In this document: piece by piece, positions 1 through 33,209 of the stretch | How positions within the stretch are numbered: the stretch's first letter is position 1 | How the letters are laid out: each line of letters starts with the position of its first letter | Assembly: GCF_000743755.1 (NCBI RefSeq) | Contig: NW_014569450.1 | Coordinates: 1-33,209 of the forward strand | Length of the DNA: 33,209 nt | Direction of reading: 5' to 3' | DNA from: Blastocystis sp. subtype 4 | Lineage: Eukaryota | Notes under the pieces: model-generated | Databases searched by the model: none | Told to the model about the DNA's origin: nothing | What the model saw: only the letters and a program-made list of their open reading frames with translations | Program-made: the position numbers and the translations under genes

Positions 1-1
1 G

Positions 2-79
2 GATGGATATGGAGGAATGACAATCAGTCCTTCAGCAGATGAATTGCAATATGAAATGAATCAATTGAAGCAACGATAA
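2..79 (+). CDS. 3' end of an unidentified gene (partial)
   Basis: Open frame DGYGGMTISPSADELQYEMNQLKQR ends at TAA 77-79, followed by TGTTTGTT at 82-89. Confidence 0.6.
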   Translation, partial: DGYGGMTISPSADELQYEMNQLKQR

Positions 80-81
80 TG

Positions 82-89
82 TGTTTGTT
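82..89 (+). promoter_or_regulatory. GU-rich polyadenylation element TGTTTGTT
   Basis: Exact Blastocystis-type element, 4 nt after the T (77) of the upstream stop codon. Confidence 0.75.
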
Positions 90-170
90 CAAGACTAGAG
101 CTCTTTCTGCTATATATGTGTGTTAAGATACTTTGGAATGAGTGTTTGTCATTGAGTTAATTAGATTCGA

Positions 171-178
171 AACAAACA
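171..178 (-). promoter_or_regulatory. GU-rich polyadenylation element TGTTTGTT (eIF3c)
   Basis: aacaaaca on the + strand, about 25 nt downstream of the inferred eIF3c TAG (204-206). Confidence 0.75.
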
Positions 179-203
179 CTCTGAATAACCACCATAAACG
201 ATT

Positions 204-3200
204 CTATTTCCCAGTCCTTCCTTTGTTTTCTCGAGTCTTGATTAGATTACTTCGTTGACCAAACACACCCACAGTTCGTCTTCCTTTGTTTCCCTTTAAT
301 TCTTCCCTCTTCTCTCCATACAACTCATCCTTCACACGTTCATTTGCCTCCGACAGTTCCTCCCCTTCTCCAACAGCTGGAGTGACAACACATCCACACG
401 TGAAGGCAAAGTATCCTCAAATAACAGAAGGGAAGCATCCTCATTCCATGCTGCATTCAAGAAGCCTTGTACAATCAGGATATTCACTTCACTACGCACA
501 CTACTCTGACTACAATCAAACATAGCCATCAACAGGTCCATTGCTACTGCCTGATATGTAGATGCATGACGAATCAGGAACGCTTGTAATGCCAATACCT
601 GGAACTTCTCACGTAACATCGTTAACAATGCCTCGCGTGATGCAGTAGGGAATCCTGACCATGCTGTAATGGTTTGAATATGCTTCATTGCTGTTCTCCA
701 GTCACCATGCTACATATGAGAGGAATGAATCATCTCAACCAGAATACACTCGTATGCTGCCATTACTCGAGTCACATTTGTCTCAGGAGATGCAGTAGCA
801 ATCTGATGTTGATATCGTGCATAGTATCGCTTGAATGTCGCTGACACCTTGTACAGATTGGTAAGCTGAGATGAATCAACACTCTCATACCTACATCGGC
901 TAACATATATCCAGGATCCATAAAGAAACAGGATAACAAATAACATACCTCCACACAGTCACAATTCATCCACTATTCATCATTCCATACACTCATATCA
1001 ACCATATGAGCAGGAAGTTTCCTTCGCTCTTCATTCACACGCATCTCTTCCTCTCCTGGTCGTTGATCATGTGTAGCATCACTGCCCTGACCCAACAACA
1101 CTCGTAATACTCCATTACGAGATCCTGTGTTCACCAGATCATCCAGACAGTTATGTGCGTACACCATCAGTCCTGATCGGAAGGCTGCCAGACCCAGCTG
1201 AGTCATCGCACGATTGAACAGGATCATTGTCTCCACACCTGCTGTACTCACTCGCTCCTGAAGATGGGTCATCAATAACAAATCTCGTGCTTCAGTGAAA
1301 CGGTCTTGTAATGCCAGGTGATATACTTGACAGAGAGCTGCCTGTTGCTGTTGTTGGAGTGTTCCATAACGATACACTATACCACACAGAGTCTTCAATT
1401 GACTCAATAGAGATGTGACAGGGATGTCTCCATATACTCGCTGTTGCAATCTACGATATCCCTCCTCAGTGAGATAATATCTGTCCTTCAGATCTCTCTT
1501 TCATATCCTACAATAGTTTCACTTGAATCAGAGCGAGTTGAGTTACAGTATGAACATCCTTTCCTTCAAGATATCTCTGTACACGAGCAGCCAACTCTCT
1601 CACACGCACTTCATCCTCAAGTCGTTTCACATATCGCACACAGTGTACATCCAACCCACGAAGACAACATGTCAGATCTTGGACCAGAAGTACCACATAT
1701 GAACACAGATCTCCTTCGATTAGAGCAGGTGTGTTCATATTGTTCAAATCTTCCACCTCTCTTGGGATCCGTTCCTCCACATTACGAATGGCCTCATGGA
1801 TGTTATAGAAACCGAGACTCATATCAGAATGAGTTTCCAGCAAGTTCACCTACATTGAAGAATCCACTGAGTCCTACCATCTGTTGTACCTCGCTGTACG
1901 TAGTTTGCCACTGTGTATCCTCCATAGCCATTCCTGTTGAGATCATGGCGATTTGACGACTTACCAGATGTGACAATACACGCAACTCATATTTCACACC
2001 CAGCTCATGAGCAAAAGGAAGAAGACGTTGTAAGAATCCAATAGAGGCTGGTGTGTCTATACATCATTCCTTCTCATCTACACTCACTTCGACGCTCCTT
2101 AGCAGACAATATACTCAACACAGCTTGGATTAGCTTCTCTGGAGTCTCATACGTTTCTTCTTTGACCTCTTCTGGTACAGCTTCAGCTTCATCTTCAGCT
2201 CGTTTCTCGTCATCCTTCTTTCGTTTCTCTTCCTCCTTCTTCCTCTTCTCCTCCTCCCGCTGCTTCTTCAAAGCCTCCTTTTGAGCCTCTCGTTGAATAT
2301 CACTTGGTTGTAATACCCACTTCGCACGACCTGTCAGCTTCGGATTCACCTCCACCTCACTATCACTGCTGCTGCTATCGCTACCAAACTCACTATCACT
2401 TGAGTCATCTGAATCACTGCTTGTCTCATCTGAGTCATTCTCTGATCCACTCGTTGCATATGATTCCTCTTCATACGATTCACTCTCATCAGATTCACTC
2501 TCATCCTCTGATTCACTGTCTGAACCACTATCATACTCCGAAGTGGATTCTTCTTCACTTGACTCTTCTGATTCCTCTTCACTCTCTTCTTCACTCTCCT
2601 CAGGAGGATTAGCACGGAATGATTCCACAAGTGGAGCAAACTCCTCATTCTTCAACTCCTTCTTGATTGCTTGCTTCAGACGGTTGTAAGCCATAGCATT
2701 CGGTTTTGATAATGCTTTCTGCTCAGCCTTCGCAAGTCCATTCACACCATCTTCGATATGCACAAACTCACGCACATATTGAATTGGATAGCCCTAAACA
2801 TCACTTCCTTTCTCCTCACCTACAGTATCACTCAACACTTTTCCATGGTCATCAATCAGTTTCTTCATTGTGTCAAAGTCTAGACCATTAAAATTCCATA
2901 TAGAACTCACCAGTACTCAATTGAACCCAATTGTTGATTCGTTGGTCATTCTTTATCTTCTTTACGATATCCTTCAGTTCATCAAGATATCGCTCTCTAA
3001 AAAGAATCACTCTAATCTCATTTCCCACTTTGGCGGTCTCACAACTCGTTTCTCTTCTTCACTATCGCTTTCAGAGACCACAACATATTTGGATTTCGTT
3101 GTAGGCTTCTTGGACACCTCTTCCTCAGTGGAGTCACTGTAGGAATCATCTTCCTCAGAGTCATATTCAGAACTGGATGCTGCCCAGAAACGATTCTTGC

Positions 3201-3210
3201 TATTTGACAT
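204..3210 (-). CDS. EIF3C: Eukaryotic translation initiation factor 3 subunit C (multi-exon; apparent 1-nt frameshift near 362-365)
   Basis: N-terminal RFW plus acidic tract; RVVRPPKERYLDEL after removing a 32-nt intron (2997-3028); KPNAMAYNRLKQAIKK; CQVYHLALQDRFTEARDLLLMTHLQE; ILFNRAMTQLGLAAFRSG; ERRKLPAHM; PCI region; C-terminal LSLQLLEK..ELSEANERV. Confidence 0.93.
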
Positions 3211-3441
3211 ATTAGGTGTCTAGAGCCACAGATTGTGGAGAATTGAATCAGTCTTTCAATCCCCTCAGAATTAACAAAAAACCGTAGGTGCTGAAATTAC
3301 TATTCGTTGTATGTTGACTACAAACCAGGATAGAATTCACGTTTTTTGTATCAAAATGGTCAGTAATCCACAATTTGAGTTGTTCGTATTTGTTTCATTG
3401 ATCTGTTGTTTCCACGTTATTCTTTTGTGTATTGCATTAGA

Positions 3442-4980
3442 ATGAATTACGCAGAGTCTGTAAGTGTTGGGGAGAACGTCCATGCCATCCTTCAACGCTT
3501 TCGATACTCAACAAATATGACGAACTATTATGAATATAGACCAAAGGAAAAAGCTCTTCATGCTCTTTTAATTGTTCCTGGATATGTGGTATGTATTTGT
3601 TCTTTTGTTCTTGTAATATTTGACGATATCTCGTATGAAATGATTCGTTTGTTTCGTGTAAAAAAAGGGAGGATTGCTGAAGAAGTGAATCTGCATTCTC
3701 TCAAGCATAATATGAATCTCGATCTCTCGGTAGAGGGTGATCACTGGGAAGGAGATGTCTTAGGAAAGAATCCCTGTGGCTGGGGATCTCTGTACAACGA
3801 AGACAACTATTTGATCTATCACGGCTGTATGATTCTTTCAAATCGGATGTGCTATGGGGAGGATTACTATCCAACCAGTAATCCCTTATTGCGGTATGCA
3901 GGTGGATGGATTCAAAATAAACACATGGGTTATGGGCGTCTATATGATTTACATGGAGAAATACTGGCTGAAGGAAATTGGATCAACGATTCGTTAAAGG
4001 AGGTGTCATCTGTGGTAGTCACTTCAAAGTTATTATTAAATACAACATTAGACTCGCTTGTAGTCAATTTAGTGATTGCAGATAATACATGCAACTTTGT
4101 CAGAATGAAAGCACTGAACTTGTCCTATTTGGAGTCTCTTCGTACTCTAACAATTGGAGAGAAGTGTTTTGCCAATGTTACCGTTTTTTCTCTATCAAAT
4201 CTCCAATATCTGAATTCTATTACCATTGGATCCAAATCATTCAATTGGAAGTGTACTGGAGAGGAACGAAATCGTTGCATTTTCAGCATTACTTCTTGTC
4301 ATTCCCTCCATACAATTATTATTGGAGCCAAATCATTTTGTGACTATCAGATCTTTGTGATCGAAGATCTTCCTTCTCTAACTCTATTATCTATTGGAAG
4401 TGATGGATCTGGAAAGAACTGTTTCGATGAATGCCCTGTATTCACTCTCAGCGCTTTGCCTTCTTTAAAAGATGTCATCATTGGGGAAGGCTGTTTCAGG
4501 TTGGTTCATGATGTCAGTTTTATTGGTAATTGATGGAAGAAGTAATTATGTTCAGATTTACTGCAGTTGGAACGAATTGTTGTCAATAAGAATGCTTTCT
4601 CTGGAGATAACTCAAAGGAAAGAATGACCATTCATAACCCTCCTTATAACTTTATGAATACCCTTAAGATGCTAAGTAATGATGTTGTTTCTTGTTCATG
4701 TAGATCTACCAAAGTTGAATGATTTTTCAGTTTGTCTTGGAGGATTCTTTAATTTTGGATATGTCATTTTGCAGGGTAAGGTTGTTGGAAGTACTCAATC
4801 AAAGGGATTGCTCAATATGTGCAGTGTAACTTTGATCAATATGTATTTTCCTTTATATGTTCAGTATCAAGCGATCGTTTGCATTAGATATGGGATTGAT
4901 CTCTAGGAAAGACTTCTCTATCAACAGCAATTAAAGACAAGTCAAGAGAGAGGAAATATGATGAATGTACCATTTTTTAG
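3442..4980 (+). CDS. MORN-like repeat plus leucine-rich-repeat protein with C-terminal CaaX box (CTIF); start uncertain (upstream ATG at 3356 possible)
   Basis: WEGDVLGKNPCGWGSLY / YAGGWIQNKHMGYGRLY MORN-like units; repeated LxxLxIGxxxF LRR units; four ~29-nt introns after 4526 give ...RERKYDECTIF*, TAG at 4978-4980. Confidence 0.75.
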
Positions 4981-4983
4981 TGG

Positions 4984-4991
4984 TGTTTGTT
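4984..4991 (+). promoter_or_regulatory. GU-rich polyadenylation element TGTTTGTT
   Basis: Lies 4 nt after the TA of the TAG stop (4978-4979) and only 19 nt before the next ATG (5011). Confidence 0.75.
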
Positions 4992-5010
4992 CAAGTTCAT
5001 TTTTCAATCC

Positions 5011-6400
5011 ATGCCAGATGTATTTTTTTAATCTCCCTTATAATTTGTAGATTCTTTATGAGACGTCCAAGGAGAATCAAGAAGATTTGCCTAGTATTGG
5101 ATACTCTCTGAAGATAACATCTGAAATGATGGATCTATTGCTAAAGTCATTAACAGAGGGGAATGAATGTTATATTCAGATGGATAGTGTTGATGATGGT
5201 GGAAGTGGTGTATTCTATCTCATTCGATGCTGATAAATAGCATATCCAAATTGATGACAAGTCGTTTGGTGTTTCTGTAAGTCTCAATCCTTATGTTACA
5301 GAGGTGGCGTCTTTGAACCTAGAAAAAACAAAATTTTTGTTTGTAATATCTTAGAAATCTTGTTACTGTAGGATGAGGAAGTAGTGGGTGTGATTCAATC
5401 AAGTGTATCTGAGGAAGAAGAGAAGAAAGAAATTGACTTAACTTCAAAACCGCTATCAAAAGGAATGGGAGCCCCAAAACGGCATCCATCTTCTCTACTC
5501 TCAAATATCTCCTCTTCCTCTCTTTCAGAATTAACCATCGTCAATCATATAGTTCATACCCTTCTCCTTCATGACAATATATCAATGGATGAGGCCCTGA
5601 GATTGATCGAGACTTCGTTGCAGTCTGACTCTATTTCATTGACAGACATAGATCGTGTTTCTATTGAACAACAACTTCTAACTATGTGCTCGCAGAAAGA
5701 TTCCAAACTATCGTTGCTTCCAGAGAAGATTGCTACGTTAGCTCCGACCTCCTTTATTTGGAATGAAGAGGAAGAAGAACAGATTATGAAACGAATCAGT
5801 TCTACGAAAGGGCAGCAATCCAATTCTTCAGAAATCATAGACAAAGGAAATGCTGCAAAAGAAACAGATGAACCAAAACCGAAACGAACGAGAAGAACTC
5901 GTTCAAAACAAATTGAGGAATCATCATTATTAAAGGAACTCACCTTGACGATTCCCAATCATGTCCTTCGTTATGATGGATACCTATTGACTCCAGATTT
6001 AATAAATAGCATGAATACAAATATGGGACTTTTCATGGATTACAAGGAGAGAGTGAAGAATGAGGATATGGAGTAAGAAGAGACTGAACTAATTTGATGT
6101 AGGACTGATTTGATGATGAAGTTTAATGCAAATTGTGTAATATTAAAGAGGATTCTTGAAAAGCGATTGAAACAGCATCAAGGAGAATTGAATGAAATTG
6201 AGGAAATGAGGAAGAATATATCTGGAAGTGATCAGTTCCTTGTCCAGACATATATGAATCGATTGAAGGAAATGAGATCAGGAGTTGAATTGAGAGATTT
6301 AGATTATTTGTAGGATCTAACTATGATCGATGAATACTTGAATAAGCAGAAGGTGTTTCTCGAAGAAATGTTTCCTAATCTCTATACATTCTCTGTTTAA
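5011..6400 (+). CDS. Hypothetical protein, possibly a divergent ELL-family RNA polymerase II elongation factor
   Basis: Spliced MPD/ILYET...YSLKITSEMMDLL...HIQIDDKSFGV; central IVNHIVHTLLLH...IEQQLLTMCSQKDSKLSLL...WNEEEEEQI resembles the ELL winged helix; helical C-terminus; genomic TAA at 6398-6400. The ORF is confident, the family call is tentative. Confidence 0.5.
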
Positions 6401-6410
6401 CAAATAATAC

Positions 6411-9224
6411 ACAATTCCTTCACTTTCTTCTTAGACTTTTGGGAGAAGAGAGTGATAAACATACTAATAATAACAGAAACTAGTACAGATCGTATTAAAA
6501 CTTGCTTATAGTTAATATCCGCAATGTGACTTCGACATCGTTGGACTTGATTGTACTGAATCAACTGTAAAATCCATTGAATTCTACTAATGAAAGATTT
6601 CTTCTTCTTATACCTTCGTAGAATCGTTTGGGCATCTCGAAGATACTCATCTCCTGAATCGATATCACTTACATTTGAAATCGAATTGACTGTAGTCTTG
6701 AAACTTGTTTCTAACAATACTATCGTTTCCTGGTATACATGATCAATGCGTCCGTTCCACTTCTGTAATTCATCCTATTGCTAATTCAATGGAATCATCA
6801 ATACAATCACATCATTATAGTCGGAGATCAGTAGTTGCAACATCACAATCAACTTGCTCTTTCGCATAATGTCCAGATGAAATGAACTATATACATGATT
6901 TACAGAGAACACACGATCCACAGAACCAATAGAACGATATATGCAATCTTCTGTCAGAGGAGCAATGCGTGTATGAATCTGTTCTCCAAAATACAAATTC
7001 AATCTTGTATTGGACAATAATTCAAATACACAACTCAATAAAGGAGCCATAATATCGTGAAGATTATAGTGCATTGGTAATTCATTGACAAAATAAGGAC
7101 TATTTGTTGACATTAACTCATTCTGAATAGCAAAAATCATCTGATTTTGACCATCTGAGTGATATACAACCAACTCACTTTTGTCAAAAAGAAGTGGTCT
7201 TTTGGATGTTCCCGTCATACAGAAGATATAGATCTGAATATCCTTACTAGTCATAGCATGATTCTTACTCCTCAGTACATCAAAAAGCACAGACGAATTC
7301 ACATACGATTGTTGTACAGGGAAGATTGTTCGACGATAACTGAGATGAGGTATGATAACCGAAGTGGTTGCTTGAAGAAGTGCTGATTGCAAATGTGGTT
7401 CATTCTCAAGTTTCAATTCTTGAAACGAAAAGTAAAACTCTTGAGATGGGAGCTTCAATCGTTCAACTTCATTACGAAACACACTATAATCAAAATAGTT
7501 TTCATCCACTGTAAACAAATCTTCAAAATCAGCTCTTGTGAAGTAGTTAACCTGAAAATGGAGTTTCTCTTTGGTTGAAGGAAAACGAGTTACAATATGT
7601 GAGAGAGAAGAGAGTAAACCCTCGACAGTGGTCGGGGTATTGGTTACTGGTGCCGGAATAGATCGACTGAATAATGAAGACTCGGGAGAGGGTGGACTAA
7701 GGACAAACGGTGGAGTGACAAAATGACTTATAACATCAGAAAGGATTCGTGAGAGTCGAATAGTAACCTCCATCTCTTCGACTGATAACCGACTATCTAA
7801 TGAGGTTGGATCGGTTGGAGGATAAGCCTTTTCAAGCATAAGAAGAGAATGATAATATCGAGAATAATCTCCAACATTCATATTGCTTCCAAATTGGAAT
7901 ATCTGAAGTATTGATTTGACTTGTTCTTCATCTACTGAACATTGAGAATTGTGTTCTCGAGCACAAGCTCGAGTTACACGATGATGAATGAATTGAGCAT
8001 AGTTTACAAAGACTTCTTGAGTTGTATTAAAGTAACGTAGACTCGATGAATAGTTTCCAGCGAAGAGGAGACTTTCCTTGGTTCGGATGTTAGACTCATC
8101 ATGAATCGAACCCCATTCAAATGGACCAGCACAAACATCAAGAATAAAGAACTGATCAATGAAGATATAATCACTCACAACATGTGTACCTTCAATCATA
8201 TTCACCAACTCATCATTCATTACAATATCATTATTGAGCACTTGCTTCATCTCTACAAGAAGTCGTTTCTGTTCATTCTTGTTATAAGCATGTTGAAGGA
8301 GCTCTAGGCTCCGACGAATACGTGCTATGGAGCTTCGACTCCGTTGCGATGCAAGATTCTCCTTCAGAAGACTATCACGTTTATAAGCCCACATGAAGGA
8401 GAGTTCACGCCAGTCAAATACACAGTAATCTGAGGACACTGAATGAGCAGCCGGAATGGGATGGAGACCTTCATCCAAGGAAGAGTCATCTTCGGGAGTT
8501 TCGAATTCGTCAGAAAATGTGAGTGGTTCTGTGAGAGGAAAGACAAAATCGCTAATGGCAAAGTCACTTCCTTCTCTGAAGATCTCATCGATCATCTTTT
8601 GCATCTCTGTATAGGAAAATTCCGTGCTAAAACCGAACGTACCTCCCACATCCACTTGAGAATTTAGGACCAAAATAATGAGGTCTTGGTCGTTGGGTAC
8701 AGGCTGATTGGAGTTCTGACTTACATAATCGAAGAGATTTCGAAGCTCCCTAACGATCTCATAGGGATTAATCACTTTCACATTCATCAAATTCATATCT
8801 ACGTCTCGGTACACAGATTCCATCACATGTCGAAGATATACTTCAACAAGCGGATTCACTTGAATAAAGTGATAGTGAATAAGGTAATCGATATGACTTC
8901 CATCCTTTTCCTGAATATTGTGTCCTTTGACTTCGAGAAAACGCTGGATCTTGTGACTACTCAACTTCTCCAAAATCCCATTCTGAATAGATGAAAAGTC
9001 GGAGTTAAAGCGATCAAAACCAAGAAGCATGAGATTTACATCCACTTCCACTTGAACATGATCGAAGTGAGAAAAAGATGTCACATTCGGTTCTTCAGGA
9101 GTCTTTAGATTATATATCAAATGTCGCAAGTTACTTCTTCTTCTGTTCCATCAGCATTCCGGTGTGAGAATGCACAGCACACGAGAAACATGCAAAGCAC
9201 GAGTTTCAGATGTTCTGACAGCAT
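6411..9224 (-). CDS. Large type I membrane protein (signal peptide, long luminal domain, C-terminal TM, KxKxx tail)
   Basis: MLSEHLKLVLCMFLVCCAFS signal peptide, 32-nt intron, then the 782-aa ORF (VNLMLLGF, ILDVCAGPFEWG); TM SVLVSVIISMFITLF; tail QKSKKKVKEL. Stop probably made by poly(A) at T6411; the genomic read-through stop is at 6397. Confidence 0.75.
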
Positions 9225-9362
9225 TTCTCACTGTAGTCGTGAAAGGAGTGGGACCGCAAAAAAGGGTATCCACAACCATGATGGCGAAATGGTCATAGAC
9301 CCGCGGGAAGGAAAAATCTTAATCGAAAACACATTCATCTGTAGAATTAGATCATACGTGCA

Positions 9363-10456
9363 ATGTCAGGAATTAGTAGGATGCTGTATTGAGTAGTACT
9401 AATGGATAGTTGCTCAGCCTGGTAGTATTAAGAAGGTTGCTGTTGCAGCACTCTTCAAGCTCAGATCTTCGGGTTTTGATAAGGAAGAATGTAAAGAATG
9501 CCTGAAATCCCTCCCTGATGATCTGGAGGCGGTAAGTTCTTCTTCTTTTTCCTAAGCGTAATAGTACGTTGCATGGTTGAAAGAAAGCATGGAGAAGAAG
9601 CTGAAAGAGATTGAGTTGTATGTAATGACTCAAAAGAAACAGAAGGCCCTAGATAACATTAACTACCGTATGAGAGGCGATAACACGCTTGCTATGATTG
9701 AGGTGCTCACTCCTATAGTTGAGAAGGTGAAGAAGGCTTATGTATGGATAGATGTTGGTTGTAATCGGTAGAAGAAAATTTTGAAGGAAGACGATATTCC
9801 CAAGGATGTTAAAGAAGAACTAACAACCGTTTTGTATCTGGTTGATATGCTCAACATCACGAACTGGAACAAGCTGAAGAAGCAGCTGCTGTTCAAGTAT
9901 GGAGAGGATTGGATGGAAAAGGTTATGGAAACGCGCAAACATGTCAATGAGAAGATCCTTGAGTTTGTTGACTACAAAGTAATAGATTGGATGAAGCTTT
10001 ATGGAGTAGCCAAAGGAGAAGATTGTACGTGATAAATACAAAGAATACGAGGATGCTTGGAAACTTAAGTTGAAGAAGGAGGAGGAAGAACTTGATATTG
10101 AAGAGCTGGATGAGGATGTTGAGACTGAATCAGATACCCAAATTCGCGATGTTCACAACTTGGACGACATTGATTCAGATAGTCTATCTCCAAGAGCTGA
10201 AGTGAAGAAACACGTGAAGAAATCCTTGAAGAAGGCGGATTCAAGCTCATCGGACTCTGACTCGGATTCGAATTCAGATTCAGACTCTGACTCGGATTCA
10301 GACTCGGATAAGAAAAAGCCCAAGAAATCTGCCAAGAAGGAGAAGAAGGCAGAATCGAGCTCAGAGTCTGATTCGAGCTCCGAGGAAAAGAAATCCTCAA
10401 AGAAATCGAAGAAGGTTGAAAGTTCGGATTCTAGCTCTGATTCAAGTTCCGACTAA
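9363..10456 (+). CDS. IST1: IST1-like regulator of Vps4 (ESCRT-III associated) with Ser/Asp/Lys-rich tail
   Basis: Spliced MSGIIAQPG...SGFDKEECKECLK...RMRGDNTLAMIEVL...KEELTTVLY...LKKQLLFKYGEDW...VNEKI follows the Ist1 pattern (GFxxxKCK, LxxKYG, VNxK); TGTTTGTT at 10475-10482. Confidence 0.65.
10238..10453 (+). repeat. Low-complexity coding repeat (Ser-Asp)n with Lys-rich spacers
   Basis: Imperfect tcggac/tctgac/tcagat hexamers encoding DSSSSDSDSDSNSDSDSDSDSDSD...SSDSSSDSSSD. Confidence 0.7.
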
Positions 10457-10502
10457 TTGCTTTTGTACGCCATTTGTTTGTTCTTGAAATTTTCTACAGG
10501 GA

Positions 10503-12777
10503 ATGGGTAACTGGCTTCTGGATTGTTTTGTGGATGAAACGAGCCTTCCTCAAGGCATTCATGGAATGGTGAGAGAATAATCGTAATCTCATTCTTTAGG
10601 TTCAGTTGTTCTATCTCTTTGGCTTGTATGCATTCCTCTATACCCTTGGTTGCACATATCTGAATAAAGCAAATGACAAACTTCTAATCTTTCCCAAGAA
10701 TGAATCTCTTGTTGGTTCTGTGATTATTCCTCTTCTCAGCTCATTTCCTGATGTGATTGTCAGTAAGTCTATTGAATCATTTGATTACGATAGTTTTCGC
10801 CTCTGCATTCTCCAAGTTCAATGATGTCTCCACTTATATTGGAATCGGAGTGGGAGCCATGGCAGGGAATGTCAATTTAGGAATAACGATTCCATTTATC
10901 TTGGGGTACAACGCAGAGTAGTGGGTGAAGAAATAGAATATGGTTCTCCTCCATTCCTCTTTCGAAGTTGGGACTTCCTGACTACAAACGAAAGAACGAG
11001 AAAGCTTCTGTAAGTATATAGAAAGAATTTAACGTAGATTTGGAAGAGTGGTTGTGGAACAAGTGAGATTGTTAAATACAACAATATCTTGATCGCTATT
11101 TCGTCGGTTCCACTCCTGATTCTTCTTGTTCTCGTAGTTCATAGCATTGAGTAATAGATCGCTTCCTTTATGATGGGAACCTATACTGGAAAAGAGAACT
11201 CCTATTTTCACATTGTTCTATTGATCGTATTCGTAATGGCATCAGTAATGTTTTGTATCTATCTCCTTGTTGAGTATTTCTATTTTGGAAGGAGTGAAGT
11301 ACTGATTAGAATCCGAAATCACTAATAGCTTACGGTTCAGCGTCGTGAATTGCTTCTGATTGATAATATTGAAAGTGGGCTGCTTTCTCTCTATGATGTA
11401 TTCTACCAGCTTCTTTATGTTCATTCTCTTGGAATGTGTCATTTCTAGTCACCTCATTCAAAACGATCTGTAGTTAATTACAAACTGTTTATGAGCGTCG
11501 TTAAGAGGTTTTTCAACCAGTATGCATTTGTTCCTGCCGATATTTCGAATGATTGCGATCTGAATACGATCCTTGGAGAAACATCATCTACGCCCGTCTC
11601 ACCATATGTCAAAGGAATGAAAGATTCGTGTACTCCAACTTCTCACAGGGAGTCCATTGATATGGACAACTCTCCATTGAAAGATGTTGAAACAACACCA
11701 AGTGCTGCGGACCGAAGACGAGTGGTTGACTTGTATTCCCTAAAGTGTTTATTCCAGGATGTAGGCTGTAAAGTGAATCTAACAGATTTGTATCGTATTG
11801 TAGTTCTTACTATTCGTTCTAAATGATAGACAAATCAGTCTCTATTTGATTTTGAAGCATTCTATGATCTGTTGATTGATTGCTTTACCATGTCCCTTGT
11901 AGATGATCTGAATATCAATATCGAAGATACACCTCATGATGAAGATCATTTGGACACAACACTTCAGGATCCAAATGATCTTTCAATCAATCTGAACGAA
12001 AAGGTTCAGTATGCATTTGTTGATGAAGATATTGCCAATTTCCATACAGATCGATTCTATTCCATCAAACATCATCTGATGTCAGAAGATTACTACAGAA
12101 CGGATAATGAGACTGAAGACAGACTTCTTCTTGTTTCAAATGTCGATGAAGAGTTTATTAAGCGTAGTCAGTTGTGCACAGACAGTGCAAGTACTGTCAT
12201 CATTTCTAGCTGTCTTAACACTAGAGTATTGTCGAGGAGATTCGAGATTATGCACCTGATCAACAACAACATGCCATGTGGAAGTATAGTATTTATTATC
12301 TTATCCTTGGAGGCATTCATTCCAACATCTGGTGTTATCCTCTTTGTAATGCTCTAGGTGAATTGAGTTTACGAATGGGGGTTTCAACATTCTTTGCTGG
12401 ATATGTCTTTTCTGCGGTGATTGCTTATTGGTCGGATTATTTCGATATCCCTCGCTGGGCAAAGCGGAAATCCATGCGATCCACGACTTGTATTATGTGT
12501 TATCTGCAAGGAAGTATAATTGTAATGAATTCTCTCGATATTGCTTGTTTTTGTGGAATTATGTATTTTCGAAGGATTCGGTGGGAATTCACATCTGCGA
12601 TTCTCTCCATGCTTCTGACCGAAATGGTTCTTTTGTGGATCACTTCCCAGGAAGTGATTAAGAAATGGTACGAGAGTGAATGGAAGTGAATGGTGTAGGA
12701 ATGCCTTGATTGTAGTGGGAGTTGTCCTGCTGGTTATGGCTCTGAGTTATTATCTTCCTCAGCTAGGTATTTTGTAA
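10503..12777 (+). CDS. NCL-type (plant/protist EF-hand class) Na+/Ca2+ exchanger-like membrane protein
   Basis: LVGSVIIPLLSSFPD and IGVGAMAGNVNLGITIPF match the NCL alpha-1 repeat (GGLxLPxLGAxPD, VGxLAGSxxxxLTIPW); second TM cluster LSLRMGVSTFFAGYVFS...IRWEFTS; TAA 12775-12777; TGTTTGTT 12786-12793. Confidence 0.75.
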
Positions 12778-12837
12778 GTTTAATGTGTTTGTTGATTGAG
12801 ATTATTTGATTACAAATCTCTTCACGTCCTACTAAGA

Positions 12838-15390
12838 ATGGAAGCAGAGACTGAACAAGAGAAGAAAGTCTCGCCTCGAAGGGTCTATCCTGTAAATGAA
12901 GTCAAGAATATGGACATGATCCGATTGTACTATATTTCTTGTTTTTGATTAGTCAGACGTAATGTAAATTCCGTAGAAAAGGCTGTGATACTGCATAATG
13001 AAAAGGGAGAGGATTTGGATTGTTCCGTCTCTGAGACTTCTGATGGAGAAGATTGGTATAAATCATATTGTTAGTGATAGGTAGTTGTTTACCAGTCCAT
13101 GAATTGAAGCGAGTCAAGATATCTGAAATCATGGGTATCTCAATTCCCAATTCAATCTGGAAACGTTCTAAATTACCTATGGACGGTAATAATGATATGA
13201 GTACAGATATTCCATTGCCAGGTCCTGTATTCTCCTCTCCAATTGATACATTGTACCGTAAATACGGAGTAAGCGAGGCTGAATCGAGAGTAATCAGTGA
13301 GGAGAAAGAGTATTTAAAAGGAATGGTGATAAGGTGTAGGCAGAGGATGAATGAAGAGGCACGAGAAATAATTGAAAAGAAAGTGGAAGCGAATCGAGGG
13401 ACTTCGGATTCAGTAGTATTGTCGACTCTTCTCTCTGTAAGTCCTCTGGTTCGCTTTTGATAGAAAGGCTTATCGATGGTGGGATGATAATAGTGCTAAT
13501 ACAAAATGGAAAAACATTCAGTATTTACCAGTTGAGTTCAGTTCTACCTATACTCCTCACCATTGTCCATTAATATATAATAATTCTCGGTATGAATTAA
13601 CTCCAGAACAGGAACAATTGTGGAATGTATACTGTCGCTCGCCTAGTCTTCGATCCTACTTCCCAGAAGTGTTAAAATTGTGTCAGGAGGAGATGAAAGA
13701 CACTGTTACAATTGAGTCGTTGGATCAAGTGGATTATGTCAAATATCGATCTTTAGTTAATAAAAGTCAGCCTCCTGTTCTTAGTCAATATGTTATTGCA
13801 GATCATCGATTGCGGGGAGTTCGATATCTGAATCCTCTATGTCAAAAAGTTCACACGGTCAACGATGAAATTCTGTTTATTGTATTGGATTTACAGAAAT
13901 ATTTCTGATTTCTAGAATCCCCCAATAGAAGAAGAGATTCGCTTGAATGGATGTCTCGATACTGTATTTCCTCCCGCTTCTCAGGGACATAATTGGAACA
14001 CGGTGACAGTAAATCCAGAGAGTTGTGAGTTGATGGAGTGTGTGGTGAAAGAGTATGGTTGGAAAATGAGTGGAGCAGATCTTTCTCTTCAGGAATGGAT
14101 CAGTAATCGTGATTTCTTTGATACAGCAAGGTCATTTCGAGATCATTATGCCTCTTTTAAGTCCTTCATTGCCTTTGGAATCTCTAATTCAAATCTGTCT
14201 CAAAGGTAGAATAATTCCTTTCTATGGACTGTAGACAGCTTGCTACGATGCTGTGGTTTCTGGATTATCTGCTGATTCCCGCGGTGAAGAGCAATCATGA
14301 TTTGTGCAACCTAACCGTGAATTCTGTTCATCTATCCCATCCTTGTAACCTTACATTGACGGATGTATCGTTTCCTTGCCAATTAAGGAACATGATCGAT
14401 GTATTGTTGAGATAAGAATGTCAGATAGTTATTGCAATTTCCAGATGGAGAGATGGTATATAAGAATCTAAAGGAATTCTGTAATAATAAAAAACCAACT
14501 GATCTGGTCTTTGACAAATTGAATGTACATTTTCGGTTTATTTTTGTCTAGTAGAAAGAGTTGGTGCAAACTGAACTAGAATCGTTGCTACCGGGCTTCA
14601 CATATCCCATCTTCCTTTCATTCGTGTTTTCGTCCATTTTCAACGAAATGCTTCGTTTTCCACTTCCCTCCACTTGTTCTGACAATCACAAGATTCAATT
14701 CTTTCACAGAGCATGTATTGAGTTGGTAAAGGCAGTTCGAATCGATTCGAGTACTCTAGATTCGTATTTAGATCGAAAAGAGAAAATCAAGTTGCGGAAG
14801 CATCAATTGAAGGAGTTGGAGAAATGGAAACGAATTGTGGAGAAGGGAGGAGAGATTCCACTGTTTTCTGAGGACGAACGGAAAGGAATTGAACAATCAG
14901 CAGATGTGATTGAAAAAGAGGAGCGAAAGTCGAGGAAACGAGCATATCGTGAAGAAAAGAAGCGAAATCCAACGTTATCGAAACGAGAGTTCAAAAAGGA
15001 ATGGATTGAAAGAATGCGTATGAAGGAGGAAGAGAGACGAAAGGTTATGAAAGAGAAGAGTCATTACTTTGCCGAGAAGCCATCAAAAGATCGAATCATG
15101 AAGCGAATTGATCATTGGGAAAAGGAGTTGGAGGAGTTGGAAGAAGATTACGAGAAGGAAGTGAGATTAGAAGGACGTAGTGATTGCGTAGGAGGTTCTG
15201 GCTTTGAAAACGAGTAAGAGACAAGTGTTATCAAAGGTAGATCCTCGAATCATTATTTGCTGGTGTAAAGTCGTAGGAGAATGAGAAATGATTGATTGAT
15301 AGAATGATATTTCTGTTGAGGATATGTGCTCAAACAAGTTTGTTCTTAAGAATACTTGGGCAATGGAAACTCCTTCCACTTTCGTTTACT
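12838..15390 (+). CDS. DNA topoisomerase IB-like protein, predicted catalytically inactive; at least 9 short introns; stop codon completed by polyadenylation
   Basis: Colinear Top1 motifs: YRWWDD, TKWKNIQY...YELTPEQE, PPASQGHNW, FDTARSF, RQLATMLWFLD, VYKNLKEFCNNKKPTDLVFDKL, KIQFFHRA, charged coiled-coil linker, DPRIIICWCK, TWAM. In-frame T at 15390 is followed by 4 nt and TGTTTGTT (15395-15402). Confidence 0.85.
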
Positions 15391-15447
15391 GGATTGTTTG
15401 TTCTATCATGCTTGGTTCCTTTAACACACAAATGGGAGGATAAAGTA

Positions 15448-17882
15448 TTAGAATCCTTCCTTGCTGGCTTGTTCAATAATCTCATCCATCTGAGCTTGGA
15501 TGGAACGAGGAATGCCTTGAACTTTGACATTCAAGAAGCCACGAATGATGACAGAAATAGCCTCATCTTCCGTCATTCTTCTGGTCATCAAGTACTCAAT
15601 CTTATCTTTCGCAATCTTTCCAATTGCAGCTTCATGAGACAATTCAGTACCATATCCACCACTGATTTGTGGAATGGAATGAATAACACCCTTTCCTTCA
15701 TTCACTACGAGTCCCTGACACTCAATATGGCCCTTCGTGTTCTCTCCAAACCCTTGAATGTCAGCACGAGCATAAATCTCGCCTCCTTTGCTGATCGTAC
15801 GAGTAATACTCTCACTACGAGAACCCTTTCCCTTCAAAAGTGCTCGACTTCCAATATCCAATACCGTACCTTCTTTAGCAAGCAAAACAGAACTGAATTT
15901 GGCTACTGAATTCTCACCACGTAGATCAGCTACAGGACACATCTGCACCTTGATAACAGGCTCCAGACACACATAATTGCTATAAAATACGCCGTTATCT
16001 TCAACAATAGCACCACTTCGAGGTAATGCCACATAGGAGTTACACCAAGTATGAATCGAAAAATCAATAATTTAATGCAACACCTACCATACTAAAGCAT
16101 AACTCTGAGTCTTTCTCAACATAGAACTCAGAAACACCATAATGTTTTCCTCCGACAATGTATTCATGATTGTCTTTTGAACCACAATGATAAGTACATG
16201 TTGAAGCAACAGTGAGTTGCGATCCAGGCATAGAAATCAAAAGATTATGAACGTACTGCATCTGATTGTTCTCCATAATCAATTGACTATTCACTGGATG
16301 CTTGGACTTAGCACCTGGATGAGCAATAATCACATAGCCAGTAGGATCCTATCAATGAGAATAGAATAAGGAATAAACCTTCTTATCATTCTCTGCTACA
16401 GCACGTGTAACTTCGTCTTTCTCTGAATCCAAAGCTCTCCACATATACTTGTCTACTCATCATTAGTAATATCAATCCTGACGAATCCAATCATATTTCT
16501 GGAGTGCTTTACGAAGAGACAACACTTCAATACCATCATCATAAGACTCAAACTCTTCTACAACCTGGTCTCGCTGACGATAGGCACCTCCATAAACATC
16601 TATGATCAATCGATTTCATTTCACCTACCAACTTCATTTGTGTCCACCATCACCTTCTTGTTCTCCTCCTTCACATTCACTTTGACCTGATCTCCTTCCA
16701 AGAATGCATCATCACTCACAGAACTCACATTATCCAGGAGAGTCTTCACAGGAGTCTCGACTTGAAGAGGTTCTTCCTCCATTAGACTCAACTGTTGTTC
16801 CTTTGTGGAACTGGTCATGAATGCATCCAACAGACTTGCTGGCTTCTTTACATCCTTACAAGCACAGATTCGATGCTTCACCATTCCATGCTTCTCTTGC
16901 TCAGGACAGTGACAACAATCCTTGTTACAGACTAAATTGCGGAAATAGCTATGAATTATGGACTCCTTAAATTCGTACTCAAATCCTTCTTCTGCAATCA
17001 TATTGAAAAACACTTGTTCGTCTCCAGTGCATGCGATATATCCATCGACTAACACATGAGCCACAGTTCCATGCATATAATCCAGAATACTACCCGTATG
17101 TGTAATGACTACGAATAAGAATGAAATCACAATCAAACTGATGGTCGCAGAATGTACACCATTGACTTCACGGTCTTGTAAAGCCGAAAGAGCTCTTCCT
17201 AGAGATTGGGTAGAAGGAGGAACACTTACCTAACACACGAACTGATTGGAGGTCAACTCCACTCTCTGGTTCATCGAGCATCGATAACACTGGCTTCTGG
17301 AGGAGCAACTGCAAAGCCTCACAACGCTTTCTCTCACCTCCAGAAAAACCCACATTCAGATCACGGTCCCAGTGATCCTCCATTGTCGTAGTCTTCTTTA
17401 CGGCATCAATGTCTGTATGTCATTTCTACTACAAAGGTCATACATTCCTTGTCATTATCAGCGAAGGCATGACTAATCAGCCTATTCAAAGGCAGACCAT
17501 CAATCTCAGGAGGGTTCTGAAACAGCATTCCCATTCCCATAACTGAACGATCCGAAACCTAAGCATTAATCAACCTTCCACATGTCCAACAGGCGAATAG
17601 GTGACATCTTTGCCTAGAAATGTAATGGATCCCTGGGTAACCTTGCAGTCACTAGAACCATCAACTTTCCAAACATTTCCACTACCTTAATCCCATCAAT
17701 GTCTTAATGAAAGTACTCTTTCCAGAACCATTAGGTCCAAAGAGAATATGAGTCTCTCCCGGATAGATTGACATGGTGATTCCCTTCAATACCTCCTTTC
17801 CAGCGATTTCGACGTGTAAGTCCTTTACTTCAAGAATAGGTTCTATAATCAAGCTTCTCCACGCTTTCCTACGCTGACTCAT
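15448..17882 (-). CDS. sufCB: Fused SufC-SufB (SufCB / SmsCB) Fe-S cluster assembly scaffold, archaeal type
   Basis: One spliced ORF with about 11 introns. SufC ABC ATPase (GPNGSGKS, FSGGERKR, LSMLDEPESGVD, ITHTG), Cys-rich linker CNKDCCHC, then SufB (GIEVLSLRKALQKYDW, VHN, HYGVSEFYV, GHIECQG, LSHEAAIGKI, EAISVIIRGF). TGTGTGTT on the - strand at 15423-15430. Confidence 0.95.
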
Positions 17883-18029
17883 GTTTACAACCAAAAATAA
17901 TTTGAGTAGAGTCAACGATTGTGAGCAGCTGCTTTCGAAGACAACCGTTTTCTCTACGAATCTGACCGAAATTTGATAAGTTAGTTCAACAAACACATTG
18001 CAGCAAGCTACGCCAAACCAGGAACACTT

Positions 18030-19072
18030 TTACTTCCCATTAGCCTTCGCCTGCAACACTTTAAGAACAATACAAACCACTATAATTAGGACCAATACAG
18101 CGATAATAGTATAGGGACGAGAAGATTTCTTGTATTCCTCTGCTTTCACTACCTGCTGCAGACCTTCCTTCACTTTCACGACAGCTTGGTCCATATTATA
18201 ATCGATACGATCTACGATGGTTCCCTGCTCGATAACTAGTTGATTAAGATCTTTGAAGATTTGGGCCAATTCCTGAGCACTCTTTGCTACACATTATCTA
18301 CCACACTCATAATTACCAATCTGCTGAATTTCCTGCTCTCTCGATTGTGTTTCCTTTCGCATCATGTCCATAGCTCCCTTCTGTGTCTGATTGAAGCCAG
18401 TTTCCAGAAGATCATCATCAGCACCCGTTGTCTACTCATCATCAACAACGGCTAGTCCCACATCCACACTCCGAAGCTTTTGGAAAAACTGTTTTTGCTT
18501 CTTTCTGTATGCCATGGAAAGCTCTTGCAGACGACTTGCTAAGCCTCTAGAATCAAATCATTCAATAACACCCACTTCTGTACATTCTTGAAGATACGAG
18601 CTTCAGTTTCGTTCGTATATTCTATTTGTCACAGGGAGAGACTATAAGTACGCCTCTTCTGAAGATTCTTCAATCGGGACTCGCATTTGTGGAACATACG
18701 AGTGAGGTTCTGTGTATAGCTAGCAATTTGGGCATCGCACTGCTTGATCTTATCATCAAACACGGCAGCCACTCGATCCTTGTAAATGTTTTCGAGAGCT
18801 CCAACTAGCTGATTATCCTCAAAATTTAGTTGATTACGTTTCTTATCAATCTCGTCAAGATCAGCGCGCACTCGTTCAATGTCTTCAACCCAGTAAGGGG
18901 CGATTGACTCTTCTCCCATTGTCTGCCTATATATAAATGGTAAAAACAATAACACGCACATCTCCCCTCCAATAAGAGCAGTATTTGCCGACGAAGAGGG
19001 ATTCATCGGTCTTTTGCGTCCTGCTCCTTGACGGTATTTGTTAAACTCTGGAGTCAAATTTCTGGTTGCCAT
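18030..19072 (-). CDS. STX16: Syntaxin-16 (Qa-SNARE, Tlg2/SYP4 family)
   Basis: N-peptide MATRNLTPEF, APYWVED, SNARE motif LAQIFKDLNQLVIEQGTIVDRIDYN, C-terminal TM; TGTTTGTT on the - strand at 17988-17995. Confidence 0.92.
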
Positions 19073-19363
19073 GATGTAATATTCAATCGAATTTCTCCGA
19101 TAACAAGTCAATATCTAAAGATACACGATTTCAAAGTTTTGCATGTTCAGTGAATCATGTCATCTTGATTATTATAACAGTCATCTGAACTACAAAACAC
19201 ATATATCAGCGAATTCAATTCGCTAACAGTGTGTGAGTGAAACGAATGAATGAGTTCAAGACAGTGTACTAGTTTGCAGACATGGCGATCCCTCCAAATC
19301 AGTACAGGGAATGGTTAACAAACAACTCATAAACAGAGTTTCACCTCAATATGCACCAACGGA

Positions 19364-19598
19364 TTAATGATACTAAAACATCACCCACCTCTCTACAATC
19401 AATTACATGAATGAATCCAATCTTAGGAGCCTGCTCACGGAAACAACGTCTGCAGAGCATGAGATCGTACTTACGAATCAAACCACGGCGGTTACCACAG
19501 GCACGGCTATACAAATCAACGACTACATACGAATAAATCTACCAGCAACGAGAACCGGGACCGTATTCACGAGGATGAGAATAATCGAGGCTAGGCAT
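19364..19598 (-). CDS. RPS29: 40S ribosomal protein S29 (uS14); not in the ORF track
   Basis: Removing 36- and 34-nt introns gives [62 protein letters not shown] on the - strand at 19317-19324. Confidence 0.95.
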
Positions 19599-19807
19599 AT
19601 TATCTAAAAGGGGGGTTACACAAAATACCGCAAGTAAAAACAAGCAACCCTACTCCAATCTAGAAACTCCAAAACTATGGAGCTCAGGTGAAGGGCGATT
19701 CAAAGGAGTTTCTTTCACCTAATTCTCCTCTTTTTCTGTCATATGTGCAGTTATTAGTTGATTATCAATGGATTAATAATTGAATGCTATTTCTTCATGT
19801 TTATAGT

Positions 19808-22748
19808 ATGAGCGTGGTTCGATCATTTTTAATTGTTCTGCTCCTTACAGTGGTGTCATCTTATTCTTGTAGTCTTGATTCTTTTTGTATATGTCTAGTG
19901 GGTGATGACGCTGAAGAGATTGTGCTTCCCAAGAATATTCCTAGTAATGGAACCATTCCTGCAGCAGGAAAACTTACTTTTGTAACGCCTGGTCTTACCG
20001 ATTGGCGCTATGTTATTTGGGGTGTAAAACTTGACGTGTAATATGTAAGATGTCTGATGTAATATTTAGGACAGGAAAGCAGATGGGAGAAAAGGTTGGT
20101 TCGGTCAAGATTTCCTGTGATTCTGTTATTGAATTGTTGTGGTACATATCATAGATCATATATAGCGATGTAAAGAATGGTATTCCTGTTACCCGTTATA
20201 ACTTGATGACTCCCTGTAGCAAGAATACAACTATTGAGATTACAAACATGGATTCTGAAAGCAAATACTGGGTGATTGTTGCTGATGTCGATTGTATCTT
20301 CATTATCAAAGTATAACTGATAGCAACGATGTATGCTCTTACTGATAATATTCCCAAATCCACTGTTGTTCCTGGTGACTCTGAGTATGAGTTTGTATCC
20401 TTCAAAGGTTACGTAGGAATAGTTCTTCGGTTTTATTGTAGATTGGCAAAGATGAACCTGGTTCTGGAGCTGTTGATGTTGTGAACATTACTGTGACCTA
20501 CGATGCTTTTGCCTCTACCAAGATTCGAGCGTATGCTTGATTATGGAATCTCATATTCAGATTTGTTGCGAAGGGTCAGCGTCCTGATGACAAGAACCCG
20601 TTGAAGTAGAAAGAGTAGTGAAGAATAATGATTAGACTTGAAGGAGGAGATGGATTCCTCTATGCTTCGTTGCATCGTGGTATGGATCTGTTCTGTAATG
20701 ATTGCAATTTGTATGTGGGCGTGATGGTGGAGAAGCCAATGAAGGACATTGTGCACTTCTCAGTTAATTTCCTCGTTGACCGTGACATCGTATATCTTCA
20801 GAACAATGAGGCTATAGAAGCAGTAGTGGAGCCTGATTCTCATGGTCAACACTTTATCATTGATCTTCGTAACCTGGAGTATGATTCTGATTTGTACATT
20901 GGCATTCAGAAGCTCAATGAATTTGATACCACTCTGACATTGGATGTTAGTCTAACTGTTGGTATATCCTCTTCATTTCATTTCTAGTCTTTTGATGATG
21001 GTGAATGGGATACTGTGAAGTCTGTTGATCTTCAAGGAGCAGGCCTGCGCGAATGGGGTATTCATCGTACAGAGGACTGTTTCCGTGTGGGTGGAGTTTA
21101 TTACATTCGAGTAACAAGCCAACCGTACGTCTCAGTCCCATGTAAGTTCTCAATTGTCTATCGAATCACGCGAGTTCCTGCAAACTATCTTTATCTTGGC
21201 AAGACACATCGTTCGATTAGTAAGAATACTGGTGTTGGTATTTCATACTATCGAATCAACATTCCAAAGGAGTCATTTGTTGATGTTCAATCTGTGAAAG
21301 TCACAATGACCAATATTAGTTATACGTACAATCCTGGACCAGTATACTGTCTTGGCTTCGATGTATATCTTGGTAAGCAAGCATCTCAGGCTCTGATTAA
21401 CAATCCTAAGGATCCTTCCACTTATACATTCACTCAGTATATGGCTTATAAGACTAGTGAGAGTTTTGTGCTTACAGAGAATGAGGAAGGATGGTGTACA
21501 GATTGTACCTTCGGATTCTCGATTCGTACTACAAATGAAACTCAGTGGACAGTTACTGCTGAATTAGGGTTTGGTATGAGTAATTGTATTCAATGATTTG
21601 TAGTTCCTTTCATGATACGTCCTAATGAGCCGAAGAAGGGTAGTTTGAAGGCATTCACAGGAGGTATAGAAACCTATTTCTATCTCCATTTGAGTGAGTA
21701 TCGTGCTGTTGAAATTGCTGTACAGCGAGAGAAGGAAAAGGATCCCAATGTGGTGTTGTATGTTTCTACCAGTCCTCATGCTTCCATTACCAATCACTTC
21801 TGGACTGATTCAACACAAGCAGATAGTCGTGCTGAGATTGAGTTGACACAGGATCATCCTGCTTATTGTACTGACTGTTATTATTACATTGGTATCTATT
21901 ACATGGATGAGGTGCAGGAGAGTGATGATACTGAAATCACTGTATCTGTGAATTGTCCTGATAATGTATGTCGTGTGTGCGATAAAGAGGGATTGGATCC
22001 GGCCACAGATTGTATGGAATGTCTACCAGGCTTCTATGGTGAGAATTGTCAGATGTGTCCTCCTTGTAATCATGGTACTTGTGTTGATGGTAAGCGTGGT
22101 ACTGGACAGTGCTTATGTGATGAGGGATGGGGTCCTGAGGGTCAGTGTAATGAATGTACAGAGAATCACTATGGTCTCCAATGTCTTGAATGTGAGTCAT
22201 GCAATGATCACGGAGTATGTGATGCTGGTCTTAAGGGTACTGGTGAGTGTAAATGTGAGACCAATTTCGATCCTCGTACTCGTTGTGAGAATTGTGCTCG
22301 AGGTTATTTCGGTATTACTTGTGAAGGAGAGTGCATGAAGACAGAGAATGGAGTATGCGATAATCATGGCCGTTGTGATGATATGATGATGGGAGATGGT
22401 CGTTGTCATTGTGATGAAGGTCGTGTTGGATTGAAGTGTGATACGGAGTATGATAAGGATGCTTGTAATCCTCATTGTGCCAAGGATCGTGGTGCCTGCG
22501 ATGAAGAGAAGGGTCTTTGTGTATGTTATGATGGATTTACTGGAAAGGACTGTTCGAAGGGAGCATCTAACATTTGGATTACTATCTCCATATCTCTGAT
22601 GCTTGTGATTATTGTTATTGTGCTGGTCGTTGTGGTTATGAAGGTATGTAAGATGGACAAGGTGAAGCAACGTAAGACACCCAAGAAGAGCAGCCAGAAA
22701 GAAGCGTTGTTAAGTAAACCTGATGACATCTACTCTGGAGTACATTAA
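19808..22748 (+). CDS. Type I cell-surface protein with repeated beta-rich modules and EGF/laminin-EGF-like repeats
   Basis: Signal peptide MSVVRSFLIVLLLTVVSS; modules ending FCNDCNLYVGV / WCTDCTFGFSI / YCTDCYYYIGI; EGF-type CNHGTC..GTGQCLCDEGW repeats; TM IWITISISLMLVIIVIVLVVVVM; tail with YSGV. Confidence 0.85.
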
Positions 22749-22879
22749 GAATCAAATTGTTTCTTTTCAAATCCGAGGAATTCGGTCTTTTTTTTGTTGC
22801 TAATACATTCGAAACTCCCAGATTTGTTGGATTTCGTACTACACCGTCGAATCTCCTTTGCCTAACCCTCGGCGAGACC

Positions 22880-24763
22880 ATGGAAGAGATGTATGAGATG
22901 TTTATGCGAAAAGGAGTAATTGTGTAGAGTATGGAAAACAACGATACGAGATCAAGAGGCTGAGATCAGGGCTGAGACGAAGGCCTCAATGCGCAAGGAT
23001 CAGGCCGTCAAGCTCATTCATGTTCATTTCGACAAATATGTTGTTTCGTATGTTGTTAAAATCGTTAATAAGGCATTGCGAAGTCGAGAAGCAAATAATT
23101 TCAATTCGGTGATGTTGGGGAAGCAGGACAGTGGTATAACCTTTTTGGTTAATGAAATTTTCATCCGATCTCAGTTTTCTCACCCAGGGCTGTGTAGTCT
23201 TTTTGCAGTTCGCGATGCTGATCAATTCACCTTCCTCTGTAGCTTTATCGAGAATTGTTCATATTTAGTCGAGGAACTCTGTGATCTTGGCGCAGTGATG
23301 GAGTCTGAAGAGGAGTCATTCCGCAGGGATGCTAAATCCAGTCCTCTGGTTTCCATTGTTGAAAAGTCAGGTCACAATGATGTGAAATTGTTTAGTCACG
23401 GTGCTGCAACAACAATTACTACCAATCCGACTGTATTCAGCGAAGCTGAAGCATGTTATGTTATGTGGCATCTTTTCTGCACGATTCGTGATCGTATAAG
23501 TGATACAACTCCTTTATCGTAGTTCATAACAGCCAAATATGCCATCTCGACATTCGGCCTGATAATATATTCTTGACCTCTTCAGGGTACTTGGAAAGAG
23601 TGTGCACTCATTTCTAGAGAAGTGAAGCTCGGAGGATTATCTTTCATCACCAACTTCAGTCATGACATGTTCGGCGGTCTTCGAACGAATTTCCCAACTC
23701 GCAAAGACTTTTTGCCTCCAGAGTATTGGCAGGGTTTGGATCTGAAGGAGTGATAATCAGTAGGAGGGAGAATCTCTTCCTATGCTGTGGATATTTGGTC
23801 AGCCATTGTTACATTATACATTTTAGTAATGGGAGTGAATCCATTTTCGATTCACCGTCTTGACGATCACATGGAGACAATGAGTCATTATCACACTCTC
23901 CCCAATATGACTGGATTATCTGATGAATTGACTCAGTTGTTGTCATCATGTATGAATCCTCGTCTTACACAACGATTAACGATCAATCAGATTCTTGTAG
24001 TTGTTCTGGGTGATTGTTACAGTAGAGTTCATCGTGGTTTGAGAAGTATGGATATAATATCAACAAGATCCAAACACGGAATAGTGTTTCATTGGACGAA
24101 CTACAGGATACATCAGAAATGTCCATTCCAGCCAAATGGACAGAAGATAGTATGATTCCACTGAGTGTAGGTCTAGGAAATTCTTGTGATATAGAATGAA
24201 ATTGATAGTTGCTTCTGTAAGATTATGGATGTGATGTATGGAGGAGTGGATTTTGAGGATTCTGTTACTTTTCAGCCGACTAGTGTGCTAAATAACGGGT
24301 TTGTTTCCGTTCCCTCCCAAGAGGCAATTCGTCTATTATCAAGGAAGAATCCCCGTGATTCAGAAGTTCAACCAGTTGAATGTTCTGTGTGAATATTGAG
24401 AGGAGATAATGAATAGTTGCCAAAACAAGGGGTTCTTCAATTCCGAGAAAGTGGATCTTGTTGGTGTTGTTGGTCTAACAAGGAAGTATATGTGGAGAGA
24501 GGAAAGATAATCCTTGGAGGACTGAGGAATCGGGTAGGAGAGCTTTGCATTGTCAAGAATAGAATTCGCGAACTTTCTCTGTCCTTGATATCAGGAATAT
24601 TGTCTTCACCCAAGATCCGTGCATATTTGAGGTGGGTGATTTGGGCAGACTTGAGATGTAGATACAATGGAATGATGGAAGTCTCTTTACGTTTAAGGCT
24701 GAAACGAAAGATGAGGCACAAAACTGGTACCAAGCGATTCATCTGTCTATCCGACTTTACTGA
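22880..24763 (+). CDS. Protein kinase-like (predicted pseudokinase) with C-terminal PH domain
   Basis: YVVKIV, NEIFI, HPGLCSL, CHLDIRPDNIFL, VKLGGLS (no DFG), FLPPEY, VDIWSAIVTLY; continuous after splicing into KQGVLQFR...WSNKEVYV...FTFKAETKDEAQNWYQAI; TGA 24761-24763; TGTTTGTT 24787-24794. Confidence 0.8.
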
Positions 24764-24909
24764 AGAATGTTTACTCTTTTCTGATCTGTTTGTTTGTTAT
24801 TACCGCGGGGATCTGCAGATATACATTGGAATCGACTCGATTCTGCTTGTATCAGGTAGAGAGTCTTCGTTTGTTGCTTTTCAACATGGTTATACTCACC
24901 TATGGGTAG

Positions 24910-26532
24910 ATGTCGCTGCAACAGAGTCTGAATAGCATTGGATATACTCTTTCTATGTCATCTGGTGCATGGACGGATAAATTGGATGCTATCCGTAAAT
25001 TGGATGTATCTGTGTTGATTTCCCGATTTCAAGTGTAGTCGATCCTTCGAACCGAAGGTCCGCGTATGACAGGGAATGAAATTGACGTTAATATAAAAAT
25101 GGGACTCTGTAGCGCTGTAATTAGGTTGATAACAGTTATCATCGCGTAGACGAATGAAAATCGAAGTCAGGTCGTATCAGAGGCATGTAAAGCGATTGAA
25201 ACGATGTGTATGGTGCTTGGACAAAAGATAGAGTCAATTGCTGGAGACATTTTTCTCTCTATCTTTGAAAAGGCTGCAGCAGGCAACCAGGTAACTGGCT
25301 TTTCTAGAGTGTAACGATTAGGTTATTTCATCCACCATTGCAAAGTGTTGTCTGACAATTGTAACACTTGTGTATATGGACCGTGTTGTTTTACAGATGG
25401 ACCGTTTTTTAAATAGTCGAAGGTTGTTTCGCTCCGCTGGGATGATCTGTAGTGATAAGGTGCAAATTTCAGCAGCAAACTGTATTAGCGTGATGGTTGA
25501 TACATGGCCGGAACAAATCATAAAGAAGCATGCAAAGACCTTCCAAAATCTGATCGAAGTATCTATTATTATTATTATTCACTTCTAGTTGGGTATTAAG
25601 GCTCCTCGAAGTGAAGTTCGTTCTGTAATGCGCGAAGTTTCTGCTGTTTTTGTGCAGAAGTATCCTTTTCTGCAGGAGGAGTACAAATCTGTGGTTTTCT
25701 TCATATTAGTGTTCGAAGTACCTCTTCTACAGCCCGTCGAACATACATGTCAACATCTTCGATGACGAGTCCCGCAAAGAATACAAACACAGCTATTAAG
25801 CATGCATCCGCAGTGAAGCCTTTTACAGCTCAATCTCGTATTTATTGTACTCCAAAGAGTCTTGAAGTTGCCATGAAGAAAACAGGCATAGAACCGCGGA
25901 ACATCAGTAGTAGTACCCAAGCTACACCAATTGCTAACAGGACTCCAGGGCGTGTCACCCCGCAGGGAAGTCGATATCAATCTCAGCCTGTGTCCTCTCG
26001 TCTGGGAGTCCGAAACTACACGGTGTCAACTACATCGAATCGTGCTATGGTATCACCGGTTCAACCTCGTAGACAAACAGGGTATCTCTCTTCCCAGTCG
26101 TCTGCTCGAAAGGAGAGGCCAGAGCGGTCAGCCTCGATGATACCAGATCGGAGTCATCCTATAGGGCCAGATCGAACTCTCACTTCAGTGCCTGTAGAGA
26201 GACAGCACTCCGGTAAGGATAGAGAAGCGAAGTGATCGATAGAATTACCAGCGAAACAGGGTGTTGCTACGGCAAGCCGTCTACCGAGTTCTGGAAATTA
26301 TCATGCTCCTGTAGACAAGAAATTGGATATTGAAGAAGTGTTGAGGAAGTTGAGTGCGATGTCCATGGAAGAGTCAGAAAATTTGGTACAGAGAGTGGAC
26401 ATGATCAAAGGGGTACTTGAAGGGGGAACTGATGAGGAGAAAGCAGTAATATTGAACAAAGTGGTAGCGAATGTGGAAGAAACTGTAAATAGGCTTCAGA
26501 ATACGATGGGTTTAGTGAAGCTGCTTTTGTAA
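24910..26532 (+). CDS. CLASP_N/TOG-domain microtubule-associated protein (single TOG, S/R/P-rich region, short helical tail)
   Basis: WTDKLDAIRKL, NRSQVVSEACKAI, WPEQII...RSEVRSVMRE match CLASP_N/Stu1 HEAT repeats; TAA 26530-26532 then TGTTTGTT 26538-26545; start approximate. Confidence 0.7.
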
Positions 26533-26580
26533 AGGGTTGTTTGTTGATTAATAATGAGACGATACAAAGTGTATTAGAAG

Positions 26581-26586
26581 AAAAAA
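26581..26586 (-). terminator. RNA polymerase III oligo-T terminator
   Basis: TTTTTT on the - strand 1 nt after the tRNA discriminator base. Confidence 0.75.
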
Positions 26587-26587
26587 G

Positions 26588-26676
26588 TCCGAGCTGCAGG
26601 AATCGAACCAGCGACCCTTAGATTGCTGCGGAGCAGCCACTACAGTCTAACGCTCTACCAACTGAGCTAAGCTCGG
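26588..26676 (-). tRNA. tRNA-Tyr (anticodon GTA) with 16-nt intron (26624-26639)
   Basis: CCGAGCT acceptor stem with C1-G72 and A73; D-arm TAGCTCAGTTGGTAGAGC; TTAGA-CTGTAG-intron-A-TCTAA; GGTTCGATTCC T-arm; spliced length 73 nt. Confidence 0.95.
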
Positions 26677-26745
26677 TCCCCTTCAAAATAGGGCTATTTA
26701 AGATAAACATATGATAATGAGGAATACTTATTTCATTTAATTGAC

Positions 26746-28047
26746 ATGGAGGACAGTGTTCTCAACGATCTCGTCTCACTATTGAGGTAATTATTTTCTT
26801 TTCATGGAAATTCTAGTGATGCAAAACCAGAGGTGCGTCAAAGAGCTGCAGAGTATCTTTGTAGCTTGACTTCTACGAAAGAGGGATGTGAAATGATTGC
26901 AAACAAACGAGGACATATTGCTCTTACTAAGTTACTTGGGGACAGTATTGTTAGTACTCGTTCTGTTTTTAATTGTATAGGCAACAAGCAAATATGTGAT
27001 TACAGCTCTTATTAATATGTGTGACGACACTTCAGTTCTAACAGACATGGCAAACAATGAACTTGTTAACAAACTAATGGAAAATTTAATGGTTGTTATT
27101 ATGTTCAGTACTGAAGGATAGGAGGAAAACTATCCACTTGTTAATCTCAATTTGATGCTTTTAGCAAATGTTAGTACTGTATACACTTTCTAGATGACTG
27201 AATTCTAGAATGATATGGGTGCAGGAGCTATCCTACAACTTCGTGAGAATCAAGGAAAGTTGAAAGTACATTATTGTATGCAGTTCAAACTCAGGGCCTT
27301 CACTTGTGTCGTCTCGTACTATGGTTCCTCCGAACTCCCGTCGAGAGTGAAGAAGCTGATCCGTATCAGTATGTTGCCACGATCCTCAATAATGTGACTC
27401 GAGTATGGATACTTGACTGTAATGATTTGTAGTTATATGAAGGTCGTGATTTGGTGATGAACGAGAATCGAAAGCTCATTGCGAAGTTGATTCCGTATAT
27501 CAATTCATCCAATCCAATTCGTCGTAAAGGAGTCATCAATATGATCCGGAACATTATGCTAGATGATTTCTACTGGGACAAGCTTGTTGACAACTGGGAT
27601 GTTGATGGTTACTTGAGGGATATCGTATTTCGTGTCTGTGCGAATCTGAATGGTAATCACATCATTGAGAAGAAGGAAGTTGATCCGATGATTACAACGT
27701 TAAAGAAGGATCGAGAACGAGATGTTGAGATTATTCAAGTGTCCTTAGATCTACTGTTGATTATTACCAAGTATCAGGCAGGTCGTGAGTTATTACGAAA
27801 GAACAATATCTATTATGTTATTAGAGATATGCACATGGGTAATCATTTGAAAGAGATGTGAATTGTAGCTACAGAGAAGATTCTTCCTGAGAATGTTGTT
27901 GATGTGATTGGTGATCTTGTGACCCACCTAATGGCTGATGAGGAGCATCCAATGAAGAAGGAGGAACCTGTTGTCGAAGAGATTCATGAGGAAACGAAAG
28001 AATCCGATTCAGACAGTGGCTATGATGACCTCCCTGATTTAGAATGA
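26746..28047 (+). CDS. HGH1: HGH1 (FAM203/Hgh1) eEF2 chaperone homologue
   Basis: DPYQYVATILNNVT..EGR, IRRKGVINMIRN, RERDVEII..LLLI..GRELLRKNNIYYVIRDMH; acidic tail ending DDLPDLE*; TGTCTGTT at 28057-28064. Confidence 0.85.
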
Positions 28048-28156
28048 TCTCTTTAGTGTCTGTTTCTTGAAGCAACTTGAATTCGTTTGGGTGATTACTA
28101 GGGATAACCGTGATATCCAACAATCACGGTTTTCATCCTTTCTCTTCTGATTTGAA

Positions 28157-30466
28157 ATGGAACAAATCGGAGATGTTAGAGTCTTATATCTTTGTAATAG
28201 ATAGTATTCAGAAGAGTTTGAAGCAGTAACAAGTGAAGTTGTATTAGATGGTATTCTAGGACGGATGGAATAAATCGGTAGTTGGAGAGGAACCAGACAA
28301 TCCTTTGAATGAGTTTGCAACAGACTTGACACTCAGTGAAGTAGAGAGGATACGGAAATATGCATTCAGTTCGATTCTAGTACAAAAGTATATTCCTTTT
28401 CTTGTTTGATTCCGATAGATATGTATTTATCAAGGAGATTCAGCGATGTTGTGAAAACGGGGATTTTGATGGAGTCTACAAGGTTATTATACCAATTGTG
28501 GGTAAATTAGCAAGTGACCGCGACAATTCCATTCGGGCCACTCTCCTTGATCAATTTGAGTATATTGCAAGAGTATATGAATTATTGTAAGATGATTTGT
28601 AGTTGTGTTTTAAACATGAGTATCAGGTGGGAGTTGACGTGATGAACACAGTAATCTTTCCAATTTTGGAAAACACTCTGTTGGATGGATCTGAAGATGT
28701 ATGCAGTTAGGTAGTGGAGTGATCAGTAGGTTCAAAAAGCTTCAATTCGTGCTTTTGTCAAAACTTGTAGTAATTTCATTCGTCAAGATCAGGGTGTTTA
28801 TTCCTATTTGTTCATTCTCAAGGTAGATATCCTTCTTTCAATTGACCCTTAGTTTGCTCAGGATACATTACGAGAGAAACGAATCATTGCATGCAAGTTG
28901 TTTCATGATGCTGCTTGTATTCTCGGATCGGAAGTATTGAGCCAATTCGGTGTATCTGAATTGCTTCTCTTGGCCCAAGATCCATATACACAAGTACGAA
29001 AACATGCTATTCTAGCACTTGGACCTGTAGCAGGACAATTGGACCCAACTATCGTAGAAACGGGAATCTACAATTGTCTTTTGAACAATACCCAAAGCTC
29101 TTCCTGGATTGTTCGTCGTGCTTGTGCTATAGCAATTCCTGAGGTATTCAGTAGTATCCGTTCCCACAAGCATTTCCTGTCAATCACAAAGACTGTTGGA
29201 GAGTTATTTCGTGATGAGTATACATAACGTAAGTATTTCACCAGTAGCAGTCGATGGGTGAAAGAAGCCATGCTTCAGGGTCTGGGACATCTAATTGCCA
29301 TTATTCCTGAGGATTTTAGTGTATATTTGTTTCTTCCATTATATCTAGATCAATGATGATTTGAAAACTCGGTACCATCAGTTGGGAAATGCTAAAGATG
29401 ATCTTCCTTCCAATCTCTTCAGTCGTTGTTGTGCTTTCTTTTTCCCCGCGGTTCTTCGTTCCTTGTCAAAAACAAAAGGATTTTGGAATGATATGAACGA
29501 TCTCTATAACCGTCTTGTGAAGCACAAGGACAATATAGTGCGTCGATCACTAGCATATTCACTTCATGAGGTCGCAGAGATCATCGGCCCCAGTAACACG
29601 GAAAAGTACTTACTGAAAGTGCAATCTTGTTTTCTGGTGGATACAGTCGATGTTCAAATGGGGGTGATCAAGAATCTGGCGAAATTCTGGAAAGTGCTGA
29701 GTCCAAAGTGTCGTGTCGTAGAAGCGAATGTACCACAAACTATAGATCTAAGATGTAGTCTCTAATGACCATAGTGAACCGTGTGGAAGATAATCGTTTT
29801 TGGAGACTTCGCTTTGAGATAAGCAAGCAATTGAATGATTTCACCGAACTATTTGAATCCAATACTGTCCTTGAAGCCGTAGCTCCTGTGTATATGAAGC
29901 TGTTAGAGGATCCGATGGAGATCATCCGAGAAGAGACGTTGGAATCATAAAAATGAATGAGACTTAGTGCTAAAGCGACATATCGAGTATTAAATAAGTC
30001 GATAGAAGTGAATCCCAAGAAAGGTGTATACTATCTATTTAAAATCATTTCATTTGTAAAATCTACAAAATATCAAATCAGAGAAGTATTCTTAGTGAAG
30101 GCATTAAATGTAGATCTTCATCCTGTGTGTTCCACAGTTTGTTCCATTATTAACTGCTAATTCATTCAAAACGATGATTCGACCTGTAATCTTAGTTCTT
30201 GCTCAAGATCGTGTTGCTTGTGTCCGTCAGGGGATTCTATTGCTCGTAGTAAACGAATCACGTAGGAATTGAGGTGAGGAATTATGAAAGAGAAGAAGAT
30301 TCGACGTCTGTATGGCTTGAAACGCATAGTGTATCTATTAAGACATGATCCAGATAGAGAGATCCAATCGATTCTTCATTCTAGTCCACATACTAAAGAT
30401 CTTGTTGACGAATTCATTCGAAATAATAGTGTTGAGAAGAGTTTTTTAGATGTTGAACCATCTTAG
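28157..30466 (+). CDS. PPP4R1: Serine/threonine phosphatase 4 regulatory subunit 1-like HEAT-repeat protein
   Basis: LTLSEVERIRKYAFS; CAFFFPAVLRSL...W..MNDLY..L...IVRRSLAYSLHEVAEIIG; FWRLR; LAQDRVACVR; LRHDPDREI; TAG 30464-30466 followed 4 nt later by TGTGTGTT. Confidence 0.78.
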
Positions 30467-30538
30467 GATGTGTGTGTTACAAACAATCTTCAGCCATTCG
30501 ATCTAGTGAGTTTGGTTTTACAAAGCATAGCATTACGA

Positions 30539-32103
30539 TTACTTGTACTCGTTCATGAAGTGTTCCTGAAAAGCACCCATACGTGCAATGACTGAATCAA
30601 TCTGATCTTCTGGAGGAAGGAATGTCGTACGAACATGATACGTTCCTTCTTCCTGATGGAATCCACTGCCAGGTACGGTTACAATACCCGTATTGTTCAA
30701 CAACTCCTCACAATACAGATAGTCAGGTTCCACTCCACGCTTCTTTGCTTCCTCAACCGCCTTTTCAGGAAGCAAGACCTTAAAGAAAATATACATGGAA
30801 CCATCCACAGGATTACATGAAATACCCGGCATAGAGCTCAAAGCATCACATAACTGAATAGCACGCTTCTTCAAGCTATTCAGGATAGCTTGACGTTCTG
30901 AAGCATACAATTCATATGAAGGCTCACCTGGTTTCGGAGGATTTACCATAATATCAACAGCCACTTGACCATCAATATTCGAGCACAGATTGATAGACCA
31001 AAGCTTAAATATCTGATCATACACCTCCTTATCAAAACCCATTAGTTGCATGTAACCACCACGACGACCACATTCACCAAAGAAGCCCTTACTAATACTA
31101 TGGAAAGAGATAAGCTGTAGAGCAGCTGCCTCCTCTCCCATATCCAAAGCCACTTTACGGAATGATACAAACTTCGCAGTATCGACATAGATATTGTCTT
31201 GATACACTTCATCAGCCATCAGAACAATCTTATGTTTGATACAGAAACGAATACAATCTTGCATTTCCTTTTCATTTAGACACTACGAATGATAAAGCCA
31301 ATAAATGACTACCATGCCAGTAGGATTACCAGGATTGATAATAACCATTCCCTTCAGCTTAATACCTTGATCTCTTGCTTCTTTTACTCGCTTTTCTAAC
31401 TCCTCCATATTCAATCCCCATTTCTCTCTCTCATCCAAATAATATCCAACTAGCTTTGCATTGTACAACGTAATTGTTGCAGAGTAAAGAGGATACTGGG
31501 GAATAGGGGTCAAAAAGCCATCAGAGTGGGAAGAAGATAAAAGAAGCAATGCATTTTGCACAGATTGGGAGGCACCATTTGAAAGGAAAATGGTTGAAGC
31601 GTCGCATCTGTATCCATCACGACGCGTAATGAAGTCAGCTACATCCTGACAAATGAGTCCAATACCTTTGCTTGTGCTATATGCACCACTTCCACCAGGA
31701 TTTGCTTCAACTAATCTGTGAGCACGTTCTATTACATCTGAAGGGAAAGTTCCTTCAGGAACGAGGTGCTCCAGTTCTGGATACGTGACAAGAGAAAGGA
31801 CTTGGCGAACAAAGGTTAGGGGCTTCTGTCTGAGTTGCTACAGTTAATTCAGCGAAAATATTCATACCTGAGGATTTCCGATATTACAGTACACGAGGGA
31901 GTCAAACGGAAACTGTTTACCTTCCTTCATCTCCTTCTCGATCTCTTTTGCACGCACAACAATTTGACCACGTACGGCATATTGCGCCTGGATCAACTAT
32001 ATATCAGGATCTTTTCACATCCAAACCTGGGGATTAACGTCTTTTATTGTAACAGCTTGTTCTACTCATCATCCTAACGCTGACAGGGACTACCTGGAGC
32101 CAT
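30539..32103 (-). CDS. GPT: Alanine aminotransferase (PLP-dependent, class I)
   Basis: AQYAVRG, NIGNPQ, NGASP, PIPQYPLYSA, INPGNPTG, ADEVYQDN, SFHSISKGFFGECGRRGGY (PLP lysine), VPGSGF, HVRTTFLPP. Confidence 0.95.
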
Positions 32104-32473
32104 AATTAGTTTTATCAAAGAATAATTGAATGATGTAATCCTCTTTCCGTAAAGTGATTAAGATACTTGATTATTATCAAACAATGCACTTCTGTTCATG
32201 AGTGTAACAATAATGTGTATTCTCCCGATCCATAACCCATCCATTCCTAAAACAGCTTGAGTCGAATTTGATCTATTTTCAGGGACACTTTGACACTCCA
32301 TTGACAGAATGTGATTGATGTGATAACCTTCAAATTGTATGCGCTAGTATCAGGCTAAGCAAGAAGGTCAAAACTCAAGGTTAGATAGAAACAAACGATA
32401 TCAAATAGGTCACAGACAGCCTTTTGTATAACCACCAAGATATATCCTTTCGCATTCAACGAACCCACTATGT

Positions 32474-32678
32474 TTAGAAGAGTTTGTGAAGCAGATGAAG
32501 AACAACAACACCAGCAACGAAAATAACACTCGTCATGAGCACAGCATAAGGAGTCCTAATCATTACTAATCCATCCATATGAATACAGTTCAATTCCAGT
32601 CACAGTCGACTTTCCAAAAGAACCAGCACTGGAGGTATTCTTAGGCTTCGAAACGGTCTTTGTAATTGCAGTGGCCAT
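32474..32678 (-). CDS. SEC61B: Protein translocon subunit Sec61 beta; not in the ORF track
   Basis: One 31-nt intron gives MATAITKTVSKPKNTSSAGSFGKSTVTGIELTPYAVLMTSVIFVAGVVVLHLLHKLF*, matching the Sec61beta GxxxxPxxVLxxSxxFxxxVxxLH tail anchor. Confidence 0.85.
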
Positions 32679-32986
32679 TTTAAAGTTGCTTACTACGAAT
32701 GTTAATAATGATTGACAAAGCAGTCATGAAATGCAATGCGGAAAATAGGGACTTCTTTTGGAATACAGACGAAATAGCCAAGTCCCATGGAGATTGTGTG
32801 TAATTGATTCCAGAAATCCGCATAATGATACTTACATGTGTATCTGTCTTGAAATAAAAGAGAAAACAAAGAATCAAAGGGAACTCCCCCAGATTCACAA
32901 TCTCTGTAATTAGTTTCTGCTTAAGAATCAATGGCCCTTCTCGTTTATTGCAATCTCTTTGTCTTGCCGTATATTTGTGCTCTACT

Positions 32987-33209
32987 ATGGTAGGTAAAAT
33001 GAAAAGCTAGCTGAGAGATATCTCCACTTTCCTTCTTAGTGTAATTTGCGGTAGCTGTTAACCAGTCGTTCTACCGTCTCTGTTCTTTATTTTGGTTTTA
33101 TATTCTAATTTCTCTGTAGACTCGCGGCCCTAAGAAGCATTTGAAGCGTTTGAATGCCCCTAAGCACTGGATGCTTAACAAGATGGGAGGTGTGTGGGCT
33201 CCTCATCCC
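32987..33209 (+). CDS. RPS4: 40S ribosomal protein S4 (eS4), 5' part; not in the ORF track
   Basis: ATG at 32987-32989, 130-nt GT-AG intron (32990-33119), then [30 protein letters not shown]. Confidence 0.95.

What the first reader, a model, noticed from the sequence alone, without database searches (positions are those of the whole stretch)
12838..15390. Intact, full-length topoisomerase IB paralogue that appears to have lost its whole catalytic pentad (pseudo-topoisomerase)
Seen: after removing 9 canonical short introns, the ORF (about 760 aa) is uninterrupted and colinear with eukaryotic Top1 from the cap region to the C-terminus. Established: human Top1 needs R488, K532, R590, H632 and Y723. 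Hand alignment puts LALRAG against LLIPAV (R to P, 14278-14280) and finds no FLGKDS motif. It also puts AKVFRTYNAS against YPIFLSFVFS (R to L, 14615-14617), LCNHQR against AVRIDS (H to I, 14741-14743) and LNYLDPR against LSKVDPR (nucleophile Y to K, 15234-15236). The FRGRG motif is also missing. Structural residues (WW, KW, GHNW, DPRI, WCK, WA) are kept, and the gene has clean splice sites and a precise poly(A) signal. Inference: this is a selected, non-catalytic DNA-clamp or scaffold protein rather than a decaying pseudogene. I know of no described nuclear pseudo-Top1 of this kind.
Basis: partly seen in the sequence, partly recalled or inferred. Interest (0 to 1): 0.9.

Follow-up and report, generated by a model that had tools for sequence, protein, structure and literature searches.

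The report
Conserved dead topoisomerase I paralogue, Blastocystis
This Blastocystis gene encodes an intact, full-length relative of DNA topoisomerase I that lacks the tyrosine and both arginines needed to cut DNA, is kept in several related lineages, and therefore likely serves a non-enzymatic role that is still unknown.

Summary
Removing nine GT-AG introns of 28-34 nt from 12838-15390 (+) gives an open 760-codon frame. It ends at T15390, four bases before a TGTTTGTT element, which is the Blastocystis rule for stops made by polyadenylation. The product is colinear with eukaryotic topoisomerase IB to the last residue (132.6 bits against a profile of five canonical enzymes). Pfam Topoisom_I and Topo_C_assoc score above their gathering cut-offs.

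Pro, Leu and Lys stand at the columns of human R488, R590 and Y723. The motifs that carry K532 and H632 are absent, although their exact alignment is ambiguous. The FRGRG lip is deleted.

It is not a decaying pseudogene. Exon fragments of at least five lineages, down to 30% identity, keep the frames open. A spliced 337-residue orthologue is 64.7% identical without a single gap and carries Pro, Leu and Arg at those columns.

Published InterPro counts show two Top1-like proteins in ST4, ST1 and one ST3 strain, but only one per genome carrying IPR001631, the general DNA topoisomerase I entry.

GenBank already lists the gene, as 'DNA topoisomerase 1' and as 'hypothetical protein'. No paper I found describes the loss of the active site.

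The 'DNA clamp' idea is not supported: only 9 of 43 conserved basic columns remain basic. The function is unknown.

The parts
12838..12926 (+). Exon 1, starting at the ATG; acidic N-terminal region
   Evidence: The same start is used in both public models P0072 and P0073. No orthologue fragment covers it.
12957..13055 (+). Exon 2
   Evidence: intron 1 is unique; intron 2 has two possible solutions. P0072 agrees with this model.
13085..13436 (+). Exon 3, the N-terminal region before the Top1 core. It holds a probable further 30-nt GTA..TAG intron at 13310-13339.
   Evidence: P0025 is a roughly 90% identical fragment of this exon. The BT1 model P0072 lacks the ten residues encoded by 13310-13339.
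13468..13881 (+). Exon 4, core subdomain I (WW...KW...LTPEQEQ.WN)
   Evidence: Pfam Topoisom_I_N E 2.5e-5. Match to 2b9s_A. Orthologue fragments P0001, P0002, P0004, P0007 and P0008.
13916..14205 (+). Exon 5 (FPPASQGHNWNT...). The 19-residue FRGRG lip of canonical enzymes is missing at the exon 4/5 junction.
   Evidence: The identical fragment P0003 was seen on 219 contigs. More distant fragments: P0005, P0009, P0010 and P0012.
14235..14400 (+). Exon 6. It holds the R488 column (Pro, 14278-14280) and the place where the FLGKDS motif should be.
   Evidence: The spliced orthologue P0102 also has Pro here.
14429..14524 (+). Exon 7 (PDGEMVYKNLKEFCNNKKPTDLVFDKLN), the stretch most like canonical Top1
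   Evidence: Match to human Top1 chains. Pfam Topoisom_I.
14555..14749 (+). Exon 8, first part: the rest of former core subdomain III. It holds the R590 column (Leu, 14615-14617) and the region where CNHQR should be.
   Evidence: Orthologues have L, L, I and L at the R590 column.
14750..15160 (+). Exon 8, second part: a long charged helical linker (about 137-139 residues, 42 K+R and 37 D+E)
   Evidence: The AlphaFold2 model is all-helical with pLDDT 81-94 over most of this part. It is 60% identical to P0102.
15192..15272 (+). Exon 9, the start of the C-terminal domain. Lys (15234-15236) stands at the column of the nucleophile Tyr; DPRI and CWCK are kept.
   Evidence: The orthologue has Arg there.
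15303..15390 (+). Exon 10. It ends ...TFVY plus T15390, which polyadenylation completes to UAA.
   Evidence: canonical enzymes end F-V-F at the same column. The spliced orthologue ends ...TFIY.
15395..15402 (+). TGTTTGTT downstream element, four bases after the poly(A) site
   Evidence: 11 matches in the window against 2.39 expected, and 0 of 100 shuffles reach 11. The rule is from PMC4159000 (passages read).

Best explanation
This is a conserved paralogue of eukaryotic topoisomerase IB in Blastocystis (subtype 4) that keeps the enzyme's overall architecture but lacks the nucleophile tyrosine and both catalytic arginines, so it is predicted to be unable to cleave or relax DNA and likely acts as a non-enzymatic binding or scaffold protein.

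Shown:
- The 10-exon frame is intact.
- It is homologous and colinear with Top1B.
- The R488, R590 and Y723 columns are replaced, and the same columns are replaced in orthologues.
- The FLGKDS and CNHQR motifs and the FRGRG lip are lost.
- The reading frames are kept in divergent lineages.
- A spliced orthologous transcript-like contig exists.

Inferred:
- It has no topoisomerase activity.
- It is maintained by purifying selection for a new role.
- That role uses the retained fold together with the long, highly charged and conserved helical linker, which carries basic clusters and so would suit nuclear targeting or binding of nucleic acid or a partner protein.
- Canonical clamping of duplex DNA is unlikely, because one lip and most of the conserved basic residues are gone.
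- A separate canonical TOP1 does the real relaxation.
For: Gene model:
- establish it, and the public models P0072 and P0073 agree with it independently.

Homology:
- 132.6 bits against an HMM of 5 canonical Top1, covering residues 159-240 and 324-760.
- On P0072, Pfam Topoisom_I scores 48.0 (cut-off 23.7) and Topo_C_assoc 35.5 (cut-off 25.1).
- PDB hits: 2b9s_A at 7e-11 and human Top1 at about 1e-10.
- The 16 best Foldseek hits of the cap model are all Top1B.
- ESM Atlas neighbours are Top1 clusters.

Lost chemistry:
- P, L and K stand at the R488, R590 and Y723 columns.
- Orthologues have P; L, L, I and L; and R at those columns.
- Only 32 of 99 columns invariant in canonical enzymes are kept, and 9 of 43 basic columns.

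Selection:
- 11 of the 37 hits of the exhaustive profile search are exon fragments of this family from several lineages.
- The five exon-4 rows form one group (SH-aLRT 99) with pairwise identity down to 30%.
- P0102 is 64.7% identical over 337 residues with 0 gaps. The former active-site region is the most conserved part, at 70%.
- The median identity of orthologues between subtypes is 59-61% (PMC5608401 abstract).
- The intact exon-5 peptide was seen on 219 contigs.

Expression:
- P0102 lacks introns 6-9, which genomic contigs of the same lineage (P0070, P0099-P0101) retain. It also ends at the predicted poly(A) stop.
- The BT1 annotation pipeline favoured introns supported by RNA-seq (PMC12129017, passages read).

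Paralogy:
- Supplemental Table S5 of PMC12129017 counts 2 proteins with the Top1 catalytic core in ST4-BT1 but 1 with IPR001631 in every genome.
Against:
- No DNA of divergent orthologues could be fetched, so there is no dN/dS estimate.
- One metagenome contig (L003, 1587 nt) carries the same gene with two frameshifting deletions of 25 and 10 nt. The gene can therefore be lost in at least one natural allele, unless that contig is misassembled.
- Ascertainment: only open frames enter the protein collections, so lineages in which the gene decayed would not be seen.
- The K532 and H632 columns cannot be aligned reliably. One method puts an Arg at K532 that is conserved in the one orthologue covering it (P0102), and another puts a His at H632.
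- No full-length structure could be predicted, so retention of the fold in the former catalytic domain rests on sequence profiles alone. The model of exon 8 gave only generic coiled-coil matches.
- The S5 table gives counts only. It does not say which proteins were counted.
Confidence: 0.8

Rival explanations
1. Non-covalent DNA clamp or supercoil sensor. The dead enzyme would still encircle duplex DNA as a Y723F mutant does, and would act as a topology reader or roadblock.
For: The cap, the C-terminal domain (DPRI, CWCK) and a basic linker are kept. The former active-site region is the most conserved part, at 70%.
Against: The lip that closes the clamp (FRGRG...) is deleted. Only 9 of 43 conserved basic columns are basic. 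The core has 36 K+R against 64-78 in canonical enzymes, net charge -8 and pI 5.8. The phosphate-binding arginines are replaced by Pro and Leu.
Confidence: 0.2
2. Unitary or decaying pseudogene. The open frame would be a chance survival or a recent inactivation.
For: All catalytic motifs are gone. The stem branch is long, 2.18 changes per column. One contig carries two frameshift deletions.
Against: 0 of 40 shuffles and the reverse strand can be read through at all. Frames are open in lineages down to 30% identity. A spliced orthologue shows 0 gaps over 337 residues at 64.7% identity. The intact peptide is on 219 contigs against 1 contig for the deleted form.
Confidence: 0.05
3. The sole, degenerate TOP1 orthologue. 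Blastocystis would have no working type IB enzyme and this gene would be what is left of it.
For: I could not fetch a named canonical TOP1 of subtype 4.
Against: Table S5 of PMC12129017 gives 2 proteins with the Top1 catalytic core, C-terminal domain and SMART-type entry in ST4-BT1, and 1 with IPR001631 in all ten genomes. P0015 scores 200.9 bits against the canonical profile, where family members score 28-46.
Confidence: 0.05
4. Still an enzyme with rebuilt chemistry, either using another nucleophile or acting on another substrate such as RNA.
For: The former active-site region is strongly conserved. An Arg conserved in the one orthologue covering it (P0102) can be aligned to K532.
Against: No Tyr, Ser or Thr is conserved at or beside the nucleophile column (K in the window, R in the orthologue). 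Both arginines that bind the scissile phosphate are replaced by Pro and by Leu or Ile.
Confidence: 0.03

Closest known systems
Canonical eukaryotic DNA topoisomerase IB (human TOP1; PDB 1A36, 1K4T and others)
   Same: Same domain order: core subdomains I-III, helical linker, C-terminal domain. It is colinear to the last residue. Two of the three Pfam domains score above gathering.
   Different: About 22% identity. Pro, Leu and Lys stand at the R488, R590 and Y723 columns. The FLGKDS, CNHQR and FRGRG motifs are absent. Only 9 of 43 conserved basic columns are basic. The N-terminal region is acidic rather than lysine-rich. The linker has about 139 residues, against 61-144 in the five canonical sequences compared.
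Kinetoplastid two-subunit topoisomerase IB (Leishmania donovani, PDB 2B9S)
   Same: The large subunit (2b9s_A) is the best PDB match by sequence and by fold. It too lacks the tyrosine on that chain.
   Different: In kinetoplastids the large subunit keeps Arg-Lys-Arg-His and a second subunit supplies the Tyr (established knowledge, recalled). Here the arginines are gone as well, and the C-terminal domain sits on the same chain with Lys or Arg at the Tyr column.
Pseudoenzyme paralogues of other topoisomerase families, such as the degenerate B-like subunits that partner Spo11 (recalled, not examined here)
   Same: A topoisomerase-derived protein is kept for a non-catalytic role.
   Different: That is a different fold and family (type IIB). 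I found no type IB example in four literature searches.
Public records of this gene: XP_014527833.1 / KNB44390.1 'DNA topoisomerase 1' (subtype 4) and KAK8804804.1 'hypothetical protein' (strain BT1)
   Same: Same locus and nearly the same exon structure.
   Different: XP_014527833.1 skips the 12 residues VDPRIIICWCKV. Both records read 17 codons past the poly(A)-made stop. BT1 removes a further 30-nt intron. Neither name signals the loss of the active site.

Membership tests
Eukaryotic type IB topoisomerase (fold and homology) | Pfam Topoisom_I (PF01028) above its gathering score | tested here: met
   48.0 bits against a cut-off of 23.7 on P0072, covering profile positions 10-225 of 228. A canonical control, P0034, scores 300.
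Eukaryotic type IB topoisomerase (fold and homology) | Pfam Topo_C_assoc (PF14370) above its gathering score | tested here: met
   35.5 bits against 25.1 on P0072, and 31.7 on the spliced orthologue P0102.
Eukaryotic type IB topoisomerase (fold and homology) | Pfam Topoisom_I_N (PF02919) above its gathering score | tested here: not met
   19.5 bits against 25, and only profile positions 2-94 of 213 match. Homology of this part is nevertheless supported.
Eukaryotic type IB topoisomerase (active enzyme) | Nucleophile tyrosine (human Y723) in the SK.NY.DPR motif | tested here: not met
   Lys in the window by phmmer, MAFFT and HMM alignments. Arg in the orthologue.
Eukaryotic type IB topoisomerase (active enzyme) | Catalytic arginines (human R488 and R590) | tested here: not met
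   Pro or gap, and Leu. Orthologues have Pro, and Leu or Ile.
Eukaryotic type IB topoisomerase (active enzyme) | Catalytic Lys and His (human K532 and H632) | tested here: inconclusive
   The FLGKDS and CNHQR motifs are absent. Alignments disagree: gap, R or F at the Lys column, and D, T or H at the His column. The only candidate His is Arg in P0070 and P0102.
Eukaryotic type IB topoisomerase (active enzyme) | Relaxation of supercoiled DNA through a covalent 3'-phosphotyrosyl intermediate | not testable with these tools
   This needs a biochemical assay.
Kinetoplastid-type split topoisomerase IB | A core chain with intact Arg-Lys-Arg-His, with the Tyr supplied by a separate small subunit | tested here: not met
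   Both Arg columns are replaced, and the C-terminal domain is on the same chain.
Pseudogene | Frame disrupted by stops or frameshifts, with no constraint across relatives | tested here: not met
   The frame is open in the window and in divergent lineages. One exception is contig L003, with 25-nt and 10-nt deletions.

The most novel reading that the evidence does not exclude
This is the first natural pseudoenzyme of the type IB topoisomerase family. The paralogue arose by duplication within the Blastocystis lineage, lost the whole DNA-cleavage apparatus and most of its DNA-binding charge, and yet has been kept, spliced and expressed for as long as the human-associated subtypes have diverged. 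Its former active-site region has been re-used as a new conserved binding surface, and its doubled coiled-coil arm serves as an adaptor, for example to regulate or to localise the canonical enzyme.
Probability: 0.35. Interest if true: 0.75.

Novelty: new variant of a known kind. Interest (0 to 1): 0.6.

Why it matters
Type IB topoisomerases are usually treated as enzymes and nothing else. A conserved paralogue that keeps the architecture but discards the chemistry would show that the fold has a second, non-catalytic use. It would also give a natural 'dead' variant for asking what Top1 does apart from cutting DNA.

There are practical consequences too. The GenBank name 'DNA topoisomerase 1' is misleading for this protein, so counts of topoisomerase genes in Blastocystis, and any idea of it as a camptothecin-type drug target, should rest on the other, canonical gene. 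The locus is also a clean example of how public models go wrong when the stop codon made by polyadenylation is ignored.

Tried and rejected
- Whole genome of the window: none is held.
- Single-exon searches: exon 6 and the start of exon 8 gave no PDB match on their own. The protein search with exon 6 found nothing.
- DNA of divergent orthologues for dN/dS. The metagenome scan returned only three loci of the same subtype: L001 is identical, L002 is chimeric with bacterial DNA after 14427, and L003 is the deleted allele. Two scans of prokaryote genome contigs and one of viral contigs found none.
- AlphaFold2 of exon 8 (pLDDT 75.5) gave long helical hairpins. Foldseek found nothing at E <= 0.001, with human Top1 only at rank 38 and E 9. 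VIA-align gave only generic coiled-coil matches with Z below 8.
- AlphaFold2 of the cap, using orthologue P0040, had a low mean pLDDT of 57.3. Its Top1B matches are weak, the best at E 2e-3.
- Alternative splicing that might restore a Tyr: none of the 32 nine-intron solutions changes the catalytic columns. With introns of 20-60 nt, alternatives around exon 9 exist, but they destroy the DPRI...CWCK match that the orthologue and canonical enzymes share.
- MAFFT's placement of a His (LRKHQL) at the H632 column was rejected as a conserved catalytic residue, because P0070 and P0102 have Arg there.
- Earlier notes of this scan held nothing on this genome or topic.
- Supplements of PMC5608401: files 32 and 33 hold no 'topoisomerase'. 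Files 13-31 were not searched and files 2-5 and 7-11 hold no text, so a gene list there could have been missed.
Full report
**What is in the sequence**

The window has about 40% G+C. On the minus strand just downstream (15448-18029) it carries SufB-core and ABC-ATPase pieces. It also has 11 copies of TGTTTGTT, against 2.4 expected by chance.

Later, one search returned a named protein of this locus: XP_014527833.1 / KNB44390.1, 'DNA topoisomerase 1 [Blastocystis sp. subtype 4]'. It sits on a contig of 33,209 nt, which is the length of the window.

**Gene model**

I removed nine introns: 12927-12956, 13056-13084, 13437-13467, 13882-13915, 14206-14234, 14401-14428, 14525-14554, 15161-15191 and 15273-15302.
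- All are GT..AG, eight of the nine begin GTA, and they are 28-34 nt long.
- The result is an open frame of 760 codons starting at the ATG at 12838.

A shortest-path search over all GT..AG segments of 26-36 nt gives these results:
- The real strand needs exactly nine introns.
- The reverse complement cannot be read through, and neither can any of 40 shuffles.
- There are 32 nine-intron solutions. They differ only at four boundaries: intron 2, the acceptor of intron 7, intron 8, and the donor of intron 9.
- All 32 keep the residues discussed below.

The modal intron length in Blastocystis is 30 nt (PMC5608401, Table 1 passage).

The frame ends ...TFVY followed by T15390. TGTTTGTT lies at 15395-15402, exactly four bases further on. 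That is the published position of the element relative to the poly(A) site in Blastocystis, where U or UG plus the tail makes the stop codon (PMC4159000, passages read). Two of the five canonical Top1 proteins compared (P0024, P0032) end F-V-F at the very same alignment column.

**Independent gene models**

Two public models agree with this one.
- KAK8804804.1 (strain BT1, a subtype 4 strain; 767 aa) uses the same nine introns. It also removes a further 30-nt GTA..TAG segment (13310-13339, ten residues) and reads 17 codons past the poly(A) stop to a genomic stop.
- XP_014527833.1 (771 aa) differs at introns 1 and 2, skips the 12 residues VDPRIIICWCKV and has the same read-through tail.

The BT1 annotation pipeline was tuned to prefer introns supported by RNA-seq (PMC12129017, methods passages). 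So the tenth intron is probably real, and the protein would then have 750 residues.

**Homology**

Single exons give only weak hits:
- Pfam Topoisom_I_N 2.5e-5, Topoisom_I 1.3e-3 and Topo_C_assoc 7.7e-4.
- PDB matches for exons 4, 7 and 9, and none for exon 6 or the start of exon 8.

The whole protein is unambiguous:
- It scores 132.6 bits against a profile built from five canonical full-length enzymes (P0024, P0031, P0032, P0034, P0037). Residues 159-240 and 324-760 are aligned.
- On P0072, Pfam Topoisom_I scores 48.0 bits (cut-off 23.7) and Topo_C_assoc 35.5 (cut-off 25.1). Topoisom_I_N scores 19.5, below its cut-off of 25. The canonical P0034 scores 300, 284 and 92.6.
- PDB matches are 2b9s_A at 7e-11 and human Top1 chains near 1e-10.
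- Identity to canonical enzymes is about 22%.

**Catalytic residues**

- R488 column: canonical L-A-L-R-V-G stands against L-L-I-P-A-V, so Pro or a gap in all three alignments.
- R590 column: canonical A-K-V-F-R-T stands against Y-P-I-F-L-S, so Leu.
- Y723 column: canonical S-K-.-N-Y-.-D-P-R stands against S-K-R-Q-V-L-S-K-V-D-P-R, so Lys, with a three-residue insert.
- K532: the FLGKDS motif is absent. MAFFT puts a gap there, the HMM an Arg, and phmmer a Phe.
- H632: the CNHQR motif is absent. The HMM gives Asp and a contiguous register gives Thr. MAFFT gives the His of LRKHQL after a 16-residue insert.
- The lip segment with FRGRG, 19 residues in canonical enzymes, is deleted at the exon 4/5 junction.

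Overall, 32 of 99 columns that are invariant in the five canonical enzymes are kept. Only 9 of 43 columns that are basic in at least four of them are basic here. The core has 36 K+R against 64-78, net charge -8 and pI 5.8.

**Relatives**

An exhaustive profile search found 37 proteins at E <= 0.001.
- I read 11 of them as exon fragments of this family: P0002-P0010, P0012 and P0025.
- I read the other 26 as canonical Top1.

Exon 4 exists in at least five lineages, with 84, 67, 54, 33 and 30% identity to the window. In a tree of 26 rows and 210 columns (quick search), the five family rows form one group with SH-aLRT 99, on a stem of 2.18 changes per column. The nearest canonical row is P0015. 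Rows left out of that tree were the short canonical fragments P0018, P0022, P0026, P0028 and P0029, and the family fragments that do not cover exon 4.

Exon 8 orthologues have Leu, Leu, Ile and Leu at the R590 column (P0067, the window, P0069 and P0102). The candidate His is Arg in P0070 and P0102.

**A spliced orthologue**

The most telling relative is P0102, 337 residues from a 1,682-nt contig.
- It runs without interruption from the exon-6 equivalent to ...TFIY.
- It therefore lacks introns 6-9, whereas genomic contigs of the same lineage (P0070, P0099-P0101) retain intron 8.
- It is 64.7% identical to the window protein with no gap over all 337 residues.
- By region, identity is 70% in the former core III, 60% in the linker and 62.5% in the C-terminal domain.
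- It has Pro, Leu and Arg at the R488, R590 and Y723 columns.

This looks like an assembled, spliced and polyadenylated transcript, although I could not see what kind of run it came from. The median identity of orthologues between Blastocystis subtypes is 59-61% (PMC5608401 abstract), so this gene diverges at the ordinary rate of the genus.

**Population data**

- The intact exon-5 peptide was seen on 219 contigs, and exon-8 peptides on 161-260 contigs.
- Against this, one metagenome contig (L003) is identical apart from one substitution and two deletions. One removes 25 nt (14071-14095, flanked by TGGA) and the other 10 nt (about 14874-14885). Both shift the frame.
- The corresponding peptide P0006 is on that one contig only.
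- This is either a rare null allele or an assembly fault.

**Paralogue or orthologue?**

No genome was available to search. Supplemental Table S5 of PMC12129017 (rows read) gives these counts per genome:
- IPR013500 (Top1 catalytic core): 2 in ST4-BT1 and 1 in the other nine genomes.
- IPR013499 and IPR025834: 2 in both ST1 strains and in ST4-BT1.
- IPR014711 and IPR036202: 2 in both ST1 strains, ST3-NMH and ST4-BT1.
- IPR001631 'DNA topoisomerase I': 1 in all ten genomes (Cafeteria, Proteromonas, three tortoise isolates, ST1 twice, ST3 twice, ST4).

The table gives counts, not protein names. That this gene is the extra member is my inference from its Pfam hits. It fits a picture of one canonical enzyme plus one degenerate paralogue in the human-associated subtypes.

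**Function**

What is shown:
- The architecture is kept, and the chemistry and most of the DNA-binding charge are lost.
- The former active-site region is the most conserved part.
- The linker is long (about 139 residues), helical and very charged, with 42 K+R and 37 D+E. Its pLDDT is 81-94 over most of its length.

What is inferred:
- The protein has no topoisomerase activity.
- It has a non-enzymatic binding or scaffold role that uses the fold and the linker.
- Canonical clamping of duplex DNA is unlikely.

The structure work added little. The exon-8 model matched only generic coiled coils. The cap model was poor, with pLDDT 57.3, although its 16 best Foldseek hits were all Top1B. ESM Atlas neighbours are Top1 clusters at 0.90.

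**Literature**

Four searches found no description of a catalytically dead type IB topoisomerase paralogue or of this gene:
- 'Blastocystis' with 'topoisomerase' (33 papers hold both terms, 15 listed, titles and abstract starts read).
- 'topoisomerase IB' with 'pseudoenzyme'.
- 'paralog', 'catalytically inactive' and 'lacks the catalytic tyrosine'.
- 'pseudo-topoisomerase' and variants.

The main texts of PMC5608401 and PMC12129017 do not contain the word 'topoisomerase'.

**Verdict**

The reading 'selected non-catalytic paralogue' is well supported, and the reading 'DNA clamp' is not. The gene is already in the databases under a misleading name. Its pseudoenzyme nature appears to be undescribed.

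Noticed in passing
window 15448-18029 (- strand): A SufB-core piece (15448-16071) and an ABC-ATPase piece (17682-18029) lie on the same strand. They converge on the 3' end of the Top1-like gene, with about 45 nt between the two coding ends. This fits the fused SufCB gene reported for Blastocystis (recalled).
   Followed up: partly
L003 (1587 nt) against window 13516-15137: A metagenome contig of the same gene has a 25-nt deletion (14071-14095, between TGGA repeats), a 10-nt deletion (about 14874-14885) and one substitution (13717). Both deletions shift the frame. It is either a possible natural null allele or a misassembly.
   Followed up: partly
L002 positions 3762-4515: This metagenome contig is identical to window 10667-14427. 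It then continues into unrelated AT-rich DNA that looks bacterial, so the assembly appears chimeric, with the break inside intron 6.
   Followed up: partly
   Followed up: partly
window 15237-15272 and 15391-15443: The RefSeq model XP_014527833.1 splices out the 12 residues VDPRIIICWCKV. Both public models add 17 residues (WIVCSIMLGSFNTQMGG) by ignoring the stop made by polyadenylation.
   Followed up: yes
window 12786-12793: A TGTTTGTT element marks the 3' end of the upstream + strand gene only 45 nt before the ATG at 12838, so the promoter and 5' UTR of the Top1-like gene must be very short.
   Followed up: no
window 973-2793 (-), 21597-22748 (+), 27433-27861 (+), 30539-31837 (-): Other genes recognised by Pfam are eIF3c, a protein with laminin-type EGF repeats, a DUF383/DUF384 protein and a class I/II aminotransferase. 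Several long open frames (for example 6781-9150 on the minus strand, 789 aa) have no Pfam match.
   Followed up: no
P0086-P0093, P0095 (cluster of P0068): Several database peptides join the ...KRIDHWEKELEEL end of the linker, or a similar ...EKELEEL stretch, to an unrelated enzyme-like sequence. The shared short acidic stretch seems to have pulled unrelated proteins, and one chimeric contig (P0093), into the same 90% cluster.
   Followed up: no
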